64,000 nt of DNA from an uncultured Gammaproteobacteria bacterium (lineage in GTDB: Bacteria; Patescibacteriota; Microgenomatia; Levybacterales; GWA1-39-11): contig CAYRKM010000002.1 in NCBI GenBank assembly GCA_964425075.1, positions 64,058-128,057 of the forward strand. Direction: 5' to 3'. Below are positions 1 through 64,000 of the stretch, in pieces. Positions within the stretch are counted from its first letter, which is position 1. The number at the start of each line of letters is the position of its first letter. A model generated the notes under the pieces. That model saw only the letters and a list, made by a program, of their open reading frames with translations, ran no database searches and had not been told where the DNA came from. The position numbers were made by a program, and so were the translations under genes.

Positions 1-61
1 TTTCCCCTTGACCTCGTGTTGTTTTTTTGCATATAGTATAAGGAAGAGCGCTTAATCATTA

Positions 62-805
62 ATGAGTAAAACAGCCATTATTATTCTCGTTGTTGGAATC
101 CTTATTTTAGGTGGTATTGGAGCAACTATTTTTGTTTTGAATCAACCACAAGACACTCGTTCTAGAGCTTCAAATCCAACTCCCGCCCCAGTAATACCTA
201 CAACAACTACTGCACCATCAATTTCTCCATCACCAAGTACCCTTGTCACTCCAACTGGCGGAATTGGCGGAGGATCAGCGCAACAATCAACTTGCGCCAC
301 TCCTACTTCAGCTCAAAATGTTTTAGTAGAATACCCGGGATGTGAAGGGGATAATTGTCTATTTACTCAAGCAAGCTGTACTTGGGACCCAAATAATGAT
401 GCTACAACATACAATCTTACTGTTACTGAAGTTGAAACAGGAAGTGTCGTTAGAAATGAGTCAATTCCTAATTCTACTACCAAAGTTTTGTTTCCAGTTA
501 CCCAGGGGAGAACTTATAAATGTGATATAAGCGTTGCAAATTCCTGTGGTAACGTCAGCGCTGTATCATCTGACCAATTACTTTGTGAAGCCGACGCGAT
601 TATTCCTACAGCAACACCTACTGTTGCTACCACTCCAGCCCCTACAGCGTCCGCAACAGCAACTATTGCACCAACTACTGCTCCGACTGTAGTACCAACA
701 ATAACACCAACCCCACCAATAGTTGGAGGACTTACTCCAACACTTAGTGTCTTTGGTGTTGTTTTGATTTTAATTATTGGTGGGATAGTATTCTTAGCGC
801 TTTAA
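62..805 (+). CDS. hypothetical Pro/Thr-rich surface protein with a hydrophobic helix at each terminus
   Basis: 247-aa ORF. N-terminal TM-like IIILVVGILILGGIGATIFVL, P/T/A-rich linkers, a Cys-containing middle module, and C-terminal TM-like VFGVVLILIIGGIVFLAL. No family recognised. Confidence 0.6.
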   Translation: MSKTAIIILVVGILILGGIGATIFVLNQPQDTRSRASNPTPAPVIPTTTTAPSISPSPSTLVTPTGGIGGGSAQQSTCATPTSAQNVLVEYPGCEGDNCLFTQASCTWDPNNDATTYNLTVTEVETGSVVRNESIPNSTTKVLFPVTQGRTYKCDISVANSCGNVSAVSSDQLLCEADAIIPTATPTVATTPAPTASATATIAPTTAPTVVPTITPTPPIVGGLTPTLSVFGVVLILIIGGIVFLAL

Positions 806-820
806 CTAAATTAGTTTTTT

Positions 821-1747
821 ATGGACCCGCAAACACAACAACCAACTTTTCAGCAAACTAATGGGTCTTTTGTGGACCCGACACAAAGAGGCACAAGTTT
901 CTTTAAGAATAAATTATTAATTTTAGTAATAATCTTAATTGTCGCCTTGGGTGCCATTGGTGGACTTTGGTTCATTCTAAGGGGGCAGTCACAAAACACT
1001 GCTAAGACACCGTCGGAGGAACAAAATGTGGTACTTGCAACAATTGGAACGACTAAAATCACAAAGGATTATGTTAGAAACATTGCCCTTGAATCATACG
1101 TTCCTACCGCAATTACAAATGATGTAATAAAACAGCAATTAGATATTGCTATTGAGAGAGTTCTTCTTGAGAAAGAGGCTTTAAAGAAAAACATAGTTTT
1201 GCCAAAAAATGTAAGTAAGTCTGAATACTATAGCTTGCTAAAAAATAAGGTAACTGAGGGGCAAATTCTTTCTGTTGAGGAGCAGGATATTAGTTGGTGG
1301 ATTCCCCCAACACCTGACTACGAACAACGCCCTGAATTTGCAGAACAAAGGAGCGTGCAGCAAGAAATGGCAAATGAAATTGAAAGAAGACTTGCGAATG
1401 ACGATGATCCACTTACAGTGGCTAAAGATATGATCGTTAAGTATCCTGTTTTTGCAAATATTTTGGGTTATAACGGACAGATTGTAAAACAAATTGATCA
1501 GTCCACAACTTCAGCTTCAAGAACTGTACAATATGATGCAATTGATGCAGAAAAGCCCTTTTTTAACCTTTTATACTCAATGGGCTCTAATGAAATAAGA
1601 AGTGGTATCTGGGAAAATGGTTCAGGTGGAGCAGTAATAAAGACAGGCACTGTTACAAGTGGCGCAAAAATTGATTATGCCAAGTGGCTTGCTGACCAAA
1701 TAAAACTTCAAGTCAAATACAACACCGAGGAGATTTCAAAATTATGA
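821..1747 (+). CDS. hypothetical membrane-anchored extracytoplasmic protein (weak SurA/PrsA N-terminal-domain resemblance)
   Basis: 308-aa ORF with one N-terminal TM helix (LLILVIILIVALGAIGGLWFIL). It starts 16 nt after the upstream ORF. The resemblance is weak and by eye only. Confidence 0.55.
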   Translation: MDPQTQQPTFQQTNGSFVDPTQRGTSFFKNKLLILVIILIVALGAIGGLWFILRGQSQNTAKTPSEEQNVVLATIGTTKITKDYVRNIALESYVPTAITNDVIKQQLDIAIERVLLEKEALKKNIVLPKNVSKSEYYSLLKNKVTEGQILSVEEQDISWWIPPTPDYEQRPEFAEQRSVQQEMANEIERRLANDDDPLTVAKDMIVKYPVFANILGYNGQIVKQIDQSTTSASRTVQYDAIDAEKPFFNLLYSMGSNEIRSGIWENGSGGAVIKTGTVTSGAKIDYAKWLADQIKLQVKYNTEEISKL

Positions 1748-2988
1748 AAAAACTACTTTTCCTATCGTCAAGTTTTTTGTTCCTATTTCTGCTAATTGCG
1801 TTCCCGCCAAAAACCGACGCACAAAATTTGGCTAACTGCTTAAAGATGAATGTTAATATTCAGGCAACTAATTGGCCAGGAGGAACAGTGAATGTGAGTT
1901 GTGCTGGGGACAATGGACCAAGTGGTTGTGTGGGAAGCTCAAATAGTGGGACACCAGGACAAACAGTACCGCTGGATAAATGTAGCTGTCCACCTTATGC
2001 TGATGGTTGTCTTCAGGCTTCATTTCCTGCTCAATGCACAGAAGTGATTAGTGGACCACGATGTGGAACGAATGGAAATGTAATTGATCCAACAATTACC
2101 GTAAATTGTCCAGAACAAAAGAAAGAGGAACCCAAATGCACAGTTGGTGAAGTTTGTGGAGCTAACGAATGTAGTACTATAAATTGTAATAAAGCATACC
2201 AAAGAAAACGAGATAAGGACTGTAATTGTGTTATAGATCAAAGTACTCAAGTTGATGATAATTCATGCACTCAAGCAGTTACTTGCCCAACACCACCAAC
2301 AACAACACCGACAGTTACAACAACAACTACGCCTCCTGTTACTACAACAACTCCACCAGTGACTACTACAACGCCCCCTGTGAGCCCAACGCCACCATTT
2401 AATGAAACCATGTGTAAGTGCGAAAATATAGAATTTACTCCGATTACATTGGGGCAAAAAACAACAATAACAGCCTTTGGGAAAGTAGAGGGGACTGATA
2501 CTCAATTTGCTAAAATTCCGAGCTTTAATTTTATATTTTATGCAGGAACTGACACGAGCGCGACTGCAATACAGCGTCAAACAGTTGCCGCAACGCAAAT
2601 TGAAAATACTGTTACAAAAGCTCGCTATAAAGCTGTGTGGGAACTCTTAATTCCTTCCAATCTAGATGCTTCCAAAATTTATCGTATTCAAGCAAAGCCA
2701 ACTTGTGTCAAGAAAACTGCTGCAATTGCTCCACCAATTAACCCCACCTCAGCAGTTTTGGCTGCAAAGGATGAAAACACAGGATTTTTTGCTCAACTTG
2801 CAAGATTCTTTGCAAATCTTTTTGGAGGCTCAAAAGATAGCACTTCTGAAGAAGCAACAGTTCAGGATACAGCATCAATACAATCCCAACAATCAAATCT
2901 TCAGATAGGTACATTCCAACCCTTAATTGCAACAAAACAGTCGGACGCGAACAACTGTTCCTTCATTAGGCTAGAATTCGCAAAATAA
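1744..2988 (+). CDS. secreted Cys-rich protein with Thr/Pro-rich linker (hypothetical)
   Basis: ATGA start/stop overlap with the upstream ORF. Signal-peptide-like N-terminus ending KTDAQ, many Cys in the first 180 aa, and a TTTPPVTTTTPPV linker. Confidence 0.6.
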   Translation: MKKLLFLSSSFLFLFLLIAFPPKTDAQNLANCLKMNVNIQATNWPGGTVNVSCAGDNGPSGCVGSSNSGTPGQTVPLDKCSCPPYADGCLQASFPAQCTEVISGPRCGTNGNVIDPTITVNCPEQKKEEPKCTVGEVCGANECSTINCNKAYQRKRDKDCNCVIDQSTQVDDNSCTQAVTCPTPPTTTPTVTTTTTPPVTTTTPPVTTTTPPVSPTPPFNETMCKCENIEFTPITLGQKTTITAFGKVEGTDTQFAKIPSFNFIFYAGTDTSATAIQRQTVAATQIENTVTKARYKAVWELLIPSNLDASKIYRIQAKPTCVKKTAAIAPPINPTSAVLAAKDENTGFFAQLARFFANLFGGSKDSTSEEATVQDTASIQSQQSNLQIGTFQPLIATKQSDANNCSFIRLEFAK

Positions 2989-3043
2989 AACTTCTTGTAT
3001 TTGTTTAGTCTGTTAGTCGGTTGGGAAAACTAACCATAAATTT

Positions 3044-3982
3044 ATGTCATTTTTTAAAAAATATTCAGGTGTTTTGGCTCTTCTAGCAGCAACTCTTTGC
3101 TGGGGACCTGCTCCTGTTGTTACAAAATTAGCGCTTGAGGAAATTCCGCAAATGCAGTTTGCTTTTATAACACGAGGAATTGCTTTTGTTTTACTGTTTC
3201 TTATCTTTTTTAGGAAGGGCTATTTTAAAATTTCCAAAAAACATCTCCCTCTTCTTATAACAGCCGGCTTGTCCGGATCTTTCTTGAATTTCTCGCTTTT
3301 CCTTGGTGGAATAAAATTAACAAATGCAATGGATGCACAAGCAATTTTTACTGTAAGTCCTGTTATAACAGCGATATTTGCACACTATTTCTTAAGGGAA
3401 AGGATAAAGTCAGTGCAGATAATAGGCGTAATTATTGGTTTTTTGGGAGCAGTGCTAATTGCAACAAAGGATTATTGGGAAACGGGAAGTTTGGTAGTTG
3501 GGAATATGTTCGGAAATTTTCTTATTTTTTTGGCTGCTGTTTCGTGGGTCGGGTATATACTGGTTAGCAAAAAGCTTTCAAAAACCTATTCTCCAATTAC
3601 TATTACAATTTATTCCTTTATGATAGGCTTTATAACCTTTATTCCTTTTGCTTTCTATGAGGCTATGGGAAATACATCCTGGATCAACTCACTTAGCAAC
3701 TCAGCCCTAATTGGGCTTGTTTATCAAGGAATATTTTCGTCCGTTCTTGCATTTCTTTTTTACCAAATTGGCCTAAAACTAACAAGTGCTTTTGCAGCGG
3801 GGGTAATTTTATACCTCAATCCTGTCTTAACTTCTGTTTTTTCAATCCCAATTTTAGGAGAAAGATTATCTCTTACATTCCTTATTGGGGCTGCACTTAT
3901 AATAGCTGGCAGCTTTACTGCAACTCAATATGAAACAGTTCGAAAGAGAGTATCCTTCGGTTTTTTCAAACCAAAAGCATGA
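3044..3982 (+). CDS. EamA/DMT-family transporter
   Basis: 312 aa, about 10 predicted TM helices in two similar halves. The sequence style is typical of drug/metabolite transporter (EamA) proteins. Confidence 0.8.
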   Translation: MSFFKKYSGVLALLAATLCWGPAPVVTKLALEEIPQMQFAFITRGIAFVLLFLIFFRKGYFKISKKHLPLLITAGLSGSFLNFSLFLGGIKLTNAMDAQAIFTVSPVITAIFAHYFLRERIKSVQIIGVIIGFLGAVLIATKDYWETGSLVVGNMFGNFLIFLAAVSWVGYILVSKKLSKTYSPITITIYSFMIGFITFIPFAFYEAMGNTSWINSLSNSALIGLVYQGIFSSVLAFLFYQIGLKLTSAFAAGVILYLNPVLTSVFSIPILGERLSLTFLIGAALIIAGSFTATQYETVRKRVSFGFFKPKA

Positions 3983-3996
3983 TGTTTTTTTGACTT

Positions 3997-4560
3997 TTAA
4001 TTCGGTTCTTGAAGTGCCCAATTGTGCGATACGGAAGGTTCTGAACACAAATTTCTGTTAAAACAACAAGGCCTTCGCATGCCTTTGCTCAGTTTTGAAA
4101 TCATGATATCTACATGCTTTTTTCGGGTTTCCTCACTTTTTACTGCCCTTACCCAACGTACCCAATCCCAACGCGCAAGCGGTGTAATGTCATTCCACAA
4201 TTTATGAATTTCTTTATCTGCAACAAGAGCTTTTTTCATATCAGGTGGCACTACTGGATTAATCCATTCTTTTGTCGGTTCTAGTGAAACTTGTACTGTG
4301 TCTCCGACTTTAACACCTGCTTCATTAAGTAATTTTTTATCAGGAGAAAACCAATGGCTCGGTTTTAGCCCCGGTCCATATTTCCCATCTGGTTCAAGCA
4401 AAGTCTTAAAGGGAATGTTATTAAAAGTGCCTTTCACCATTAACATACCGCGAGTGGGAAGTTGTGAAGAAGATTCTTCAGGTAATCTGAGAATAATCCA
4501 ATTATTTATCTTATAAAGTTTTGTTTCAAATTTAATTACAGTCATTTTTATTGATAGCAC
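3997..4560 (-). CDS. DUF1905 plus YdeI/OmpD-associated family protein
   Basis: 187 aa. The N-terminal half resembles DUF1905 (GTFNNIPFKTLLEPDG). The C-terminal half resembles the YdeI family (WDWVRWVRAVKSEETRKKH). Confidence 0.65.
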   Translation of the reverse strand: MLSIKMTVIKFETKLYKINNWIILRLPEESSSQLPTRGMLMVKGTFNNIPFKTLLEPDGKYGPGLKPSHWFSPDKKLLNEAGVKVGDTVQVSLEPTKEWINPVVPPDMKKALVADKEIHKLWNDITPLARWDWVRWVRAVKSEETRKKHVDIMISKLSKGMRRPCCFNRNLCSEPSVSHNWALQEPN

Positions 4561-4938
4561 TTATTCATTCTCTATAGCTTGTTTAAGTTTTTCTAAAACT
4601 TTTTGTGTAAATGGCTGACTGACGTCTCCTGTTTCGACATATTCAAGTCGGGTAATATTTTGGTCCGTTGGTGTAAAAGTGTACCTTACATGATAATTTC
4701 CATCTTCAGTTTTCCATTCAACATATTCGTTTTCCTTATAATCAGATAATATTATATTAAAAGAAGTATCGTCATTTTTGTGTTCTGTATAAACCGTTCC
4801 AATCTTCACGGGCCACTCATTTGTTGTTTCGTTAATAATACCTGGTACCCACAATTTGGCTTTTGGGGGTGTAATACAAAATGCAAAAACTTCTGTAAGC
4901 GGTTTGTTTATTAAAATTGTAAGCTTATTCTGTACCAC
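4561..4938 (-). CDS. SRPBCC (START/AHSA1-like) family protein
   Basis: 125-aa ORF with a GTG start. Size and pattern fit small SRPBCC ligand-binding proteins. It abuts the downstream ORF with no gap. Confidence 0.5.
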   Translation of the reverse strand: MVQNKLTILINKPLTEVFAFCITPPKAKLWVPGIINETTNEWPVKIGTVYTEHKNDDTSFNIILSDYKENEYVEWKTEDGNYHVRYTFTPTDQNITRLEYVETGDVSQPFTQKVLEKLKQAIENE

Positions 4939-4970
4939 AAAAAGATTATATCAGAGGTTTGAGTTTGTTT

Positions 4971-5046
4971 TGGGGTGGCTGACCGGATTCGAACCGGCGA
5001 CGTCCAGCTCCACAAGCTGGCGCTCTACCACTGAGCTACAACCACC
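4971..5046 (-). tRNA. tRNA-His (GTG)
   Basis: Hand-folded cloverleaf. Anticodon loop TTGTGGA, G-1 paired with C73, T-loop GGTTCGAATCC. This is the only tRNA in the window with an encoded CCA. Confidence 0.9.
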
Positions 5047-5118
5047 ATTTAGTTCTAAATTAAAATTTAACTCTAACTTAGAAAATTCCTAATTACTAAT
5101 TGCTAAAAAATGACCGTG

Positions 5119-5191
5119 CGCCCTCGAAGGGACTCGAACCCCCAACCTAATCGTTAGAACCGATGTGCTCTATCCATTGAGCTACGAGGGC
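5119..5191 (-). tRNA. tRNA-Arg (TCT)
   Basis: Hand-folded. Acceptor GCCCTCG/CGAGGGC, anticodon loop GTTCTAA, T-loop TTCGAGT. There is one mismatch at the top of the anticodon stem. Confidence 0.8.
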
Positions 5192-5282
5192 GTATCTTCA
5201 GGAAGCACAACCTATATTTTACTAAAGTTTTGAGGTAAAGTAAAACAAACAGAAGAATTTTCGGAGGTTAAAATTTGCCTAC

Positions 5283-6206
5283 CTAGGTCATTTTGCCTTT
5301 TTCAATGCTGTGCTGACCAAATTGATTACGCATTCCAGTTAAAACTTTTCCTGTAAAACTTGGTGTTTTTTGTGAAGCTTTTCGAAATTTATAACTTCCC
5401 TCAATGATTTTTGCAGGAACTTTAAATTCTCTTGCTGTCTTTGCTGTCCACTCACCTTCACCCGTTGAGCCAACTGAACCCGAAACGTCCTTCAGGTCCT
5501 GACCATATACCTTAAAAGCATCTTGAAGCCAGCCAACAAGTCGAGAGGTAACAACGCTACCATGCTGATAAATTTCAGTCACGTCAATTAAATTAAGCCT
5601 GAAGGGGGATTTTTTCATGATTTCAAAGCCTTCAGCAATTGATTGCATCATTCCATATTCAATTCCGTTATGTACCATTTTTACAAAGTGACCCGCTCCA
5701 TATCCTTCAAAATGCATAACGCCTTTTGGAATTGAAACAGCTTCAAAAAGAGGTTTTAGATATTCAAAAGTAGCTTTCTCACCACCTACCATGCTGCATG
5801 CACCATTTCTAGCGCCTCCTGGTCCACCTGAAATACCTGCGTCCAGAAACTTTATGCCAAACTTTTTAAGCTTTCTAGCCCTAACTGCAGCTTCCTTATA
5901 GAAAGAATTACCCGCATCAATTATGATGTCTCCCTTTTGAAGATAAGTCGTAAGTCCTTTTTTTCCGAAAATAACCTCATCATTTGCTTTTCCGGCAGTT
6001 AACATAACCCAAACTACACGAGGAGCGGATAACTTATTTACTAATTCTTCCAACGAATATGCACCTTCCACGCCTTTCTTTTCAAAATTTTTAGTAACTT
6101 CTGAGGTTCTGTTGTATCCGACTACTTGCCACTTATGATCAATGAGGTTTAATGCAATGCCGCCACCCATGCGGCCCAGACCCACAACACCAATTCGTTT
6201 TTTCAT
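5283..6206 (-). CDS. gnd: 6-phosphogluconate dehydrogenase, decarboxylating (short, about 300-aa form)
   Basis: N-terminal Rossmann motif GVVGLGRMGGGIA, then DAGNS, GISGGPGGAR and HFVKMVHNGIEYGMMQ, all characteristic of 6PGDH. Confidence 0.85.
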   Translation of the reverse strand: MKKRIGVVGLGRMGGGIALNLIDHKWQVVGYNRTSEVTKNFEKKGVEGAYSLEELVNKLSAPRVVWVMLTAGKANDEVIFGKKGLTTYLQKGDIIIDAGNSFYKEAAVRARKLKKFGIKFLDAGISGGPGGARNGACSMVGGEKATFEYLKPLFEAVSIPKGVMHFEGYGAGHFVKMVHNGIEYGMMQSIAEGFEIMKKSPFRLNLIDVTEIYQHGSVVTSRLVGWLQDAFKVYGQDLKDVSGSVGSTGEGEWTAKTAREFKVPAKIIEGSYKFRKASQKTPSFTGKVLTGMRNQFGQHSIEKGKMT

Positions 6207-7660
6207 GTTTTAGATTGTAATATATTTTCCTCAATTATCATAGCGTCTTGTAATACTTTTTTAGAATTTGGCTTGTATTCCAAAAGTGGTTGAGCATTTT
6301 TCTCCCAAGAGTCAATTATCGGATCTATAAAATTCCACATTGCCTGAACTTCGTCCGTTGATACAAAGAGTAATTGGTTACCCAAAATACAATCTAAAAG
6401 TAATTTTTCATATTCTTCTACATACTGAGCGCGTTTTTTCCTTTCATCCCTATAAAGAAATGATAGGCGCTGAAGCTCCATCGAATATTCAAGCCCAGGT
6501 TTTTTTGACCAAAATTCAATTGCTATTCCTTCCCGAGGGTCAAGGGAGAATATAACTTTATTTTTAAAATGCATACCTGAAGGACAAAGGCATGGTTTAT
6601 TATGCTTAAAAGTGACTACAATCTCCTTGTTGTCGACAATCTTTTTCCCTGCCTCAATTATTATCGGAACATTTTTCCATTGAGATGATTTAAGCATTGC
6701 CACCAATTTAAAATATGTTTCTGTTTTTGAATTTTTACTAACTCCTTCCTCATTTTTATAACCCACAAACTGCGCCCGAAACGTCTTCTCGGTAACTTCA
6801 CGCATGGAAAGAGGTATCAGCTCTTCAAGAACTTTTGAACGAGCTTGCCTTACGTGTATGGGCGTCAGGTCTATGGGTTGCTCCATTGTAAGAAGAGCAA
6901 GCATCTGAAGCGCATGATTTTGCCCGACATCACGAAGAGCACCAATCCCATCATAAAATCCACCACGACTGTCAATTCCCATCTTTTCGAGAAGCCGGAT
7001 TTCTATTTTTTCTATATGCTCATTATTCCAAGTTTTTTCGAATAAATCATTCGAAAATCTAAAAGAAATAATATTTTGCATCATGTCTTTACCTAAATAA
7101 TGGTCAATTCTATAAATTTGCTCTTCCTTAAATAATTTACCCAATAATTCATCTAGTTCTTGGGCAGTATGAGCATCTTTTCCAAAAGGTTTCTCAACAA
7201 TAACCCGTGTCCATCCCTCTTCAGGACTACAGGGAAGAGTAAGACCTGATGAGTGAAGGTGTTCAAAAATGCTTTGGTAGTTACTTGGGGGAACAGCAAG
7301 ATAAAAAAGCTTGTTGGAGCAGGCTCTCCACTCATCATCCACCCGGCCTAAGTATGTTGCCATTTCGTTGTACGCATCTACTTCATCAAAATTTCCTTTT
7401 CTGTATTCAAAATATTTCAAAAAAGCATCAACATCACTTACTTTTATCCTTCTGTCTCGATTGTCTGAAAGAATTTTTCTAACATGCTCCTTGTATTCAT
7501 CCTGAGATATATCTCTTCTAGAAAATGCTATGATCTTGAAAAGATTAGGAAATTTACCACTTTTGTAGAGATGGAAGAGAGCAGGGGTAATTTTCTTGGC
7601 CATCAGATCCCCCGTGGCACCGAAAATGATAAATACTGTGGGGATATTTTTGTTTTCCAT
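6203..7660 (-). CDS. zwf: glucose-6-phosphate 1-dehydrogenase
   Basis: IFGATGDLMAKK dinucleotide motif, EKPFG, and the RIDHYLGK active-site motif. It overlaps gnd by 4 nt. Confidence 0.9.
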   Translation of the reverse strand: MENKNIPTVFIIFGATGDLMAKKITPALFHLYKSGKFPNLFKIIAFSRRDISQDEYKEHVRKILSDNRDRRIKVSDVDAFLKYFEYRKGNFDEVDAYNEMATYLGRVDDEWRACSNKLFYLAVPPSNYQSIFEHLHSSGLTLPCSPEEGWTRVIVEKPFGKDAHTAQELDELLGKLFKEEQIYRIDHYLGKDMMQNIISFRFSNDLFEKTWNNEHIEKIEIRLLEKMGIDSRGGFYDGIGALRDVGQNHALQMLALLTMEQPIDLTPIHVRQARSKVLEELIPLSMREVTEKTFRAQFVGYKNEEGVSKNSKTETYFKLVAMLKSSQWKNVPIIIEAGKKIVDNKEIVVTFKHNKPCLCPSGMHFKNKVIFSLDPREGIAIEFWSKKPGLEYSMELQRLSFLYRDERKKRAQYVEEYEKLLLDCILGNQLLFVSTDEVQAMWNFIDPIIDSWEKNAQPLLEYKPNSKKVLQDAMIIEENILQSKT

Positions 7661-7808
7661 CCGTATTCATTTTAAACAAGAACATCCCTTTATTTCAAGG
7701 AAATTTTGATATTATTATAAATACATCTAGCCAAGCATATCATTTGTGCTAAAATGTAACCTAATTTTAAGTGCTTTCTAAAAATAATGAAAATACGATT
7801 ATTACACC

Positions 7809-10800
7809 TTGAGTATTATGGAGACTTTACATTCCGGTTTTGATCATCCTCCCGTTGGTCCTGCTCCACATCCTGATTCTTCAGGTAGACCCGTCACCCA
7901 CCCACTTCCTGGCGAGCTAGATGGGGAAGGAATGCTTGATCCAACATCTTTGGATTTCTGGCGAAATCTTCATGCTAACCTTACAGGCTTTATAAGCAAG
8001 AACTATCCCTTTTCAGATTTCCTTAAGAATTTCGATAGTGAGAAAGGGAAAGTGGGTCGCACACATTCAAATGGCGATACAAACGCCACATACGCATACC
8101 TTAATGCAATTTATAAACAGCGTTCATTCTCGCATCCCGGCCATCCTACTCTTGAGCAGCATATCGTCTCGCAATTCACACCTCCTACAGATGACCCCGA
8201 CTTTGCTGAAATTGTTGAAGAAACCCGCTCTCTTATTAGACAGCGTTTTCCAGAACATCAGCTTCCTAGAACGACAAGTCTTGTCAAGCTCCAAGATCCG
8301 GAATTTTGGAGCGAATTTGAGGATGAGCTTTCAAAAACTCCTTCGAGTTCAATATTTGCGGATTTTTTAAAAGGAGGAGGTGGCCTTTCTGAAGACGGTA
8401 GTCAGATGCAGGGAAAGTATCATGATGTCTGGCTTGATATATACGATCCTCGGGGTAGAACTGAATTTAGAAATGCATATAAGGAACAAACAGGAAGAGA
8501 TATAGATACTGATTCTGCAAGAGACGCTCAGAGGATTTTCTTCGAAGTAGCACCAGCACGTATAAAAGCACAGCTTATTAAGAGATATCCGAGAATTTTT
8601 AGTGGATTTGCAGTAGAGTGGGTAGGAAATTCTCAATTACCAAAAGCTGCCCAGGCTGTCATTAACACTCTCGGGTGGTTAGGTGAAGATAACCGAAAAA
8701 AAATACTTGACGTACTTTCGAAATATGTGCATATAGAAACAAGTAGTACTTCGGGTTTTGATTTTTCTGCTGAAGATACTAGCATTATTCTTGGACAAGC
8801 AGCAGAACAATCAGAAGTTGTAGCAGCAGAAGTTGGTCCGCCAACACTCGAAACTATTATTCGAGACGCAACTAATACTTTTCAGCTTGTTGAACAAGAA
8901 AAGTTGGATAATGGGAATTCTGAAAATGAACAACTGTCAAGTGAGCTAACAGCTGCCCTTGAAACATCCTATCTTTACCCAACACTTCGTAATGTTTTAT
9001 ATAAACCTTTCGCACTTTTTTGGTCAAAATATCTGGAGACTCATGGTGGGTCCTCTGTTCCCGAAGATGAAATGAGAAGTTTTCTTGACACATATGCACA
9101 TAATGAAATTGCTCAAACATCTCTATCGCCCGAAGAGCAGCAAATGCTTGAGCGTCTTAAAAAAAATGTTTTTTCCACTATTTTTAGTGAATTTATAGAA
9201 ATTGCAAATTACTCTTCTCAAATTAATCACTTCAGGGAAAGAAGCATCGACGGGAAAGCAAAGCATCTGTTTTTTCATCAGGTTGAGGGAATTAAGCATC
9301 TTGTCGAAAAAGGCGCCGGAATTTTAGCTGATGAACCAGGAACCGGCAAAACAGTGACCCTTGCGCTCGCAGCATTAAATCGAGTTGACCAAAAATTTCG
9401 AGAACCTGGAAAAATAGCAAGGGTGCTAGTTGTTGGATCAAAAACTGTTAATAACAACTGGGAGGAAGAACTTGAAATGCATGTTGCGCCAGGTGATGTC
9501 GATACAGTAAATTTCAATTCTGACGAACTTGCACAGTTAAGCCAGGCAAAACGCCTTGAAATAATGGCACAAAGATTGAAAAATCCTACAGCGGATAGAC
9601 AAGTTTTGCTTGTCAATTACGATCTGTTTCGCAATTCATTTTTTCAGGAACTCCTTCATTCTGCAGGAATTGACTGTACAATAATTGATGAAGCTCATAA
9701 TGTAAAATCGCGTTTTATGGATTCTATTGCTGAGCATAACGACGACACGTCCCATAATGCTCGACTTGCAAAACGCACAACAAATCTTTATAGATTTCTT
9801 CTTTCCAACCCGAATATGGATGTTTATTTGGGTACTAGCACTCCCTTCGTCAAAGAATTAATAGAGCCGCTTATCATGGGTCACCTGGTCGATAGGTGGA
9901 GTCTTCCAATTGACCGGGTTTCAGCTTTAAGGGAGGATCCTGCTGGAGCAAATTTGGCACTTCGTGAAGTAATGATTCGGCGACGAAAGGATGCAATCAG
10001 CGATATCCCCCCAAAAGACACAGACTTTATACCAGTAGACTTAAGCCTACTTAGTGCTGCGGAACGCTCGGAGCTTGTTTCATTGGGCCTTGATATAGAA
10101 AGAGCCGATGAAAGCTCTTTCAGAAGATTTTTTTCCATGTTGTCTATTGAAGCTCAAGCAAAAATGCCCTGGCTTATTGAGAAAATAAACGAGTTAACAT
10201 CTGATGGAAGAAAGGTAGTTGTTTTTACTCCATTCGTTAATGACCAGGAAAGACTTACAGCCTCAATAAGTACGAAGGCTATTGCAAAGCGACTTATTGA
10301 TTCAGGAATTACCTCTGTTGGAGTTCTTGATGGAACTTTAAGTGAAAGCGAAAAACTTGCTGTTCAAAGAGATTTTCATGACCCGAATGGGGTAAGAGTT
10401 TTGGTAGGTAATTATCAAACGGCAGGCGAATCAATTACACTTAATTCGCCTTTCAATAGAGCAACTGAAGTAATTATACTCGTTGCACCAAACACAATAA
10501 GTAGATACATTCAAGCAATTGATAGAGTGCATAGAATCGGACAAGATGAGAAGGTTACTATTCACGTGCCTTTTCTTACGGAAGACCCTATCGCAAGGCC
10601 AGACGGAACATATGACAGACGAATTGTTAGTCGAATGCTTAGAGAACTTTCACTCTTTAATGCTGTTGTAGATGGTTTATTTTTTGTTGAAGCTGCAGAT
10701 TATTACGATGAAATTAGACGGGGAAAAAACGGAAACTCAGAACCAAGAACCGCTCTTGAAAGTGGACAAACAGTTCGTTTGGATACAGAACAGAAGCCTC

Positions 10801-12245
10801 CTGCTGCTACTAAAAAAAGGGGCTTAACTCGGGATGTTTTTGACCAAAACACTGACGGAGCAATAGTACTACCAACAAGCAGAGAGGTAAATTTAAACAG
10901 TATTGGCATAAATCACACACGACATCACCAAATAGACAGAGAGGAAGCTTTGGCAATTACAGATTACTTCGACTCAGTGAGTCAATACCCTCTCCTTACA
11001 GTTGAGCAAGAACGTATAGCATTTAGATATCTAACTGAGGGAAAATCTGTCGCACAACTTCGTGATGATGGAGCATTTCTTGCGGCAAATCCTCGTAGCA
11101 CTGCAAAAATGCTTGCTGTACTTTCCGATAGTCGCTCCGTTAGAGATGTACTTGTTGCCTGTAATTTGAGACTCGTTGCCTCAATAGCAAATAGGTACAA
11201 AGGAAGACTTCCTTACACTGACCTGCTCCAGGAGGGAAATATTGGATTAATTAAGGGAATTGACGATTTTGACCCTGAGCGTGGATTAAAGCTTTCAACA
11301 TATGCAACCTGGTGGATTAAGCAATCAATAAGGCGTGCTATTGCTAATACGTCCCGAACTATTGACTTGCCTGTACACATGCATGAAATGGTCACAAAAA
11401 TGGTGCGTGTTTCAAATGAATTTTTTAGTAAACACCAGCGCTATCCATCTATAGAGGAGCTGGTTTCAGAAGGGTTTACTATATCCCAAGTTAACACAGC
11501 TATGCGCATAGCACGACTTGGAATTTCCAACCCCTCATCTCTTGATAGAACAATAGACGATGATGGTGAAACCACAATCGGGTCATTTGTTTCGGACGAA
11601 GGTGATCTTGAAGAAGAAACTATAGCCGCGATGGAAGAGGCTGAGCAAAGTCATATCGTTGGGCGTGCACTTTTATCTTTAAGCGAACGGGAACAGTTGG
11701 TGCTTACTCTTAGATTCGGGCTTGATGGTTCTGGCACTAGAACCCTTGAACAGGTTGGTAAAGAAATTGGTGTGACAAGAGAAAGAGCACGACAAATAGA
11801 AGTTAGTGCCCTAAAAAGACTTCGAGTAAATACCGGGCTTAGGGAGGCATACGATGGAGATTCCCCAAGTTTGCTTTGGTCAAGGGAAGTCTTGCCTACA
11901 AACGTATTGCCTCTTAGACCAGGGCCAATAGACATTGAGAGGGTCTCAGCAATCTCACAAGCTCAAGAAGTAGAAAGGTTGGAGGAGGAGAAAAACAGTC
12001 TTGAATTTGGCAGACAAGTTGTGGAACAAATAAAAATGGTACCTGATATATGGAATGCTTTAACTGATAGAGAGAAGACGCTTTTGACTCTTTATTTTAA
12101 AGGCACATTTGACCACAACACTACTAAAAGTAGACTTTCAAAAATCTTTGGCATAACCGAACAAGAGCTGTCTGTTTACATCGAGTATTCTGTTGCTTCT
12201 CTAGCCAAACACGTTGGTATGACATCCTCTGAGCTTCCTTCTTGA
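7809..12245 (+). CDS. fusion protein: unknown N-terminal region + SNF2-family ATPase + complete sigma-70 + extra C-terminal region-4-like HTH
   Basis: Single 1478-codon ORF with no internal stop. The track start is TTG at 7809, and an ATG lies at 7818. SNF2 motifs: LADEPGTGKT, IIDEAHNVK, QAIDRVHRIGQ. Sigma motifs: YPLLTVEQE, LLQEGNIGLIKGIDDFD, TYATWWIKQSIRRAI, TIDLPVHMHE, VTRERARQIEVSALKRLR. Confidence 0.85.
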   Translation: MSIMETLHSGFDHPPVGPAPHPDSSGRPVTHPLPGELDGEGMLDPTSLDFWRNLHANLTGFISKNYPFSDFLKNFDSEKGKVGRTHSNGDTNATYAYLNAIYKQRSFSHPGHPTLEQHIVSQFTPPTDDPDFAEIVEETRSLIRQRFPEHQLPRTTSLVKLQDPEFWSEFEDELSKTPSSSIFADFLKGGGGLSEDGSQMQGKYHDVWLDIYDPRGRTEFRNAYKEQTGRDIDTDSARDAQRIFFEVAPARIKAQLIKRYPRIFSGFAVEWVGNSQLPKAAQAVINTLGWLGEDNRKKILDVLSKYVHIETSSTSGFDFSAEDTSIILGQAAEQSEVVAAEVGPPTLETIIRDATNTFQLVEQEKLDNGNSENEQLSSELTAALETSYLYPTLRNVLYKPFALFWSKYLETHGGSSVPEDEMRSFLDTYAHNEIAQTSLSPEEQQMLERLKKNVFSTIFSEFIEIANYSSQINHFRERSIDGKAKHLFFHQVEGIKHLVEKGAGILADEPGTGKTVTLALAALNRVDQKFREPGKIARVLVVGSKTVNNNWEEELEMHVAPGDVDTVNFNSDELAQLSQAKRLEIMAQRLKNPTADRQVLLVNYDLFRNSFFQELLHSAGIDCTIIDEAHNVKSRFMDSIAEHNDDTSHNARLAKRTTNLYRFLLSNPNMDVYLGTSTPFVKELIEPLIMGHLVDRWSLPIDRVSALREDPAGANLALREVMIRRRKDAISDIPPKDTDFIPVDLSLLSAAERSELVSLGLDIERADESSFRRFFSMLSIEAQAKMPWLIEKINELTSDGRKVVVFTPFVNDQERLTASISTKAIAKRLIDSGITSVGVLDGTLSESEKLAVQRDFHDPNGVRVLVGNYQTAGESITLNSPFNRATEVIILVAPNTISRYIQAIDRVHRIGQDEKVTIHVPFLTEDPIARPDGTYDRRIVSRMLRELSLFNAVVDGLFFVEAADYYDEIRRGKNGNSEPRTALESGQTVRLDTEQKPPAATKKRGLTRDVFDQNTDGAIVLPTSREVNLNSIGINHTRHHQIDREEALAITDYFDSVSQYPLLTVEQERIAFRYLTEGKSVAQLRDDGAFLAANPRSTAKMLAVLSDSRSVRDVLVACNLRLVASIANRYKGRLPYTDLLQEGNIGLIKGIDDFDPERGLKLSTYATWWIKQSIRRAIANTSRTIDLPVHMHEMVTKMVRVSNEFFSKHQRYPSIEELVSEGFTISQVNTAMRIARLGISNPSSLDRTIDDDGETTIGSFVSDEGDLEEETIAAMEEAEQSHIVGRALLSLSEREQLVLTLRFGLDGSGTRTLEQVGKEIGVTRERARQIEVSALKRLRVNTGLREAYDGDSPSLLWSREVLPTNVLPLRPGPIDIERVSAISQAQEVERLEEEKNSLEFGRQVVEQIKMVPDIWNALTDREKTLLTLYFKGTFDHNTTKSRLSKIFGITEQELSVYIEYSVASLAKHVGMTSSELPS
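9264..10583 (+). other. SNF2/Swi2-type helicase core (N-lobe plus Helicase_C lobe) inside the fusion ORF
   Basis: aa ~486-925. Walker A LADEPGTGKT (nt 9324-9353), DEAH box IIDEAHNVK (nt 9681-9707), motif III-like LGTSTPF, motif VI QAIDRVHRIGQ (nt 10512-10544). Confidence 0.8.
10938..11828 (+). other. sigma-70 regions 1.2, 2, 3 and 4 inside the fusion ORF
   Basis: aa ~1044-1340. By eye this aligns block for block with RpoD-type sigma factors, including the region 2.4 and 4.2 recognition helices. Confidence 0.85.
12036..12218 (+). other. second region-4-like HTH at the C-terminus of the fusion ORF
   Basis: aa ~1410-1470. LTDREKTLLTLYFKG...SRLSKIFGITEQELSVYIEYSVASLAKHV parallels the upstream LSEREQLVLTLRFGL...LEQVGKEIGVTRERARQIEVSALKRL. 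Confidence 0.55.
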
Positions 12246-12281
12246 ATAATTCTAGCCTAAGGTGTAATATTCTTCGATATA

Positions 12282-13505
12282 ATGGCTGTAGATTTTTTTA
12301 GATACTACGTAAATCAAGAATTAATAAAACAAGCATCCGAGCTTAGCTCCAAAATCTCACAACTCTCCCTTGGTGGTCAACAAGAAGAAGCAGTGAGAAG
12401 AATGAGAGAAGCGAGACTTATATTGGAGAAAGTAAGAGGAGTTGATGCTCTAACAAACCAATTTCTTGAAGGACTCGAAGGCTTAGGAATTGAGCAACCT
12501 CCAATCAGTATTTTCTCATCCCCACCGGTCTCGCTTGAGCCCGGGATACCTTCTACAATTCCTGAAGTCACAGAACCCGAAATCCCTTTAGCATCAGGCT
12601 TCGAGACACTTCCTGATGAAAAAAAACATGCGGCAGAACCTGAGACAGATAATGCACAACTAAAACTAGATGACTTGCCTTTAGTTAAAAATGAAAGAAG
12701 AGCTCGTCGTGATTTGGGTGAAATAGAAGAACGTGTTGCATTTGCGCTTTTTGCAATTAATAGAGAGGGTAGTAATTTTGCTTTTCCTACCTATAGAGAA
12801 GTTGCTGAAGCAGTTTATGAAGGCAACACCGTAAATACAAATTATGTCAAAATGTCCGTAGCCAGAATTTTTGAAAAATTTGAGACTTTTAGTAGAAATC
12901 CTGATAATTCTTTACCTGTGCTTCAGAATTTCTACGACTGGCTTGGAACCATTTCTCAATACTCACAGGGGGAAATTCCTATTGAGGTGTTTGAGTCTAT
13001 TGCCTTACGTAAAATATCTTTTGAAGAATTCGAGGCACTTCTGAAAAATGCAGCTCCCCAAGAACCCTCCGGAAGTGATGAGTCTTCATATTTAACTTTA
13101 CCAACAACCGACACGAAAGATAACGAAACTTGGGAAGAAGAGAACCCACAGCCGATTCTTAACTTTCCTGAGATAGACATGCTTTGTCAGGTTATGCTAA
13201 GTGTTCGCAAGGATTTACTTAAGGAAGCTGGACTTGGGTGGCAGGACAGTGACTTTATGGAAATTGAGGGCATTGCAGAAAGACTAGGAATACAGGAGGG
13301 AGGTTCTGATATGGAAGCGCTGTTGCAGTCACTTAGACAAAAATTGGCAATTTTCCTACAAGCAAAGGAGGCCACTCTTGTTGTAAATGCAGACAATGAA
13401 GCAGCTCTAGCGTTATTATTCTTACTTTCAGATATAAGCTCTCAAGAACATCTCGATAAACTATTTGCTTCATTTGTAGCTCAAGCTGCAATAAACATGC
13501 ATTAA
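12282..13505 (+). CDS. hypothetical acidic protein with a sigma4/LuxR-like HTH segment
   Basis: 407-aa ORF 36 nt downstream of the fusion gene on the same strand. aa ~146-201 (nt 12717-12884), GEIEERVAFALF...PTYREVAEAVYEGNTVNTNYVKMSVARIFEKF, fits an HTH pattern. The rest is unrecognised. Confidence 0.6.
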   Translation: MAVDFFRYYVNQELIKQASELSSKISQLSLGGQQEEAVRRMREARLILEKVRGVDALTNQFLEGLEGLGIEQPPISIFSSPPVSLEPGIPSTIPEVTEPEIPLASGFETLPDEKKHAAEPETDNAQLKLDDLPLVKNERRARRDLGEIEERVAFALFAINREGSNFAFPTYREVAEAVYEGNTVNTNYVKMSVARIFEKFETFSRNPDNSLPVLQNFYDWLGTISQYSQGEIPIEVFESIALRKISFEEFEALLKNAAPQEPSGSDESSYLTLPTTDTKDNETWEEENPQPILNFPEIDMLCQVMLSVRKDLLKEAGLGWQDSDFMEIEGIAERLGIQEGGSDMEALLQSLRQKLAIFLQAKEATLVVNADNEAALALLFLLSDISSQEHLDKLFASFVAQAAINMH

Positions 13506-13871
13506 CTAAGATATTATCTTAAAACCCAATACCAAAACTCTATCATCGTCTTTTACATTCTTACCATAATATTTTTCAAATACTTTTCTTTGCTCTTCTT
13601 TGGAAGAATAAACCTCATGACCATTTCTATCTATTAGTAATTCTTCGAAAATAGTCCAATATTTTTCAATGATTTTAACTTTCGCAAAAGGCTTTCCTGT
13701 TTGACTATCTTTTACCATGATTTCATCCTCAATATTTAGAAAGTCGTACTTGTTTCCTAAGCGGTAAGTGAGTGTTTTGGAGCCATTAAGAATGAGAGGA
13801 ATTAAGTCTGTAGCAAAACCTATAGCTGTATTTTTGAAAAACATAGAAGATTTATGCGTGACATTGCTCAA
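13506..13871 (-). CDS. ASCH-domain protein
   Basis: 121 aa. LILNGSKTLTYRL and the overall size and pattern fit the ASCH (PUA-like) fold. Confidence 0.65.
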   Translation of the reverse strand: MSNVTHKSSMFFKNTAIGFATDLIPLILNGSKTLTYRLGNKYDFLNIEDEIMVKDSQTGKPFAKVKIIEKYWTIFEELLIDRNGHEVYSSKEEQRKVFEKYYGKNVKDDDRVLVLGFKIIS

Positions 13872-13981
13872 GTATTACGTATTTTCTTGCCTCACTCATC
13901 CGTCCGAAGGTCGGATGAGCGGGATAAGAACACTTCGCCCTGCTCAGAACCTTGTCCCGTCAAAAAATCCTAGATTTTTTG

Positions 13982-14052
13982 AGCGGGATAGGAGAATCGA
14001 ACTCCTTACCTCAGATTGGAAATCTGATGTTTTACCGGTAAACTAATCCCGC
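13982..14052 (-). tRNA. tRNA-Gly (TCC)
   Basis: Hand-folded. Acceptor GCGGGAT/ATCCCGC, anticodon arm TCAGA-TTTCCAA-TCTGA, T-arm AGGAG-TTCGATT-CTCCT. Confidence 0.85.
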
Positions 14053-14163
14053 TAGTATTTTCAAAGGAAATTAGTTTGCTTATTCATTTCTGAAAACCAA
14101 ACTAATAACGCTTTTGCTTAAGCTAATTAAGCTTCAAAATTATACCAAAGGAAAAAGCAGTAA

Positions 14164-15333
14164 TCAACTTTTTTTCGTGCGTTTGAGTTCAACGAAGTAA
14201 AAAAGAGCAATTCCTATAAGTACTAAAAATGCGCTAATAAAAAATGGGGCTCTTAGGCCAAAACTTGCTATAGAGTAGCCTATCACAATAGGCCCTATGA
14301 CTCTTCCCAAGCTCTCAAATGAGAATGCAAGTCCCATTGTTACTCCCTGGCCCTCAGTTGTTTGCTTTGACAAAAAAGCATTTACTGATGGCCGAGTCAG
14401 TGAGCTCCCTACAACGTAGGATATTGAAAAAATAAGAAAAAATGGCAATAGTGGAACTAGCGTTGCTGCAATTAGTCCTCCGGCAAGCAAAATAATTCCT
14501 ATCAAAATTGCATATAGATCGCCCACCTTTTTCTCAAGTTTTGCAAGAATTACCCATTGCGTAAATGCTGCTGTAAATCCAGTACCTGAAAAAAGTAATC
14601 CATTTTGTAGAGCGCTAAACCCAAAAACTCCCTGTGTATAAAATGGAATAGAAATACTAAAATTTGTAACATAGAATCCCCACACAAGCGTAAGGTAAAA
14701 AAGTACTCCAAACTTACCCTTCAGCGCAAGATACAGTGGCTTTATATTAATTAAACCCTCCCTAATACTAATGGTTTTATCCCTCTCAGTTACTGTTTCT
14801 TGAAGGAAAAACGTAATAATAAGAAGATTGACAAGTCCCACTCCAAATGCGACAAAAAATGGTGTTTGGAGCGCATGACTTCCCAAAAAACCCCCAATTG
14901 CCGGTCCCACAATAAACCCAAGCGCAAATGTACCTGTAACGCGTGAAATGTACTTCGAGCGATTATCCCCCTTTGAAACATCGGCTACATAAGCAAGGGC
15001 TGCGGGCAAAACTCCCGAAGTTCCTATTCCTTGAAAAGCCATACCTACAAAAACCCAACCAAGTGAGGGCGCAAATCCCGTTACCAGGAAAGAGAAAGCA
15101 TTTGCTCCTATTGAAAATAGTAATACAGGTTTTCTACCATACCTGTCTGAGAATTTACCCATGAGAGGAGCAAGTAAAAATTGAACAATTGCAAGAGTTG
15201 AGGCGAGAAGTCCTACTTGAAAAGAAGTTGCATTAAAGTGTTGCGCAAATAAGGGCAATATTGGAAATATCATCCCGACTCCAATAATATTTATAAAAAC
15301 TGTTACATATAACCAATAAAATTTCTTTTCCAT
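14164..15333 (-). CDS. MFS transporter
   Basis: 389 aa, about 12 TM helices. The MFS loop 2-3 signature GKFSDRYGRKP is present. Confidence 0.85.
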   Translation of the reverse strand: MEKKFYWLYVTVFINIIGVGMIFPILPLFAQHFNATSFQVGLLASTLAIVQFLLAPLMGKFSDRYGRKPVLLFSIGANAFSFLVTGFAPSLGWVFVGMAFQGIGTSGVLPAALAYVADVSKGDNRSKYISRVTGTFALGFIVGPAIGGFLGSHALQTPFFVAFGVGLVNLLIITFFLQETVTERDKTISIREGLINIKPLYLALKGKFGVLFYLTLVWGFYVTNFSISIPFYTQGVFGFSALQNGLLFSGTGFTAAFTQWVILAKLEKKVGDLYAILIGIILLAGGLIAATLVPLLPFFLIFSISYVVGSSLTRPSVNAFLSKQTTEGQGVTMGLAFSFESLGRVIGPIVIGYSIASFGLRAPFFISAFLVLIGIALFYFVELKRTKKS

Positions 15334-15571
15334 AATCTATTAGTAAATATAGGAGCCCATTAAATACACATTTTCAAATTGGCTCAATGAAGATACTATC
15401 ATTCAAATTGAGGATGAGCAACACAAAAAAATTTCACTAAAAAACAACATCCAGTAAAGGATTTTAGAAATATCAATCTTTCACAAAACCTTCACCTTAT
15501 GTCTTTTCCGGAAATAGTATGTCTACCAATTTTGCAGACATAAGGCAGATAAATGAATCCTTACTACCAAC

Positions 15572-15787
15572 CTATTTCTTTCCACCCATTTGTTTTTCCC
15601 AGAGTAGCCAAAGACCAGATAACCCAACCAAAACGTACACTAACCATTCAACTGTTGGCCAAGCTCCAAGAAGCAAATTCACTACGTTGTAATTCGTTCC
15701 GCCCATAAATCCACCAAGTCCAACGAGCAACCAGTTAACCGCACCTACTATAACTAACCACCAAGCGAGAGTTTGTAATGTTTTCAT
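15572..15787 (-). CDS. DUF378-family small membrane protein
   Basis: 71 aa. WWLVIVGAVNWLLVGL...NVVNLLLG is typical of DUF378. A strong SD (AAGGAGGTGA) lies 5 nt upstream. Confidence 0.75.
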   Translation of the reverse strand: MKTLQTLAWWLVIVGAVNWLLVGLGGFMGGTNYNVVNLLLGAWPTVEWLVYVLVGLSGLWLLWEKQMGGKK

Positions 15788-15893
15788 TTTTTATCACCTC
15801 CTTTCGTATAGCCTAATTTAATAGTAGAACTGTTTTGGAATATTAGTCAAGGGGGTAAAATATCAGTACAAGAAGCCTTAAGGTGTACATTCC

Positions 15894-16114
15894 GTCGGGG
15901 ATAAAGCAAGTTTGTCCCCTTCTTCATTTCATTCAGTCGGGGATAAGGAAACCTTGTCCCCACCAAATTCTTCGAGTTTGTCGGGGATAGAGGACTCGTT
16001 CTGTGAAACAGCCTGCAAGACAATCCGACCTGCCGAAGGCAATAATGTCGGGGATAGAGGACTCGTTCTGTGAAACAGTCTGCAAGACAATCCGACCTGC
16101 CGAAGGCAATAATG
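15894..16114 (-). repeat. tandem truncated tRNA-Pro-derived repeats downstream of tRNA-Pro
   Basis: GTCGGGGATA recurs starting at 15894, 15936, 15980, 16047 and 16114. The last copy is the true tRNA 3' end. The two 67-nt units (15980-16046, 16047-16113) differ at 1 nt and carry 19 nt of the tRNA T-arm/acceptor 3' side. Confidence 0.85.
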
Positions 16115-16187
16115 TCGGGGATAGAGGACTCGAACCTCCGACCTCACGGTCCCAAACCGCGCGCTCTACCAACTGAGCTAATCCCCG
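16115..16187 (-). tRNA. tRNA-Pro (TGG)
   Basis: Hand-folded. Acceptor CGGGGAT/ATCCCCG, anticodon loop TTTGGGA, T-loop TTCGAGT. Confidence 0.9.
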
Positions 16188-16408
16188 AATTGTTTATATT
16201 GTAATTCCTCACCTCATCAAATACAAGATTTGAGTCTAAGTGGTGTAAAGTGTATCAAACCACATAATGACCATGTGGATAAGTTCAAATAGTACTTGAC
16301 AAACAGAGTTTGAACGTGCATATTAGTATGGTAAGTTCAAATGAGCTTAAATCATTCTAAAGAATATTTAGAAAGATTATTATAATTGAAAGGAGGTGAA
16401 GTAAAGAT

Positions 16409-16585
16409 ATGAAAATGCAATTTTATGATGTAAAGACTCGAAGCAAAGTTGACGCTGAAGTAACTGAAAAGACTACTTACCAAGTAAAGGGACAAACTAA
16501 ATACGCTGTAAAGGGAAAGACTTCAGACGGACGAAATTTGACTAGATTCGTAAGCAAAGATGCATACGACTCAGCAAACGTTTAG
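16409..16585 (+). CDS. 58-aa Lys-rich small protein (not in ORF track, below 60 aa)
   Basis: ATG preceded by AAGGAGGTGA. Translation: MKMQFYDVKTRSKVDAEVTEKTTYQVKGQTKYAVKGKTSDGRNLTRFVSKDAYDSANV. A TTGACA box lies at 16296-16301, and a 13-bp hairpin at 16621-16651 follows the gene. Confidence 0.6.
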   Translation: MKMQFYDVKTRSKVDAEVTEKTTYQVKGQTKYAVKGKTSDGRNLTRFVSKDAYDSANV

Positions 16586-16650
16586 TCAGCAGTGTGTTGT
16601 ACGCAATACACTACAAATTACATTAACAGGCCGCTTGACGGTCTGTTAAT

Positions 16651-17448
16651 GTGTATAAAAAACATATGGAAGTTTTAGTATATATTCTCTTATTTAACCT
16701 TTTTGGGAGCGTCATTTCACTTTTTGGTGGAGTACTTCTTCTCCTAAATAGAAATTTTTCACATAGTGTCTCTCATTATCTTTCCTCATTTGCTGCTGGA
16801 ACACTACTTGGAGCAGCTTTTTTTGACCTTTTACCTGAAGCATTGGGTGAGGGAGAGCATTCTGGGATAAAGATAATTACAATTTTTGCTTGGACACTAA
16901 CAGGTATTTTGTTTTTCTTTCTTATTGAAAGATTTTTGCATTGGTTTCATCATCATGGCTACGAAGACCATGAAGCTACCGGAAAACCCACAATTCCACT
17001 AATTGTAATAGGAGATACAATCCATAACTTCATTGATGGGATTGCAATTGCCGCAACATTTATGCTTAGTATTCCACTTGGAATAGTTACCACCTTTGCA
17101 GTTGCCGCTCATGAAATACCTCAAGAAATTGGTGACTTTGGTATTATGCTTAAGAATGGGCTAAGCCGAAGAAAGATACTGACAGTAAATATAGGCAGCG
17201 CATTAGCCTCCTTTATTGGAGCCATTCTTGCTTTTTATTTCATAGAGCAAGTAGAGGGTCTTACTGCAATATTTCTATCTCTAACCGCCGGCTTTTTCTT
17301 ATATATAGCACTTTCAGATCTTATTCCAGAGATTCATCACGAAAACAAAAAAGGGCTTGCTCTTTGGGAAACAACTTGCCTTTTAACTGGAGTAATTGTT
17401 ATGTACCTTGCTATTTTAATTCTGGAGAGTTCATTGGGGGGACACTAG
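16651..17448 (+). CDS. ZIP-family divalent metal transporter (ZupT-like)
   Basis: HNFIDGIAIAA and HEIPQEIGDFG signatures, plus a His-rich loop HWFHHHGYEDHE. The start is probably the ATG at 16666 rather than the GTG at 16651. Confidence 0.85.
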   Translation: MYKKHMEVLVYILLFNLFGSVISLFGGVLLLLNRNFSHSVSHYLSSFAAGTLLGAAFFDLLPEALGEGEHSGIKIITIFAWTLTGILFFFLIERFLHWFHHHGYEDHEATGKPTIPLIVIGDTIHNFIDGIAIAATFMLSIPLGIVTTFAVAAHEIPQEIGDFGIMLKNGLSRRKILTVNIGSALASFIGAILAFYFIEQVEGLTAIFLSLTAGFFLYIALSDLIPEIHHENKKGLALWETTCLLTGVIVMYLAILILESSLGGH

Positions 17449-17452
17449 AAGA

Positions 17453-17959
17453 TTATTGAACAATCAAAGTTCCTACCATTCCCATTGCTCGATGATTACC
17501 AACGCTACAGTAGTATTCGAAACTTCCTTTTTTAGTAGCCTTAAATTTAATAGTTTCAGAACTTCCGGCCTGTAAAACTTTGGTTCTTGCACTAAATTCA
17601 TCAATCACCCAGTCATGTGTACCCTGAGCATTAGTAAACACTATTTCAACAATATCTCCCTCATTTACCGTAATAGTTTTGGGATCAAACTTAAAAGCGC
17701 TTCCTGTAACTTTAAAGGATTTAACTTCACCCTCAGCCATATCTCCATTTGACTCAGACTGTAATTCTTGGGCAACTGTAGGCTCGGCTTGAATATCAGT
17801 TGTGGTTTGCGTAGAAGGTTTTTGTGTTAAAAAGTAGGCTATTATTCCAATGACTGCAACCGCAGCAACAATTCCAATAATGATAGTGGTGCTCATTCCT
17901 TTCTGTGAATTTCTGAATTTCATAATAATTAATATGCCATTCTTTGAAAAAAATGTCAA
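17453..17959 (-). CDS. membrane-anchored cupredoxin (type-1 blue copper protein)
   Basis: N-terminal TM helix, then a cupredoxin-like domain with ligand pattern GTHDW ... YYCSVGNHRAMGM (His, Cys-x4-His-x3-Met). Confidence 0.75.
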   Translation of the reverse strand: MTFFSKNGILIIMKFRNSQKGMSTTIIIGIVAAVAVIGIIAYFLTQKPSTQTTTDIQAEPTVAQELQSESNGDMAEGEVKSFKVTGSAFKFDPKTITVNEGDIVEIVFTNAQGTHDWVIDEFSARTKVLQAGSSETIKFKATKKGSFEYYCSVGNHRAMGMVGTLIVQ

Positions 17960-17961
17960 GC

Positions 17962-19482
17962 CTAGAACCCTGGGAAGTAGTCGGTTACAATGTTCTGCCT
18001 TGAAACACCAAGACCCAAAAGCATTTTTCTATATCCATCTACCATTGAGATAGGCCCTGATAAATAAAACGTTCTGTTTTTATAGTCATTTACATATTTC
18101 TTAAGGTTTTCTTTGTTTAATCTTCCCACCCCACCTTTCCAATCAGGAGGAATATTCTTTTCATCAGTCAAGCAATAAATAGTAGTTATTCCTAGTTTTT
18201 TTGCCTCATTAAATAATTCTTTATAAACAATTTCTTCTTCTCGCCCATTGGAATAGAGCAAAACAATATCTCTTTTCTCATTGGAGTCAACTAGATATTT
18301 AATAATGCTTCGAAAAGGGGTTATTCCAATTCCTCCTGCAATAAATACCAATTTCTTGTTCTTTTCACTTGGTAAAATAAAGTCTCCAGTCAATTGGTCC
18401 GCTGTTATTTTTTCCTTTTCCCTAAATTCAAAGAGCCTTTGCTTAAAACTACTAGACTTTTCACTATATCGTACACCCAGTCTTAAAATATCCTCAGTCG
18501 GAGATGATGCGATAGTAAAAAATCTTCTGTTACCCCTTATGTCAGTTTTTAATTGAGGAACCGTCCACTCAAAATACTGCCCAGCTTTAAAAACCAAATT
18601 TTTTGGCTTTTCAAAAACAAACTCATAAGTGTTCTTGGCAATCTCTTTTTTTTCAATAAACGGAACTATGTATTTTTGTCTTTTGCTAATCAAAAATGAA
18701 AACAAATTTCCTATTACAAGCGAAAGTTCAGGTGAGGAAGCAATGAAACCGAAGGAAAACGGAGTTGAATATAGCGCTCCTACAAAAACCCCATATAAAA
18801 TCTGTAACCTTCTTGTTGGAGGAGTCGTATATGGTTCGGTGAGCATAATTGTAGCAAAAAAAACAGTTGGTAAAGCCATAAAAAACTCCTGAGTGGAGTC
18901 GCCCACGCTATTTACGCGAAACAATCCAAACAGAATATAAAACAAAAGTGAAGGGAGTATAAAGGAAAATAAAAAAACAAATCTTCTAATCTTTCTAACA
19001 ACTAACAACCCTAAGACAATAGTTGGGAATAACAAAAATGGATGTGCCACCCACCAAATGCCGCCTCCCAAATTTAAAAGACTTAAAACAACCAAGGTGA
19101 ATGCAACTGGGTTGAAGATATGGTGTTTTTTGTATGCAAAAATGTATTTTGAACCCATAGCTATAACTATGGCCATTAGATAAACTTTAACGTCTAAAAG
19201 TGATTGAAGGGGAATGAGTAAGAAAAAGAGAATAAGCCCCGTTATGTAGGCAGACTCAGAATTTATTGTAGCTTTGAATAATTTTGCAAAAAGGAAATTC
19301 ACAAAAAAAGTTACCCCAAAAAGAAATATGAGAGAAAACAATAGAGAAATTCCACCATCAGGCAAAATTCCCAGAAAGCCCAAAATTATTGAATAGAATG
19401 CTAAAGCAAGAAGTCCATACATCACGAGCCTATACATCGTGATGGAGTTGAGCAACTGGTCAATGCGTTGAAGGACAAACAT
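17962..19482 (-). CDS. polytopic membrane domain (RnfD/NqrB-like, tentative) fused to an FNR-type FAD/NAD(P)-binding reductase
   Basis: 506 aa. The N-terminal ~270 aa is multi-TM with HIFNPVAF and MLTEPYTTPPT. The C-terminal half has RFFTIASSP (RxYS-type FAD motif) and LVFIAGGIGITPF (NAD(P) motif). It lies 2 nt upstream of the cupredoxin gene. Confidence 0.65.
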   Translation of the reverse strand: MFVLQRIDQLLNSITMYRLVMYGLLALAFYSIILGFLGILPDGGISLLFSLIFLFGVTFFVNFLFAKLFKATINSESAYITGLILFFLLIPLQSLLDVKVYLMAIVIAMGSKYIFAYKKHHIFNPVAFTLVVLSLLNLGGGIWWVAHPFLLFPTIVLGLLVVRKIRRFVFLFSFILPSLLFYILFGLFRVNSVGDSTQEFFMALPTVFFATIMLTEPYTTPPTRRLQILYGVFVGALYSTPFSFGFIASSPELSLVIGNLFSFLISKRQKYIVPFIEKKEIAKNTYEFVFEKPKNLVFKAGQYFEWTVPQLKTDIRGNRRFFTIASSPTEDILRLGVRYSEKSSSFKQRLFEFREKEKITADQLTGDFILPSEKNKKLVFIAGGIGITPFRSIIKYLVDSNEKRDIVLLYSNGREEEIVYKELFNEAKKLGITTIYCLTDEKNIPPDWKGGVGRLNKENLKKYVNDYKNRTFYLSGPISMVDGYRKMLLGLGVSRQNIVTDYFPGF

Positions 19483-19530
19483 AGATCTAGTTTATCAAAA
19501 AAACTTAACACGGAGGGTATTTTCTCTAAA

Positions 19531-19628
19531 GAACTCGCAAAGTGAACGAAACTAAAGTGCCTGCGCTGAATGAAGCTGAAGTGCTTGCACTGAGTGAAGC
19601 TGAAGTGCTTGCACTGAGTGAAGCGAAG
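19531..19628 (-). repeat. tRNA-trailer tandem repeats (24-nt unit with AGTGCWWGCACT box)
   Basis: Units GAAGTGCTTGCACTGAGTGAAGCT at 19578-19601 and 19602-19624. A variant unit sits at 19554-19577 and a degenerate unit at 19531-19553. The array abuts the 3' end of tRNA-Ala. Confidence 0.85.
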
Positions 19629-19699
19629 TGGACCCGAGGGGAATTGAACCCCTCCCTCATCCATGCCATGGATGCATTCTACCGATGAACTACGGGCCC
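19629..19699 (-). tRNA. tRNA-Ala (GGC)
   Basis: Hand-folded. Acceptor GGGCCCG with the G3:U70 identity pair, anticodon arm CATCC-ATGGCAT-GGATG, T-loop TTCAATT. Confidence 0.9.
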
Positions 19700-19735
19700 G
19701 CTGTTTCATATTCTACAAAACTTAATACTAGATTT

Positions 19736-19800
19736 GAAGTGCCTGTGCTGAGGAACGTAAAGACGAAGTGCCTGCACTGAGAAACGTAAAGACGAAGTGC
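19736..19800 (-). repeat. 29-nt tandem repeat (2.2 copies) of the same box family, upstream of tRNA-Ala
   Basis: GAAGTGCCTGTGCTGAGGAACGTAAAGAC (19736-19764) and GAAGTGCCTGCACTGAGAAACGTAAAGAC (19765-19793), then GAAGTGC. Confidence 0.8.
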
Positions 19801-19806
19801 TACAAT

Positions 19807-21018
19807 ATGGCTACTATGCACATACCCCTCGCTGAAAAATTACGACCTCTAACTTTGGATGATTTCGTGGGGCAGGAACATTTAGTTGGAAAAGGTAAAC
19901 CTATCAGAAGGATGATTGAAACTGGAAATATAACCTCAATGATGTTCTGGGGACCTCCAGGATGTGGCAAAACAACACTTGCAACTGTAATTGCAAATTC
20001 TCTGGACGCTGAGTTTGTCTTCTTCTCCGCTGTAACAAGTGGGGTAGAGGACGTAAGAAAAGTTATAAAGCACGCTTCAACTGTCCGTGAACAGGAAAAT
20101 AAAAAAACCATTCTTTTTGTTGACGAAATTCATAGGTTTAATAAATCGCAACAAGATGCTTTTTTACCTCACGTAGAAAATGGGACGATAATTTTAATTG
20201 GTGCTACAACAGAAAACCCTGGATTCCGAATAAATGCACCTCTATTGTCTCGTAGTCAGCTATTTGTTCTTAAGCCTTTAACTAACGAGAATATTGAGCA
20301 AGTAGTAAAAAGAGCTGTTTCCTTTTTTCCAAAACATTCAATAGAGAATGAGGCCGTTGAGCATATTACGCGTATGTCAAATGGGGACGCCAGATTTGCA
20401 ATTAACGCGATAGAAGTTGCTACGTCTTTGGCTAAAAAAATTACTTTAAAAGTGGTTGAAGAGGCTATGCAAAAAAGAGCTGTGTACTATGACAAAAAGG
20501 GGGATTATCATTACGACACAATTTCAGCCTTTATAAAATCCATGCGTGGAGGAGATCCTGACGCAACTCTTCATTATCTTGCCCGCATGCTAAAAGCAGG
20601 AGAAGACCCGATGTTTATAGCCAGACGTATGGTAATATTTGCCTCAGAAGACATAGGAAACGCTCAGCCAACAGCACTTGTGCTTGCAACAAGCGCAATG
20701 CAGGCGGTACATATGATAGGACTTCCCGAGGCACAACTTATTCTTGCCCAAACCGCAACGTATCTTTCAACGGCTCAGAAATCTATCGCTTCAACTATAG
20801 GAATAAGTGAGGCTATGCAAGACGTTGAGATAGATAATCTACCAGAAATTCCACTTCACTTAAGAAATGCCGCAAATAAAGTCATGAAGAATTTGAATTA
20901 TGGAAAAGGACATGTGAGATACGCCTGGAAGGAAGAAAGAGAAACAGGAAAAAAGGTTAACCAAGACTATTTACCAGATAAGCTTAAGGGCAAGAAGTAC
21001 TACAAACGCGATTGGTAA
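19807..21018 (+). CDS. rarA: replication-associated recombination protein A (AAA+ ATPase RarA/MgsA)
   Basis: LAEKLRP, Walker A GPPGCGKTT, Walker B LFVDEIHRF, and the conserved C-terminal MgsA block DPDATLHYLARML. I use the ATG at 19807 because the track start at 19768 lies inside the repeat array. Confidence 0.85.
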   Translation: MATMHIPLAEKLRPLTLDDFVGQEHLVGKGKPIRRMIETGNITSMMFWGPPGCGKTTLATVIANSLDAEFVFFSAVTSGVEDVRKVIKHASTVREQENKKTILFVDEIHRFNKSQQDAFLPHVENGTIILIGATTENPGFRINAPLLSRSQLFVLKPLTNENIEQVVKRAVSFFPKHSIENEAVEHITRMSNGDARFAINAIEVATSLAKKITLKVVEEAMQKRAVYYDKKGDYHYDTISAFIKSMRGGDPDATLHYLARMLKAGEDPMFIARRMVIFASEDIGNAQPTALVLATSAMQAVHMIGLPEAQLILAQTATYLSTAQKSIASTIGISEAMQDVEIDNLPEIPLHLRNAANKVMKNLNYGKGHVRYAWKEERETGKKVNQDYLPDKLKGKKYYKRDW

Positions 21019-21089
21019 AAGTGTTTCAAGCTTTACTTTAAAAAAGACTAGTAAAATATTCTCTTTTTCCTATAAACTAAAATTGACTT

Positions 21090-21668
21090 ATGACAGGTAG
21101 AACTCATGATCTTGCTGCATTTACAGCTCTAACCATAACTGTTGCTTTCTTTCCTCTTGAGAAAATGACCTTAGCAACTGCATTTGTGGCAGTGGGAAGC
21201 AATATGTTGGGAGGCCTTGCTCCTGACATAGATCAGTCAACCGGTGCATTATGGAAAAAAATACGATTCGGTGCGATTTTGGGAAAATTATTATACCCCA
21301 TTTTTGGAGGTCATAGACATATTTCTCATTCCTTTTTAGGACTTATTTTCTTTGGAATTTTGGCAAAATTTCTTTTGACATTAATTTCGAATGTTTTACT
21401 AGTTGATATAAATATTGTCTGGTGGTCATTTATGATAGGAGTCGTTTCGCATTTGGTAACAGACACATTTACTCATTCGGGTGTCCCTTGGTTATTCCCA
21501 ATTCCTACGAAATTTGGAATTCCTCCAATAAAAGCATTACGATTTCATACCGGAAGTTTTGTAGAGAAGGGTCTCGTCTTCCCTGGGTTAGTTTTGGTAA
21601 ATATGTATATTGTCTACAGCAATTACCCAAGATTTCTAGAATTTATTAGGGAATATATTGTTCGCTGA
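21090..21668 (+). CDS. membrane-bound metal-dependent hydrolase (DUF457/YdjM family)
   Basis: 192 aa. MTGRTHD start, PDIDQ, and a conserved His pattern (HRHISHS, SHLVTDTFTHSG) typical of DUF457. Confidence 0.7.
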   Translation: MTGRTHDLAAFTALTITVAFFPLEKMTLATAFVAVGSNMLGGLAPDIDQSTGALWKKIRFGAILGKLLYPIFGGHRHISHSFLGLIFFGILAKFLLTLISNVLLVDINIVWWSFMIGVVSHLVTDTFTHSGVPWLFPIPTKFGIPPIKALRFHTGSFVEKGLVFPGLVLVNMYIVYSNYPRFLEFIREYIVR

Positions 21669-21679
21669 GTCTATCAAGG

Positions 21680-21754
21680 TTTGCCTGCACTGAACAAAGC
21701 TGAATGTGCTTGCACTGAACAAAGCTGAATGTGCTTGCACTGAGTGAAACGAAG
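21680..21754 (-). repeat. tRNA-trailer tandem repeats (three 25-nt units)
   Basis: Units at 21680-21704, 21705-21729 and 21730-21754 (TGTGCTTGCACTGAACAAAGCTGAA and variants). The array abuts the 3' end of tRNA-Leu(TAA). Confidence 0.85.
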
Positions 21755-21835
21755 TGCCTGGAAAGGGACTCGAACCCTTATCCCCGAAGGGACACGCTCT
21801 TAAGGCGTGCGTGTATACCATTCCACCACCCAGGC
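21755..21835 (-). tRNA. tRNA-Leu (TAA)
   Basis: Hand-folded class II tRNA. Anticodon arm CACGC-CTTAAGA-GCGTG, long variable arm, T-loop TTCGAGT. Confidence 0.9.
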
Positions 21836-21871
21836 AACAAAAAGAATTATACCAAATAATGAGGTTAAAAC

Positions 21872-22846
21872 CTACGTGTGTGGTGGAGGATGCACTCCAA
21901 GTCTCTCAAGGCTATAGTCAAGCAAGTCTTTCATTTCTTGTCTTCTATTTTCACTATTTAGAAGTACGGCAATAATTCTGTGTCCCTTGTATTCTAAATA
22001 GGTTACCAAGCACATTCCTGCCTCATCTGTATAGCCTGTTTTTACGCCCTTAACACCTGGGTAGGTTGTTAATAAATTTGTCTGATTGGAAAGAAGGAAA
22101 TATTTATGATTTGATGTTTGTTCAATCTCATGAGTGACAGTTGAAGCAATGTTTACAAAATCTTTGTTTTGAAGAGCGAGGCGGGTTAAAACCAGCAGGT
22201 CTTTTGCAGTACTATATTGTTTCCCCTCACCCTCAAGCCCACTTGGGTTCGTGAAACGAGTATCGGAAAGACCTAAATCTTCAGCTTTTTTATTCATAAG
22301 ATGCACAAAGTCTTGTCTTTGAAATTGACTTCCCTGAGCTAGTGCCTCTGCTGCATCATTTCCTGAATGCAGGATCAATCCATATAGTAAATCCTCTACG
22401 CTTACCTTCTCACCTGCAGTTAACCCCATGGCATTTTCCCCAACTTCAGCAGCTGACTTACTAATCAAAAGTTCTTCATTCAAATTCATATTCTCAAGAA
22501 CTATTACAGCAGTCATTATCTTTGTAAGCGAGGCTATTGGTAGTTTTTCAGATACATTTTTTCCATAAATAAATGTATCTGTTGTAAGGTCATATGAAAG
22601 CGCTGCTCTTGAATTCAATTTGAGGTCATTTGTACCCTTTTCGTCTTCTGGAATCCTTGGAGTCCAAAAATCGGTTGCATCAGCTTCCTTGTAAAAAGAG
22701 TTTACTAATAGAGCGGGAAGAGGTGAAAGTATTTTTGCTGCATTCTGGAATCTTGATTCACTGAAATATGAAAGACTTGAAAGAACTGTTGTTACAACAA
22801 GAAACAAAACTACGCACCAAAACAAAAAGGAGCCTAAAGTTTTCAT
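21872..22846 (-). CDS. D-alanyl-D-alanine carboxypeptidase (serine-type, PBP5-like)
   Basis: Signal/TM N-terminus, SxxK motif ASLTKIMTA, SGN motif LHSGNDAA, KTG motif VKTGYT. Confidence 0.8.
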   Translation of the reverse strand: MKTLGSFLFWCVVLFLVVTTVLSSLSYFSESRFQNAAKILSPLPALLVNSFYKEADATDFWTPRIPEDEKGTNDLKLNSRAALSYDLTTDTFIYGKNVSEKLPIASLTKIMTAVIVLENMNLNEELLISKSAAEVGENAMGLTAGEKVSVEDLLYGLILHSGNDAAEALAQGSQFQRQDFVHLMNKKAEDLGLSDTRFTNPSGLEGEGKQYSTAKDLLVLTRLALQNKDFVNIASTVTHEIEQTSNHKYFLLSNQTNLLTTYPGVKGVKTGYTDEAGMCLVTYLEYKGHRIIAVLLNSENRRQEMKDLLDYSLERLGVHPPPHT

Positions 22847-22958
22847 AGAGTTTTTAGTATATCCTTATTGGATAGTTCGTTTCAATCTTTTTGTACGTTG
22901 TAAATCCCTTCGTTTTTTTATAATCGAAGATTGCATTTCTAAGTGATATAATTAGGAA

Positions 22959-23552
22959 ATGTCTTCGACCACAAATTATCAGAAACACATCAACCAAAAT
23001 CCAATCCAACGCCTCCTTATACAAAATTTTTATAACTCATTTTTCAAAGTCATAAAACCCTTAAGAGCAAAGAGTGTGCTTGATGTAGGTTGTGGGGAGG
23101 GATTTACGCTTAAAAAGCTTGAGGAAAAAAAGATTGGACAAAACAATGTTGGAGTAGATTATTCAAATACTGCCATAAAGTTGGGTAAAAAAATGTACCC
23201 AAACCTTAAACTTCAAACCGGAAGTGTATATGATATGGATTTTAAAGATAATTCATTTGACCTTATTATTTGCACAGAAGTCCTAGAGCATCTTGATGAC
23301 CCAAATAAGGCTATTGAAGAGATGAAAAGAGTAGGAAGTAAATATTTATTGTTCTCAGTACCAAATGAACCTTTTTTTATTGGAGCTAATTTACTGAGAG
23401 GCAAATATTTAAAAACTTTTGGAAATCATCCAGAACATATTAATCATTGGACATTTTGGAGTTTCGAAAAACTACTAAGAAAGCATGGGCTAAAAATAAT
23501 GAAAAAAAGATATCCCTTTGCTTGGACGATGATTTTGGCAAAAAAAGTGTGA
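22959..23552 (+). CDS. class I SAM-dependent methyltransferase
   Basis: Motif I VLDVGCGEG and the post-I/II pattern DLIICTEVLEHL. TGATATAAT ends 6 nt before the ATG. Confidence 0.8.
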   Translation: MSSTTNYQKHINQNPIQRLLIQNFYNSFFKVIKPLRAKSVLDVGCGEGFTLKKLEEKKIGQNNVGVDYSNTAIKLGKKMYPNLKLQTGSVYDMDFKDNSFDLIICTEVLEHLDDPNKAIEEMKRVGSKYLLFSVPNEPFFIGANLLRGKYLKTFGNHPEHINHWTFWSFEKLLRKHGLKIMKKRYPFAWTMILAKKV

Positions 23553-23553
23553 A

Positions 23554-24708
23554 CTAACGACCAATAAACCTTCTGAAGTATACAAATAAAACTCCTAGTC
23601 CAAGCGTCATCGCTACAAATGATATTAACCAACCAATTATTGGAATCCAAGTTATTACCCACAACACAGGAACTCCAACAAAAGAGGCTAGTGGTAGAGA
23701 GACTTTGTATGTCTTTTTTTTATTGTAAGAAAGAATCTCGTGTCCTAAGTAAATACCTGCAAGCATTTTACTAAGCATTAATGCAATAATCCAAATAAGT
23801 CCCAATAAAACAGCAATGGGGATACCTATGAGTGTGAATAGAAGAAATATCACCAAAATTGGAGTAAGGAAAAGCACAACAAGTCCCCAACCAAAAAGAG
23901 ATATTTTATCATGCTTAATACCCTCAACTAACTCTTGAATTAGTTTTGGAAGGAAAAATGCCAACAGTATCGCAAAAAGAGTAAACGAAACCAAGGACAT
24001 GATTTGTCCCACTAACCATACTAAAGTAAAAAACTTGGCGAATTCAGAAGCTTGCTTGTTCTGTGTCTGCAACTCAATCTGCTTATAGTTAGTCCTTCCT
24101 GAAACCGTAGCGTTGTCTAAAATTTCTGCTTTTTGTGGTGAACGATAGGAGAAATTCCCTTTTATAAGTGCGTCATCAGCAAGAGTCACTTTTTGAGACT
24201 CTACATCTACTTTTCCATTAACAGTGCCTGTTACATATAAATCTTGCATGACACCTGATATGTCTCTGGAAACAACACCCATAATGTTTACAGATTGTCC
24301 CGCAGACATAATCTCACCATTTATTCTTCCGTTTTTCTCTATGATTAACTCTTGCCCCAAAAAAGCAACATTTCTTTCAACAGTACCGGCAATAATTAGT
24401 GTTTGCCCAGCAAATCTAACATCACCATTGACCGTTCCCTCAATTCGTAAAGTTTGCCCAGCACATAGTACGTCCCCTTGGACAACGCCTACAACCTTTA
24501 AACTTTGCCCGGCACAAAACACGTCGCTTGCTACATTTCCATTAACTGTTACATTTTGTCCCGTACCAATAAGAGTCTCATTGATAATTACGTCTCGTGG
24601 AACAGTAATATTGTCACCAGAACGTACGGAAATGGCATGCGAGGTTGAAGGAAAAAAAACAAAAAGGAGAACAAACGTTATCACAAAATACTGAATCAAA
24701 CGTTTCAT
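23554..24708 (-). CDS. membrane protein with bactofilin-like beta-helical repeats (hypothetical)
   Basis: Signal-like N-terminus. About 8 tandem ~19-aa repeats of the form V.G.V.GDV..AGQ.L.I.G, then a C-terminal block of about 4 TM helices. Confidence 0.55.
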   Translation of the reverse strand: MKRLIQYFVITFVLLFVFFPSTSHAISVRSGDNITVPRDVIINETLIGTGQNVTVNGNVASDVFCAGQSLKVVGVVQGDVLCAGQTLRIEGTVNGDVRFAGQTLIIAGTVERNVAFLGQELIIEKNGRINGEIMSAGQSVNIMGVVSRDISGVMQDLYVTGTVNGKVDVESQKVTLADDALIKGNFSYRSPQKAEILDNATVSGRTNYKQIELQTQNKQASEFAKFFTLVWLVGQIMSLVSFTLFAILLAFFLPKLIQELVEGIKHDKISLFGWGLVVLFLTPILVIFLLFTLIGIPIAVLLGLIWIIALMLSKMLAGIYLGHEILSYNKKKTYKVSLPLASFVGVPVLWVITWIPIIGWLISFVAMTLGLGVLFVYFRRFIGR

Positions 24709-24935
24709 AAGAGAAGATTATTACAAAGTGGTAAAGAAGTCAACCAAACAGACGACAACCCATCCCCCGTAGTTTTTAATTTGCCAGAGCGATGGGTTGT
24801 ATTTATCTTAAGTTGCCTTAAGACTCGGTAGCCCAAAACAATTCTATAATAGAATGATTTGTAACACGTGTCAACAACAGCAATACTATAAGAAACAAAT
24901 TCTTTTCATAAATAGGCTTTGCTGTTTAAAACATA

Positions 24936-24957
24936 CTGATTTAACAACCTAAATCAG
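24936..24957 (-). terminator. hairpin downstream of corA
   Basis: On the minus strand, CTGATTTA-GGTTGT-TAAATCAG is followed by TATGTTTT. The U-tract is weak. Confidence 0.35.
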
Positions 24958-24985
24958 AAAGTGGGGGGCATTAAAAAGGGATATC

Positions 24986-25927
24986 CTAGAGCCACTTTTT
25001 GTAGAAAAATATAAGAAGTATGCCAACTACTGAAATAGCCATTATCCACAATATAAAAATAAAAGCTGAAGGATTGGATGCAATGGGAAGTGATATGTTC
25101 ATTCCATAAAATCCTGTAATTATATTGGGTATTGTTACAACAATCGTAAGAGCAGTAAGAAGTTTTATTATTTTATTTAAGTTGTTTGTATAAATTACCT
25201 GATATGAGTCCCTAATTCCACGAATGCTCTTAAGACTTACAGTACAAATATCAGCAGACTGCTTAATACCAATTAAAAGGTCTTGTAGCAAATCTCTATC
25301 TTCTTCATAAACCTGTAAATACTTCTTGCTTGAAAGAGTTTCAACAACATTGTTTAGTGGCACGAGTGCCGAAAGGTATTGATTTAACAATTCTTCGCTT
25401 TCACTTAATATCAAAAAGTCCTCAGCGTTAATTTTCTTCATTTCGCGCCTTCCGTGTGGAACTCTGGCTGCAGCATTTTTAATATCAAGAGTGAATTGTT
25501 GGGCAATTTTAAGAAGTAATTTTATAAGAAGCTTCGTTTTCTGAGTAGTTGCAAGCATCGTATTTTGCTCCAAGATTTTCTGAACAAGTTGGTTTTTGGT
25601 AGGACATATTGTCACCAAATATTTATCAGTAATTACAACTGTTAGAAGTTCAGTATAAAGCTCGTCACCCTCATCAGAAGGAAATCTAAGATAAATAAGA
25701 ACACCTTCCTCTTGGCGTTCGATACGCGGAATTTCATAGATATCAAGCGCATCTTGCAAATCAAGATATTGAAGACCAGTAAGTTCACTGACTTTTTCAA
25801 GATCTTCGCGTTTTGCATTCTCAACATTCATCCAGCTTCCTGGCTTATATTTGTCCGTTTCCTTAAACTTTTTGTCTTTAAGTGTTTTGTAATAAATTGA
25901 AATCATAATTAATATTAATTGTAACAA
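24986..25927 (-). CDS. corA: CorA-family Mg2+/Co2+ transporter
   Basis: C-terminal two TM helices with the YGMN signature (FYGMNISLP). The true start is probably a downstream ATG (MISIYYK...). Confidence 0.85.
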   Translation of the reverse strand: MLQLILIMISIYYKTLKDKKFKETDKYKPGSWMNVENAKREDLEKVSELTGLQYLDLQDALDIYEIPRIERQEEGVLIYLRFPSDEGDELYTELLTVVITDKYLVTICPTKNQLVQKILEQNTMLATTQKTKLLIKLLLKIAQQFTLDIKNAAARVPHGRREMKKINAEDFLILSESEELLNQYLSALVPLNNVVETLSSKKYLQVYEEDRDLLQDLLIGIKQSADICTVSLKSIRGIRDSYQVIYTNNLNKIIKLLTALTIVVTIPNIITGFYGMNISLPIASNPSAFIFILWIMAISVVGILLIFFYKKWL

Positions 25928-25983
25928 TACTTTTCACTAAAGAACAAGAAGACACTCGTGCATTGTGGAAACATAAAAAAACA

Positions 25984-25991
25984 TGTATAAT
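25984..25991 (+). promoter_or_regulatory. extended -10 element (TGTATAAT) upstream of the RRM-protein gene
   Basis: Exact TGnTATAAT about 100 nt upstream of the ATG at 26094, which implies a long 5' UTR. Confidence 0.45.
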
Positions 25992-26093
25992 ACAAGTTGA
26001 GCAATGAAAGTAATCCCTCGGGAACTATTTCTTCTCTTTTTACTATCGATATATACATAATTTAATCCTCAGAATGAAAGGCGGTGAAATCAA

Positions 26094-26459
26094 ATGACAA
26101 AACTTTACATAGGAAATCTTCCTTATTCTGTAACCAATGATGATCTTACAAATCTTTTTGGAGAATATGGAACTGTTACCTCAGCATCCGTTGTGACCGA
26201 CAGGGAAACCGGTCGAAGCAAGGGATTTGGATTCGTAGAAATCGAAGAAGATGATAAAGCTCTTGAAGCTATCGAAAAACTCGATAAATCATCTTTCCAA
26301 GAAAGAACAATCTTTGTTTCTGTTGCTAGACCTCGCGAAGATAGACCATCAAACGGTGGTGGATATTCAGGCGGAGGCGGAGGCAGAAGCTTTGGGAATG
26401 ACAGACGTGGTGGTGGAGGAAGTGGCGGATTTAGACGCGACGACCGACGCGGTCACTAA
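26094..26459 (+). CDS. RRM-type RNA-binding protein with Gly/Arg-rich tail
   Basis: RNP2 LYIGNL and RNP1 KGFGFVE motifs, with a C-terminal GGGGRSFGNDRRGGGGSGGFRRDDRRGH tail. Confidence 0.85.
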   Translation: MTKLYIGNLPYSVTNDDLTNLFGEYGTVTSASVVTDRETGRSKGFGFVEIEEDDKALEAIEKLDKSSFQERTIFVSVARPREDRPSNGGGYSGGGGGRSFGNDRRGGGGSGGFRRDDRRGH

Positions 26460-26463
26460 ACAA

Positions 26464-26527
26464 AATACCACAAGAAAGATAGTTTTTTAAATGATATTTA
26501 ATTGACGTGACTTGTGGTATTTTTTTG
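26464..26527 (+). terminator. long-loop hairpin plus T-run after the RRM gene
   Basis: AATACCACAAG (26464-26474) pairs with CTTGTGGTATT (26511-26521), followed by TTTTTT. The loop is large. Confidence 0.45.
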
Positions 26528-26533
26528 GCAAAA

Positions 26534-27040
26534 TTAGCCCTTATTAGCTGCACCCAAATTAGCATCCGGCGCAAATACTTGCGCTACAATTTTTACCTCC
26601 GGTCTTTGCAAATGCCAATCTCTTGCTTGCCTCTCTCTTTGTAGGCCTCGCAAGTCCCCTACAGTAACTTCAATTGATTGGTGATCAATAGACAAACCAC
26701 CAGCGGGTAGCACTCCTGTCTTTGCATATTCACGATATCTATCTTGAATCATTCTGAAAGCTTTCGCTTTTTGTATTGAACCCTCTGTTACCAATAAGGC
26801 GTCCACTAAAGCACCACTTTGACTCTTAAACATAATTGCAAGGTAACCCTCCCATTCCTCGATAACCCTTCTTTCTTCAACCGTTAGGCCATCAATAGTG
26901 CCAGGAATTCTTCCACAATAAACATCAACTATGGGGGTCTCGTCGGAAAGAATAACTGCCTTAGCCCTAACACCAGTCAGAAACTCTGGAGTTAAAACTT
27001 CCATGTCTGGAGTTGTACCGACAACTTCTGCTCGTTGCAT
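26534..27040 (-). CDS. hypothetical protein (compositionally G+C-richer than its neighbours)
   Basis: 168-aa ORF, no family recognised. Hand count over 26581-26640 gives 27 G+C in 60 nt. Confidence 0.5.
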   Translation of the reverse strand: MQRAEVVGTTPDMEVLTPEFLTGVRAKAVILSDETPIVDVYCGRIPGTIDGLTVEERRVIEEWEGYLAIMFKSQSGALVDALLVTEGSIQKAKAFRMIQDRYREYAKTGVLPAGGLSIDHQSIEVTVGDLRGLQRERQARDWHLQRPEVKIVAQVFAPDANLGAANKG

Positions 27041-27089
27041 AATATAAATTGTTTGAGGGATTTTGAGGGAGATTTTTTTAAGAGAAGTA

Positions 27090-27551
27090 TTATTGTTTCC
27101 TACGAAGCTTTGCTACGTATACAATTTCCTGAACTGTCCCGTCAGCTGCTTCAAAATAATTTTGTCCAGAAAGCTGACTATATTCCTGTATATAATTAGA
27201 AAGTTCACCCTGCGTTTCTTTCAAATTTTCTTTTACTTCATTAAGTTTTTCAACAACGTGTTTTACGTCTGACCTCTTAAATATTTCTTTTTTAGTGTTT
27301 CCTTTTACTCTTGCTGCTTCCTTTGCTTTTTCCGCGTGATCCTTATATGTTGCATCATTTGCAAGTACGCTGTCAAGCATTTCCTTATGCTTTAAAGCCT
27401 CTTGGCGAAGATTTTCTATTTCACCGAGATTAGAATTTATAAGATTAGTAAGACTTATTATTGTTTGGGCCGTATTTTCTCCATCAGACACTGGAGTTTC
27501 GTTAATTACTTCTGCTTCAATTACTTCATTTTGAGGTGAATTGTCGTCCAT
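27090..27551 (-). CDS. hypothetical acidic coiled-coil-like protein
   Basis: 153-aa ORF on the same strand, 49 nt upstream of the previous ORF. No family recognised. Confidence 0.5.
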   Translation of the reverse strand: MDDNSPQNEVIEAEVINETPVSDGENTAQTIISLTNLINSNLGEIENLRQEALKHKEMLDSVLANDATYKDHAEKAKEAARVKGNTKKEIFKRSDVKHVVEKLNEVKENLKETQGELSNYIQEYSQLSGQNYFEAADGTVQEIVYVAKLRRKQ

Positions 27552-27642
27552 AGATTACCAATATACTCTAAATTAAAGTGCCAAATCAAGAGGGAAAAGA
27601 CAAAATGGGGTATAATATATTGTTTGCTTAAGCATTATTTCT

Positions 27643-29013
27643 ATGCGAAATTATTTGATCTGGAGAGTGCTATTGTATCTTCGTTTTTGGGCCAAGGTTG
27701 CATTGTTTATTGGTCGACCATATGTGATTGGAATTGCTGGTTCCGTCGGAAAATCATCCACCAGAAACGCGCTTGCTGCAGTATTGAGTGAACACTTCAA
27801 AACAAAAGTGGTTGCAGGAAATTCAGAGACCGGGGTCCCCCTTGGTATTTTAGGATTGGAACTTTCAAGCTACAGCAATAAAGAGTGGCTTTCACTTATT
27901 TATAAAGCACCACGCGCTATTTTAAATCTAAGAAAAACACAATATCTTATTGTTGAAATGGGAATAGATGATCCTTATCCACCAAAAAATATGTCATATT
28001 TACTGACAATAGTAAAACCACATATGGCAATTGACCTAAACGCAACCGCAACCCATACAATGCAGTTTGAAAAACTTTTGTCGCGTCATACAAAGGACAG
28101 TTTGGAGTTTATTTTGGGCAAAATTGCAGATGAAGACAGCAAAATCATTACGAACGGATTTACAAAGGTTGGAATATATAATAAAGACGACTTAAGACTT
28201 AAGGAAAGAATTGAGAAGAAAACGACCAAGGCAAGGCTTTTAACTTTTGGGGCCGATAACTCTAGTTCTATTTATTATAAGGATTACATCCTAACGACAA
28301 AAAAAACTAAGTTTTCTTATTTGTTTACCACAGAAAAAGGGGACAAGGAAATTGAAATATCTTTTCGTGGAATGCTTTTGCCTCCAGCATCTCGCGAGAG
28401 CTTTGCTGCAGTTATGCTTGCAGGAATAGAATTAGGATTAAAGCCAATACAAATTAAAGCGTCGCTAGAAGCAAATTTCACAATTCCAAATGGACGCTCA
28501 TCATACTTAACAGGCATTAAAAATTCACTTATTATTGACTCCTCTTATAATTCTTCAAAAAGCACAGTGCTCTCATTCCTTGACATGTTAAAGCTTTTAA
28601 AAGACCGAACTCGTAGACCAATTGTATTTGTAATGGGAGATATGCGTGAACTTGGAGCCCAGGCAAAAGAAGAGCACGAAGAAATAGCACAAAAAATCCT
28701 AAATATTGTTGATGAATTACATTGCGTTGGACCTCTAACTCAAGAGTTTGTAGTTCCCATTGTAAGGAAGGGTATGGGAAAAAAGGGAAAAACTAAAAGA
28801 GTAGAGTGGTATAAAAATGCTATTCAGGCAGGACTTCATATAAAAGAAGAGTTAAAAAAGGATTCAATTATTCTTTTTAAGGGTTCTCAAAATGAAATTT
28901 TCCTTGAGGAGGCCATCAAATTTTTACTGGAAAACCCAAATGATACGAAATTTCTATGCCGCCAGGATGAATTTTGGATGAATAAAAAATCAGAATTCTT
29001 TGATTTCTCTTAG
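27643..29013 (+). CDS. Mur-ligase-family protein (MurF-like)
   Basis: P-loop IGIAGSVGKSSTRN near the N-terminus. The central and C-terminal Mur ligase layout ends in FKGSQNEIFLEE-type sequence. The substrate assignment is tentative. Confidence 0.65.
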   Translation: MRNYLIWRVLLYLRFWAKVALFIGRPYVIGIAGSVGKSSTRNALAAVLSEHFKTKVVAGNSETGVPLGILGLELSSYSNKEWLSLIYKAPRAILNLRKTQYLIVEMGIDDPYPPKNMSYLLTIVKPHMAIDLNATATHTMQFEKLLSRHTKDSLEFILGKIADEDSKIITNGFTKVGIYNKDDLRLKERIEKKTTKARLLTFGADNSSSIYYKDYILTTKKTKFSYLFTTEKGDKEIEISFRGMLLPPASRESFAAVMLAGIELGLKPIQIKASLEANFTIPNGRSSYLTGIKNSLIIDSSYNSSKSTVLSFLDMLKLLKDRTRRPIVFVMGDMRELGAQAKEEHEEIAQKILNIVDELHCVGPLTQEFVVPIVRKGMGKKGKTKRVEWYKNAIQAGLHIKEELKKDSIILFKGSQNEIFLEEAIKFLLENPNDTKFLCRQDEFWMNKKSEFFDFS

Positions 29014-29028
29014 AAAATAGACGGCAAC

Positions 29029-29298
29029 TTAGCGTGTCTTAGATTTCTTTTTTCCACCCCAATTCCAGTAAGGCTTCTCGCCAGTTAAATAGCAAATTCC
29101 AATTAAAACAACACTTAGAATTATTACATTTGGAACAAAATTTATAATAGTATCAGTTACTGAATGGGAATTTGAATCAATTGAAAAAAACAACATTATT
29201 ACAACTAATACATACAAAATAATTACACTCCAGCCTTCCCAGGTAGCTGGAGTCCATCCCCAACCATATTTTTTGGCCTTAAACCATTTTTCTTTCAT
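29029..29298 (-). CDS. small membrane protein (hypothetical)
   Basis: 89 aa, two predicted TM helices, Trp-rich N-terminus. Confidence 0.5.
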   Translation of the reverse strand: MKEKWFKAKKYGWGWTPATWEGWSVIILYVLVVIMLFFSIDSNSHSVTDTIINFVPNVIILSVVLIGICYLTGEKPYWNWGGKKKSKTR

Positions 29299-29420
29299 AT
29301 ATTTATATTAACCAATACGCTTGTTGTATTCAATCTTCATGTATCCAATGAAGCTATGCCTTTAGAAAAACATCAGGCACTATTGAGGAATTTAAATTTT
29401 GCTGATAAGCTAAATTTAAG

Positions 29421-30080
29421 ATGTTAAGGCAACTAAGTGATAGAATTCTTCGACTTAGAATTAAAAGAGACGAGAAGGAAGTAAAAATAGGTTTTCTAAT
29501 TACTGGATTAATAATAATCTTACTTTTTGCAAATGTATTCTATCTAAATTTTATAGTCATCAAAACCAATTCCAAACCATCATATTCAGCCTCCAATCCA
29601 CAATTCCCCTCCCCAACAGAAACAATTCAACAAAAAACTGAATCTCTTACTCAAACCCCCACCCAAATTCCTGTGCAACAACCAAAGCAGAGTACTGAAA
29701 CCTACAATATTGTTTATAAAGACTATTATTTTAATTTGGGTTCAGGCTCCAATCAATCAAGCGACTGGGCAGACGTTCCAGGCGCAATTGCAACCTTTAA
29801 TATCGCTTCATATAAAAATATTAAAGAAGTTAGACTTGAAACGACTACGAATGTTCCAACAGCAAATGGAACAATATCTGTAAGACTTTTTAACAAAACG
29901 GATGGTTACGCGGTTTGGAATTCAGAACGTACTGTTCAAGCTGAATCTCAAGGAAGTCTTTTAATTTCCGAGAAAATTAATTACGATTATGGACCAAAAA
30001 TGTATCAAGTGCAGATGAAGTCGCAGCTTAATGTTCCTGCCACTCTAACTCAGGCTAGAGTACATGTTGTTGCAGAGTAA
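29421..30080 (+). CDS. hypothetical membrane-anchored protein
   Basis: 219 aa, one N-terminal TM helix, a Q/P/T-rich linker, then a beta-rich domain. Unrecognised. Confidence 0.5.
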   Translation: MLRQLSDRILRLRIKRDEKEVKIGFLITGLIIILLFANVFYLNFIVIKTNSKPSYSASNPQFPSPTETIQQKTESLTQTPTQIPVQQPKQSTETYNIVYKDYYFNLGSGSNQSSDWADVPGAIATFNIASYKNIKEVRLETTTNVPTANGTISVRLFNKTDGYAVWNSERTVQAESQGSLLISEKINYDYGPKMYQVQMKSQLNVPATLTQARVHVVAE

Positions 30081-30231
30081 TGAATTTCCCGCGGGCATCT
30101 GCCCGGGGCACTTCTCTCACTGCTTCTTCGGGAGTAAAATCCCTCGAAGCAGAAAATTTCTTCGCATTCATTCTCGGACTTGCGTCCGAGGCTTTCTGCG
30201 AAGTAAGATAAAGAAATTTACAATAAAATAA

Positions 30232-31074
30232 ATGAAAATACTTTTACTAATTCTTGTTTTATTGCTAATTCCACCCTCCGTTTTTGCACATGGAGGAAAT
30301 GATACCCCCTTTGAAATAAATGGGGAAGAGGTACTAGTTAATCCTGCACAGATAACTCGAAACGACCTTTTTGATCTTCCTCCAGATAGTGATCTTGGCC
30401 CCAAAAATTATTTAGTAAATCAAACTTTAACTTTTTCTATCGATACATCAGAACTACCTTATGAAGACAAGGAAGTCCACGATGCAAATTTTATCTGGGA
30501 CTTTGGAGACGGCACTAAACTTAATAAAAAAGGGGCAACAACTTATACATATACTTACAAAAAACCTGGAACTTATAACCTCGTTGTGTATTCAGATTAC
30601 GCGGGTGACGGAAAGCAACTCGTTAAATCTGTACTTATTAACGTCATTCCAAACCTAAATTACAAGCTTCCAATTGCTAAAATCGCTATCAATGGAATTG
30701 AACTAAAAGAGAACAAATTATCGTTACCACTTGGAAAAAACAACACTTTTGATGGATTAAGCTCAAGTGCCGCCTCATCGAAAATTGTTTCATACGAATG
30801 GGATTTTGATGATGGATCAACAAGCAAAGAGAAGACAGTCACGCACAAATATAAATTACCTCAATATTCTGCTTCTGTTGCGCTCAGAGTAACCGATGAA
30901 AATGGGTTTTATTCAGACGCCGTAGTAAACCTTACAAACAATGGAAGCAACGAACCAAGCATTTTTGATAACTTGGGAATTACTAAGAAGTTATTTGCGA
31001 TAATAATCCTAGGGGTATTAAGTTCTATTTTTCTTGTATTTATTTTAAGAAAAAGGTTATTCAACAAAAGTTAA
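30232..31074 (+). CDS. PKD-repeat surface protein with C-terminal TM anchor
   Basis: Signal peptide. Two PKD-like modules (WDFGDGT...Y.Y..PG.Y.V and WDFDDGSTS...H.Y), then a C-terminal TM helix and a basic tail. Confidence 0.7.
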   Translation: MKILLLILVLLLIPPSVFAHGGNDTPFEINGEEVLVNPAQITRNDLFDLPPDSDLGPKNYLVNQTLTFSIDTSELPYEDKEVHDANFIWDFGDGTKLNKKGATTYTYTYKKPGTYNLVVYSDYAGDGKQLVKSVLINVIPNLNYKLPIAKIAINGIELKENKLSLPLGKNNTFDGLSSSAASSKIVSYEWDFDDGSTSKEKTVTHKYKLPQYSASVALRVTDENGFYSDAVVNLTNNGSNEPSIFDNLGITKKLFAIIILGVLSSIFLVFILRKRLFNKS

Positions 31075-32256
31075 AGCAACACCTTTTTTACCGGCTCTTC
31101 CAGTTCTTCCAATTCTGTGAATATAGTCCTCGTATGAAGTTGGTGCGTCGTAATTTATAACGTGAGTTACATCTTCTACATCTATTCCACGAGACACAAC
31201 GTCAGTTGCTATAAGAACTTGTAATCTATCTGTTTTGAAGTCCTCAAGAGCCCTCTGGCGCTGATTTTGTGACTTATTACCATGAATTGCTGCTACCCTA
31301 AAACCTCTATCCGCTAAAACCTTACTAAGCTTTTCCATTCCCCATTTAGTGCGTCCAAATATAAGGACTTTATCAAAACCTGGCTGAATAAGAAGATCAT
31401 GAAGAACATCAATTTTTGCTTGTCTTCCATTAATTTTTATAATGTCCTGATCGATATTTTCAGCCGTATCATTTTGCTTTACAGAAACAGTTACGGGATC
31501 ATTTACAAAACTTTGAAGAATTTCGTTTGTTTTTCCGTCAACTGTAGCTGAGAAGAATAATGATTGACGTTTTTTGGGCAAAAGAGAAATAAGATATCGA
31601 ATTTCGCGAATAAATCCTATATCAACCATTCTATCTACCTCATCGAGCACAATGTTATTAAACAAAGCCAAGTTGAGTTTTCGTCTTTCTATCAAATCCT
31701 TAAGTCTACCTGGAGTACCTATAACAAAATGGGGGCTGTGGCGTAACTCATGCATTTGGCCTTTAATGTTAACCCCACCAATTGCTGCTACGGCTTCCAA
31801 ACCGGTTCCTTTTGCAAATATTCTAAATTCATCGGCTATTTGAACGACCAATTCACGTGTTGGTGCCACAATGAGCACGCGCTGGGTTCTGTCAAGAAAA
31901 GCCTTATTGATAAGGGTTATAAGAAAAGCTGCGGTTTTGCCTGTTCCTGTGTTGGCTATGCCAATGATATCTCGACCTGAAAGTATTTCTGGAATTGCCT
32001 TTATTTGAATTGCTGTTGGGGTGGTGTATCCGTGATCTGCAATATTTCTCTTTAATTTTTCGTCAATAGCATAATCATTGAACGAAACAGAACTATCTAC
32101 TATTTCCAAGGGTTGTGTAACTTCAGTATTTGCTTTTCTTATGAAAAGCTTTGGATCAAGTTTTTTTCCCATTCCACGACCACCACCACGTCCATTAAAT
32201 GGAGTAGGGCGACCATTATGCCTGCTATGTCCGTTATTGTTTCTTTGTTTATACAT
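31057..32256 (-). CDS. DEAD-box ATP-dependent RNA helicase
   Basis: Q-motif region, ANTGTGKTAAF, PTRELVVQ, DEVD (a DEAD variant), SAT, HRIGRTGRAG, and an N-terminal RGG-rich tail. Confidence 0.9.
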   Translation of the reverse strand: MYKQRNNNGHSRHNGRPTPFNGRGGGRGMGKKLDPKLFIRKANTEVTQPLEIVDSSVSFNDYAIDEKLKRNIADHGYTTPTAIQIKAIPEILSGRDIIGIANTGTGKTAAFLITLINKAFLDRTQRVLIVAPTRELVVQIADEFRIFAKGTGLEAVAAIGGVNIKGQMHELRHSPHFVIGTPGRLKDLIERRKLNLALFNNIVLDEVDRMVDIGFIREIRYLISLLPKKRQSLFFSATVDGKTNEILQSFVNDPVTVSVKQNDTAENIDQDIIKINGRQAKIDVLHDLLIQPGFDKVLIFGRTKWGMEKLSKVLADRGFRVAAIHGNKSQNQRQRALEDFKTDRLQVLIATDVVSRGIDVEDVTHVINYDAPTSYEDYIHRIGRTGRAGKKGVALTFVE

Positions 32257-32475
32257 ATTATTAGTTTATCTTTATAATACACAAATACGTCTGCTCCAAA
32301 ATGAAATCGTTAGAATGATAGATGATACAAGTGGAAAATGAGGTATCTTTTATCTTTTCAAAAACTAATCATCGAAAGCAGAAGTACTTATGTACTATCT
32401 GCGACTAAATGAATTATACCATAACAAAACCATCAAATCAAACTATAGGGTAATTTTTGGCTGAATTTAGCCTAG

Positions 32476-32661
32476 TTATTTCGATTTTTCTGGCAGGTAC
32501 CAAAGGAGAAATCCGCCAACCAAGAGAATTGATGAAACAATACGGCCGTCCCCAGCTGTTACATCAAATGAAGGTGCAAAAAGAAATCCATTCCAATGAG
32601 GGAAAAACCAAATAATTCCGCTCAAGACAAACAATAATATTGAATTATTCCTTTTGTTCAT
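32476..32661 (-). CDS. small membrane protein (hypothetical)
   Basis: 61-aa ORF with two hydrophobic segments. No other support. Confidence 0.4.
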   Translation of the reverse strand: MNKRNNSILLFVLSGIIWFFPHWNGFLFAPSFDVTAGDGRIVSSILLVGGFLLWYLPEKSK

Positions 32662-32688
32662 GAAGAGATTATAGCACGGCCTTAATAG

Positions 32689-33141
32689 CTACATCGAAAG
32701 TCTTTCAATTGAGGTCTGGTTATCTGAGAAGAATAGTTTTGTTGAAGGTTGAATTCTTAATTTTTTCAATTCATTAAGCCCAAAAAACTGCAATATGCGT
32801 CCTTCAGCTCTTTGCATGTTATTAACATGCTTATCGCTTAATCTTGCATGGAATAAATATTGGACTACGTCATTATGAACGACACTTGAAAGGAAAGTAA
32901 CTCTATCTAGTTTTATTTTAGTTTCACGCTCAACCTCTTGAAGAATTGTTTTTTCAGCCGATGTATCTTTAAGCTTGAATTTTTTAATAAAATGCCACGC
33001 ATCACTATTTTGTGGCTCAAGGATATTTTCTTGCTGCAAAAGAAGAACTTTACCCTTATATGTAAGAAGAATGAGGCATAAGCCTATTGTGGATGACACT
33101 AAAGATAGTATAGCACTGTGGGAGACTAAAAATTTGAGCAA
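32689..33141 (-). CDS. hypothetical protein (possible degenerate Nudix fold)
   Basis: 150 aa. N-terminal hydrophobic helix. QEVERETKI weakly recalls the Nudix-box REVxEETG. Confidence 0.4.
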   Translation of the reverse strand: MLKFLVSHSAILSLVSSTIGLCLILLTYKGKVLLLQQENILEPQNSDAWHFIKKFKLKDTSAEKTILQEVERETKIKLDRVTFLSSVVHNDVVQYLFHARLSDKHVNNMQRAEGRILQFFGLNELKKLRIQPSTKLFFSDNQTSIERLSM

Positions 33142-33210
33142 TCTGGACTGAGCTGCTTTAGTATTTTTGCTTTCCTTGTCTCCATTTTAAAAGACTCTTC
33201 CTAATTAACT

Positions 33211-33987
33211 CTAATACATACCACTGACATCACAATTTGTACCAGAAATGGGGGAACTGGTATTCCCTAAGAGCGAAAGGAATTCTGATCGAATTGGTTG
33301 GACAAATTGGTCATATGGACATACAGCTTGCTTGTCTACAAAAATACCAAAGTCAAAGTTGTGTGCGGAAGGAGTACCCGTAGTTGTTCCAATTTGTTGA
33401 CCAGCTTTTACATATATATTGTTTTTTGGTCTTGCATCCCTATCATCAAAGCCGGATCCGGGTTTTAACTCAAGTGGTTCAGATATTGGCTTTTGAGATG
33501 TGATCTCGTCAATTGGATCCGTAATATGGTTTATTCGATACATCGTATGGCAATCCACGAAGAAAACAAGGTCATAATCTGGTTTTGACAAATCTGATGA
33601 TAAATCTGCTCGCGTTTTATAAAAAATTTGTACTAACACCCCATCTGCTGGAGCAAATACTGGTATGCTTTGCCTATTTTTTATCCAAAGGTAAGTAAAG
33701 CGTGCGTCTCCAACCAACTTCCCTGGAGAGATAACGCGAATTGAGCTTGCAGTAGTAACTGCCGAAGTGAATGCACCATTCGCAGTGGATCGTGGCGCAT
33801 CAATTATTCCATAATCTGTTGAACAAGTATTCTGACTACTATCCGAATCATTTGAGGTTCCATATTTACCATCCTGGTTAGCTTTATTTTGATTATTTAC
33901 CTGTTTGTAAATATTGTTATACAGCGCCCCTCCAACCAATACCAAAACTACTATTCCTAAAGCAACAAATAAGAGTTTCCTATTCAT
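33211..33987 (-). CDS. hypothetical secreted protein (possible degenerate M23/LytM-like C-terminus)
   Basis: I use the ATG at 33987 (MNRKLLFVALGIVVLVLV...). VKAGQQIGTTTGTPSAHNFDFGIFV resembles the M23 G..IG..G.TG...HLHF block, but the catalytic residues are changed. Confidence 0.5.
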   Translation of the reverse strand: MNRKLLFVALGIVVLVLVGGALYNNIYKQVNNQNKANQDGKYGTSNDSDSSQNTCSTDYGIIDAPRSTANGAFTSAVTTASSIRVISPGKLVGDARFTYLWIKNRQSIPVFAPADGVLVQIFYKTRADLSSDLSKPDYDLVFFVDCHTMYRINHITDPIDEITSQKPISEPLELKPGSGFDDRDARPKNNIYVKAGQQIGTTTGTPSAHNFDFGIFVDKQAVCPYDQFVQPIRSEFLSLLGNTSSPISGTNCDVSGMY

Positions 33988-34128
33988 TTTTATATATTTT
34001 TTTTCAAGTTTTAGTATTACATCCTCCCAAAAAATAATCAATATGTACAAGGCTAGCGGTTAGAATTAAACAGAGCTTAAGGTGTTTTCAAAGAATTGTC
34101 GAGGCTAAAATAAGAGCAAAAACCCTTG

Positions 34129-34199
34129 CTGCCGGTCCTGGATTCGAACCAGAATAAACGGATCCAAAGTCCGTTGTCCTACCGTTAGACGAACCGGCA
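34129..34199 (-). tRNA. tRNA-Gln (TTG)
   Basis: Hand-folded. U1:A72 acceptor, anticodon arm ACGGA-CTTTGGA-TCCGT, T-loop TTCGAAT. Confidence 0.9.
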
Positions 34200-34345
34200 A
34201 AAAATAAACTCGGGCAAATCACTTCACCAGAGCCTACCAATTATATACCTGTTTTGGGATATTTTCACCTTTTGCAAAGCAAAATCGAAATCTTTTTAAG
34301 ACAAAAGTCGTGCTCTTTTTGAAGGAAAAGTTCTATGACTAAGAA

Positions 34346-34786
34346 TTATTCGCGAGTATACAAACCCAATAGTTCGGCTTTATCGATTACATGATGCTCC
34401 ATCATCTCTTCCAATTCCTGCCTAGTGATATCCTCATTTGCATCAAGCATTGTGTTAAGAGCATAAAGTCTGAAAAAATACCTATGTGGACCAGTTGGAG
34501 GACAGGGACCCCCATATCCAGCATGTCCAAAATCAGTTACGCCCTCAACACTGTCTTCAGGAACAGAATCCTCCCCAATTCCTCGGGTATGCGGATCTAT
34601 ATTAAAAACAACCCAATGAACCCAAACTTTACCAGGAGCATCAGGATCATCAACTATAAGAACAAGACTTTGGGCATCTTCTGGTACATCCTGAAACACT
34701 AACGGAGGATTTATGTCCTCTCCATCGCATGTATATTGAGTTGGAATGTTTTGGTTATGTGTAAAAGCTGGACTTGTTATTCTCAC
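34346..34786 (-). CDS. YbhB/YbcL-family PEBP (Raf-kinase-inhibitor-like) protein
   Basis: DDPDAP, HWVVFNI and GYGGPCPPTGPHRYFFRLYAL signatures. GTG start. Confidence 0.85.
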   Translation of the reverse strand: MRITSPAFTHNQNIPTQYTCDGEDINPPLVFQDVPEDAQSLVLIVDDPDAPGKVWVHWVVFNIDPHTRGIGEDSVPEDSVEGVTDFGHAGYGGPCPPTGPHRYFFRLYALNTMLDANEDITRQELEEMMEHHVIDKAELLGLYTRE

Positions 34787-34854
34787 ATATTAACTCTACC
34801 AAAAGAGTTAAATAGACACAATAATATAATTTTGGTAGAATATGTAACACGTTT

Positions 34855-34938
34855 GGGCTTGTGCTGAAATTGGTATACAGGCATGCTTGAGGTGCATGTG
34901 TCAGTAATGGCGTGGAGGTTCGAGTCCTCTCAGGCCCA
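34855..34938 (+). tRNA. tRNA-Leu (GAG)
   Basis: Hand-folded class II tRNA. Anticodon arm CATGC-TTGAGGT-GCATG, long variable arm, T-loop TTCGAGT. Confidence 0.9.
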
Positions 34939-34975
34939 CACAGAAAGGTTTGGATAGGACTCGGATTTTGTCAAA

Positions 34976-35029
34976 GAGTCCTCTCAGGCCCACTTCGTCC
35001 GCCTACCGGCGGACTCAGTGCGGGCACTT
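34976..35029 (+). repeat. displaced duplicate of the tRNA-Leu(GAG) 3' end carrying the CTTC...AGTGCGGGCACT trailer
   Basis: The 17 nt GAGTCCTCTCAGGCCCA at 34976-34992 equals 34922-34938, and the trailer-family sequence follows it. A 5'-end fragment TTTGGGCTTGTCCTGA at 35056-35071 matches 34852-34867 at 15 of 16 positions. Confidence 0.8.
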
Positions 35030-35089
35030 TTATAAATATAGAATAGGTTTTCCTTTTTGGGCTTGTCCTGAGAAGGCAAAGCCGACGAA

Positions 35090-35162
35090 GGGCGATTAGC
35101 TCAGTTGGTAGAGCGCTTCGTTTACACCGAAGATGTCAGGGGTTCGAGCCCTCTATCGCCCA
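35090..35162 (+). tRNA. tRNA-Val (TAC)
   Basis: Hand-folded. Acceptor GGGCGAT/ATCGCCC, anticodon arm CTTCG-TTTACAC-CGAAG, T-loop TTCGAGC. Confidence 0.9.
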
Positions 35163-35186
35163 CAAAGATATGACCAAGTGAGATTT

Positions 35187-35259
35187 GCCAAGATTGCCAA
35201 GTTGGTCAAGGCGCGTGTCTGAAGAACACGTTATCCGGGTTCGATTCCTGGTCTTGGCA
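35187..35259 (+). tRNA. tRNA-Phe (GAA)
   Basis: Hand-folded. Acceptor GCCAAGA/TCTTGGC, anticodon arm CGTGT-CTGAAGA-ACACG, T-loop TTCGATT. Confidence 0.85.
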
Positions 35260-35264
35260 CAAAA

Positions 35265-35519
35265 ATGCAATATTTTGTGTACATTCTTGAATGCAGTGAT
35301 GGTTCGCTTTATACAGGCTATACAACTGATATAGAGCGAAGGGTGAAAGAGCACAACAAAGGAAAGAGCGGAGCTAAGTCTGTACGAGGGAAATTACCTG
35401 CCGAATTAGTTTACTCCGAAACCTTTGTAACTCTTTCAGAGGCATTGAAACGAGAAGCTGAAATCAAAAGTTGGAAGAGATACGAAAAACAAATGTTAAT
35501 AGCGACGAAGCGGGCGTAA
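35265..35519 (+). CDS. GIY-YIG nuclease-superfamily protein (stand-alone URI domain)
   Basis: 84 aa. YVYILECSDGSLYTGYTTDIERRVKEHN is the canonical GIY-YIG block. It starts 6 nt after tRNA-Phe. Confidence 0.85.
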   Translation: MQYFVYILECSDGSLYTGYTTDIERRVKEHNKGKSGAKSVRGKLPAELVYSETFVTLSEALKREAEIKSWKRYEKQMLIATKRA

Positions 35520-35567
35520 GAACCTTTCAATTTCATTGAAAGAACCTTGACCCCGCTCACTACGTTC

Positions 35568-35639
35568 GCGGGGGTAGTTCAGTGGTAGAACGCTTCCTTG
35601 CCAAGGAAGAGGTCGCCGGTTCGAATCCGGTTCCCCGCT
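35568..35639 (+). tRNA. tRNA-Gly (GCC)
   Basis: Hand-folded. Acceptor GCGGGGG/TCCCCGC, anticodon arm CTTCC-TTGCCAA-GGAAG, T-loop TTCGAAT. Confidence 0.9.
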
Positions 35640-35668
35640 CATAAACGATTTCTTTAGTACCTCAAAAC

Positions 35669-36076
35669 CTACATTGCAGCCAAAACTGCACCCATCAAAA
35701 CCAATGTTACCAATTGATAACTTGCATTTATCCAATACAAATTCAATGATTTTCCCTCATAAAGAACTGAGCTAATCATGATTGTTGCAACAAATCCAAG
35801 CCACACCCAAAATCCAACTATAGCACCGCTCATTATGTCCATTGCACCCGCAAATGAAATAATGTTTGAGAGAACATAGGCAGTAATTATAGAGGCAACA
35901 GCTTGTACTCCATAAATCATTGGCATATTAGTCTTTGAACCATTCATTTTTTTTCGACTTATACCAGTTAACTTCATCCATTGTTTACCAAATCCAGCTG
36001 GAGAGTACCAAAAAGTTCCAAGCGCCATAGCAATCACTGCAGAAATAATAACAGCAACCCAATTTGTGTCCATCAT
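35669..36076 (-). CDS. DUF1761-family membrane protein
   Basis: 135 aa, 4 TM helices. The N-terminal WVAVIISAVIAMALGTFWYSP..FGKQW is typical of DUF1761. Confidence 0.65.
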   Translation of the reverse strand: MMDTNWVAVIISAVIAMALGTFWYSPAGFGKQWMKLTGISRKKMNGSKTNMPMIYGVQAVASIITAYVLSNIISFAGAMDIMSGAIVGFWVWLGFVATIMISSVLYEGKSLNLYWINASYQLVTLVLMGAVLAAM

Positions 36077-36207
36077 ATAACTTCACCTCCCCTCACATTT
36101 CAGATACTTTTAAAGTATCACCATAAGAGTTATGAAGTCAAATGCCTAAAACATGAGTAGATACTTCAATTTATGTTAAAAAACAATAACTCTGATATAA
36201 TGCTGCA

Positions 36208-36699
36208 ATGACTGAATTTGACCCTAAAAGAACTGGACCTGACCAAACTCCGCACTCACTTACACCAGAAAAGGTGAAAAGACTATTACCTCAAGGCGAT
36301 AGATTTAGATTTGTGAGTGAAGTTTTAGAGTATGAACCAGGGAAGCGGATCCTTGCAAGATTGGCAGATTTGGAAGGGCCTGAATTTGACTACCTAAAGG
36401 ATCACATGCCCGGAAACCCATTTATTCCAGGAACCATTCTCCAAGAAGCACTGGAACAAGCAGGAAGTTTGATTATAGCTGACTCTATTCCAGAAAATAG
36501 TTTTGCATTTCTCCGAGGAATTGATAAGTTTAGATGGTATGGATTTGTTGGGCTCGATGAGGAAGTGCTACTTGAAGCCAAAATAATCACGTTGAGATCC
36601 AATGCCGGGAAGGCTTCGCTAACAGCAACGAGGAGTGGTGAAATTGTGGCTTCAGGGCGAGTAATATTTGGTATTGGAGAAAAACCTCAGCTTGCTTAA
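36208..36699 (+). CDS. FabZ/FabA-like hotdog-fold dehydratase
   Basis: LPQGDRFRFVSEV and DHMPGNPFIPGTILQEALEQAG match the FabZ active-site region pattern (H...P..PG....E). TGATATAAT ends 6 nt before the ATG. Confidence 0.7.
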   Translation: MTEFDPKRTGPDQTPHSLTPEKVKRLLPQGDRFRFVSEVLEYEPGKRILARLADLEGPEFDYLKDHMPGNPFIPGTILQEALEQAGSLIIADSIPENSFAFLRGIDKFRWYGFVGLDEEVLLEAKIITLRSNAGKASLTATRSGEIVASGRVIFGIGEKPQLA

Positions 36700-36803
36700 G
36701 ACTTTTTTTAACATATTTGACCTTAAGTCTTCTAGACTGAGATTTTCAACAAAATCTTGCTACATAATTTTTTTCTAAGGATTAAAAATAAAGCCTATAA
36801 TAC

Positions 36804-36832
36804 TTGACATTTTGAACATCTCGTGCTAATAT
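36804..36832 (+). promoter_or_regulatory. near-consensus sigma-70 promoter for the G+C-rich RNA island
   Basis: TTGACA (36804-36809), a 17-nt spacer ending in TGC, then TAATAT (36827-36832), giving an extended -10. Confidence 0.65.
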
Positions 36833-36838
36833 GCGCCT

Positions 36839-37310
36839 ATTCTGACTGATGGAAGTTTGAAGTGGTCAGCACTTATGTGTCTGAGCAGGGAGAACCTCCA
36901 AAGGTCTAGGAAGGACGGTTCGTTGAAACAGGTGGATAGCTAGCCGGCTTCGGCCGGATCCGGTGAAGGACCGGAAATGCAGCATGCTTGTGGAAGTCGG
37001 TCCCGGAAGGGATGACAACCACGCAGCCCGGGTGAAACCGGGTACGGAAAGGAGCAAGCCACATATGCTTGCGACCAGCACCGGACGGATGCTAAAGTTC
37101 GACGCGATCGACACCGCCGACCCGAACGACGTCATCGTCGGCTACTCGCCCACCCCGGATGGGGTCAACGGCACGTAGCTCGCCGCGACCGTCCCGAACG
37201 CTGCTAGACCGCTAGCCTAGAGAGGGAAACCTTTCTTTGCTAGCCAAAGCTAGCGCCACGTTCACCGCCCCCCGTCTTGGCACTGCCAAGTCGGGGGGCA
37301 ACTCTTTTCC
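36839..37310 (+). ncRNA. unclassified G+C-rich, hairpin-dense RNA candidate (~470 nt)
   Basis: It lies between a consensus promoter and a terminator. At least 9 local hairpins are present, including C(UUCG)G at 36944-36957, a GGAA loop at 37001-37012, a GUGAAA loop at 37027-37042 and a GAAA loop at 37221-37234. Long-range complementarity links 36903-36918 with 37189-37210. No downstream same-strand gene follows. Confidence 0.55.
37268..37310 (+). terminator. intrinsic-terminator-like hairpin ending the G+C-rich island
   Basis: CCCCCCGTCTTGGC/GCCAAGTCGGGGGG stem (13 bp, 1 mismatch, 3-nt loop), followed by a CTCTTTTCC T-tract. Confidence 0.55.
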
Positions 37311-37350
37311 TCTCCAAAAAAAATTCTTGAGAAATTAAATTAGAGACAAT

Positions 37351-37491
37351 GATGTGCCTGCACTGTGCAAGAAGTGTTACGTTGTGAAACAAAGTCTCGA
37401 AGTGCTTTCATCGATCAAGAAGTGCTTGCGCTGAACGAAATGGAAGCCTGCACTGAATGAAGTTGAGGTGCTTGCACTGAACGTAGTGAAG
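37351..37491 (-). repeat. tRNA-trailer repeat array downstream of tRNA-Leu(CAG)
   Basis: On the minus strand it reads CTTCACTACGTTCAGTGCAAGCACCTCAACTTCATTCAGTGCAGGC..., with 4-5 boxes of the AGTGCWWGCACT family that degenerate with distance. Confidence 0.8.
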
Positions 37492-37574
37492 TGCCCGAAA
37501 AAGGAGTCGAACCTTCACACCCATAAGGGCACAGCGTTCTGAACACTGCGTGTCTACCATTCCACCATTCGGGC
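37492..37574 (-). tRNA. tRNA-Leu (CAG)
   Basis: Hand-folded class II tRNA. Anticodon arm CAGTG-TTCAGAA-CGCTG, long variable arm, T-loop TTCGACT. Confidence 0.9.
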
Positions 37575-37718
37575 AACAAACATATTGTAACAGAGACAAT
37601 TTATATCATAATTACTCAATTTCAAAGAAAAAAATTTGCCTGTAAATATTACCTTTAGACTATCTTATCAATCCAAACAGCACTTGACCAGAATTTTTTT
37701 TTATGGTTCTATAGAAAG

Positions 37719-38351
37719 ATGCAAGACAGGGTAAACACTAATTCCTCTAATTTTGAAAGCAAAAGCAATTCATCTCTTAAAAAGGTTTTGTTAGTAAGCA
37801 TTTATTTATCAGCCATTCCAATATTTATCGTTTTTGTAATGCTGTTTTCTCTTTACGCAAAGTACGACGTCAATGGATATATTTCTCGTCAGAATATTTC
37901 CCTTAATTACCGAGCTTTACCTGAAAATAGTAATAATAGTACTGTTTCTCTTGAAGCAGACGACGCTAGAATTCAAGCTCTCGAGGAGTTATTTGATACT
38001 TATGACTCACCTCTAGTTGGTCATGCAGCAAAAATAGTAGAAGAGGCTGATAAGCACAATATAGACTATAGACTTTTACCCTCAATCGCTATGCAAGAAA
38101 GCACTTTGTGTAAAAAAATTATAAAAGACTCTCATAATTGCTGGGGTTTTGGAATTTATGGAGGAAAAGTAACAAAATTTGATAACTATAATGAGGCAAT
38201 AGAAACTGTAACAAGAACATTATCCAAAAAATATGTTCAAGCTGGACTTGAAGAACCACATGAAATTGTAGAGAAATATACGCCATCTGATGACGGAAAA
38301 TGGGCAAATGTAGTCAATATGATGATGGAAACTATCAAAAACTCACTTTAA
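37719..38351 (+). CDS. membrane-anchored lysozyme-superfamily peptidoglycan hydrolase-like protein (paralog 1)
   Basis: 210 aa, N-terminal TM. IVEEADKHNIDYRLLPSIAMQEST...HNCWGFG resembles the SLT/glucosaminidase catalytic-Glu region. It is a paralog of the next CDS. Confidence 0.55.
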   Translation: MQDRVNTNSSNFESKSNSSLKKVLLVSIYLSAIPIFIVFVMLFSLYAKYDVNGYISRQNISLNYRALPENSNNSTVSLEADDARIQALEELFDTYDSPLVGHAAKIVEEADKHNIDYRLLPSIAMQESTLCKKIIKDSHNCWGFGIYGGKVTKFDNYNEAIETVTRTLSKKYVQAGLEEPHEIVEKYTPSDDGKWANVVNMMMETIKNSL

Positions 38352-38427
38352 TAGCCTCAAAAGCACATTTGCATCCCGTAGTATACCCCTTGACAAACCC
38401 ATAGTGTAATGATATACTTCGTACTAG

Positions 38428-38465
38428 ATCCTAAGGTAGCCCAAAACTACTTTAGGATTTTTTTT
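38428..38465 (+). terminator. intrinsic terminator between the two hydrolase-like paralogs
   Basis: 12-bp stem (38428-38439 with 38447-38458, one G-U pair), 7-nt loop, then a run of 8 T. Confidence 0.7.
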
Positions 38466-38538
38466 GCCTAAAAAACTTAGGTAATTCTTCTCATTAATTT
38501 CCCCAAATCGGCCGAGAGTAAGACTCGACCCATATCTA

Positions 38539-39129
38539 ATGCAACTTATAAAGGTTACATTAAATATGAAAAGATATATTTTACCTATTATACTTTTGGC
38601 TTTTGCCAACGCAGCTATGCCATGGGCCCTTATGCCTAGGGTGTATCAAGCCTACGCGAAAGATACTGCATATACAAATGCGGAACTTTCTGTGGCTTTA
38701 AAAAATACTTCAGGAAATGACATGCGTGTTGATGCTTTGAGAATTATTTTTGAAAAGCGCAACTCTCCTTTAGTGCCTTATGCTAAGGCATATGTAGAAC
38801 TTGCTGATAAGCACGGTGTTGACTGGAAACTTTTACCTGCTATTTCAGGTCTTGAATCCTCATTTGGTATTCATTTAATGCCTGGCTCCCACAATGGTTA
38901 TGGGTGGGGTGGTGGACATATCTACTTCTCGTCTTGGGAAGAGGGTATTGATACTATTAACAAGGCTCTTGCTGAAAAGTATTATGGCCGTGGGGCAAAT
39001 ACTGTATGGAAAATTGGTCCTATTTATGCTGAGTCGCCTACTTGGGCTGTGAGAGTAAATAGCTTTATGGAGCAAATTGAGGCCGAGCATAACAAATTGC
39101 AAAACTCTAAGCTTGCCTTGACTATTTAA
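38539..39129 (+). CDS. secreted lysozyme-superfamily peptidoglycan hydrolase-like protein (paralog 2)
   Basis: YVELADKHGVDWKLLPAISGLESSFG...HNGYGWGG parallels paralog 1. The start is probably the ATG at 38566 (MKRYILPIILLAFANA signal peptide). Confidence 0.55.
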   Translation: MQLIKVTLNMKRYILPIILLAFANAAMPWALMPRVYQAYAKDTAYTNAELSVALKNTSGNDMRVDALRIIFEKRNSPLVPYAKAYVELADKHGVDWKLLPAISGLESSFGIHLMPGSHNGYGWGGGHIYFSSWEEGIDTINKALAEKYYGRGANTVWKIGPIYAESPTWAVRVNSFMEQIEAEHNKLQNSKLALTI

Positions 39130-39170
39130 GGATAGCCTCAAACCCTCTTTTAGAGTATAATTGCCATATT

Positions 39171-39253
39171 GCCCGAGTGGTGAAATGGTATACACGCTAG
39201 TTTTAGGAACTAGTACCCTTACAGGTGTGGAGGTTCGAGTCCTCTCTCGGGCA
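39171..39253 (+). tRNA. tRNA-Leu (TAG)
   Basis: Hand-folded class II tRNA. Anticodon arm CTAGT-TTTAGGA-ACTAG, long variable arm, T-loop TTCGAGT. Confidence 0.9.
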
Positions 39254-39352
39254 CTTCACTACGTTCAGTGCAAGCACCTCAACTTCATTCAGTGCAGGCT
39301 TCCATTTCGTTCAGTGCAAGTACTTCGGGGCCTTGTTTCTCAGCGCTTGCAC
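39254..39352 (+). repeat. tRNA-trailer repeat array downstream of tRNA-Leu(TAG)
   Basis: The first 72 nt (39254-39325) match the reverse complement of 37420-37491 at all but 2 positions. Four boxes of the AGTGCWWGCACT family are present. Confidence 0.85.
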
Positions 39353-39387
39353 AAAAAATACCTATTCTCTTGCACCCATAATTTCGC

Positions 39388-40341
39388 TTGTGTTACGCTA
39401 AATACATGGTATTTCTTCAGGCTTTAGTGCTGCTTGGCTCTTTTGTAACCATTTGGTATGGGGCAGGACTTATTGTTGCTTCTGCGAATAAATTTGCGCA
39501 CAAAATACGAATTTCATCATTTGCTTTTTCTTTCCTTGTATTAGGAATTCTTACGTCAACACCTGAGTTTGGTGTCGGCGTAACTGCTGTTGCTGAAAAT
39601 AGCCCCGAAATATTTATCGGAAACCTAATCGGAGGAATACCCGTGCTTTTTCTCTTTGTAATACCAATCCTTGCTATCTTTGGGAGGGGAATAAACCTCA
39701 AAAATAAAATTAATCCCAAAAATCTTTTCTTCTCATTTATTGTTATGCTTCTGCCTGCTTTTTTTATAATCGATAAAGAGGTTACAAATTTTGAGGCTAT
39801 TATTATGATAGGTGCATACTTAGCCCTAGCTTATTCTATTCAGAAAAGTCACGGTTTTCTGGATGCAAATAATAGAAATATTCTTCACATAAAGTCATAC
39901 TCAACACAGGATATTTTAAAGATTCTCTATGGGGTTGGACTTGTTTTTGTTGCAAGTCACTATATTGTTGACGGGACTCGATTTTTTGCGGATCAATTAC
40001 AGGTATCGACATTTTATATCAGCCTTATTTTGCTCTCGATTGGTACTAATTTGCCAGAATTATCGCTTGCAATAAGAAGTATCATCTCGGGCAACAAAGA
40101 TGTAGCATTTGGAGACTATGTAGGCTCTGGAGCTGCTAATACCGTGCTCTTTGGGATATTTACACTTTTAACGCATGGTAACGTCTTGACGGTTAATCAT
40201 TTTCTTCCAGCCTTTATCCTGATGGGTGTAGGGCTTGGACTATTTTATGTATTCGCACGCTCAAAAGACATTATTTCTCAAAAGGAGGGGCTAGCTCTTT
40301 TTGCAGTATATATACTTTTTCTTATTCTTGAATTAAGTTAA
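39388..40341 (+). CDS. CaCA-family cation/Ca2+ exchanger (YrbG-like)
   Basis: About 10 TM helices. Two alpha-repeat motifs (GILTSTPEF and SIGTNLPEL) are followed by GNLIGG and GSGAANT. Confidence 0.8.
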   Translation: MCYAKYMVFLQALVLLGSFVTIWYGAGLIVASANKFAHKIRISSFAFSFLVLGILTSTPEFGVGVTAVAENSPEIFIGNLIGGIPVLFLFVIPILAIFGRGINLKNKINPKNLFFSFIVMLLPAFFIIDKEVTNFEAIIMIGAYLALAYSIQKSHGFLDANNRNILHIKSYSTQDILKILYGVGLVFVASHYIVDGTRFFADQLQVSTFYISLILLSIGTNLPELSLAIRSIISGNKDVAFGDYVGSGAANTVLFGIFTLLTHGNVLTVNHFLPAFILMGVGLGLFYVFARSKDIISQKEGLALFAVYILFLILELS

Positions 40342-40383
40342 TATTCTTTACAAACTTATCAATCCCCCCTATAATATCAACTT

Positions 40384-41244
40384 ATGGCTGAAACAAAAGC
40401 ACCCAAAACTACAAAACCAACCGAGGGAATTACAAGAAAACCCGATGGAACTATCGAGCTTACTGTTGTTATTCCTTGGTCAACGGCTTTAAAGGCACGA
40501 GAGGAAATAGAGGAGGATCTTCTTAAACACGTACAAGTTGCAGGCTTTAGAAAAGGTGCCGCTCCCAAAAATATTGCTAAAGGAAAACTAAATCCGGAGT
40601 TGGTTAGGGAAGAAATGCTTAAAAAGCTTATCGGAAAAGCATATAACGAAGCAGTAGAAAAGGAAAAACTTGTTCCTATTATTTCCCCAAGAATTCATAT
40701 AGACGTCTTTGAGGAAGGAACTGATATTGTATTTACAGCGGAAACTTGCGAAGAGCCTCAGGTTGAGCTTGGCAAATATAAAGACGACATACAGAAAGTG
40801 ACAGCGAAAGGTAAAATTATTGTACCCGGAAAAGAAGAAGAAAAGCCCTCCGTAGACGAGATACTTACCGCAGGTATTTCAGGAACAAAAATACAAATTC
40901 CCAATGTATTGGTAGAAAATGAAATCTCAAGACTTTTATCTCAAATGCTTGATGAGCTGAAGAAAATTGGCCTTACGCTTGATCAATATTTAGAATCTCG
41001 CAAACTTAATCCTGAACAACTTAGAGAAGAGTATAAAAATAAAGCTGAAAATGACCTTAAATTAGAATTCTTTTTAAGAAAAGTTGCAGATAGTGAGAAA
41101 ATAACTGTTGAAAAAGAGGATATTGAAAAGGCCCTAAACACTATAGAAAATCCAAAAGAACGTGAAGAAATTATGAAAAACCCATATCTTGTCGCCTCAA
41201 TTATAAGACAGCAAAAAACCCTCGATTTTCTTACGAAACTTTAG
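40384..41244 (+). CDS. tig: trigger factor, short form lacking a recognisable PPIase domain
   Basis: The ribosome-binding signature GFRKGAAP sits in the N-terminal domain. The protein is 286 aa in total and goes straight into the helical C-terminal arm region. Confidence 0.75.
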   Translation: MAETKAPKTTKPTEGITRKPDGTIELTVVIPWSTALKAREEIEEDLLKHVQVAGFRKGAAPKNIAKGKLNPELVREEMLKKLIGKAYNEAVEKEKLVPIISPRIHIDVFEEGTDIVFTAETCEEPQVELGKYKDDIQKVTAKGKIIVPGKEEEKPSVDEILTAGISGTKIQIPNVLVENEISRLLSQMLDELKKIGLTLDQYLESRKLNPEQLREEYKNKAENDLKLEFFLRKVADSEKITVEKEDIEKALNTIENPKEREEIMKNPYLVASIIRQQKTLDFLTKL

Positions 41245-41365
41245 ATTCTTGCATAATTCTGTCTTTTTTATTTAAGAATTTCTGATACAATTGAGAAAAG
41301 TACTGCCACTTAGAATAAATTAATATAGGTTGATTTTTGAGCTTAAATCACATATAATTTAGGTT

Positions 41366-42028
41366 ATGAAACGGCAGGGGACAACCCCAAAATTTAAATA
41401 CACTGGTGAAGAAAGGGTTCGCTCTGAGGGAAGTGACTTGCTTGAGAGATTTTTCAAAACCGCAAAAACCGCAACTGAGGCTAAGAAAGTAGTAAGCGGT
41501 GTTCAGTCTGAGGCTAAAAAAAGCTTAGAAACCGCAGCTTTTCAGCTTTTTGGTGTATCTAGAGAGCTTAAGTCTGGACAAGAAGTAAAACTTCAACACG
41601 ACAATGAGGGAAAAGCCCCACATGAAGCAAAACCACAAGTAACTGAGGCTTTTCTTGAATATAGAGCTTCTCTTAGCAAACCAGAGTCCAGAAAGGACAG
41701 AGAGGCTCAGACTGAAATAAGTCAGCAAATTGAAATGGTTTTGGCCGAACTTCGCAACCTAAAAGAATCTTCCGACGAACTAAATGCCGCTTTTAAAGAT
41801 GTTGTTGTGGATGAAGTTCCTGAAAAACCAGGTATTTACCACCTAAGATTCTTTGAGGGATTTTTGAAAATGATAATGAAATTAAGAGAAAAAGTAGACG
41901 ATGCATCCATCTTTGCTAAGCTTTTTAGAAGCCGAAAGCAGGAAAGAAGATACTCATCTATGGCCAAAAAGAGTGGCACAAGCTTTACGCTTCACCACGA
42001 TAGAGCTGTAGCAACCCAAAGCGGATAA
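41366..42028 (+). CDS. hypothetical protein
   Basis: 220-aa ORF. TATAAT (41353-41358) ends 7 nt before the ATG. No family recognised. Confidence 0.55.
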   Translation: MKRQGTTPKFKYTGEERVRSEGSDLLERFFKTAKTATEAKKVVSGVQSEAKKSLETAAFQLFGVSRELKSGQEVKLQHDNEGKAPHEAKPQVTEAFLEYRASLSKPESRKDREAQTEISQQIEMVLAELRNLKESSDELNAAFKDVVVDEVPEKPGIYHLRFFEGFLKMIMKLREKVDDASIFAKLFRSRKQERRYSSMAKKSGTSFTLHHDRAVATQSG

Positions 42029-42180
42029 CTTCCCCAATAATATTGACAAGCAGGCAGTTTCGTTGTTAAATATAATTTATTCTATGAATAAAAACCTTTA
42101 CCACATTGCTATGGTGCTCCTTCTAGGAGTGTAGTAGTGTGGGAGGAAGAGTGATCTAAAACACAAAAAATATTTATAAA

Positions 42181-42204
42181 CCTCCCACCAGGGGAGGTTT
42201 TTTT
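42181..42204 (+). terminator. intrinsic terminator (possibly bidirectional) in the leader of the micro-ORF cluster
   Basis: CCTCCC-ACCAG-GGGAGG followed by T7. An upstream A-run (ACACAAAAAA) complements the T-run. GTGGGAGG at 42139-42146 can alternatively pair with CCTCCCAC at 42181-42188. Confidence 0.6.
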
Positions 42205-42228
42205 GTGTGTAAAAAGGAGGTGAAAAAT

Positions 42229-42351
42229 ATGAGAGAAAATAAATTTACAGATGTATCTGAGACAGTGCAGGCTTTGCCTGTCATATTTAAAGTGCAAGAA
42301 AACTCTCAATTCAAAACATGTTTGAACGAAATAATTTTCCTAAAAATTTAG
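42229..42351 (+). CDS. 40-aa micro-ORF with perfect SD (not in ORF track)
   Basis: AAAGGAGGTGA lies 6 nt upstream of the ATG. Translation: MRENKFTDVSETVQALPVIFKVQENSQFKTCLNEIIFLKI. It overlaps the next ORF in a different frame. Confidence 0.4.
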   Translation: MRENKFTDVSETVQALPVIFKVQENSQFKTCLNEIIFLKI

Positions 42352-42533
42352 ACTTTCTCCCGTTGGAAGAAAGAGAAGCGTTGAGAGCATGCGGACGACT
42401 AGTTGAAGGAGATTTTGGTGGTGAGGAACCTATAAGAGTATTTGAAAGCTCAACCAATTCTTGGGAAACTAGAGAGGTTACACGTTTCGTAGCGCTGGAA
42501 AACGGTGTGCCAGTTACAATTTTTTCCTTATGA
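42318..42533 (+). CDS. 71-aa hypothetical ORF (no SD of its own)
   Basis: Track ORF. Its frame is open from 42291 and overlaps the 42229 ORF by 34 nt. It may be the 3' part of one frameshifted gene. Confidence 0.4.
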   Translation: MFERNNFPKNLDFLPLEEREALRACGRLVEGDFGGEEPIRVFESSTNSWETREVTRFVALENGVPVTIFSL

Positions 42534-42536
42534 TAC

Positions 42537-42565
42537 TTGACATAGTATTCGGAAGTTATTAGAAT
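42537..42565 (+). promoter_or_regulatory. sigma-70-type promoter
   Basis: TTGACA (42537-42542), 17-nt spacer, TAGAAT (42560-42565). Confidence 0.55.
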
Positions 42566-42616
42566 AGATTTTATGCAAAACCAGGTAAAACTATTTTCGT
42601 TTTACTTTACCTTCGC

Positions 42617-42693
42617 CTAGCGGAGGTTGGTTTTCATTGTAAAAATTAACCTCCGAAGACTCGAACAGTCGAGTCGCTAGCGGAGGTTTTTTT
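42617..42693 (+). promoter_or_regulatory. terminator/antiterminator-like leader
   Basis: CTAGCGGAGGTT occurs twice (42617-42628 and 42677-42688). Either copy can pair with AACCTCCG (42648-42655). The second pairing encloses hairpin 42658-42675 and is followed by a T-run. Confidence 0.55.
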
Positions 42694-42759
42694 GTGGATT
42701 AATGGAAAAAATTGGCTTGCCCAGAGGAAGTAAAGCCAACGAAAGGAGGTGAATTATTT

Positions 42760-42972
42760 ATGGTTATAGAAACAAGACAACAAATGAAAGCTGGTGTTAT
42801 GGACACTATGGCTATGCCAGGGCCTACAGCTAAGGGATCGAACTCTCTGTGGCTTGAAAAGGCTATTGCGTTTAATAAACTTGCACGCGAAGGAGCTGAG
42901 CATGATGCCCAAGTAATTGCTTTTGCTGAACTAGCTGCAAATGTTCCTTACACATTAAAGGTAATCCGCTAG
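42760..42972 (+). CDS. 70-aa hypothetical small protein
   Basis: ATG at 42760 preceded by GAAAGGAGGTGA. The track start (TTG at 42712) is less likely. Translation begins MVIETRQQMKAGVMDTMAMPGPTAKGS... Confidence 0.6.
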   Translation: MVIETRQQMKAGVMDTMAMPGPTAKGSNSLWLEKAIAFNKLAREGAEHDAQVIAFAELAANVPYTLKVIR

Positions 42973-43010
42973 CTAGCACACAAAATTTTAAAAGAAAGGA
43001 GGAAAAAAAT

Positions 43011-43241
43011 ATGAGCGAAATATTAAGAAGAGCAGGTTATCATAGCACTCTTGCAGACGTTGGTACTCTACGTGAAGCAAGACCAGCTAACCATCACACC
43101 ACTAATATGCCAGATGGTGATTTGCCTGTTTTTGATCAGGAACAAGCCGAATTTGGATATCCTGCGCAATCAGCATTACCAAAAGAAACGCCTATGCCAG
43201 AGTCCTTGCTTCATGCAGGAGAACCTTTGAAGATTTTATAA
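43011..43241 (+). CDS. 76-aa hypothetical small protein
   Basis: ATG preceded by AAAGGAGGAAAAAAAT. No family recognised. Confidence 0.6.
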   Translation: MSEILRRAGYHSTLADVGTLREARPANHHTTNMPDGDLPVFDQEQAEFGYPAQSALPKETPMPESLLHAGEPLKIL

Positions 43242-43299
43242 TATTAAGAGTTTCTTGATTTGAGGCAAAAAATACATTACACTACGGAAAAGTGAACAA

Positions 43300-43451
43300 T
43301 TGGTTCAGTTGGTTGCGATGAATTCATTCATCGAGCGATGTTAGAAGTGTGGAGTTGTAACTCAGTTGGGGTTCGACTTTTGAAAAATGGACTCATAAGC
43401 AGAGTTTGCTTTTTGTTTTCGAAAAGTAGCTCAGTTGGTTACATTTTGTGT
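43300..43451 (+). repeat. tRNA-fragment debris (D-arm-like pieces) upstream of tRNA-Val(GAC)
   Basis: CAGTTGG-containing D-arm-like strings at about 43302-43315, 43358-43377 (with GGTTCGAC) and 43427-43441. The last, TAGCTCAGTTGGTTA, is identical to 43459-43473 inside the tRNA. Confidence 0.7.
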
Positions 43452-43525
43452 GGACGATTAGCTCAGTTGGTTAGAGCGTTGCATTGACATTGCAAAGGTC
43501 ACAAGTTCGAATCTTGTATCGTCCA
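43452..43525 (+). tRNA. tRNA-Val (GAC)
   Basis: Hand-folded. Acceptor GGACGAT/ATCGTCC, anticodon arm TTGCA-TTGACAT-TGCAA, T-loop TTCGAAT. The flanks 43442-43451 and 43525-43534 extend the acceptor helix to 17 bp. Confidence 0.9.
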
Positions 43526-43534
43526 CACAAAATG

Positions 43535-43623
43535 CGCTGAAGCGTTGCATTGACATTGCAGAGGCCAGAGAAGGAATTTCATTAATGAAATTCGACTGTC
43601 GTCAGCGAATCCTCTTGGGTCCA
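43535..43623 (+). pseudogene. decayed tRNA-Val-like remnant
   Basis: 20 nt at 43541-43560 are identical to the anticodon arm at 43475-43494. The remnant ends in ...GGGTCCA directly followed by the CTTCACTTCGTTCAGTGCA trailer. No intact T-arm or acceptor is present. Confidence 0.45.
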
Positions 43624-43690
43624 CTTCACTTCGTTCAGTGCAGGCACTTCAGTTTCGTTCAGCACGGGTACTTCGTTACACTCAGCACAG
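43624..43690 (+). repeat. tRNA-trailer repeat array
   Basis: CTTCACTTCGTTCAGTGCAGGCACTTCAGTTTCGTTCAGCACGGGTACTTCGTTACACTCAGCACAGACAC, i.e. three progressively degenerate units. Confidence 0.8.
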
Positions 43691-43702
43691 ACACATTTTC
43701 CC

Positions 43703-43751
43703 ATACTTGATACATACTTCAAAATACTTAATACTTAATACTAAATACTTA
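43703..43751 (+). repeat. ATACTTA heptamer microsatellite just upstream of the HD-domain gene
   Basis: ATACTTA/ATACTTA/ATACTAA/ATACTTA in tandem at 43724-43751, plus ATACTTG at 43703-43709. It ends 10 nt before the ATG at 43762. Confidence 0.7.
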
Positions 43752-43761
43752 ATTCTTTCTT

Positions 43762-44340
43762 ATGACCCGGCAAGAGGCATATCAAACACTACAGCTATAT
43801 ACAAAGTCTCAAACTCTAATTCGCCATCATTTGGCAGTTGAGGCAGCCATGCGTGCTGTTGCAAAAAAACTCATTTCTAAAGGTATTGAAAACATTGATA
43901 TTGAGCTTTGGGGGTTAACTGGACTGTTGCATGACGCAGACTACGAGATTACACGCAAAAATCCTGAAAGACATACTCTTTATCTCGAAGAAAAACTAGG
44001 CAAAACCCTTCCCCCAGGCGTAATTCAAGCAATAAAATCTCATAACAGCAAACACACAAACACTCAGCCCCAAACACCTATGGACTGGGCACTTTTCTGC
44101 GTAGATGAGCTTACAGGATTTGTTATCAAAACTGCGATGCTTACGAATGACAAGAGAATAGCAAGCCTTTCCTCGGACGGAGTGATATTACAGATAAACG
44201 ATAAATCAAATGCGAAATATGTAAAAAAAGAGCAAATTCTCGCATGCGAAACTCAACTTCACATTCCACTAAAAGAATTTGTAGAGCTCGTCCTTAACTC
44301 GATGAAGACTGTTGCAAACCAGCTTGGATTTACTCAATAA
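43762..44340 (+). CDS. HD-domain phosphohydrolase
   Basis: HHLAVEAAMRAVA ... LTGLLHDADYE (H...HD...D pattern). Confidence 0.75.
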   Translation: MTRQEAYQTLQLYTKSQTLIRHHLAVEAAMRAVAKKLISKGIENIDIELWGLTGLLHDADYEITRKNPERHTLYLEEKLGKTLPPGVIQAIKSHNSKHTNTQPQTPMDWALFCVDELTGFVIKTAMLTNDKRIASLSSDGVILQINDKSNAKYVKKEQILACETQLHIPLKEFVELVLNSMKTVANQLGFTQ

Positions 44341-44347
44341 TAGAAAT

Positions 44348-44569
44348 ATGGAACCTGTTGAAAAAATACACCGCTCTAGGGGGAAAATGATGTTTGAAAA
44401 TTTCCTGGGTGGTATTGCTTGGTCGCTTGGGGTTACATTTGGATGGGCTATAATAATTGCGATAATTGCTATAGTCCTTTCAAAAATCAACTATGTGCCC
44501 GTAGTTGGCGATTTTATTTTAAATATAATAAATTATGTTGCAAAACATCAAAGCCCTTTTTCTTTTTAA
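44348..44569 (+). CDS. small membrane protein (DUF5665-like)
   Basis: I use the ATG at 44348. FLGGIAWSLGVTFGWAIIIAIIAIVL...VPVVGDFILNII resembles DUF5665 from memory. Confidence 0.55.
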   Translation: MEPVEKIHRSRGKMMFENFLGGIAWSLGVTFGWAIIIAIIAIVLSKINYVPVVGDFILNIINYVAKHQSPFSF

Positions 44570-44618
44570 AAATGCTTTCCATCTTCAATCTTGAGGCTAT
44601 TTCTGTTAGAATACATAC

Positions 44619-45869
44619 ATGGATGATTTAGCACCAAATGACCACAAAAGACTTGGCCGCGAACTTGGTCTTTTTACGTTTTCCGACACTGTAGGAAAAG
44701 GACTGCCACTTTTTACCCCAAAAGGCTCAGTTATTAGACGCGAGTTAGAGCGTTTTATTGTTGACGAGGAGTTAAAGCGAGGCTACCAACACGTATATAC
44801 CCCTGACATTGCAAAGCTTGAATTGTATAAAAAATCAGGACATTATCCCTACTACAAAGACTCTATGTATGCCCCAATCACTATAGAGGATGAGGAATTT
44901 ATGCTTCGTCCCATGACTTGCCCTCATCATTTTGAGCTTTATCTTACTCGTCCACATAGCTACAAAGAACTTCCAATGAGAATCGCAGAGCTTGCAAAAC
45001 TGTATAGATTTGAGCAATCAGGTGAGCTAATGGGCCTGCAACGCGTACGGACATTTTGCCTAGCTGATGCCCATATTATTACCTCGCTTATAAATGTTGA
45101 AGAGGAAATCCAAAGCGTCCTTGATCTTATTGAATTTATTGCAAATACATTCAAACTCGAACAAGGAAAAGACTATCGTTATCGATTATCTTTGGGGGAC
45201 AGGAAGGACAGTAAGAAATACTTTAAAGATGATGCTTCTTGGGATATGGCAGAGAAAACTTTAAAAAAGGTATTAACCGACAGAAAAGCTCACTTTGTTG
45301 AAGCTGAAAATGAAGCAGCGTTTTATGGTCCAAAAATTGATATTCAAATGAAAAACACTAATGGTAAAGAGGATACAGCCTTTACTGTCCAGCATGACTT
45401 TGTTATGCCAAAACGTTTTGAATTAAGATATATAAATGAAAAAGGAGAAGAAGAGCAACCTGTTGTCATACACCGCTCATCAATTGGTGCAATTGAGCGT
45501 GTGATGGCTTTTTTAATAGAACACTATAAAGGCGCTTTCCCAATGTGGTTATCCCCTGTCCAGGCGGTTGTAATGGCAGTTTCTGATAAGTTTGATGCAT
45601 ACGCAAAAGAAGTATTTGAGGAGTTAAAAAGCAATGGGATTAGGGTTGAATTCGACAATTCTAATAACACGCTTGGTAACAAAATCCGTGAGGCTACTTT
45701 ACAAAAAGTACCCTACATGTGTATAATAGGCGGTCAGGAAGAACAAGAGTTTAAAGAAAGTGGAAAAAGAGTAATTACAGTAAGAACCCGAGAAGGAAAG
45801 GATCTGGGCAAGAAAGAACTTGACGAATTTATCAAGGGATTAAAAAAAGAAATTGAGACCAAACAATAA
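44619..45869 (+). CDS. thrS: threonyl-tRNA synthetase, catalytic core plus anticodon-binding domain only
   Basis: The protein starts at the DHKRLGRELGLF motif. It has FMLRPMTCPHH and class II motifs and is 416 aa, with no TGS or editing domains. TGTTAGAAT ends 6 nt before the ATG. Confidence 0.85.
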   Translation: MDDLAPNDHKRLGRELGLFTFSDTVGKGLPLFTPKGSVIRRELERFIVDEELKRGYQHVYTPDIAKLELYKKSGHYPYYKDSMYAPITIEDEEFMLRPMTCPHHFELYLTRPHSYKELPMRIAELAKLYRFEQSGELMGLQRVRTFCLADAHIITSLINVEEEIQSVLDLIEFIANTFKLEQGKDYRYRLSLGDRKDSKKYFKDDASWDMAEKTLKKVLTDRKAHFVEAENEAAFYGPKIDIQMKNTNGKEDTAFTVQHDFVMPKRFELRYINEKGEEEQPVVIHRSSIGAIERVMAFLIEHYKGAFPMWLSPVQAVVMAVSDKFDAYAKEVFEELKSNGIRVEFDNSNNTLGNKIREATLQKVPYMCIIGGQEEQEFKESGKRVITVRTREGKDLGKKELDEFIKGLKKEIETKQ

Positions 45870-46386
45870 ATTTCAAAAAAAAGAGTTTTACAGACGCAAT
45901 CACCAGATCCGGGCTGTAACAGTACGAGTAATTGATGCTGAGGCAAAGCAGGTTGGAGTAATGGCACTTTCTGAAGCCTTAAAAATGGCTGAGGAACAAG
46001 AACTTGACCTAGTTGAGGTTGCGCCGCTTGCTCAACCGCCAGTTGCAAAGCTAATTGATTACTCGAAATTTTTGTATCAACTCAAAAAAAAGAAACAAGA
46101 GGAGAAAAAGGGAGCAAAGACTTCCGAAACCAAACAAATCAGATTTGGTCCCTTTATCGGAGAACATGATTTGGATATAAAAATTAAGAAGGCGAAAGAA
46201 TTTTTGACTGACGGAGATAAAGTGAAATTTACAGTAAGATACACGGGACGGCAGATGGCACATCAAGAAGTGGGAAGAAAAGTATTAGAGCAGGTTATAG
46301 AGAAGCTAGGCGACCTTGCGAAAATCGAGAGAGAAATGAAAATGGAGGGCAGACAGTTAAATATGTTTGTCACTAAAAATAAATAA
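45853..46386 (+). CDS. infC: translation initiation factor IF-3
   Basis: QIRAVTVRVIDAEAKQVGVM...ALKMAEEQELDLVEV and the C-terminal domain. TTG start that overlaps the thrS 3' end by 17 nt. Confidence 0.85.
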   Translation: MRPNNKFQKKEFYRRNHQIRAVTVRVIDAEAKQVGVMALSEALKMAEEQELDLVEVAPLAQPPVAKLIDYSKFLYQLKKKKQEEKKGAKTSETKQIRFGPFIGEHDLDIKIKKAKEFLTDGDKVKFTVRYTGRQMAHQEVGRKVLEQVIEKLGDLAKIEREMKMEGRQLNMFVTKNK

Positions 46387-46470
46387 AGTAAAAGTCAGCT
46401 AACAACTAATATATGCCAAAATTAAACAAAGTTTGGTTTTGTCATATATCATTAGATTAAATAATTGAAT

Positions 46471-46668
46471 ATGCCAAAATTAAAAACTAAAAGAAGCGTT
46501 TCGAGAAGATTCAAGGTTACCAAAACCGGAAAAGTTCTGCGTGGATCTCAAATGAGAAGTCATTTACGTTCTAAAAAATCTAAAGGAACACAAAGAGCAT
46601 CCAAAGAGCAAAAATTTGTAACAGGAAAATTTGCGAAAAAAGTGAGACAAATGCTTGGAGAAGCATAA
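46471..46668 (+). CDS. rpmI: ribosomal protein L35
   Basis: MPKLKTKRSVSRRFKVTKTGKV is the canonical L35 N-terminus. I use the ATG at 46471. Confidence 0.9.
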   Translation: MPKLKTKRSVSRRFKVTKTGKVLRGSQMRSHLRSKKSKGTQRASKEQKFVTGKFAKKVRQMLGEA

Positions 46669-46736
46669 AATCAGTTATTAGTTCTCAGGAGCAGTTGAGA
46701 ACAATAACTAATTACTAAAAACTAACAACTAAATTT

Positions 46737-47090
46737 ATGGCAAGAGTTAAAAGGGGAGTTGTTTCCCACAGAAAGCACAATAAAGTTCTAAACCTTACAA
46801 AAGGATATAGAGGAACTCGTTCAAAACTTATAAAAGTCGCGAAAGAGGCCTTACTGCACTCTGATGCATATGCTTATCATGGACGAAAGCGTCGAAAACG
46901 CGATATGCGAAGACTTTGGATTACGAGAATCGGGGAAGCAGTAAAGAAAGATGGCTACTCATACAGCGTGTTTATGAACGCATTGAAAACCAAAAAAATC
47001 GAAATTGATAGAAAGATCTTGTCACAACTTGTAACTGATGATCCTGACGCATTTACAATGGTTGTAAAAAAGGCTTTCGAGGGGAAGTAA
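46737..47090 (+). CDS. rplT: ribosomal protein L20
   Basis: MARVKRGVVSHRKHNKVL...GYRG is canonical L20. Confidence 0.9.
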   Translation: MARVKRGVVSHRKHNKVLNLTKGYRGTRSKLIKVAKEALLHSDAYAYHGRKRRKRDMRRLWITRIGEAVKKDGYSYSVFMNALKTKKIEIDRKILSQLVTDDPDAFTMVVKKAFEGK

Positions 47091-47115
47091 ATTTAGACTG
47101 AAATATACCTGAAGG

Positions 47116-47138
47116 CCTCCCAAACGGGAGGTTTTTTT
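47116..47138 (+). terminator. intrinsic terminator after rplT
   Basis: CCTCCC-AAAC-GGGAGG followed by T7. Confidence 0.8.
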
Positions 47139-47148
47139 GTTTTCAAAC

Positions 47149-47553
47149 ATGAAGCATATTGAAGAAGTCGCAGTTGTGGTTATCGTAAACAGTAATGGAG
47201 AAGTGCTTGTAACTCAAAGGGATGATCCATCTACCCCTATAATTCATCTGAAGTGGCAACTACCAGGTGGAGGCAAAGAGAAAAACGAAACGCTTGAGGA
47301 AACATGCATCAGAGAGGCAAAAGAGGAAACTGGATTAACAGTTAAACTTGTTACAAAAACTCCTCATAAAATTACTCAAGAGCTTCCAAGAAGAAATTTG
47401 TTGCTTTGTGGTTTTAAGGCCATACCAACTTCTGGTACAATTAATACTGAACTTGATAAAGAAACGAGGGACGCAAAGTGGTTATCTCGAGATGAGATAA
47501 ATAAACTCGATTTGCTACCAAAAACAATTGAAATGATTGATGCGTGTTATTAA
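47149..47553 (+). CDS. Nudix hydrolase
   Basis: Nudix box GGGKEKNETLEETCIREAKEETG. I use the ATG at 47149 because the track start lies inside the terminator. Confidence 0.8.
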   Translation: MKHIEEVAVVVIVNSNGEVLVTQRDDPSTPIIHLKWQLPGGGKEKNETLEETCIREAKEETGLTVKLVTKTPHKITQELPRRNLLLCGFKAIPTSGTINTELDKETRDAKWLSRDEINKLDLLPKTIEMIDACY

Positions 47554-47555
47554 CT

Positions 47556-48593
47556 ATGGAAGAAGAATTAATTAAAATCAAAAATGATGCTGTAGGGCTC
47601 TTGATGCATGAGACTGAGGATGGAATTGATGAAATTGCTCTGGATTTTTTGGGAAAACAAGGAAGGCTTACTACGATTATGAAAGAAATTCCAAAACTTC
47701 CTCCAGAGAAAAGACCAGAACTTGGAAAACTCGCAAATGAAATAAAAAAAACAATTGAGAGTCTGATAGAGGATAAAAGAAATGAGAAAAAAGCATCATC
47801 TTCAAGAGGTGCCAGGATAACTGGTGCAATTGATGTAACACAACCCGGTGTAAAACCTCCTCTTGGAACTCTCCATTTAGTAACACAGGCAATTAGTGAA
47901 ATTACAGCAATATTTGAGAAAATTGGATTTACTCGTGTCCGCTATCCTGAAGTAGAATTTGATTGGTACGCATTTGGCTCACTTAATTTTCCCGATAATC
48001 ATCCGGCACGGGATGACTGGGAAACTTTCTTTGTTGAACTTCCAACTGATTCACAGAAAGGTCCGATTTTACTTACTCCTCACACCTCGTCTGGTCAAGT
48101 TAGAGAGCTTGAAAAGGGTAATATGCCTGTAAAAATGCTTAACATTGCAAAATGTTATAGAAGACAAAGTGACGTTTCCCACACTCAAATGTTTCATCAA
48201 TTTGAAGGCCTTGTTGTTGCTGAAGGAATAAATATTTCTCATCTCAAAGGAGTGTTGGATTACTTTGTAAAGTCCTACTTTGGAGAGAAAAGAACGTTTC
48301 GTATTCGCCCATATCATTTCCAATTTACTGAACCATCATTTGAAATAGATATTTCCTGCGGTGTTTGTAATGGTAAGGGATGCAAGCTGTGTAAGGAAGG
48401 TTGGCTTGAATTGGGAGGAGCAGGAATGGTTCATCCTGAAGTTCTAAAAGCAGGAAAAGTAGATCCTAAGAAATATACTGGGTTTGCTTTTGGTTGGGGA
48501 GTTGAACGAGTTTTAATGATGAAAGAAGGACTTAGTATTGATGACCTTAGAATTCTTTATTCAAATGATCTTAATTTCCTAGAGCAATTCTAG
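47556..48593 (+). CDS. pheS: phenylalanyl-tRNA synthetase alpha subunit
   Basis: Class II core with HPARD..ETFF, LLTPHTSSGQVR and FGWGVERVLM. The ATG lies 2 nt after the Nudix stop. Confidence 0.9.
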   Translation: MEEELIKIKNDAVGLLMHETEDGIDEIALDFLGKQGRLTTIMKEIPKLPPEKRPELGKLANEIKKTIESLIEDKRNEKKASSSRGARITGAIDVTQPGVKPPLGTLHLVTQAISEITAIFEKIGFTRVRYPEVEFDWYAFGSLNFPDNHPARDDWETFFVELPTDSQKGPILLTPHTSSGQVRELEKGNMPVKMLNIAKCYRRQSDVSHTQMFHQFEGLVVAEGINISHLKGVLDYFVKSYFGEKRTFRIRPYHFQFTEPSFEIDISCGVCNGKGCKLCKEGWLELGGAGMVHPEVLKAGKVDPKKYTGFAFGWGVERVLMMKEGLSIDDLRILYSNDLNFLEQF

Positions 48594-48669
48594 ACTAGTC
48601 TATAGTCTTTAGTTCATGGTTTATAGTTAAAAAACTAAGGACTAAAAACTAATAACTAAAAACTGGATT

Positions 48670-50622
48670 ATGAATATTTTAATACCAAACAGTTGGCTAC
48701 AAGACCATCTTAAAACAAATGCAACTCCTGAGGAGTTTGCACGAGAAATGAGTCTTACAAGTGTCTCAATTGAGAGAATTGAGAAGGTTGGTGATGACTC
48801 TGTCTTTGATATAGAAATTACAACAAACAGACCTGACCTAATGTCTATTCAAGGAATTGCAAAGGAAGCTTCTGCTATACTTCCCCAAGCAGGTTTCAAC
48901 GCTAAATATATACCCCATGAATATAGTAAGACTTTAAAAACTGTTGAAAAAAATGACTTGTTGACAATATCTTATGACAAATCATTTATTAATCGCATTA
49001 TGGCAGTTGTAATAGACGTAAACCTTCATGATTCGTTAGATATTATTCGTGACAGACTTGAAAAAACCGGCATTCGAAGTATTAACAATATAGTTGATGT
49101 TACCAATTACATAATGCGCGAACTTGGTCATCCAACTCATGCATTTGATTATGACAAATTACAAACCCATACACTAAACATCCGAGAGTCAAAAAAAGGT
49201 GAAAAACTTACAACCTTGGACGGAAAAGAATATATTCTTCCTGGGGGAGACATAATAGCTGACAATGGAAAGGGTGAAATAGTTGATCTCTTGGGCATAA
49301 TGGGAACTGATAATATCGCAATAACTACAGACACAAAACGAATTGTACTTTTTATTAATAACAGTGACAGACATAAAATAAGAAAAACTTCTATGGCCCT
49401 TGGAATCCGTAGTGAAGCTGCGGTTTTGAACGAAAAAGGGGTCGACCCAGAGCTTGCCTTTCCTACGTTACTTAGGGGGGTAGAGCTTTACAAAGAGATA
49501 GCAAATGGAAATGTAGTTGGAGAAATTATTGATATTTATCCAAATCCCTTGAAAACAAAAAGGGTAAATATCGAAAAAGAAAAAATAAACTCAGTAATTG
49601 GAGTAGAGATAAAAGACGTAGTCATAAAAGACATATTAACCAATTTGGGGTTTGGTGTTTCTCAAAAAAATAATAGCTTCGAAATCACGGTTCCATCAAC
49701 AAGAGTTGCTGATATAGATATTCCTGAGGATATAATTGAGGAAGTTGCAAGAGTATATGGATATACAAAAATTCCAAATTTGCTCCCAACATTACCACAA
49801 CAAGCATATTATCATCAAGATAAAAATGAATTTTATTGGATTTCCAAACTTAAAGACGCATTTCAATTTTGGGGTTTTAATGAGGTGTATACATATTCAA
49901 TGGTCGCTGAAGAATTATTTGATGGTCCAATAAGTAATGCCGTTAAACTTAAGAATCCATTAACCGAAGATAGAACTTATCTTAGAAATACTATCACGCC
50001 AAGCATACTTGAAGTTGTAAGGATTAATAAGAACCGAGAATTCCTAAAGCTTTTTGAAATTGCGAATGTATACGTAAAACAAGCCAAAGGACTTCCAAAC
50101 GAGGTGCTTCATCTTGCGGGAGTTATTAAACATTCAAACATCACTTTTTATGAAATCAAAGGAATTGTTGAGCAAATTTTCTATATTCTGGGTATTGATT
50201 CCTACTCATTTAAAAAACGCACTGACGGGCTAAATGGAGCTTTCATTGTTTATGATAAAACACATATAGGTGGAATTGAAATCGAGGATGGTGAAGCGAC
50301 ATTTGAGATTGATATCCAAGAGCTAATAAAAAACGCAACAACTCACAAAAAATACAGTGAACCTACAAAATTTCCACCGGCGATTGAAGATGTAAGAATA
50401 GAAGTTTCTCAGCATTATACTTTTAAAGAAATTGCAGATATTATTTCTTCTCAAGACGATAGAATAAAAGATGTTAGCTTGCTTGATGTATATCAAAACA
50501 AAAAGACTTTCCGTGTGATTTTTATGGACAGAACAAAAAATTTAACAGCGGAAGATATAACCCCCATGAGAGAGAGAATTTATAAAGCATTAGAGTCCAA
50601 TTTTAAAGCTAAAATAGGCTGA
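48670..50622 (+). CDS. pheT: phenylalanyl-tRNA synthetase beta subunit, short form
   Basis: Contains the B3/4, B5, FDX-ACB-like C-terminus and ITTNRPDLMS motif. At 650 aa it appears to lack the OB-fold tRNA-binding insert near the N-terminus. Confidence 0.85.
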   Translation: MNILIPNSWLQDHLKTNATPEEFAREMSLTSVSIERIEKVGDDSVFDIEITTNRPDLMSIQGIAKEASAILPQAGFNAKYIPHEYSKTLKTVEKNDLLTISYDKSFINRIMAVVIDVNLHDSLDIIRDRLEKTGIRSINNIVDVTNYIMRELGHPTHAFDYDKLQTHTLNIRESKKGEKLTTLDGKEYILPGGDIIADNGKGEIVDLLGIMGTDNIAITTDTKRIVLFINNSDRHKIRKTSMALGIRSEAAVLNEKGVDPELAFPTLLRGVELYKEIANGNVVGEIIDIYPNPLKTKRVNIEKEKINSVIGVEIKDVVIKDILTNLGFGVSQKNNSFEITVPSTRVADIDIPEDIIEEVARVYGYTKIPNLLPTLPQQAYYHQDKNEFYWISKLKDAFQFWGFNEVYTYSMVAEELFDGPISNAVKLKNPLTEDRTYLRNTITPSILEVVRINKNREFLKLFEIANVYVKQAKGLPNEVLHLAGVIKHSNITFYEIKGIVEQIFYILGIDSYSFKKRTDGLNGAFIVYDKTHIGGIEIEDGEATFEIDIQELIKNATTHKKYSEPTKFPPAIEDVRIEVSQHYTFKEIADIISSQDDRIKDVSLLDVYQNKKTFRVIFMDRTKNLTAEDITPMRERIYKALESNFKAKIG

Positions 50623-51083
50623 TGGCAGTTCTTGCAACACTTTGTTATCTTCAACAAAACGGTAAGACGTTAATGATATTTCCAACTGGTAAAAAAGATT
50701 CCCATTATAATGAAAAGTGGAATGGAGTAGGGGGGAAATTTAAGAGTGGTGAAACCCCTGAAGAATGCGCAATTCGCGAAATAAAAGAGGAAACAAGCCT
50801 TGCTGCAAAAAATCCCCAATTAGCAGGCATTCTTACTTTTCCTAAAATGACAGGAGGAGAAGATTGGTATGTCTTTGTATTTGTAATAAAAGAATTTTCT
50901 GGCAAACTAAAAGCATCAAAGGAAGGAAAACTTCAGTGGTTTGCGAACGAAGAAATTTTAAAACTTAATTTATGGGAGGGGGATTATATTTTCCTTCCAT
51001 GGTTATTTGCAGGTAAATTCTTCTTAGGGGAGTTTGTTTATGACGACGGCAAACTAAAAAACCATTCAGTTACCTTTTATTAG
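50622..51083 (+). CDS. Nudix hydrolase (MutT-like)
   Basis: Nudix box GGKFKSGETPEECAIREIKEETS. The ATG overlaps the pheT TGA by 1 nt (TGATG). Confidence 0.8.
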   Translation: MAVLATLCYLQQNGKTLMIFPTGKKDSHYNEKWNGVGGKFKSGETPEECAIREIKEETSLAAKNPQLAGILTFPKMTGGEDWYVFVFVIKEFSGKLKASKEGKLQWFANEEILKLNLWEGDYIFLPWLFAGKFFLGEFVYDDGKLKNHSVTFY

Positions 51084-51099
51084 TTCGGGAAACAATCTA

Positions 51100-51348
51100 T
51101 TATTCCCCCAAAGCAAGTTTTTCTAAGCCCTCCTTTAATTGTTCGGGAGTCACCTGAAATTCATCACTAATAGTTCCGTTAACTTTATCCATAAACGACT
51201 CGTAATGTTGTCTTCTTTCCTCCAACGGAAAACTATCCATTTCTATTGGATCGGGACCTTCAAAAGTTCTGAGATAAAAAGTGTATTCTGTGTGTCCATT
51301 AAGCATTACGCTTGCTGCCACAATATTTTCTCTGTCAGGAGGCTTCAT
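51100..51348 (-). CDS. hypothetical small protein
   Basis: 82-aa ORF, no family recognised. Confidence 0.45.
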   Translation of the reverse strand: MKPPDRENIVAASVMLNGHTEYTFYLRTFEGPDPIEMDSFPLEERRQHYESFMDKVNGTISDEFQVTPEQLKEGLEKLALGE

Positions 51349-51363
51349 GTGATATACAAGACC

Positions 51364-51489
51364 TTATCCTATCTCACTGCTCACCCACCAAGAAGGTGTA
51401 TCTCCATCGTTATTAAGTGCAAGAGCATTAGCAACATCACTCCCAACAATTCCTAATGGTCCGAATATTATTCCTCGCTCATGTTGCAT
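51364..51489 (-). CDS. 41-aa candidate leaderless micro-ORF (not in ORF track)
   Basis: MQHERGIIFGPLGIVGSDVANALALNNDGDTPSWWVSSEIG. TGATATAAT on the minus strand (hexamer 51501-51496) ends 6 nt before the ATG. It lies 15 nt upstream of the 82-aa ORF. Confidence 0.3.
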   Translation of the reverse strand: MQHERGIIFGPLGIVGSDVANALALNNDGDTPSWWVSSEIG

Positions 51490-51545
51490 AGCGGCATTAT
51501 ATCAAACTCAGTGAGAGAAAGATGAAACTTTTTTATATGACGAAT

Positions 51546-53831
51546 TTACTGTTTGTAGTCTGATTTTTCTGTAATTCTCCTATATTTATCATCATCTTTA
51601 TAGTGCTCTGCTACCCACGCATCGATTGCCTCTTGCCAACGATTTTTTCCATCTGTTGAAACTGGATCGCTTTCTTCAAAATTTATGACGTCTTTTGTGT
51701 CATAATCATTTCGCGACACCTCGTCGTCTGATGCTAATTTACCTCCGTCGTGCTTTGACATTTTTAACGTTTTGTATATTGCAGCCTTTGTTGTAGGCTC
51801 TGTTCCTTTTACAAAATACTCAGTTCTTCGCGCCTGACCGTCAACAGGAAGTCCCCCACCAAGAGAATCAATCTCCATTGCAATTACATTTGATGGAACC
51901 TTAAATTCTTCATTCTTTTTACCCTTAAGGGCAGCCTGCATCACTCGATTCCATATAGGAGAAGCACCTGTTACACCCGAGGCAATGCGAGGGTCGAGTG
52001 GGGTATTGTCGTTGTTACCCACCCAAACTCCAACCACATATGATGGGGTGTATCCAACCGTCCAGTTATCCCTCTTTTGATCAGTAGTACCTGTCTTTAC
52101 AGCAACTGTCTTACCAGGAACGACAAGATAAGATCGGGTTCCAAATACATCCGCTCGTGCATTATTATCAAGAAGTATGTGGGAAATAATAAATGAAACC
52201 TCAGGGCTTAAAACTTGTTCTTCGCCTTCGTCTTTGTGCTTATATAATGTTTTTCCTTTTCTGTCTTTTACCTCAATAATCGAGAATGGTTCTTTTCTCT
52301 TGCCTTCCCTTGCAAAAACAGAATATGCAGACGTAATCTGAGTAAGGGACGCCTCGCGTCCTCCAAGAACAAGAGAAAGTCCCACGTTTTGCATATTTTT
52401 CGTTGTTGGCTCCCAATTTTCAATTCCCATTTCATACCCCTTTTGCATGACAGGTTTTATCCCAACTCGCGCAAGCATCTTAACAGCAGGCAAATTAAGA
52501 GAATTTCCTAATGCAAAACGTACCTGAACAGGACCGCGATACTTTCCATCGTAATTCACGGGTTTATAGGTCGGCTGTCCATCGATAGGAAATTCTGTAC
52601 CGACATCCATCAGGAGAGTAGAAGCTGTGTATCCCTTTTCAAGAGCTACAGCATATGTGATTGGCTTTAAAGAAGAACCCGGCTGTCTTAGAGCATTTGC
52701 TGCATTAAAATTTCCATCGTTATCAATATCAAAATAATCTTTACTTCCAACCATAGCCAAAATTCCACCACTTTTAACATCCTCCACAACTACTGCTGCA
52801 TTATTCACTTTGAAATTCTTGAACTTTTCAAACTCACTGGTGACTACCTCTTCTGCATCTGCCTGCAACTCATCATCAAGCGTTGTTGTAATACTAAGAT
52901 TACCATTCTCGACTAAATTCTCGTCGAACATGTTTACCAATTGCTGTCTTACGTACATTACGAAATGTGGTGCTTTAATACTTTCTGTTCTGCGCTCTTT
53001 AAATTGAAGTTTCTTAACTTCTTCAAGAGACTTTTCCTCCTGCTGCTTTGAAATGTATCCATCTTCCCGCATGCGTCTAAGTACTGCCTCAGTTCTTCCA
53101 ATATAAGCTTTGTCCTTGTTCTGATATGGTGAGTAATAAGATGGGAGCTGTGGAAGACCTGCTAGAAACGCGCTTTCGGCAAGAGTGAGTTCTTTTGCTT
53201 TTTTTGCAAAGTATAGGTTACTTGCAGCCTCAACGCCAACAGCTGTACCTCCATATGGAATATTATTCAAATACATTTCAAGAATTTCATCTTTTTTATA
53301 CCGGCTGTCTACCTGAATTGCGAGTATCAGTTCTTTAAGTTTTCTCGTGGCACTACGCTCAGGAGACAATAAAGCATTTTTCACTAACTGCTGAGTTATT
53401 GTTGAACCACCACTTGCGCGACCCTTAAATATGGGGTCTAACACCAAACCACGAATCGTTCCCGTAATGGAAAATCCTTGATTGGAGTAAAAATTTTTAT
53501 CTTCAATTGCGATTGTTGCATGCTTAAGATTATCGGGAATATCTTTAAGAGGAACATAAATCCTGTTGTAGTCTTTATAAAAAGAGTATAGAAGGTCTCC
53601 ATCCTTATCAAGAATTCTTGTTGAGTCCTTAATGTCTCCATTGGCAAGTTTTCCCGGCTCTGGAATATCGCGACTAACCCACAATATATAGAAAAAACCC
53701 AAAACAATAAACCCAATGAGTCCAAAAAAAGCAAATTTTGCAGCTCTATTTGCAAGAAAAGCTCTGTGTGAAGAAAGGAGTAGGCCTCGTTTTATAGCAT
53801 TGCGCTTCAGCCTACTACTATAATGTCGCAT
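51546..53831 (-). CDS. bifunctional class A penicillin-binding protein (glycosyltransferase GT51 plus transpeptidase)
   Basis: N-terminal TM. GT51 motifs EDKNFYSNQG and GGSTITQQLVKN. Transpeptidase motifs SSLKP (SxxK), SLN (SxN) and KTGTT. Confidence 0.9.
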   Translation of the reverse strand: MRHYSSRLKRNAIKRGLLLSSHRAFLANRAAKFAFFGLIGFIVLGFFYILWVSRDIPEPGKLANGDIKDSTRILDKDGDLLYSFYKDYNRIYVPLKDIPDNLKHATIAIEDKNFYSNQGFSITGTIRGLVLDPIFKGRASGGSTITQQLVKNALLSPERSATRKLKELILAIQVDSRYKKDEILEMYLNNIPYGGTAVGVEAASNLYFAKKAKELTLAESAFLAGLPQLPSYYSPYQNKDKAYIGRTEAVLRRMREDGYISKQQEEKSLEEVKKLQFKERRTESIKAPHFVMYVRQQLVNMFDENLVENGNLSITTTLDDELQADAEEVVTSEFEKFKNFKVNNAAVVVEDVKSGGILAMVGSKDYFDIDNDGNFNAANALRQPGSSLKPITYAVALEKGYTASTLLMDVGTEFPIDGQPTYKPVNYDGKYRGPVQVRFALGNSLNLPAVKMLARVGIKPVMQKGYEMGIENWEPTTKNMQNVGLSLVLGGREASLTQITSAYSVFAREGKRKEPFSIIEVKDRKGKTLYKHKDEGEEQVLSPEVSFIISHILLDNNARADVFGTRSYLVVPGKTVAVKTGTTDQKRDNWTVGYTPSYVVGVWVGNNDNTPLDPRIASGVTGASPIWNRVMQAALKGKKNEEFKVPSNVIAMEIDSLGGGLPVDGQARRTEYFVKGTEPTTKAAIYKTLKMSKHDGGKLASDDEVSRNDYDTKDVINFEESDPVSTDGKNRWQEAIDAWVAEHYKDDDKYRRITEKSDYKQ

Positions 53832-54036
53832 AAGATATATTATAGCAGTTTTCGCTTTGAGGGCGAAAACTGATACAAGCTGTGCTTAAAGCAGTTTTCG
53901 CTTTGCGCAGATTTCAATAAAAATTATTTCAGCGTTTTATTGTTGAAATAAGGTTCAAATTCAGCGTATAATGTAGTTATTATATAAACAAACCCATGAA
54001 TTTCATCTTGAAGAGTTTGCGAAATATAATTATCAC

Positions 54037-55215
54037 ATGAATGAGATCACTGAATTATTGACACGAGGTGTTGCAAACATAATCCCATCCAAAGAGAAGC
54101 TAGAAGAACTTCTTAAATCTGGGAAAAAGCTTAATATTTATATGGGTATTGACCCGACTGCAGTAAATATCCATCTTGGACATGCTGTAACGCTTCGCAA
54201 ACTGCAAAAGTTTGCAGATCTTGGCCACAATGTAACATTTCTAGTTGGGGACTTTACAGCAAGAATTGGAGATACTTCTGATAAAGAAACTGAACGTCCA
54301 CAATTAACTACAGAGGAGATAGCGCAAAATCTTGCAACTTATAAAGAGCAGGCATCTAAAATCCTGGACTTTTCAAAAGTTACGGTTAAATTCAATAGTG
54401 AATGGTTACAAGAATTGAAGTTTGGTGAAGTTTTAAAACTCGTCAAGCATTTCACATTAAATGATTTTATTTCTCGAGAACTTATTAAAAAGCGCTTAAC
54501 TGAAGGCAAAAGCGTAGGGCTTTTGGAAACAATGTATCCCTTAATGCAAGGCTATGACAGTTATATGCTTGATACTGATATACAACTTGGTGGAACTGAT
54601 CAGACATTTAACATGCAGGCGGGGAGAACTTTAATAAAAAACTTAAAAGGGAAAGAATCCTTTATTATCACTAATGAATTTTTATCGGGAACTGATGGGC
54701 GAAAGATGAGTAAAACATGGGGAAATGCAATTTGGCTTACGGATACCGCTTCTGATATGTATGGAAAAGTGATGTCCTTAAAGGATGAATTAATTATTGA
54801 GTATTTTACCCTTGCGACGAATGTATTACTTGATGAAATAAAGGAGATTGGGAACAGAGTAAAAACTGCTCCAATGGAGGAAAAGAAGAAATTAGCATAT
54901 ATTATTGTGTCCCAGTTTTATGGAGAGAAAACTGCTGATAAAGCACAGGAAGAATTTGAAAAAGTAGTACAGCACAAGGAAACGCCTGAAGATATTGAAA
55001 GTCTAGAGTTTAAAGAAAATCAACCTCTTTCAAAGTTTATTATAGAAAGTGGTCATGTCTCGTCAATATCTGAATGGAAGCGCCTCATAGAGCAGCATGG
55101 TGTAGAATATAACGACGAAAAGATCGATAATCCTTTTATAAATACTAATGAACTTGAAAATGAAGGCATTTTAAAAATAGGCAAAAGAACATTTTTAAAA
55201 TTAAAGAAAGGATAA
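54037..55215 (+). CDS. tyrS: tyrosyl-tRNA synthetase
   Basis: HIGH-type HLGH, KMSKT, and a C-terminal S4-like domain. TATAAT (54025-54030) ends 6 nt before the ATG. Confidence 0.9.
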   Translation: MNEITELLTRGVANIIPSKEKLEELLKSGKKLNIYMGIDPTAVNIHLGHAVTLRKLQKFADLGHNVTFLVGDFTARIGDTSDKETERPQLTTEEIAQNLATYKEQASKILDFSKVTVKFNSEWLQELKFGEVLKLVKHFTLNDFISRELIKKRLTEGKSVGLLETMYPLMQGYDSYMLDTDIQLGGTDQTFNMQAGRTLIKNLKGKESFIITNEFLSGTDGRKMSKTWGNAIWLTDTASDMYGKVMSLKDELIIEYFTLATNVLLDEIKEIGNRVKTAPMEEKKKLAYIIVSQFYGEKTADKAQEEFEKVVQHKETPEDIESLEFKENQPLSKFIIESGHVSSISEWKRLIEQHGVEYNDEKIDNPFINTNELENEGILKIGKRTFLKLKKG

Positions 55216-55221
55216 ACTAAC

Positions 55222-55329
55222 TTGGATTTTATTCGCAAAAATAAATGGATTTGGAGGATACTTATCATTATTGTGGTTATCTCCATGATAACAACTGCAG
55301 TACTTCCATACTTACTAGGACTTTACTAA
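55222..55329 (+). CDS. 35-aa candidate single-TM micro-ORF (not in ORF track)
   Basis: TTG-initiated LDFIRKNKWIWRILIIIVVISMITTAVLPYLLGLY between tyrS and recG. The only support is the hydrophobic helix and its tight fit in the intergenic gap. Confidence 0.25.
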   Translation: MDFIRKNKWIWRILIIIVVISMITTAVLPYLLGLY

Positions 55330-55339
55330 GTATTTTTCA

Positions 55340-57370
55340 ATGGCACAACTTTCAACTCCCATCAAAGAGGCGGGCTTTGTTTATAGGGTGAAAAGTGCAC
55401 CCCTTGCGCGTCTTGGCATATTAACGCTTAATGACCTTCTGTCCCATATTCCCTTTCGATATGAGGATTATTCCAAAAGCTCTAAAATATCTGACCTTCC
55501 CATTGGAGAACTTACAACGATAAAAGCTACTGTAATCGATATAAAAAACGAGTACACAAGAAGAAAATTTGTCCTTCAAAAAGCCCATGTTAAAGATGAG
55601 ACGGGAGAAATTGAGTGCTTGTGGTTCAATCAAAGTTATATCACAAGAGTTATACACCCAGGAGATGTAGTCGGTCTTGTTGGGAAACTTGAACCCTCAG
55701 GCAGAAGGTATACTTTTCAAGTAAAAGACTATGAAGTCCTTTCTGGAAAAGAGGCGCTACATACATCTGGACTTGTACCAGTATATAGTGAAACTTACGG
55801 TATCTCATCAAAATGGATAAGGAGCAGAATATATGAAGTGTTAAATGAAAATAAAGATGATCTTGAGGACTTCATACCACCTGATACCATAAAAAGACTT
55901 TCACTTCCGACTCTTAAAGAAGCTCTTTCAACAGTTCACTTCCCAAATTCTATTGAAAATGCTATCTCTGCAAGAAAAAGAATTTCTTTTGACGAGCTTC
56001 TTCTTGCACATTTAAGCGCACTTGTTAGGCGAGATGAGTGGAAACAAAAGAAAAACGGAATACCAATGATTGTTGATAAATACGAAAAAGAGCTTTCAGA
56101 ATTTATAACCTCCCTTCCATTCACATTAACTAATGCTCAAAAAAAAGCCGTTGAAGACTTAAAAAAAGACCTTCAGAAGGATACCCCCATGAATAGACTT
56201 TTGGAGGGAGATGTCGGAAGCGGAAAAACGGTAATTGCTGCAATTGGCATGTATATAGCGTACCTTAATGGCTATCAATCTGTATTAATGGCACCAACTG
56301 AAATACTTGCACAGCAACATTTTGCTTCAATTTCAGCTTTGTTTTCAAAACACAATATGGAAATTGCACTTTTCACTTCAAGTAAAAAAACACATGAGAA
56401 TAATTACTACAATATTGCAATTGGCACTCACGCACTTCTCCAAAAAAGAGTAGCCCCCGAAAAATTGGGATTTGTTGTAATTGATGAACAGCAACGATTT
56501 GGTGTAGAACAACGTGCAATTTTGCGCGATAAGGGAAGTAACCCACACTTCCTTACAATGACTGCTACTCCTATTCCAAGAACGGTTCTTTTAGCAGTTT
56601 ATAAGGATCTTGACGTATCAGTTCTTGATGAGATGCCAAAGGGAAGAAGAACAATCAAGACATGGCTGGTTCCGCCACAAAAAAGAGAAGCTGCCTATGC
56701 GTGGGTCAAAAAACAGATTGAGGAAAGCAAATTTACAAATCAAGCATTTATTGTTTGCCCATTTATTGAAGAGTCTGAAAGCCTAACAACTGTAAAAGCT
56801 GCAAAAAGTGAGTTTGAAAGACTACAAAAAGAGGAATTTAGGGGTTTATCTTTGGGACTATTGCACGGAAAATTAAAACCAAAAGAAAAAGAAGAGGTGC
56901 TTAAAAAGTTTAGAGAAAAGGAATTTCAAATTTTAGTATCCACTCCTGTAGTTGAAGTTGGGATAGATATTCCTGATGCAACAATAATGGTGATTGAAGC
57001 TTCAGATAGATTTGGGCTTGCACAACTTCATCAATTACGTGGAAGGGTTGGAAGAAGCGAAAAAGAATCATACTGTCTCCTTTTTACTGAATCCCAAAGC
57101 GAAATTACCATAAAACGTCTTAAATATATGGAAGAGGCGCACACCGGTTTTGAATTGGCTGAATTTGACCTAAAATTACGAGGTGGAGGAGATATTTTTG
57201 GAAGAATGCAACATGGTGTTGTTGGCCTTAAAACAGCCGATTTTTCTGACTTTGAACTAGTAGATAAGGCAAAAAAAGAGGCGGAGATTATATTTCCCAA
57301 ACTATCAGCCTACAAAGAGTTGCGCGCGAGGGTAAAATCTACTATAATAGCAAGCATTACACCGGACTAA
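55340..57370 (+). CDS. recG: ATP-dependent DNA helicase RecG
   Basis: N-terminal wedge/OB region, GDVGSGKT, VIDEQQRFGV, TATPIPRT, QLRGRVGRS. Confidence 0.9.
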   Translation: MAQLSTPIKEAGFVYRVKSAPLARLGILTLNDLLSHIPFRYEDYSKSSKISDLPIGELTTIKATVIDIKNEYTRRKFVLQKAHVKDETGEIECLWFNQSYITRVIHPGDVVGLVGKLEPSGRRYTFQVKDYEVLSGKEALHTSGLVPVYSETYGISSKWIRSRIYEVLNENKDDLEDFIPPDTIKRLSLPTLKEALSTVHFPNSIENAISARKRISFDELLLAHLSALVRRDEWKQKKNGIPMIVDKYEKELSEFITSLPFTLTNAQKKAVEDLKKDLQKDTPMNRLLEGDVGSGKTVIAAIGMYIAYLNGYQSVLMAPTEILAQQHFASISALFSKHNMEIALFTSSKKTHENNYYNIAIGTHALLQKRVAPEKLGFVVIDEQQRFGVEQRAILRDKGSNPHFLTMTATPIPRTVLLAVYKDLDVSVLDEMPKGRRTIKTWLVPPQKREAAYAWVKKQIEESKFTNQAFIVCPFIEESESLTTVKAAKSEFERLQKEEFRGLSLGLLHGKLKPKEKEEVLKKFREKEFQILVSTPVVEVGIDIPDATIMVIEASDRFGLAQLHQLRGRVGRSEKESYCLLFTESQSEITIKRLKYMEEAHTGFELAEFDLKLRGGGDIFGRMQHGVVGLKTADFSDFELVDKAKKEAEIIFPKLSAYKELRARVKSTIIASITPD

Positions 57371-57392
57371 GTGTCCTGTGTTTTTTGATGTT

Positions 57393-57563
57393 ATGCCACA
57401 AGAACCAAAAAGAAGACATTCAAAACAGAGAAAGGGAAAGAGGCGCTCCTCAATCTCTTTAGCTGGAATTTCTACCTCAGTTTGTAGTAACTGTGGTTCA
57501 GTAGTTGTTCCACACACAATTTGTAAAGCATGCGGATTTTATAAAGGAAGAAAAACCATTTAA
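57393..57563 (+). CDS. rpmF: ribosomal protein L32
   Basis: MPQEPKRRHSKQRKGKRR and a CxxC...CxxC zinc ribbon. I use the ATG at 57393. Confidence 0.85.
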   Translation: MPQEPKRRHSKQRKGKRRSSISLAGISTSVCSNCGSVVVPHTICKACGFYKGRKTI

Positions 57564-57596
57564 CCTTCTTTTTTAAAAAGCGTGTCATAAACAAAT

Positions 57597-57959
57597 ATGA
57601 AAACCGCTTTTGACCCCCGGCACAAAAAAAGACAAGAGATTGTAAAACTTCTTTTTTCATTTAGTTTCCATGATCAAAACATACAAGATTCCAAAGCCAG
57701 AGAAATTATTGCCAACATCTCCAAAATCGACAAAAAAATAGAGGAGGTTGCACCAGAATTTCCAATTGATAAAATAAATAAAGTAGATCTTGCTATACTT
57801 AGACTTGCTATTTTTGAATTAGAAAATGAGAAAAAAGAACCTCCGAAAGTCGTAGTGGATGAAGCAATTGAACTTGCTAAAGAATTTGGAGGAGATACAT
57901 CCCCAGCATTTATTAATGGGGCCTTGGGAAAAGTAATTTTAAAAGTAAATAAAATTTAA
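57597..57959 (+). CDS. nusB: transcription antitermination factor NusB
   Basis: 120 aa. RHKKRQEIVKLLF, DLAILRLAIFEL and VVDEAIELAKEFG follow the NusB pattern. Confidence 0.8.
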   Translation: MKTAFDPRHKKRQEIVKLLFSFSFHDQNIQDSKAREIIANISKIDKKIEEVAPEFPIDKINKVDLAILRLAIFELENEKKEPPKVVVDEAIELAKEFGGDTSPAFINGALGKVILKVNKI

Positions 57960-57964
57960 TAAAA

Positions 57965-58630
57965 ATGCAGCTACCAACATTTAACGATTTGGCAATTAGA
58001 CAACTAGCTTTTACGCATCGTTCCTATCTAAACGAGAACAAAAATGCAACTCAATCCAACGAACGATTGGAATTTTTGGGCGATAGCATCCTTTCTTTTA
58101 TAGTCTCTTCGAACATTTACAAAACGTACACCAATCTTCCGGAGGGAGAATTAACCAGTCTTCGCTCGGTTCTCACAAACACTCAAACATTATATGAGGT
58201 TGCGAAATCACTAAATCTTGGTCAAGAACTTCTTATGTCAAAAGGGGAAGAAGAGGGTGGAGGACGAAGCAGCAAAACAATTTTGGCAAACACATACGAG
58301 GCGGTAGTTGGTGGGATTTACTTGGACCAAGGGCTTGAAGCAGCGACCACTTTTGTAACCAATACAATCCTTGATAATGCAGATAAGTTTGTTGACTCCC
58401 AAGGCCTAAAGGACCCCAAAAGCAAACTACAAGAATATATGCAAGAAAAATTTAAAACATCCCCTGATTATGAAATTCTCGAGGAAACTGGCCCAGATCA
58501 CAATAAAATATATACTTCGGGTGTTATGTATAATGGAGAACTTGTTGCAAAAGGCTCAGGACATTCAAAACAAGAAGCCGAAAAAGACGCTGCACAAAGG
58601 GCACTTGAGACTTTGACATCTTCTGCTTGA
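57965..58630 (+). CDS. rnc: ribonuclease III
   Basis: Signature ERLEFLGDS, plus a C-terminal dsRBD (DPKSKLQEY...GSGHSKQEAEKDAA). Confidence 0.9.
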   Translation: MQLPTFNDLAIRQLAFTHRSYLNENKNATQSNERLEFLGDSILSFIVSSNIYKTYTNLPEGELTSLRSVLTNTQTLYEVAKSLNLGQELLMSKGEEEGGGRSSKTILANTYEAVVGGIYLDQGLEAATTFVTNTILDNADKFVDSQGLKDPKSKLQEYMQEKFKTSPDYEILEETGPDHNKIYTSGVMYNGELVAKGSGHSKQEAEKDAAQRALETLTSSA

Positions 58631-58662
58631 TATTAAGCCTCAAAACTAGTAAAATATACCTT

Positions 58663-58932
58663 ATGCTAATTATAAGATTTACAAGAACTGGAAGAAAGGG
58701 TGAAAGAAAATTTCGTCTGGTTGTAAAAGAGAAGCGCAGCAAGCGTGACGGCAAACCAGTGGATACGCTTGGTTTTTATGAAAAAACTGCAGTTTCTGAA
58801 GTTAAAAATTTTGATAATGATAAAATCAAGTACTGGCTTTCAAAGGGAGCTCGGCTTACACCTTCAGTAAAGGATATTTTAGATGGAAAGAAAAAAGAAA
58901 AAAAACTTCCAAAAGTAAAAAATTCCAACTAA
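58663..58932 (+). CDS. rpsP: ribosomal protein S16
   Basis: MLIIRFTRTGRKGERKFRLVV is a canonical S16 N-terminus. I use the ATG at 58663. Confidence 0.9.
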   Translation: MLIIRFTRTGRKGERKFRLVVKEKRSKRDGKPVDTLGFYEKTAVSEVKNFDNDKIKYWLSKGARLTPSVKDILDGKKKEKKLPKVKNSN

Positions 58933-58933
58933 C

Positions 58934-59170
58934 ATGAAAGAACTTCTCGAGTATATTTTAGATTCTCTTTTTGCAAATCCAGCAATAACCGTAACTGAGG
59001 AGGTTGAAGACGAATATATTAACCTTATCATTAATGCACCTCAGGATGAAATTGGGAGAATAATCGGTAAAAAGGGCAAAGTTATTAATGCAATAAAACA
59101 GCTTATAAAAATTCAGGCAATTAAGGATAATAAAAGAGTAGAAATTCAGGTTTCTGAAACCGAATCTTAA
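58934..59170 (+). CDS. KH-domain RNA-binding protein (YlqC/UPF0109)
   Basis: GRIIGKKGKVINAI is a GxxG KH motif. The position between rpsP and trmD is the conserved one. Confidence 0.8.
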   Translation: MKELLEYILDSLFANPAITVTEEVEDEYINLIINAPQDEIGRIIGKKGKVINAIKQLIKIQAIKDNKRVEIQVSETES

Positions 59171-59853
59171 TGCTTATTTCTATAATCACTCTTTTTCCTG
59201 AGATATTTCCCCAAATCTTAGGACATTCAATTCTCAAACGAGCCGAGGAAAAAGGCTTGGTAAAATTCAATCTAGTTAATCATAGAGAGTTCGGTATTGG
59301 AAAACACAAAGTCGTTGATGATAGACCATATGGTGGAGGCGCTGGAATGGTCCTAAGAGTAGACGTATTGGAAAAGGCTATTTTGTCAACAAAAAAAGGG
59401 CTTAAAGACGAAATAGTAATTTTACTTGATCCAAAAGGAATTCCTTACACACAACAAGTCGCAGAAAATCTCTCAAAATATGCGCATATAATACTTGTTT
59501 GTGGACATTACGAAGGGTTTGATGAGAGAATAAGAAATCTTGTAGACCTGGAAATCTCTATTGGAGACTACGTATTAACCGGAGGAGAGATTCCTGCCAT
59601 GACGATAGTTGATAGCGTAACTAGACTTGTTCCTGGGGTTTTGAAAGACGAGACAGCTACTCAATTTGAGTCACATTCAAAAAGTGGTGACAAACGGATT
59701 CTGGAAGGTCCTCATTATACTCGCCCCGAAGAATACAACGGACAAAAAGTTCCTGAAATTCTATTGTCTGGGGATCCAAAAAAAGTACAAAAATTCAGGG
59801 CGGAGGAGGCAAGAAAAATTACAAAAAGTAGACGCCCCGAACTCCTGGACTAG
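59170..59853 (+). CDS. trmD: tRNA (guanine37-N1)-methyltransferase
   Basis: ITLFPEIF, DDRPYGGGAGMV, CGHYEGFDER, GDYVLTGGE. Confidence 0.9.
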   Translation: MLISIITLFPEIFPQILGHSILKRAEEKGLVKFNLVNHREFGIGKHKVVDDRPYGGGAGMVLRVDVLEKAILSTKKGLKDEIVILLDPKGIPYTQQVAENLSKYAHIILVCGHYEGFDERIRNLVDLEISIGDYVLTGGEIPAMTIVDSVTRLVPGVLKDETATQFESHSKSGDKRILEGPHYTRPEEYNGQKVPEILLSGDPKKVQKFRAEEARKITKSRRPELLD

Positions 59854-60507
59854 TTATTGGGTCATCCATCCGTCAAGTTGATTTAGTAAATTAGCCTCAC
59901 TTGGTGTTAATGCTTTCACGTCATTAAGAAGCGCAGTAGGCAATACGTCGTAGGGTTTAAAAAAGAATTTTACATCATAACTTCCCAGTCCTTTATCGAT
60001 TCCTATTCTTGTTAACTCTACAAGAGGCAAACTTTGATAAAGATTTTCAGCGAATTTTTTTAAATTATTATTACTACCTTCCGCCTGAATTGTAACTGTC
60101 AAATAAGGTAATCCCTCAATGGATTTATTTGAACCAATTTTCTTACCTGTATCATAAATGTCACCAACGCGAAGACTAAATCCTTGAAGCCTAACATCTG
60201 CCCTGTTTGCAGCACTATTTAGCATCGTGAACATCAGCGCTACATCTTTTTGTGGTGGAAGTGCAGTTGTTGCTACAGTAAAATTTCTATCTAATACTTC
60301 TTTTGGAGTGGTTTGGATAAGTGTTAAAGAGTTTTGTAAATTTCCTACTGCTCCTGATTTTTTTTCAATTTGCTGATTGATTAATGATATTTCAGATAAT
60401 TGTGGAAGTGCAATTCTAAATAATATAAAAAACGAAGCAAAAATTAAGGCCACAGGCAATAACTGTTCTTTATATTTTTTATAAATCTGTCTTAATTCCT
60501 TCTCCAT
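59854..60507 (-). CDS. pilO: type IV pilus assembly protein PilO-like
   Basis: 217 aa, single N-terminal TM. It sits immediately downstream of pilM-pilN. The family call rests on context and architecture. Confidence 0.5.
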   Translation of the reverse strand: MEKELRQIYKKYKEQLLPVALIFASFFILFRIALPQLSEISLINQQIEKKSGAVGNLQNSLTLIQTTPKEVLDRNFTVATTALPPQKDVALMFTMLNSAANRADVRLQGFSLRVGDIYDTGKKIGSNKSIEGLPYLTVTIQAEGSNNNLKKFAENLYQSLPLVELTRIGIDKGLGSYDVKFFFKPYDVLPTALLNDVKALTPSEANLLNQLDGWMTQ

Positions 60508-60509
60508 TT

Positions 60510-61046
60510 TTAATTATAAGTTATCCCAAATATAACACTGTAAACTTTTGTAGTAGGGTTCAGCATAAAATTCTTCATTTCAATTTTCTTTATTCCTCTT
60601 TTTTTGTCTGTGGTTAAAGTTGAGATTTTTTCATTGATAAGCTCACCAAGAGAATCGAGACTATCCGACTCAACTTGCAACTCAATTTCTTCATCGGTCC
60701 CCGTAAATGTCTCAAGAGTAGCTTTTTGAGGGATTATGGTTGCCAATTCGTCAAATTTTGATGTTATATTAAGTCTTTTTCCTATTATTCTTTGGGACTC
60801 TTCGAGACGTTCTTTTATTGTTAGCATTTTGTCCCTCTGTTCTCTAAGTGAATTCAACTGAATTATTAAAGTCTCCTCATTATTAGACAAACTCGAAAGT
60901 TTTGTGCTTAAAACTAGTCTATACGACAGTATTCCAATCGAAATTATAACTACAACACTAAAAAGAACAGAAGCACCAAGAAGAACCCTTTTGGAAAGAG
61001 TGCTTTCCTTTTTTCTTCCAAGGGTAAGATTGATTTCTTTTTTCAT
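60510..61046 (-). CDS. pilN: type IV pilus assembly protein PilN-like
   Basis: 178 aa. Short cytoplasmic N-terminus (KKEINLTLG), one TM, then a coiled-coil region. It follows pilM. Confidence 0.6.
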   Translation of the reverse strand: MKKEINLTLGRKKESTLSKRVLLGASVLFSVVVIISIGILSYRLVLSTKLSSLSNNEETLIIQLNSLREQRDKMLTIKERLEESQRIIGKRLNITSKFDELATIIPQKATLETFTGTDEEIELQVESDSLDSLGELINEKISTLTTDKKRGIKKIEMKNFMLNPTTKVYSVIFGITYN

Positions 61047-61054
61047 TTCGCATT

Positions 61055-62077
61055 TTAAAGCAAATCTTTTAAAGCAAGCCCTACAACAACATTAAAGCTT
61101 AAAGCCTCTGGGGCAATTTCCGGTGGAACATTTTGCATATCATATACCTGAAATGAGTTACCCAATACTACTTGAATATTTAATTGGTTTGTAAAATAAA
61201 TATCGATACCTGGAAGTTGCGCTGAACCCCCAGAAAGAATTACTTGATTAACCTGCTCTTCGGGAAACTTTTCTTTGAATAGCAATAAAGTTTTTCGTAT
61301 ATCGCCTAGAATTGACTCCAAAATTGGAAATAACGATTTTCCTATTTTTCCTTCAAATGCTTCCTTATTAAGTCCATATGCTTTTTTGTATGATTCCGCC
61401 TGCGTAAGATCAATTCCTAGATCAAGAGATATCGCGCGAGTTATTGCTAATCCACCTTTGTCCACAGTGAAAACAGTTAGAATTTCTCCATCTTTGATAA
61501 CTGCAATTGTGGTTGTTATTGCCCCCATATGCACGATAATGCTTGCAGTTGGAACATTTACCAAAGGAAATAACGCCCTAACAACTGAAAGAATTTCCGT
61601 TTCAATAGTTACTACCGTAAAACCCGCTTGCTCTATAACACCTTCGTACTTTTCAAGCAATGCGTTGGGTGCTGCAACAATAAAAACACTGGTTGTGCCC
61701 TTATTATTACTATTGGAACCCAATATTTGCCAATCTGTTTTAACTTGATCTAGTGGAAGAGGGACGTACTGTTCCATTTCGTATTTAAGGGCAGCAGCTA
61801 ATTCTTTTTCGGACAATAACGGCATCTCCACAATTTTTGTGTAAACCTGATTCTCTGGAAGCGAAAGATTAACGTTTTTCTCCTTTATGTTTGCGCCTTC
61901 AACAGCCTTTTTAATTGCATCTGCGGATTCCATTAAGTCATCAGGAGCCTCAGAGAGAATTCCTTTTGTGGGTGCGATACCAACACCCAAATTTTCCACA
62001 GCGAGACTATTCCCATTTTTTTTAAGGGATAATGCTTTAATAGATGTCGTACCGATATCAAGTCCGAATGCGCTCAT
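61055..62077 (-). CDS. pilM: type IV pilus assembly ATPase-fold protein PilM
   Basis: Actin-like fold motifs GLDIGTTSIK and ILSGGSAQLPG. 340 aa. Confidence 0.8.
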   Translation of the reverse strand: MSAFGLDIGTTSIKALSLKKNGNSLAVENLGVGIAPTKGILSEAPDDLMESADAIKKAVEGANIKEKNVNLSLPENQVYTKIVEMPLLSEKELAAALKYEMEQYVPLPLDQVKTDWQILGSNSNNKGTTSVFIVAAPNALLEKYEGVIEQAGFTVVTIETEILSVVRALFPLVNVPTASIIVHMGAITTTIAVIKDGEILTVFTVDKGGLAITRAISLDLGIDLTQAESYKKAYGLNKEAFEGKIGKSLFPILESILGDIRKTLLLFKEKFPEEQVNQVILSGGSAQLPGIDIYFTNQLNIQVVLGNSFQVYDMQNVPPEIAPEALSFNVVVGLALKDLL

Positions 62078-62922
62078 TGAGAGAGTAGAGAATATGGAAA
62101 TACTTCAAGTGGCAATTGTGGAAATGATCTAAAATAAGTAACCTTTCTTACGGTGTTTCCTGCGGTTCCTGTAGACTCAACAACCGATCCCTGGGCTGGA
62201 AACGCAATAGGCGTTCCTCCGCTTACAGCGGTAACACCAATAAGCCCGGAATTAAAAACTGGTATTACCTTCATTATAAGACCATTGGTAACAGAAATAG
62301 TTGCTGAATTTCGAAATTCTTCGCTATTTTCACCAATTGTATAGTTTCCACTCGTACCCTGAGTGGCCCCGGTTATCCTACTGCACCCGCTTGCTTCAAA
62401 TACATACCTTGCCATTGAAGGAGAATTTTTGGAGCCCTGCAATACTGCTACTTCAATTGCAGGTGAGGTAGTATCACCACTGTTTGGCAAGCATGATATC
62501 TGCGAAGGACTTCGCCAATAAATTGTCACCAAAACAGGAGCTCCTGCTCCCATAGGATTATTAAATACTTCAGATTGAGTAGTCGAATAATCTGAAAGCC
62601 ATATATCAGCTCCTACGGCTTGATCAACCTCTTGACCATTATTAATAAGAAGTGATGCTCCGCTTTCAGCAGTGAATGAGGTAGTAAATGATGCATTGTT
62701 TTCATCAAAATTTAACGAGCTTGAGATAGACTGCTCTTGCTTTAAAGTTTGTTCTATTCCAGCTTCTGCAGCCTGAAATGCTCTTTGTGATTCTTCATTC
62801 TGGCGTGAAAGTCTAAGTTCCGTTACGATTCTTGAGGCAATAGAGAGACCAACAGTAAGCGCTACAATCATAGTCAAAACAACTATAAGAAGTATTTGGC
62901 CATTCTGGCGTTTTAAATTCAT
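62074..62922 (-). CDS. PilX-like minor pilin / pilus-associated protein
   Basis: The N-terminal RQNGQILLIVVLTMIVALTVGLSIASR helix is followed by a QNEESQRAFQAAEAGIE pattern typical of PilX N-terminal domains. Confidence 0.5.
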   Translation of the reverse strand: MNLKRQNGQILLIVVLTMIVALTVGLSIASRIVTELRLSRQNEESQRAFQAAEAGIEQTLKQEQSISSSLNFDENNASFTTSFTAESGASLLINNGQEVDQAVGADIWLSDYSTTQSEVFNNPMGAGAPVLVTIYWRSPSQISCLPNSGDTTSPAIEVAVLQGSKNSPSMARYVFEASGCSRITGATQGTSGNYTIGENSEEFRNSATISVTNGLIMKVIPVFNSGLIGVTAVSGGTPIAFPAQGSVVESTGTAGNTVRKVTYFRSFPQLPLEVFPYSLLSQ

Positions 62923-62978
62923 GCTGCTTTAATAATAGGGTCAAATGGGCAATTATGTCAAGCTCACTTGGCTAAAAA

Positions 62979-63575
62979 TTACTTAGGATTAAAATTGCGC
63001 ATCGTAGTTGATGTGGTAAAGACAGCAGTTGAACTGTTTTCTACAGTAGCATTTGCGTTTAGCTGAGAAAGTGTAAAAGTAATGTTAATTATGGGTATTG
63101 AATAAGGATTATTATCGCTTTGCTTACAGACAAAACTACAAGTAGCACTATCTGCCTTAACCGTGTTGTTGTCAATTAAATATGTTGTTGAAGATGCACT
63201 TGTTGATGCTATTGTGTCGTTCTGGCAAGCAAAAGTTATTAGGGACCCAGTTGATTGCTTTAGCTCTATACTACTTCCACTAGGATTTGCTGTACAATCG
63301 GTTATGGATACTCCTCCAATTTGTGTTACTGATTCTGAAAGGAGAATAGTATTTGAAATGACTGATAGGGCATAATTGCCGTTTTGCGCAACTTCATTTG
63401 TAACTTTTGATTTATTCCCACCCCTTAATGTTGAATACAATATTCCTGCAATAAGACTTGCAACGATTACGATAATTGTTGTAACTGCCAAAAGCTCAAT
63501 AAGGGTATACCCCCTATTGTCTATTGAGCATTTGACTGGATTATTAAATAAATTAAAATTTGAGATAGTTTTCAT
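62979..63575 (-). CDS. prepilin-type N-terminal cleavage/methylation-domain protein (pseudopilin)
   Basis: Class III signal RGYTLIELLAVTTIIVIVASLIAG. Confidence 0.75.
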   Translation of the reverse strand: MKTISNFNLFNNPVKCSIDNRGYTLIELLAVTTIIVIVASLIAGILYSTLRGGNKSKVTNEVAQNGNYALSVISNTILLSESVTQIGGVSITDCTANPSGSSIELKQSTGSLITFACQNDTIASTSASSTTYLIDNNTVKADSATCSFVCKQSDNNPYSIPIINITFTLSQLNANATVENSSTAVFTTSTTMRNFNPK

Positions 63576-63601
63576 TATTTTAGTATAGAATAATTTGTTA
63601 T

Positions 63602-64000
63602 TTAGGGTGTGGCATTACCAGCATAGGGAAAACACGACGAAAGGATGGAAGAATGGCAAAACGAATTGGAACTAGGACATTTACTTGAGGACCATTTACT
63701 TGTTACGGTTACCCGCGTTTCTCCATCTCTACATGGTGAAACATCTTTATTTAATTGGATAGTTCTAACATGAGTACCCCCTACGTTTACACTTGTGCAA
63801 TTTTCGGTTGTAAGGGTGGATGTATTTTCGTCAATACATGTTGTAATAAGATCATAGGACGCAAATTGCTGAATATCGTTTTGCTGCATGTTTCTTACAA
63901 ATTCCATGCCTTGCTGAGAATATTTGTTGGCAAGATTTTGATTTCTAATAAATTGGGAATTATAAATACTACTAACAACAACAATTGAAATTGCCGATAA
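63602..64000 (-). CDS. pilin-like protein, 5'-truncated by the window edge
   Basis: The reading frame stays open to nt 64000 (..LSAISIVVVSSIYNSQFIRNQNLANKYSQQGMEF..). This looks like the tail of a pilin N-terminal helix, so the track ATG at 63907 is probably internal. Confidence 0.5.
   Translation of the reverse strand, partial: LSAISIVVVSSIYNSQFIRNQNLANKYSQQGMEFVRNMQQNDIQQFASYDLITTCIDENTSTLTTENCTSVNVGGTHVRTIQLNKDVSPCRDGETRVTVTSKWSSSKCPSSNSFCHSSILSSCFPYAGNATP

Follow-up and report, generated by a model that had tools for sequence, protein, structure and literature searches.

The locus studied here raises the question of why a cluster of small open reading frames (ORFs) with strong Shine-Dalgarno (SD) sequences and structured leaders should lie between a DUF5660 gene and tRNA-Val in the 64-kb stretch of DNA that was analyzed (the window). 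A preliminary description had proposed an accessory, tightly regulated small-protein module, and this proposal holds in that promoter, terminator-bearing leader, and SD-led ORFs are all present. It had missed that each leader starts with a mini-ORF and holds mutually exclusive helices. From the analysis below we suggest that the region probably comprises two tandem transcription units, each under the control of a ribosome-mediated leader-peptide attenuator, with leader B sensing the charging of Phe/aromatic tRNA and leader A probably sensing Leu, and with downstream genes (here called the cargo) that are lineage specific and rapidly replaced.

The small ORFs and the slot that holds them

All four small ORFs that had been described, of 40, 71, 70, and 76 aa, were found on the forward strand. 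The first (42205 to 42351) encodes 40 aa from the ATG at 42229 (42229 to 42351); a start at the GTG at 42205, immediately after the T-run of the leader A terminator, would lengthen it to 48 aa. The second (42318 to 42533; 71 aa) has no SD and shares 34 nt with the first in the -1 frame. The 70-aa ORF occupies positions 42741 to 42972 with its SD (ATG 42760, coding 42760 to 42972), and the 76-aa ORF, whose product is acidic (pI 5.1), occupies 42995 to 43241 with its SD (ATG 43011, coding 43011 to 43241). The three strong SDs also exist, although the positions originally quoted for them (42229, 42760, and 43011) are those of the ATG codons, the SDs themselves being AAAGGAGGTGA at 42213 to 42223 for the 40-aa ORF, GAAAGGAGGTGA at 42741 to 42752 for the 70-aa ORF, and AAAGGAGGAAA at 42995 to 43005 for the 76-aa ORF. 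The two strands of the window together carry only 11 copies of the motif AAGGAGG, 3 of which, each 7 to 9 nt upstream of an ATG, fall within this 1.2 kb, a clustering with an estimated P of ~1e-4.

Codon usage scores were 0.50 bits/codon for the 70-aa ORF, 0.48 for the 76-aa ORF, 0.32 for the 71-aa ORF (inside the range of true genes), and 0.12 for the 40-aa ORF, which is ambiguous. Codon usage is native in the 70-, 76-, and 71-aa ORFs, yet they are orphans. The 71-aa ORF may represent the downstream portion of a gene of ~100 aa that has undergone a frameshift. No canonical -1 slippery heptamer was found in its overlap with the 40-aa ORF when the sequence and frame translations were inspected by eye, and contigs from two other samples were identical to the window, so that they offered no population variation for this question.

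The earlier remark that none of the peptides was recognizable was borne out. Word-indexed searches with the 70- and 76-aa proteins, and a full HMMER search of 1.84 billion representatives with all four peptides concatenated, returned self matches only. Comparison of the four peptides with Pfam, PHROGs, NCBIfam, and PADLOC gave no significant match, the best being a PADLOC match of 16 bits (E value of 0.0019) and a sub-threshold score for the 71-aa ORF with a RiPP precursor model (E value of 0.11). The sole syntenic homologue found for any of the 70-, 76-, and 71-aa ORFs was a 97-aa counterpart of the 70-aa ORF in genome L003, with 40% identity over 73 aa. Structure prediction, which had been proposed for the 70- and 76-aa proteins, was carried out with AlphaFold (AF2) without an alignment and gave a poor model of the 70-aa protein (pLDDT of 61) and a pLDDT of 51 for the 71-aa protein, values judged too poor for fold searches.

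The downstream boundary of the slot (43292 to 43567, forward strand) consists of three tRNA-Val 5'-fragment pseudo-copies (43292 to 43314, 43347 to 43369, and 43418 to 43440), an intact tRNA-Val(GAC) at 43452 to 43526, and a 93% copy of the tRNA-Val anticodon arm at 43541 to 43567; the tRNA debris noted earlier is therefore real. When presence or absence was checked in related genomes, the slot between DUF5660 and tRNA-Val held wholly different genes. A first scan of genome contigs with the DUF5660 protein as the query gave no match. The slot-flanking genes examined with Pfam were housekeeping or DUF genes. The slot is a recombination/cassette hotspot with tRNA fragments, and its hypervariability beside a tRNA-Val with partial tRNA duplicates agrees with the location described earlier. 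There is no ORF of at least 100 aa between 42028 and 43762 and hence no integrase, modifying enzyme, or partner toxin in the slot. The view that neighboring genes are leaderless held for the two genes examined, those for trigger factor (ATG 40384) and DUF5660 (ATG 41366), in which the ATG follows the end of the -10 box at a distance of 8 and 7 nt, respectively.

Anatomy and conservation of the two leaders

The two TTGACA-type promoters that had been described differ in quality. The leader A promoter (42043 to 42076) is present but weaker than that of leader B and is imperfect, with TTGACA at 42043 to 42048, a spacer of 18 nt, TAAATA at 42067 to 42072, and an overlapping TATAAT at 42071 to 42076 that is spaced 22 nt from TTGACA; the homologous promoter in genome L004 is TTGACA-18-TAGAAT at an equal distance from the mini-ORF. 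Mini-ORF A (42084 to 42137; MNKNLYHIAMVLLLGV followed by TAG TAG) has no SD and is predicted to encode a leader peptide; its ATG lies 7 to 11 nt past the -10 box, making it leaderless or nearly so. Helix P1 (42095 to 42146), the putative anti-antiterminator, has its 5' arm in the mini-ORF and its 3' arm over the stop codons and segment 2, and it encloses a small hairpin, CTCCTTCTAGGAG, at 42117 to 42129. Segment 2 (GTGGGAGG, 42139 to 42146) complements the 5' arm of the intrinsic terminator and is the candidate antiterminator strand. The terminator (42178 to 42204) reads AAACCTCCC-ACCAG-GGGAGGTTT followed by a T-run, with segment 3 (CCTCCCAC) at 42181 to 42188.

The leader B promoter (42537 to 42565; TTGACA-17-TAGAAT) is an 11/12 match. 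Mini-ORF B (42573 to 42620; MQNQVKLFSFYFTFA followed by TAG), likewise a predicted leader peptide without an SD, has its ATG 7 nt past the -10 box. Segments 1 (ACCTTCGC, 42609 to 42616) and 2 (GCGGAGGT, 42620 to 42627) together span 42609 to 42628, with part of the stop codon in the 3-nt loop that separates them. The terminator (42648 to 42693) is made up of segment 3 (AACCTCCG, 42648 to 42655), an inner hairpin (42658 to 42675), segment 4 (GCGGAGGTT, 42680 to 42688), and T7. A hairpin with a T-run, as described earlier, is thus real at the end of both leaders. In both, the segment abutting the stop codon can pair either backwards or with the terminator 5' arm, and the window leaders show the geometry of trp/phe-type attenuators.

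Both leaders belong to families conserved in related Levyibacteria-type (CPR) genomes, and the downstream genes vary by locus. Covariance models built from the relatives gave the leaders of the window scores of 103.5 and 110.3 bits and matched one bare terminator and nothing more elsewhere in the 64 kb. All 23 leaders examined had a promoter of the sigma-70 type, with 6 to 12 nt between the end of the -10 box and the mini-ORF ATG, none (0/23) had an SD upstream of the mini-ORF, and the start, frame, and stop of the mini-ORF were kept throughout. The mini-ORFs have 14 to 17 codons (15 to 16 aa in the window), with the stop 0 to 9 nt before segment 2 and mostly abutting it. Scans of genome contigs with the leader B DNA motif gave many high-GC chance matches, which were discarded on composition and context. 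Leader B was not found in viral contigs. Three leader-A-type matches in viral contigs were rejected because they cover the terminator part of the model only. The leader motifs being absent from viral contigs and the cargo being without a PHROGs match, the phage-derived reading found no support.

The two leaders folded below their shuffles (z = -5.2 and -4.3). When the RNA under a ribosome stalled 4 codons ahead of the stop was masked in the folding, the antiterminator formed in all A (12/12) and all B (11/11) leaders, and with the ribosome at the stop the terminator arm was free; masking thus yielded the three states expected of an attenuator in each of these leaders. The full-length leader A at equilibrium preferred the terminator for every ribosome position; its antitermination rests on a kinetic argument, because the switch appears only in nascent-RNA folding. 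The leader A terminator helix was 96% paired across 11 family members, and 12 of the 16 pairs of P1 had changed on both sides in an alignment that was fitted to the covariance model and so leans towards structure. The P1 covariation score was 0.289 compared with 0.21 in shuffles, 1 of 500 of which reached the score. The model-based alignment was used since RNAalifold on a MAFFT alignment of leader A missed P1 through register shifts. In leader B (13 sequences) helix 1:2 was 100% paired and helix 3:4 97% (98.6% together), and the antiterminator 2:3 was 97% paired compared with 36 to 57% in slid controls, the range of the controls over the leader B helices being 36 to 61%. Covariation in leader B is weak, as its core is nearly invariant. 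The inner hairpin varies in sequence among all relatives, with a self-complementary stretch seen by eye in each, and gaps in the alignment are of 3 or 6 nt in the ORF part and of any length in the spacer.

The mini-ORF B peptides of 12 family members contained 24% Phe and 36% F/Y/W compared with backgrounds of 5.4% and 9.4%. The positions -6 to -4 from the stop were always aromatic, with F, Y, and W interchanging there (variants ..FGFFFTFV-stop, ..KFFFTFA-stop, and ..SFYFTFA-stop). Leu made up 32% of the residues of the leader A1 peptides compared with a background of 10%, and the relatives of mini-ORF A in L004, L030, L034, and L035 terminate in ..LLLGV-stop or ..LLIGVR-stop. The regulatory codons are few, three for Leu in leader A and four for Phe in leader B. 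Moreover, CTCCTTCTA of leader A sits in a hairpin and ACCTTCG of leader B is segment 1; as part of the regulatory codons is fixed by RNA structure, the Phe and Leu enrichment is not purely a property of the peptides.

Leader B was found between rplT and pheS in five genomes of a sister lineage (L019, L020, L022, L025, and L028), in two of which (L025 and L028) a DAHP synthase gene was also downstream of leader B (Pfam E value of 6E-30). An Ile-rich relative of leader A, MHRSLQIIDIIIPS-stop, lies directly upstream of ilvA in L032. Genes for the biosynthesis or charging of the sensed amino acid are present behind the leaders of relatives (pheS, DAHP synthase, and ilvA) and absent behind the window leaders; pheS in the window is preceded not by leader B but just by a terminator and a NUDIX gene. 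It is likely that the window leaders are attenuators of two conserved families, one of them being the pheST/DAHP-synthase attenuator of related bacteria.

A predicted attenuation mechanism and its rivals

All of the evidence for attenuation comes from computation on the DNA of an uncultured organism; on this basis the following sequence of events can be envisaged. RNA polymerase would start 0 to 5 nt upstream of the mini-ORF, which a ribosome would translate without an SD. With the ribosome at the stop codon, or with no translation, the segment after the stop would be either covered or in a backward pairing, whereupon the GC-rich hairpin with U7 would form and the transcript would end at ~121 nt. 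With the ribosome stalled a few codons earlier, at Leu codons 12 to 14 of leader A or at Phe/Tyr codons 8 to 12 of leader B, that segment would pair with the terminator 5' arm, and polymerase would enter the SD-led ORFs, those of 40/71 aa after leader A and those of 70 and 76 aa after leader B. The attenuator reading accounts for the sharp contrast in SD strength between gene classes in this genome: the cargo would have strong SDs and the promoter-proximal genes none because the cargo genes, as internal cistrons, follow a translated leader. Contrary to the usual logic of attenuators, no connection of the cargo with Phe or Leu metabolism is apparent.

That the cargo lies outside amino acid metabolism would be expected if an equal attenuator architecture served sensors of nascent-peptide- or drug-dependent stalling, which report translation stress or a small molecule and not amino acid supply. 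The erm, cat, and ARE-ABCF leaders and arrest peptides are examples of such stalling. The conserved peptide termini (..YFTFA-stop and ..LLLGV-stop) would suit such sensors, and the A3 subfamily, which has a conserved peptide motif (..FS.TR..L.LIK.-stop) with no enrichment of any single amino acid, is suggestive of a stalling sensor that is generic or responds to a particular peptide. However, the leaders that precede pheS, DAHP synthase, and ilvA in relatives encode peptides rich in the corresponding residues (Phe/aromatic or Ile), the aromatic positions stay aromatic while swapping F, Y, and W, and the RNA helices account for much of the terminal conservation. We consider it unlikely that the window leaders are stalling sensors of this kind.

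We give still less credence to the leaders being stand-alone small-RNA genes (promoter, ~120 nt, and terminator), possibly of dual function, with the cargo expressed independently. Each leader does carry a complete promoter and a strong terminator and folds well under its shuffles, and terminated attenuator RNAs act in trans in Sinorhizobium (PMC6614838). Against this, the promoter scan found no site between the terminators and the first cargo starts (42205 to 42229 and 42694 to 42760), the cargo starts 5 to 66 nt past the terminator in 23 loci, and neither the antiterminator nor the conservation of the mini-ORF frame and stop would be explained. A small-RNA function would in any case be compatible with attenuation and not exclusive of it.

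It is very improbable that the mini-ORFs are hydrophobic toxins of type I toxin-antitoxin (TA) systems or that the peptides with strong SDs make up a module resembling those of TA or RiPP systems. In favor of these readings, mini-ORF A encodes a hydrophobic peptide, the cargo comprises small proteins that occur as a pair (70 and 76 aa), and the 71-aa ORF has the sub-threshold RiPP match given above. The mini-ORF peptides, however, have 14 to 17 residues, too few to span a membrane as a toxin; the single promoter-like site on the minus strand of the region (42780 to 42753) is weak (9/12), lies within the 70-aa ORF, and leaves none opposite the leaders; and the leader is kept with a different cargo in each relative. 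Both the toxin/antitoxin-like and the RiPP-like readings of the preliminary description found no support, as no TA, defense, or RiPP family was matched at a meaningful score and the slot holds neither a partner toxin nor a maturation enzyme.

A conserved structured RNA ahead of variable genes in a recombination hotspot with tRNA fragments could also suggest a ligand- or tRNA-binding riboswitch (T-box-like) or an attC-like cassette recombination site, but we consider either very improbable, given that Rfam, T-box included, had no riboswitch match at E values up to 10, that the conserved part is the mini-ORF end with four pairing segments and not an aptamer-sized unpaired core, that the slot (42028 to 43762) has no ORF of at least 100 aa for an integrase, and that the leader hairpins are terminators followed by U7 with the inverted-repeat AAC..GTT ends outermost, an arrangement that presumably differs from that of attC core sites. 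The T-box search covered 41900 to 43800, where a conserved leader ORF is present instead. At gathering thresholds no non-tRNA family of Rfam was matched; at E values up to 10 there were weak matches on the leader A terminator only, to Phe_leader (24 bits; gathering threshold, 55) and His_leader (19 bits; gathering threshold, 49).

Returning to attenuation, we tentatively suggest, as a possibility that we do not favor strongly, that the attenuators are portable heads of cassettes. The hotspot beside tRNA-Val would gather units of promoter, leaderless leader peptide, attenuator, and SD-gene, and the cargo would consist of effectors or growth regulators induced by starvation, their synthesis being confined to times of failing Phe/aromatic or Leu/Ile supply, when the host stops feeding the cell; the SD-like terminator 3' arm, U7, and start codon would then act as a translational lock. 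If this were so, amino-acid-sensing attenuators in CPR bacteria of the obligate-symbiont type would serve cassette genes.

Comparison with known attenuators

Leader-peptide attenuation is textbook knowledge in Proteobacteria and is known in Actinobacteria. No paper linking it to CPR/Patescibacteria was found in the literature searched, and Rfam has no model for the present leader elements. The picture that emerges is of two to four related attenuator families in one reduced-genome lineage, built on leaderless mini-ORFs and apparently serving expected targets (pheS, DAHP synthase, and ilvA) together with rapidly exchanged orphan genes. The leaders may offer a sequence-level handle on the sensing of nutrient supply in such organisms, and the two covariance models provide a means of annotating accessory genes under such regulation throughout CPR genomes.

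In Sinorhizobium, trpL is a ribosome-dependent attenuator with a trans-acting RNA, rnTrpL, and a peptide, peTrpL (PMC6614838 and PMC7298713). A terminated RNA and a leader peptide with possible functions of their own are relevant here because the window cargo is not metabolic, although the sequence family is different and there is no sign of trans action in the present case. In mycobacteria, leaderless poly-Cys short ORFs are reported to act as Cys-responsive attenuators (bioRxiv 10.1101/834739). The two systems share a leaderless short ORF at the 5' end of an operon whose amino-acid-rich codons tune the downstream genes, and they differ in phylum, in amino acid, and in the explicit pair of intrinsic terminator and antiterminator found here.

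With the leuL and ilvL/ivbL leaders of Proteobacteria, leader A shares short leader peptides with runs of Leu or Ile/Val and a stop codon beside the antiterminator strand, and one family member with IIDIII lies directly ahead of ilvA. Unlike them, leader A has just three Leu codons, inside a small hairpin, its mini-ORF is leaderless or nearly so, and the window cargo is not biosynthetic; the family is unrelated to theirs in sequence, with no Rfam match.

The closest parallels to leader B are the E. coli pheST (pheM) and pheA (pheL) attenuators. Homology was not detectable, the leader B model scoring 8.9 bits (E value of 1.2) on the E. coli region and Rfam Phe_leader giving no match to leader B, and the mini-ORF here lacks the SD and the 5' leader. 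Whereas pheM precedes pheS in E. coli, leader B of the window stands ahead of the orphan 70- and 76-aa ORFs. Nevertheless, they have in common a Phe-rich leader peptide of 14 to 16 residues and the same four-segment design (1:2, 2:3, and 3:4) with a U-run terminator at its end, and leader B of the sister lineage occupies the identical infC-rpmI-rplT/pheS-pheT junction, at which E. coli has pheM between rplT and pheS.

Small ORFs and structured leaders upstream of tRNA-Val

The interval between the DUF5660 gene and tRNA-Val (the slot) contains, on the forward strand, all four small ORFs listed in the preliminary description, of 40 aa (42229-42351), 71 aa (42318-42533), 70 aa (42760-42972) and 76 aa (43011-43241). 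The three strong Shine-Dalgarno sequences (SDs) also listed there exist at 42213-42223, 42741-42752 and 42995-43005 (forward strand), although the coordinates given for them were those of start codons; of the 11 AAGGAGG occurrences in the window, 3 are in this region. Of the two TTGACA-type promoters proposed, the second (42537-42565) matched the consensus at 11 of 12 positions, and the first is weaker, with TTGACA at 42043 and, at a spacing of 18 or 22 nt, TAAATA or TATAAT, respectively. The structured leaders ending in a hairpin and T-run were confirmed at both sites and folded far better than shuffled sequences (z = -5.2 and -4.3). Leader A, with a mini-ORF at 42084, precedes the 40- and 71-aa ORFs, and leader B, with a mini-ORF at 42573, precedes the 70- and 76-aa ORFs. 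The original observation is real and more specific than was proposed, since the leaders are predicted to be two leader-peptide attenuators with leaderless mini-ORFs, one aromatic type and one Leu type. A 7-bp hairpin (TTGGCTT..AAGCCAA, 42712-42739) that separates the leader-B terminator from the SD of the 70-aa ORF is not conserved in the related contig L003.

The suggestion that many operon-first genes look leaderless agrees with the trigger factor (40347-40386) and DUF5660 (41330-41368) start regions, where the genes start 8 and 7 nt, respectively, past strong -10 boxes and have no SD. From these two starts, the housekeeping genes of this genome look leaderless. Because promoter-proximal genes would thus be leaderless, cistrons behind a translated leader would need an SD, and the strong SDs in the slot make sense.

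Codon-usage log-odds (bits/codon) were 0.50 for the 70-aa ORF, 0.48 for the 76-aa ORF, 0.32 for the 71-aa ORF and an ambiguous 0.12 for the 40-aa ORF, compared with a mean of 0.42 (5th percentile, 0.24) for true 70-codon gene segments and -0.57 for wrong frames. The 71-aa ORF, which lacks an SD, lies in the -1 frame relative to the 40-aa ORF and overlaps it. No slippery site was seen on inspection of the overlap, and we regard one frameshifted gene of ~100 aa and two separate genes as equally likely. In L003, a homolog of the 70-aa protein is encoded in the equivalent position following leader B; no other match to the cargo, the small ORFs behind the leaders, was found among slot ORFs, 5.8 billion clustered proteins, 1.84 billion representatives or four HMM libraries. 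Single-sequence structure models of the 70- and 71-aa proteins were too poor for use. The toxin/antitoxin-like and RiPP-like readings offered earlier found no support.

Variable content of the slot

The flanking gene order, comprising trigger factor and the DUF5660 protein upstream and tRNA-Val, an HD-domain protein, DUF5665 and thrS-infC-rpmI-rplT-(NUDIX)-pheS-pheT downstream, recurs in every related contig compared. DUF5660 and DUF5665, taken with the relative L014 (a Candidatus Levyibacteriota MAG), assign the window to the Levyibacteria group of the candidate phyla radiation (CPR). The content between DUF5660 and tRNA-Val/HD is different in each contig, consisting of small ORFs of 61 to 97 aa, genes of 137 to 236 aa or, in contig L032, ~8 kb with ilvA and ridA among its genes. 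Comparison of the contigs showed that the leaders are kept across relatives, unlike the genes that follow them, and both attenuators are predicted to regulate small orphan proteins encoded in a cassette hotspot. At L032 8679-16678, at least four attenuator-headed units are present, including ilvA-ridA, two unknown genes of >500 aa and a mandelate-racemase-family gene.

At 43292-43567 of the window, the intact tRNA-Val gene is preceded by three degenerate partial copies of its 5' portion and followed by a 93% copy of its anticodon arm; in L009 and L014, the tRNA lies in inverted orientation with respect to its flanking genes, also with a partial copy. The tRNA copies and cassette turnover back the proposed integration remnant in a general sense, but the slot has no integrase-sized ORF, and viral contigs lacked the leader motifs. 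A perfect 17-nt inverted repeat (43442-43458/43518-43534) spans the tRNA-Val acceptor stem and extends ~8 to 10 nt into both flanks. Just upstream of the HD-domain gene are a 23-nt tandem repeat of 3.1 copies (43622-43694) and AATACTT/21-nt repeats (43702-43757). ThrRS is ~415 aa (core and anticodon-binding domain only) in the window (44619-45869), L009 and L034 and ~585 aa, with a tRNA_SAD editing-associated domain, in L006, L030 and L035.

Leader families and alternative folds

In all 23 leaders examined, an ATG lies 6 to 12 nt past the -10 box with no SD. Leader A peptides (14 to 17 residues) fall into three sub-types: A1, ending in ..LLLGV (the window, MNKNLYHIAMVLLLGV followed by two stops; L030, L034 and L035; ..LLIGVR in L004); one ending in ..IPS (L003; L032, MHRSLQIIDIIIPS); and A3, ending in ..FS.TR..L.LIK. 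before the stop. Leader B peptides have three aromatic residues and then end in TF[AV] (window, MQNQVKLFSFYFTFA; L006, MRKTNQFFFSFWYTFA; L022, MKHRNLINFGFFFTFV). Leu makes up 32% of A1 (background, 10%), and in the leader B family Phe makes up 24% (background, 5.4%) and F/Y/W 36% (background, 9.4%). Within the ORF portion of the leader-B alignment, gaps measure 3 or 6 nt. The window leaders scored 103.5 and 110.3 bits with the covariance models of the two families, which elsewhere in the 64 kb detected only a bare terminator after rplT. Neither family matched Rfam, and no description of them for CPR bacteria was found in the literature searched. A degenerate third leader in L009 (7118-7228; 34.6 bits to the leader-A model), ahead of an 81-aa ORF, retains the segments GGGGAGGG/CCTCCCC/GGAGG but lacks a plausible mini-ORF; it is possibly a variant that has decayed or become constitutive.

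Leader B comprises segments 1 (ACCTTCGC), 2 (GCGGAGGTT), 3 (AACCTCCG) and 4 (GCGGAGGTT, then U7), which can pair as 1:2, 2:3 or 3:4. Pairing in 13 sequences was 98.6% for the terminator state (1:2 plus 3:4) and 97% for the antiterminator (2:3), compared with 36 to 61% in slid controls. Covariation in the core is weak because it is nearly invariant, as expected where each base serves two helices; by eye, the inner terminator stem differs in every relative, with a self-complementary stretch in each. In leader A, the long upstream helix P1 pairs the mini-ORF body with the stop-codon region and GTGGGAGG, which is complementary to the 5' arm of the terminator, CCTCCCAC. In a model-fitted alignment that leans towards structure, both sides changed in 12 of 16 P1 pairs, and the observed covariation score was reached by 1 of 500 shuffles.

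Switch states were modeled by masking the ribosome footprint and folding the nascent RNA. With the ribosome stalled four codons short of the stop, segment 2 was free and captured segment 3 in 12/12 A and 11/11 B leaders; at the stop codon, the ribosome covered segment 2 and left the terminator arm free. With no ribosome, P1 formed in leader A, with the terminator arm free in most members, and leader B favored 2:3 nested in 1:4, again placing a stem against the U-run. The permissive-zone codons are Leu 12 to 14 (leader A) and Phe/Tyr 8 to 12 (leader B).

The terminator 3' arm is SD-like (GGAGG) in every leader (window 42191-42207 and 42680-42696, plus 21 in L003-L035), and in 20 of 23 it is followed by U7 and a GTG or ATG at ideal SD-start spacing. 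In the window, the 40-aa ORF shares its frame with the GTG at 42205, and in L032 (ilvA) and L035 the short ORF begun after U7 terminates by overlapping the cargo start codon as ATGA. This arrangement may be a translational lock opened only in the antiterminated fold.

Cognate genes and the pheS junction

A metagenome search with the leader-B motif led to a sister lineage (L20 57 to 62% identical to that of the window) in which leader B lies between rplT and pheS (L019, L020, L022, L025 and L028). In L025 (4401-5177, reverse strand) and L028 (3045-3824), a DAHP synthase (Pfam E = 6e-30) is located between leader B and pheS, an aromatic-biosynthesis enzyme that is unexpected in CPR-like contigs given such reduced genomes. 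An Ile-rich leader is directly 5' of ilvA in L032. In L019 (1357-1716), the rplT frame continues into the leader-peptide end (..VAEVKKFTFA) and terminates at the leader's own TAG, and the L20 gene therefore takes the place of the mini-ORF. Unlike the full Phe-type attenuator of the sister lineage, the window junction (47091-47150) has no mini-ORF, only a terminator (47112-47138, AAGGCCTCCCAAACGGGAGGTTTTTTT), shaped like those of the leaders, and the NUDIX gene.

The associations with pheS, DAHP synthase and ilvA are the main reason for reading the mini-ORFs as amino acid sensors. The alternative that the mini-ORFs sense, by stalling, a signal unrelated to amino acid supply, to which the A3 sub-family points through its lack of amino acid enrichment, is unlikely given these associations. 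A stand-alone sRNA function would be compatible with attenuation; as a replacement for attenuation, we consider it very improbable. No support was obtained for riboswitch/T-box or attC readings. The attenuation reading is comparative and computational throughout, with termination, read-through and mini-ORF translation as its predictions. Leader B of the sister lineage occupies exactly the same rplT-pheS site as the E. coli pheM attenuator, and the folded leaders A and B follow the same three-state logic as the trp, phe and leu attenuators.

Follow-up and report, generated by a model that had tools for sequence, protein, structure and literature searches.

As judged from sequence comparison, the working tRNA-Val(GAC) gene at positions 43452–43525 of the window (the whole 64-kb stretch of DNA that was analysed) is shown to sit within the remains of an older tRNA-Val(GAC) gene, which was a different allele. 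The same nesting is found again in ultra-small relatives (Microgenomates/CPR bacteria), an indication of repeated tRNA gene replacement, probably at the DNA level, and not of a special RNA-processing stem. The preferred reading, to which a probability of about 0.6 is given, is that the gene was inserted or replaced at the DNA level, at a tRNA locus prone to recombination where tRNA-Val(GAC) genes have piled up one after another at a conserved site. The sequence features listed in the initial annotation of the region are all present, far beyond chance. Its view of a partially duplicated and eroded tRNA-Val locus is borne out by collinear pieces that reconstruct an older, different allele, and its suggestion of a recombination hotspot holds, as the same nesting is found in relatives.

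The working gene and its chromosomal site

Only one tRNA was found by ARAGORN and Rfam between 43200 and 43800, the tRNA-Val(GAC) at 43452–43525 on the forward strand. The gene is intact, has A as discriminator and does not encode CCA; its Rfam score of 74.7 bits is the top tRNA score of the window. No second tRNA was reported in this interval by ARAGORN or by Rfam, even at a permissive E ≤ 10, and a further intact tRNA or pseudo-tRNA nearby is rejected on these grounds. The sole echo of the tRNA clan at E ≤ 10 in Rfam was an 18-bit match to mt-tmRNA over 43384–43447.

The chromosomal site is conserved, with the order trigger factor, DUF5660, further ORFs, tRNA-Val, HD hydrolase and ThrRS. The ORFs between 40 and 47 kb encode trigger factor, DUF5660, three small proteins with no Pfam match, HD, DUF5665, ThrRS and IF3. 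No nuclease, integrase or transposase gene is found at the tRNA-Val locus, which counts against the preferred reading. The spacer that holds the tRNA is 520 nt long and consists mostly of tRNA wreckage, compared with 164 nt in a relative with a clean gene. When promoters and terminators were scanned over 43150–43850, nothing upstream of the tRNA rose above shuffle expectation; TTGATT-17-TACACT at 43255–43283 scores 8/12, under the scan threshold.

Remains of an older tRNA-Val gene

The fragments around the working gene keep their collinear order: those from the 5′ part lie upstream of it and those from the 3′ part downstream. A full-length ghost is obtained from 43389–43397, 43429–43441, 43541–43570 and 43606–43623. 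With GA placed between the second and third pieces, the reconstructed gene aligns end to end with the L046-type tRNA-Val, with about 67 of 74 positions identical, a covarying 7:66 pair, one extra base and a 3-nt deletion in the T-loop; it matches the inner tRNA less well. The acceptor stem is GGACTCA/TGGGTCC in the old gene and GGACGAT/ATCGTCC in the inner one, and the T-stems are AGAG-/CCTCT and ACAAG/CTTGT, respectively. The old gene is broken by three insertions. The first, of 31 nt, follows nucleotide 9; the second, of about 100 nt, lies in the D-arm and consists of the working tRNA and its flanks; the third adds 35 nt to the T-loop.

In the collinear reconstruction, the 5′ end of the old gene lies at 43389–43409 (forward strand), with GGACTCA-TA (43389–43397) followed by AGCAGAGTTTGC. 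The acceptor strand at 43389 pairs with TGGGTCC at 43616–43622; the minimum free energy fold closes on that pairing, and the 236-nt region folds with this outer acceptor stem as closing helix (z = −5.1). The 9-nt piece 43389–43397 is only roughly assigned, by pairing and context (p ≈ 0.02), and can be parsed otherwise. The first 21 nt are identical at 18 positions to an element upstream in L061; such a match is odd for junk, as the neighbouring HD proteins are merely 56% identical.

The exact 15-nt copy of the D-arm described earlier was recovered at 43427–43441 (TAGCTCAGTTGGTTA, forward strand), of which 43429–43441 is read as nucleotides 10–22 of the old tRNA. Nucleotides ~23–53 lie at 43541–43570 on the same strand (AGCGTTGCATTGACATTGCAGAGGCCAGAG) and comprise the 3′ strand of the D-stem, the GAC anticodon arm, the variable region and the 5′ strand of the T-stem. 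This piece starts with the previously noted exact copy of the anticodon arm (20 nt, 43541–43560; 93% over 27 nt). The T-loop insertion, 35 nt at 43571–43605, contains an unsplit palindrome (43574–43593) and a second T-loop-like TTCGACT. The 3′ end, CGAAT-CCTCT-TGGGTCC-A at 43606–43623 (forward strand), supplies the 3′ half of the T-loop, the T-stem, the acceptor strand and the discriminator, and is 94% identical over 18 nt to nucleotides 57–74 of the L046 tRNA-Val. The downstream segment, taken at first to be a decayed stretch of ~90 nt, indeed terminates in TGGGTCCA (43616–43623), is followed by trailer repeats and measures ~83 nt. The joined exons lack the three T-loop bases G53-T54-T55 and have an extra base in the D-stem. 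They are not accepted as a tRNA by ARAGORN. As the three T-loop bases are lost, the old gene is a pseudogene.

Further debris lies upstream, where three D-arm-like fragments had been counted. Such fragments exist, and at least four 5′-type pieces were found, at 43294–43314, 43351–43369, 43389–43409 and 43427–43441. The first (ghost a, forward strand, GAACAATTGGTTCAGTTGGTT) is the decayed 5′ part of a tRNA-Val; 43292–43314, as the reference copy, is 83% identical over 23 nt to 43450–43472. It is followed at 43316–43333 by an A+T hairpin with an 8-bp stem and a 2-nt loop, CGATGAAT-TC-ATTCATCG, located between a D-loop-like GTTGGTTG and AGCG, which is the position of D-arm insertions in relatives. 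The second (ghost b, forward strand, GGAGTTGTAACTCAGTTGG) corresponds to nucleotides 1–19 of a third tRNA-Val allele (GGAGTTG) and is 95% identical over 19 nt to the start of the inner tRNA of L029. It follows GTGT, as the working gene does, and a T-loop-like GGTTCGAC (43370–43377) is fused to it. The 13 nt at 43376–43388 (forward strand, ACTTTTGAAAAAT) are identical to those immediately 5′ of the inner tRNA-Val in L043/L117.

Both A+T hairpins of the initial annotation are present, the second at 43574–43593 rather than 43573–43593. Hairpins are weakly enriched near tRNAs at 7-bp stems (6/49); the enrichment is clear only at stems of at least 8 bp, of which 5 of 11 lie within 200 nt of a tRNA, compared with 7.7% of sequence space. 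Downstream, three trailer units of 23, 24 and 23 nt occupy 43625–43694 (forward strand). Members of this family directly follow four other tRNAs of the window; here they stand behind the old 3′ end, not behind the working tRNA. They have a short core alone in common with the widespread '...CTTCGACTACGCTCAGGATGAC' hairpin arms of L016, L040 and L115, and these loci are not recovered at E ≤ 10 by a profile of the window units.

Nested tRNA genes in relatives

Valine tRNA genes are nested in valine tRNA genes in L029 (split in the D-stem), L087 (split at 37/38), L023 and L043. L043 further contains a Leu(CAG) gene together with a GIY-YIG ORF inside Leu(CAG), and an old Gly(GCC) whose anticodon loop holds a Gly(GCC) gene; in L065 a Leu gene lies in a Leu gene. 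When the inserts are removed in silico, the outer genes of L029, L087 and L043-Leu fold as perfect cloverleafs; those of L023, L043-Val and L065 have lost whole loops. The anticodons of inner and outer genes are identical in all six readable nested cases. Partial self-copies are carried by 15 of 121 tRNAs in Microgenomates-type loci and 1 of 65 elsewhere (Fisher p = 0.012), in a set of loci that was chosen with a tRNA-Val pattern and over-represents Val. Their 5′ pieces are upstream and their 3′ pieces downstream in each of the 16 such tRNAs.

The inner tRNA of the window is found elsewhere only in L043/L117, where CCA is encoded and the flank pairing is displaced and imperfect; a compensatory A-T to G-C change distinguishes the T-stem from that of the L043 copy. 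A metagenome scan with a 52-nt pattern of this tRNA returned one contig, identical to L043. Among the closest relatives as defined by the HD protein (66–58% identity), three have no tRNA-Val at the site and the next closest has a clean gene, which speaks for an unstable locus; none of the four bears on the flanks. Neither a donor copy nor an empty-site allele was found in a close relative, which counts against insertion.

It is unlikely that the wreckage arose from local slippage or unequal recombination between repeats of the D-arm and anticodon arm, followed by decay and with no imported or mobile DNA. In favour of this reading, the tRNA-Pro of the window has undergone a tandem partial duplication (67 nt × 2.3, 98% identity), L245 holds two units of a leader and a Phe 5′ fragment, inner and outer genes of L061 share the acceptor stem, and ghosts a, b and d include leader-like bases resembling the leader of the working gene. 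However, the outer gene and ghost b (GGAGTTG) are alleles other than that of the inner gene, and inner and outer acceptor stems are unlike in 7 of 8 nested cases. Slippage yields neither a complete gene within a gene, nor palindrome halves at the junctions, nor a GIY-YIG ORF inside an old gene. Elsewhere in the window, copies of the 3′ ends of tRNA-Pro, Leu(GAG) and Gly(UCC) resemble the class of fragments left by integrating elements.

Origin of the 17-bp helix

The left flank of the working gene (CATTTTGTGT, 43442–43451) and the right one (ACACAAAATG, 43525–43534, whose first base is the discriminator), both on the forward strand, form the two halves of a perfect 20-nt palindrome, split by the tRNA at its dyad, and the 17-bp helix thereby arises. 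The extension of the acceptor stem noted initially is confirmed: the arms 43442–43458 and 43518–43534 are 100% complementary over 17 nt. The tRNA and its flanks fold at −37 kcal/mol (z = −5.6), and the probability of 10 extra perfect pairs at a fixed register is ~1.6 × 10⁻⁶, as estimated from base composition. Seven of the 17 bp are the acceptor stem; outside the tRNA there are 10 bp, one of which uses the discriminator. The pair of halves is found nowhere else in the 64-kb window.

Inverted repeats also flank the nested tRNAs of relatives, with unrelated sequences and variable spacing: perfect over 10 bp in the window, 9 bp in L023, and imperfect over 10 bp in L029, L087 and L065. Halves of the form CCTGCC(C/T)GCC...GGC(A/G)GGC(A/G)GG bracket the inner tRNAs of L029, L087, L065 and L043-Gly, and these GC-rich ends are common to four cassettes in four genomes. 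Palindromes of 20 nt also occur unsplit, with no tRNA inside, in this wreck and in those of relatives. The one at 43574–43593, GAATTTCATT|AATGAAATTC, is perfect and has no loop, and the 20-mer CCTGCCTGCCGGCAGGCAGG is found in loops of old tRNAs. The recurring flank repeat most plausibly represents a palindromic DNA insertion, of which each flank has one half. As the repeats differ wholly between loci, no single end-recognising enzyme is implied, and no target-site duplication is visible at the junctions.

Two candidate relationships were discarded. A search of viral contigs for palindrome halves 78–104 nt apart gave 120 matches, all of them in phage DNA of high GC content and none enclosing a tRNA; these were attributed to chance. 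ATTTTGTGT, shared by the left flank and the start of the GIY-YIG gene (35272; also at 42986, and on the opposite strand in the right flank at 43533), was likewise judged a chance occurrence.

There is little probability that the helix is a selected RNA element, either an RNase III-like site or a stem that insulates the folding of the tRNA in a fragment-rich transcript. The perfect pairing is very unlikely by chance, other nested tRNAs have complementary flanks, and flank sequences that change under maintained pairing can be read as structural conservation; the duplex of the 30-nt flanks has z-scores of −4.1 in the window, −3.2 in L087 and −5.2 in L043-Gly, values below −3 being reached by just 3% of tRNAs. 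Yet of the 186 tRNAs examined, this gene alone has an acceptor stem that continues directly for more than 5 extra bp; the 185 others, among them orthologous Val(GAC) genes at the syntenic site, do not. A conserved rRNA-like or RNase III-type stem, as the initial annotation had suggested, is consequently unsupported, and the complementarity expected in relatives is not conserved as the direct 17-bp helix. The same inner tRNA dispenses with it in L043/L117, where CCA is encoded, spacing and register of flank pairing range from 0 to 19 nt, and palindromes exist unsplit with no tRNA enclosed. Cleavage in a helix that includes the acceptor stem would also destroy the tRNA.

RNA splicing and assembly as explanations

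It is very improbable that the arrangement operates at the RNA level as a tRNA within a tRNA, the insertions being introns and the outer exons being joined into a second functional tRNA. The sites of insertion (D-arm, 37/38, T-loop) do resemble those of archaeal multi-intron tRNAs; the outer exons are well conserved, being intact in L029, L087 and L043-Leu, and the outer acceptor stem closes the stable fold described above. Against this, the joined window exons have the T-loop and D-stem defects that go with rejection by ARAGORN, and outer genes of three relatives have lost entire loops. By hand threading, no bulge-helix-bulge can be formed at the junctions of L029 (D-stem), L087 (37/38) and L043 (37/38); on inspection, pairing is impossible between the two 4-nt stretches that precede the 5′ and 3′ bulges. 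Rfam gave no sign of a group I intron, at the gathering threshold in the window or at E ≤ 10 in 43200–43800. Bacteria are moreover not known to possess a tRNA splicing endonuclease, which also counts against introns.

A metagenome assembly artefact joining strain variants of one tRNA gene is hardly credible: the region is rich in repeats of 15–27 nt and the independent contig L001 breaks exactly where the repeated D-arm ends, but L001, from an independent assembly, is identical over 43474–44814, L043 is identical in a separate JGI assembly (700-nt string match and reading across the tRNA-Val region), and the architecture recurs with different sequences in many independent MAGs.

GIY-YIG genes and a possible mechanism

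Very small GIY-YIG genes are found near several tRNAs. Their products have 79–88 residues, nearly the whole length of which is spanned by PF01541 (E = 1e-15 to 1e-18) with no extra domain; those of 84 residues are predicted catalytic domains only. In L096, an ORF of this kind separates a Val 5′ ghost from the Val gene, and in L043 another separates old from new Leu; one in the window (35265–35519, 84 residues) adjoins a Gly ghost. At further loci with GIY-YIG homologs, the ORF is sandwiched between tRNA genes in 4 of 5. None is present at the tRNA-Val locus of the window.

Under the preferred reading, insertion or replacement at the DNA level, a promoterless DNA segment with a complete, diverged tRNA-Val would insert into the resident gene, its tRNA would be transcribed from the resident promoter, and RNase P and RNase Z would release it from a long transcript. 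As the promoter scan of 43150–43850 gave nothing significant upstream of the tRNA, use of the upstream promoter is proposed from −10-like boxes read before the outer genes of L023, L029, L043 and L087. Disruption of the resident gene would be tolerated only because the insert brings the same anticodon; such a requirement would account for the constant agreement between inner and outer tRNAs. The 17-bp helix would be a by-product of insertion and not a conserved processing signal. The driver may, more tentatively, be a homing-like break and repair tied to the GIY-YIG genes, which in the window and in relatives are sandwiched by tRNA genes or separate old tRNA pieces from new ones. Alternatively, uptake of foreign DNA could be anchored on the conserved tRNA core.

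Comparison with known systems

Breaks made by T4 SegB-type enzymes lead to preferential inheritance or rearrangement of the tRNA region, and the element is harmless since a working copy travels along. As in that system, a GIY-YIG gene lies between tRNA genes at some loci here. In contrast, the present proteins of ~80 residues are predicted catalytic domains without a DNA-binding domain, and the Val locus of the window has no such ORF. A tRNA nested in its cognate is, to our knowledge, not a described outcome of Seg-type homing. T4 SegB belongs to the free-standing GIY-YIG homing endonucleases of phage tRNA gene clusters (cf. PMC13096335).

Integrating elements leave tRNA fragments as attL/attR duplications at tRNA genes, as reviewed for prokaryotes (bioRxiv 10.1101/2022.07.05.498093). 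In both situations partial tRNA copies adjoin an intact tRNA and the tRNA gene is an insertion hotspot. Here, however, a complete tRNA is inside the old one, and fragments remain on both sides, 5′ ones upstream and 3′ ones downstream; the insert has only ~100 nt and no integrase, and palindrome halves stand at the junctions instead of a shared att core. The 3′ part of the tRNA is not repeated directly at both element ends at tRNA-Val, and no tyrosine or serine integrase gene lies in or beside the insert among the ORFs between 40 and 47 kb.

IS1397 and ISKpn1 insert into the centre of palindromic units (REP/BIME), and REPINs are mobile hairpins. Insertion at a palindrome dyad and units of ~100 nt bounded by inverted repeats are shared with these elements, but the cargo is a tRNA rather than a transposase and the palindromes vary by locus. 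Terminal inverted repeats as in MITEs and REPINs are present; multiple copies with the same ends and target-site duplications were not found in the 64-kb window, and no RAYT or transposase was seen. The leader-trailer stems of rRNA operons, which are cut by RNase III, likewise enclose a mature RNA between paired flanks. In the present case the 17 bp include 7 of the acceptor stem, direct extension is conserved in no relative, and the 10 bp outside the tRNA fall short of the long outer duplex, of about two helical turns, that is typical of such stems.

Archaeal multi-intron, split and permuted tRNA genes (PMC4090602) are also broken at 37/38, the D-arm or the T-loop with complementary sequences flanking the break, but the loci described here are bacterial and have no bulge-helix-bulge, the outer gene is mostly decayed, and what intervenes is itself a complete tRNA with that very anticodon. 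In the same phylum, Patescibacteria, the anticodon loop of tRNA genes is interrupted by group I introns (PMC13011429; bioRxiv 10.1101/2025.07.03.662931); unlike the present inserts, in which no ribozyme was detected, these introns are self-splicing and hundreds of nucleotides long. Nested, duplicated or fragmentary tRNA genes are not mentioned in that work. Likewise, no account of nested tRNA genes, of tRNAs flanked by palindromes or of mini GIY-YIG genes linked to tRNAs in CPR was found in the literature searched.

Implications

CPR/Patescibacteria genomes are among the most streamlined known, an economy with which a spacer made of tRNA wrecks contrasts; about one in eight tRNA genes in related loci has partial self-copies. 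Nested loci mislead tRNA annotation, with genes missed or spuriously called, and break short-read assemblies at the repeated arms. The link to tRNAs suggests a testable role for the very widespread GIY-YIG proteins of ~80 residues. If tRNA genes are serially replaced by arrivals of the same anticodon, this would be a route for horizontal turnover of core translation genes, and may also represent a new class of selfish element, harmless because it brings along a replacement for the gene that it disrupts. Speculatively, Microgenomates may carry an undescribed, self-compensating mobile unit, consisting of a promoterless tRNA between ~20-nt palindrome halves, sometimes with a mini GIY-YIG gene, that enters the loop-coding parts of a resident tRNA with the same anticodon, seizes its promoter and function, and can be invaded again to build 'Russian-doll' loci.

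The working tRNA-Val gene and the remains around it

Positions 43200–43800 contain exactly one tRNA, a tRNA-Val(GAC) at 43452–43525, which has the top score in the window (74.7 bits) and does not encode CCA. The tRNA debris and the long stem that the initial annotation had described around this gene were recovered. The D-arm copy at 43427–43441 (15 nt) and the anticodon-arm copy at 43541–43560 (20 nt) are exact, the latter reaching 27 nt at 93% identity when extended. The downstream segment ends in TGGGTCCA (43616–43623) and is followed by three trailer repeat units (43625–43694). The 17-nt arms 43442–43458 and 43518–43534 are 100% complementary, and both A+T hairpins are present, the second (43574–43593) as a perfect, loop-less 20-nt palindrome. 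L001, a contig from an independent assembly, is identical to the window from 43474 onward, and its start coincides exactly with the end of the repeated D-arm.

The tRNA-Val fragments are collinear along the locus. Four pieces were joined: 43389–43397 (GGACTCA-TA), 43429–43441 (GCTCAGTTGGTTA), 43541–43570 (anticodon arm with GAC, variable region and T-stem 5′ strand) and 43606–43623 (CGAAT-CCTCT-TGGGTCC-A). Together they align over the full length of tRNA-Val(GAC) from GGACTCG-type relatives, with about 67 of 74 positions identical and both sides of the 7:66 pair changed. The joined gene has one additional base in the D-stem and three fewer in the T-loop, and was not accepted as a tRNA by ARAGORN. 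Its acceptor stem (GGACTCA/TGGGTCC) differs from that of the working gene (GGACGAT/ATCGTCC), as do the T-stems; the old gene is a different allele. The outer gene is a pseudogene, and the architecture is nested and collinear. The old gene is interrupted by 31 nt after nt 9, by the working tRNA and its flanking sequence (43442–43540) in the D-arm, and by 35 nt in the T-loop containing an unsplit palindrome. The trailer units adjoin the 3′ end of the old gene and not the working tRNA; as such units elsewhere start 1 base after tRNAs, 43623 is taken to be where the resident gene originally ended. The weakest link is 43389–43397, which probably belongs to the old gene judging from its pairing with the 3′ strand, the TA that follows and its homology in the related locus L061.

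Two further 5′ ghosts lie upstream. That at 43294–43314 is followed by the first A+T hairpin, inserted at the junction of D-loop and stem, and that at 43351–43369 (GGAGTTGTAACTCAGTTGG) is 95% identical to nt 1–19 of the inner tRNA of locus L029. Mini-helices consisting of an acceptor 5′ strand, TAAGA or TAAAC, a hairpin and an acceptor 3′ strand occur upstream of tRNA-Val in several lineages (L034; L043 at 6990–7100, oriented; L061; the window at 43389–43409). Between the window and L061, 18 of 21 positions are identical although the adjacent protein is only 56% identical, a conservation that appears too high for junk.

Nested tRNA genes in relatives

The nested layout recurs in relatives, in fresher and more decayed states. 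In L029, a canonical tRNA-Val is split after 24 nt, and its remaining 50 nt come after a complete but different tRNA-Val that has 16 nt on either side. In L087, a tRNA-Val is interrupted at 37/38 by a second, complete tRNA-Val. Outer Val genes that have lost or gained pieces are found in L023 and L043. L043 also holds a GIY-YIG ORF and a new tRNA-Leu(CAG) within an old tRNA-Leu(CAG), and an old tRNA-Gly(GCC) whose anticodon loop contains a new tRNA-Gly(GCC); in L065, a tRNA-Leu lies within an old Leu gene. After in silico removal of the inserts, the outer genes in L029, L087 and L043-Leu again formed perfect cloverleafs, and those in the window, L023 and L043-Val did not. This range from restorable to decayed is what insertion followed by decay predicts.

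Simple local slippage is argued against by the acceptor stems, which differ between inner and outer genes in 7 of 8 nested cases. Wherever the outer anticodon can still be read (six cases), it matches the inner one. When each of 186 tRNAs was searched against its own flanks, a count that misses differing inner/outer pairs, the 121 tRNAs of Microgenomates-type loci included 15 with partial self-copies, as against 1 among the other 65 (Fisher p = 0.012). All 16 have 5′ pieces upstream and 3′ pieces downstream.

Inverted repeats flanking the inner tRNAs

The initial annotation had made conservation in relatives decisive for its leader-trailer helix, and on that count a processing stem is not supported. 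The direct 17-bp helix is not conserved: of the 186 tRNAs, only the working tRNA-Val(GAC) has an acceptor stem lengthened by flank complementarity to this degree (10 bp, against 5 bp for the next best), and the inner tRNA recurs at a single other locus, L043 (identical to L117), where CCA is encoded and the flank pairing is displaced and imperfect. A stem with a role in the RNA, for example shielding the tRNA's fold within a transcript rich in fragments, may be envisaged, but conservation lends it no support.

Common to nested tRNAs is that an inverted repeat occurs at one place or another in their flanks: CGTTAAATA/TATTTAACG in L023, and CCTGCC(C/T)GCC/GGC(A/G)GGC(A/G)GG in L029, L087, L065 and L043-Gly. 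Once the nested tRNA is cut out, together with any short spacer, a palindrome of some 20 nt remains, and unsplit 20-nt palindromes of this kind are found in loops of old tRNAs (GAATTTCATTAATGAAATTC in the window, CCTGCCTGCCGGCAGGCAGG in L043). On these grounds, the flanks of the working tRNA are read as the probable halves of a palindrome separated exactly at its dyad by tRNA nt 1–72. The GC-rich palindrome also stands free, and there resembles a terminator hairpin downstream of rpmI, rplT and a tRNA.

Trailer units and copies of tRNA ends

The trailer units are tandem repeats of 23–25 nt (consensus about TTCAGCTTCAYTCAGTGCAAGCAC), always in the orientation of the tRNA. Arrays are located at 19543–19630, 21682–21753, 37422–37490 and 39255–39323 (also 19736–19800), and units start exactly 1 base after tRNA-Ala, Leu(UAA), Leu(CAG) and Leu(UAG). 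Relatives have single units directly 3′ of Phe (L010, L087), Val (L040) and Arg (L246), and L243 has one at a distance of 18 nt from Phe. The units of L243 and L246 separate the tRNA from the 5′ end of a GIY-YIG ORF.

Other tRNA ends are also copied. Downstream of tRNA-Pro (16114–16187), a 67-nt unit made of the last 18–19 nt of the tRNA, from the T-loop, and a 48–49-nt trailer forms 2.3 tandem copies that are 98% identical (15979–16132, minus strand), giving two extra 3′-end copies at 16047–16064 and 15980–15997. An 18-nt stretch at the 3′ end of tRNA-Leu(GAG) is repeated without change 36 nt past the gene, followed by a trailer unit with a GC hairpin (34976–35027); GGGCTTGTCCTGAGAAGG at 35059–35076, just upstream of tRNA-Val(UAC), is similar to the 5′ end of tRNA-Leu(GAG). 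About 55 nt downstream of tRNA-Gly(UCC), a 10-nt copy of its 3′ end (TATCCCGCTC) is directly followed by the hairpin ATCCGACCTTCGGACGGAT (13898–13926, minus strand).

GIY-YIG ORFs among tRNA genes

An 84-aa ORF at 35265–35519 encodes a GIY-YIG catalytic domain (PF01541, E = 5e-18). It starts 4 nt after tRNA-Phe, and its 3′ end runs into a mini tRNA-Gly ghost (to 35567) that immediately precedes the intact tRNA-Gly(GCC) and comprises an acceptor 5′ strand, TAAGAACC, an A+T hairpin, an acceptor 3′ strand and the first part of a trailer unit. The Phe-GIY-Gly order is kept in L043, L243 and L245. In L096, a homologue separates a tRNA-Val 5′ ghost from the intact tRNA-Val, and in L043 one lies within the old tRNA-Leu. 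Four of five further homologue loci have tRNA genes on both sides of the ORF, two of these four with a single trailer-type unit between the upstream tRNA and the ORF start.

These ORFs resemble the free-standing GIY-YIG homing endonucleases of phage tRNA clusters; unlike the latter, the proteins here have no DNA-binding domain. The window's Val locus has no GIY-YIG ORF. That GIY-YIG proteins might drive the nesting is a lead only; an alternative that fits as well is uptake of foreign DNA, homology-anchored on the invariant tRNA core.

Gene neighbourhood

The window has a G+C content of about 38% and 14 tRNA genes on both strands. The order around tRNA-Val is trigger factor, DUF5660, three small unassigned ORFs, the tRNA, HD-domain hydrolase, DUF5665, a 416-aa ThrRS, IF3, L35 and L20. 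Scanning species-representative genomes with the D-arm-to-anticodon-arm of tRNA-Val gave 115 loci, many from Levybacteria, Woesebacteria and other Microgenomates; the neighbour genes are also present at 55 of them. The window is accordingly read as part of a Microgenomates (CPR/Patescibacteria) chromosome. The tRNA-Val is missing before the HD gene in the three closest relatives (HD-protein identity 66–61%); the fourth-ranking relative (58%) carries a clean tRNA-Val gene. The tRNA-Val site itself is unstable.

In L118, the closest relative by HD protein, tRNA-Val is absent and the HD-gene start (ATGACTCGTCAGGAAGCC...) is partly duplicated about 130 nt 5′ of the real start (460–660), another sign of a rearrangement-prone spacer. 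Repeats of 7–10 nt of the ATACTTA type immediately precede the HD start codon (43702–43757), and comparable AT-rich ATACTT repeats are found before the orthologues in L061, L087, L118 and L120; they may form a conserved regulatory or ribosome-loading region. The window ThrRS (44619–45869) is without the N-terminal tRNA_SAD (editing-type) domain, which is present in the 589-aa orthologue at the same position in L121 (3318–5087).

Relation to known systems and proposed mechanism

The locus lacks the defining features of RNase III leader-trailer stems, att-type tRNA fragments left by integrating elements, archaeal multi-intron or split tRNAs, and patescibacterial group I tRNA introns. It shares part of those of IS elements targeting palindrome centres and of REPIN-like hairpins; SegB-type homing in tRNA clusters is also among the closest systems. 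The recent paper on interrupted tRNA genes in Patescibacteria (PMC13011429; bioRxiv 10.1101/2025.07.03.662931) says nothing of tRNA genes that are nested, duplicated or fragmentary, and no description of a tRNA nested in a tRNA was found in the searchable literature. The locus is classed as a variant of insertion-driven tRNA gene fragments and replacement; that it belongs to a separate class of self-compensating tRNA cassettes is less likely.

A promoterless tRNA segment would have been inserted at the DNA level and would be transcribed from the resident promoter. By reading, −10-like boxes are found 5′ of the outer gene in L023, L029, L043 and L087 and none before the inner gene; a promoter scan of 43150–43850 gave nothing above shuffle expectation upstream of the tRNA. 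RNase P and RNase Z would release the tRNA, to which CCA would be added later. The insertion would be tolerated because the insert replaces the function that it destroys.
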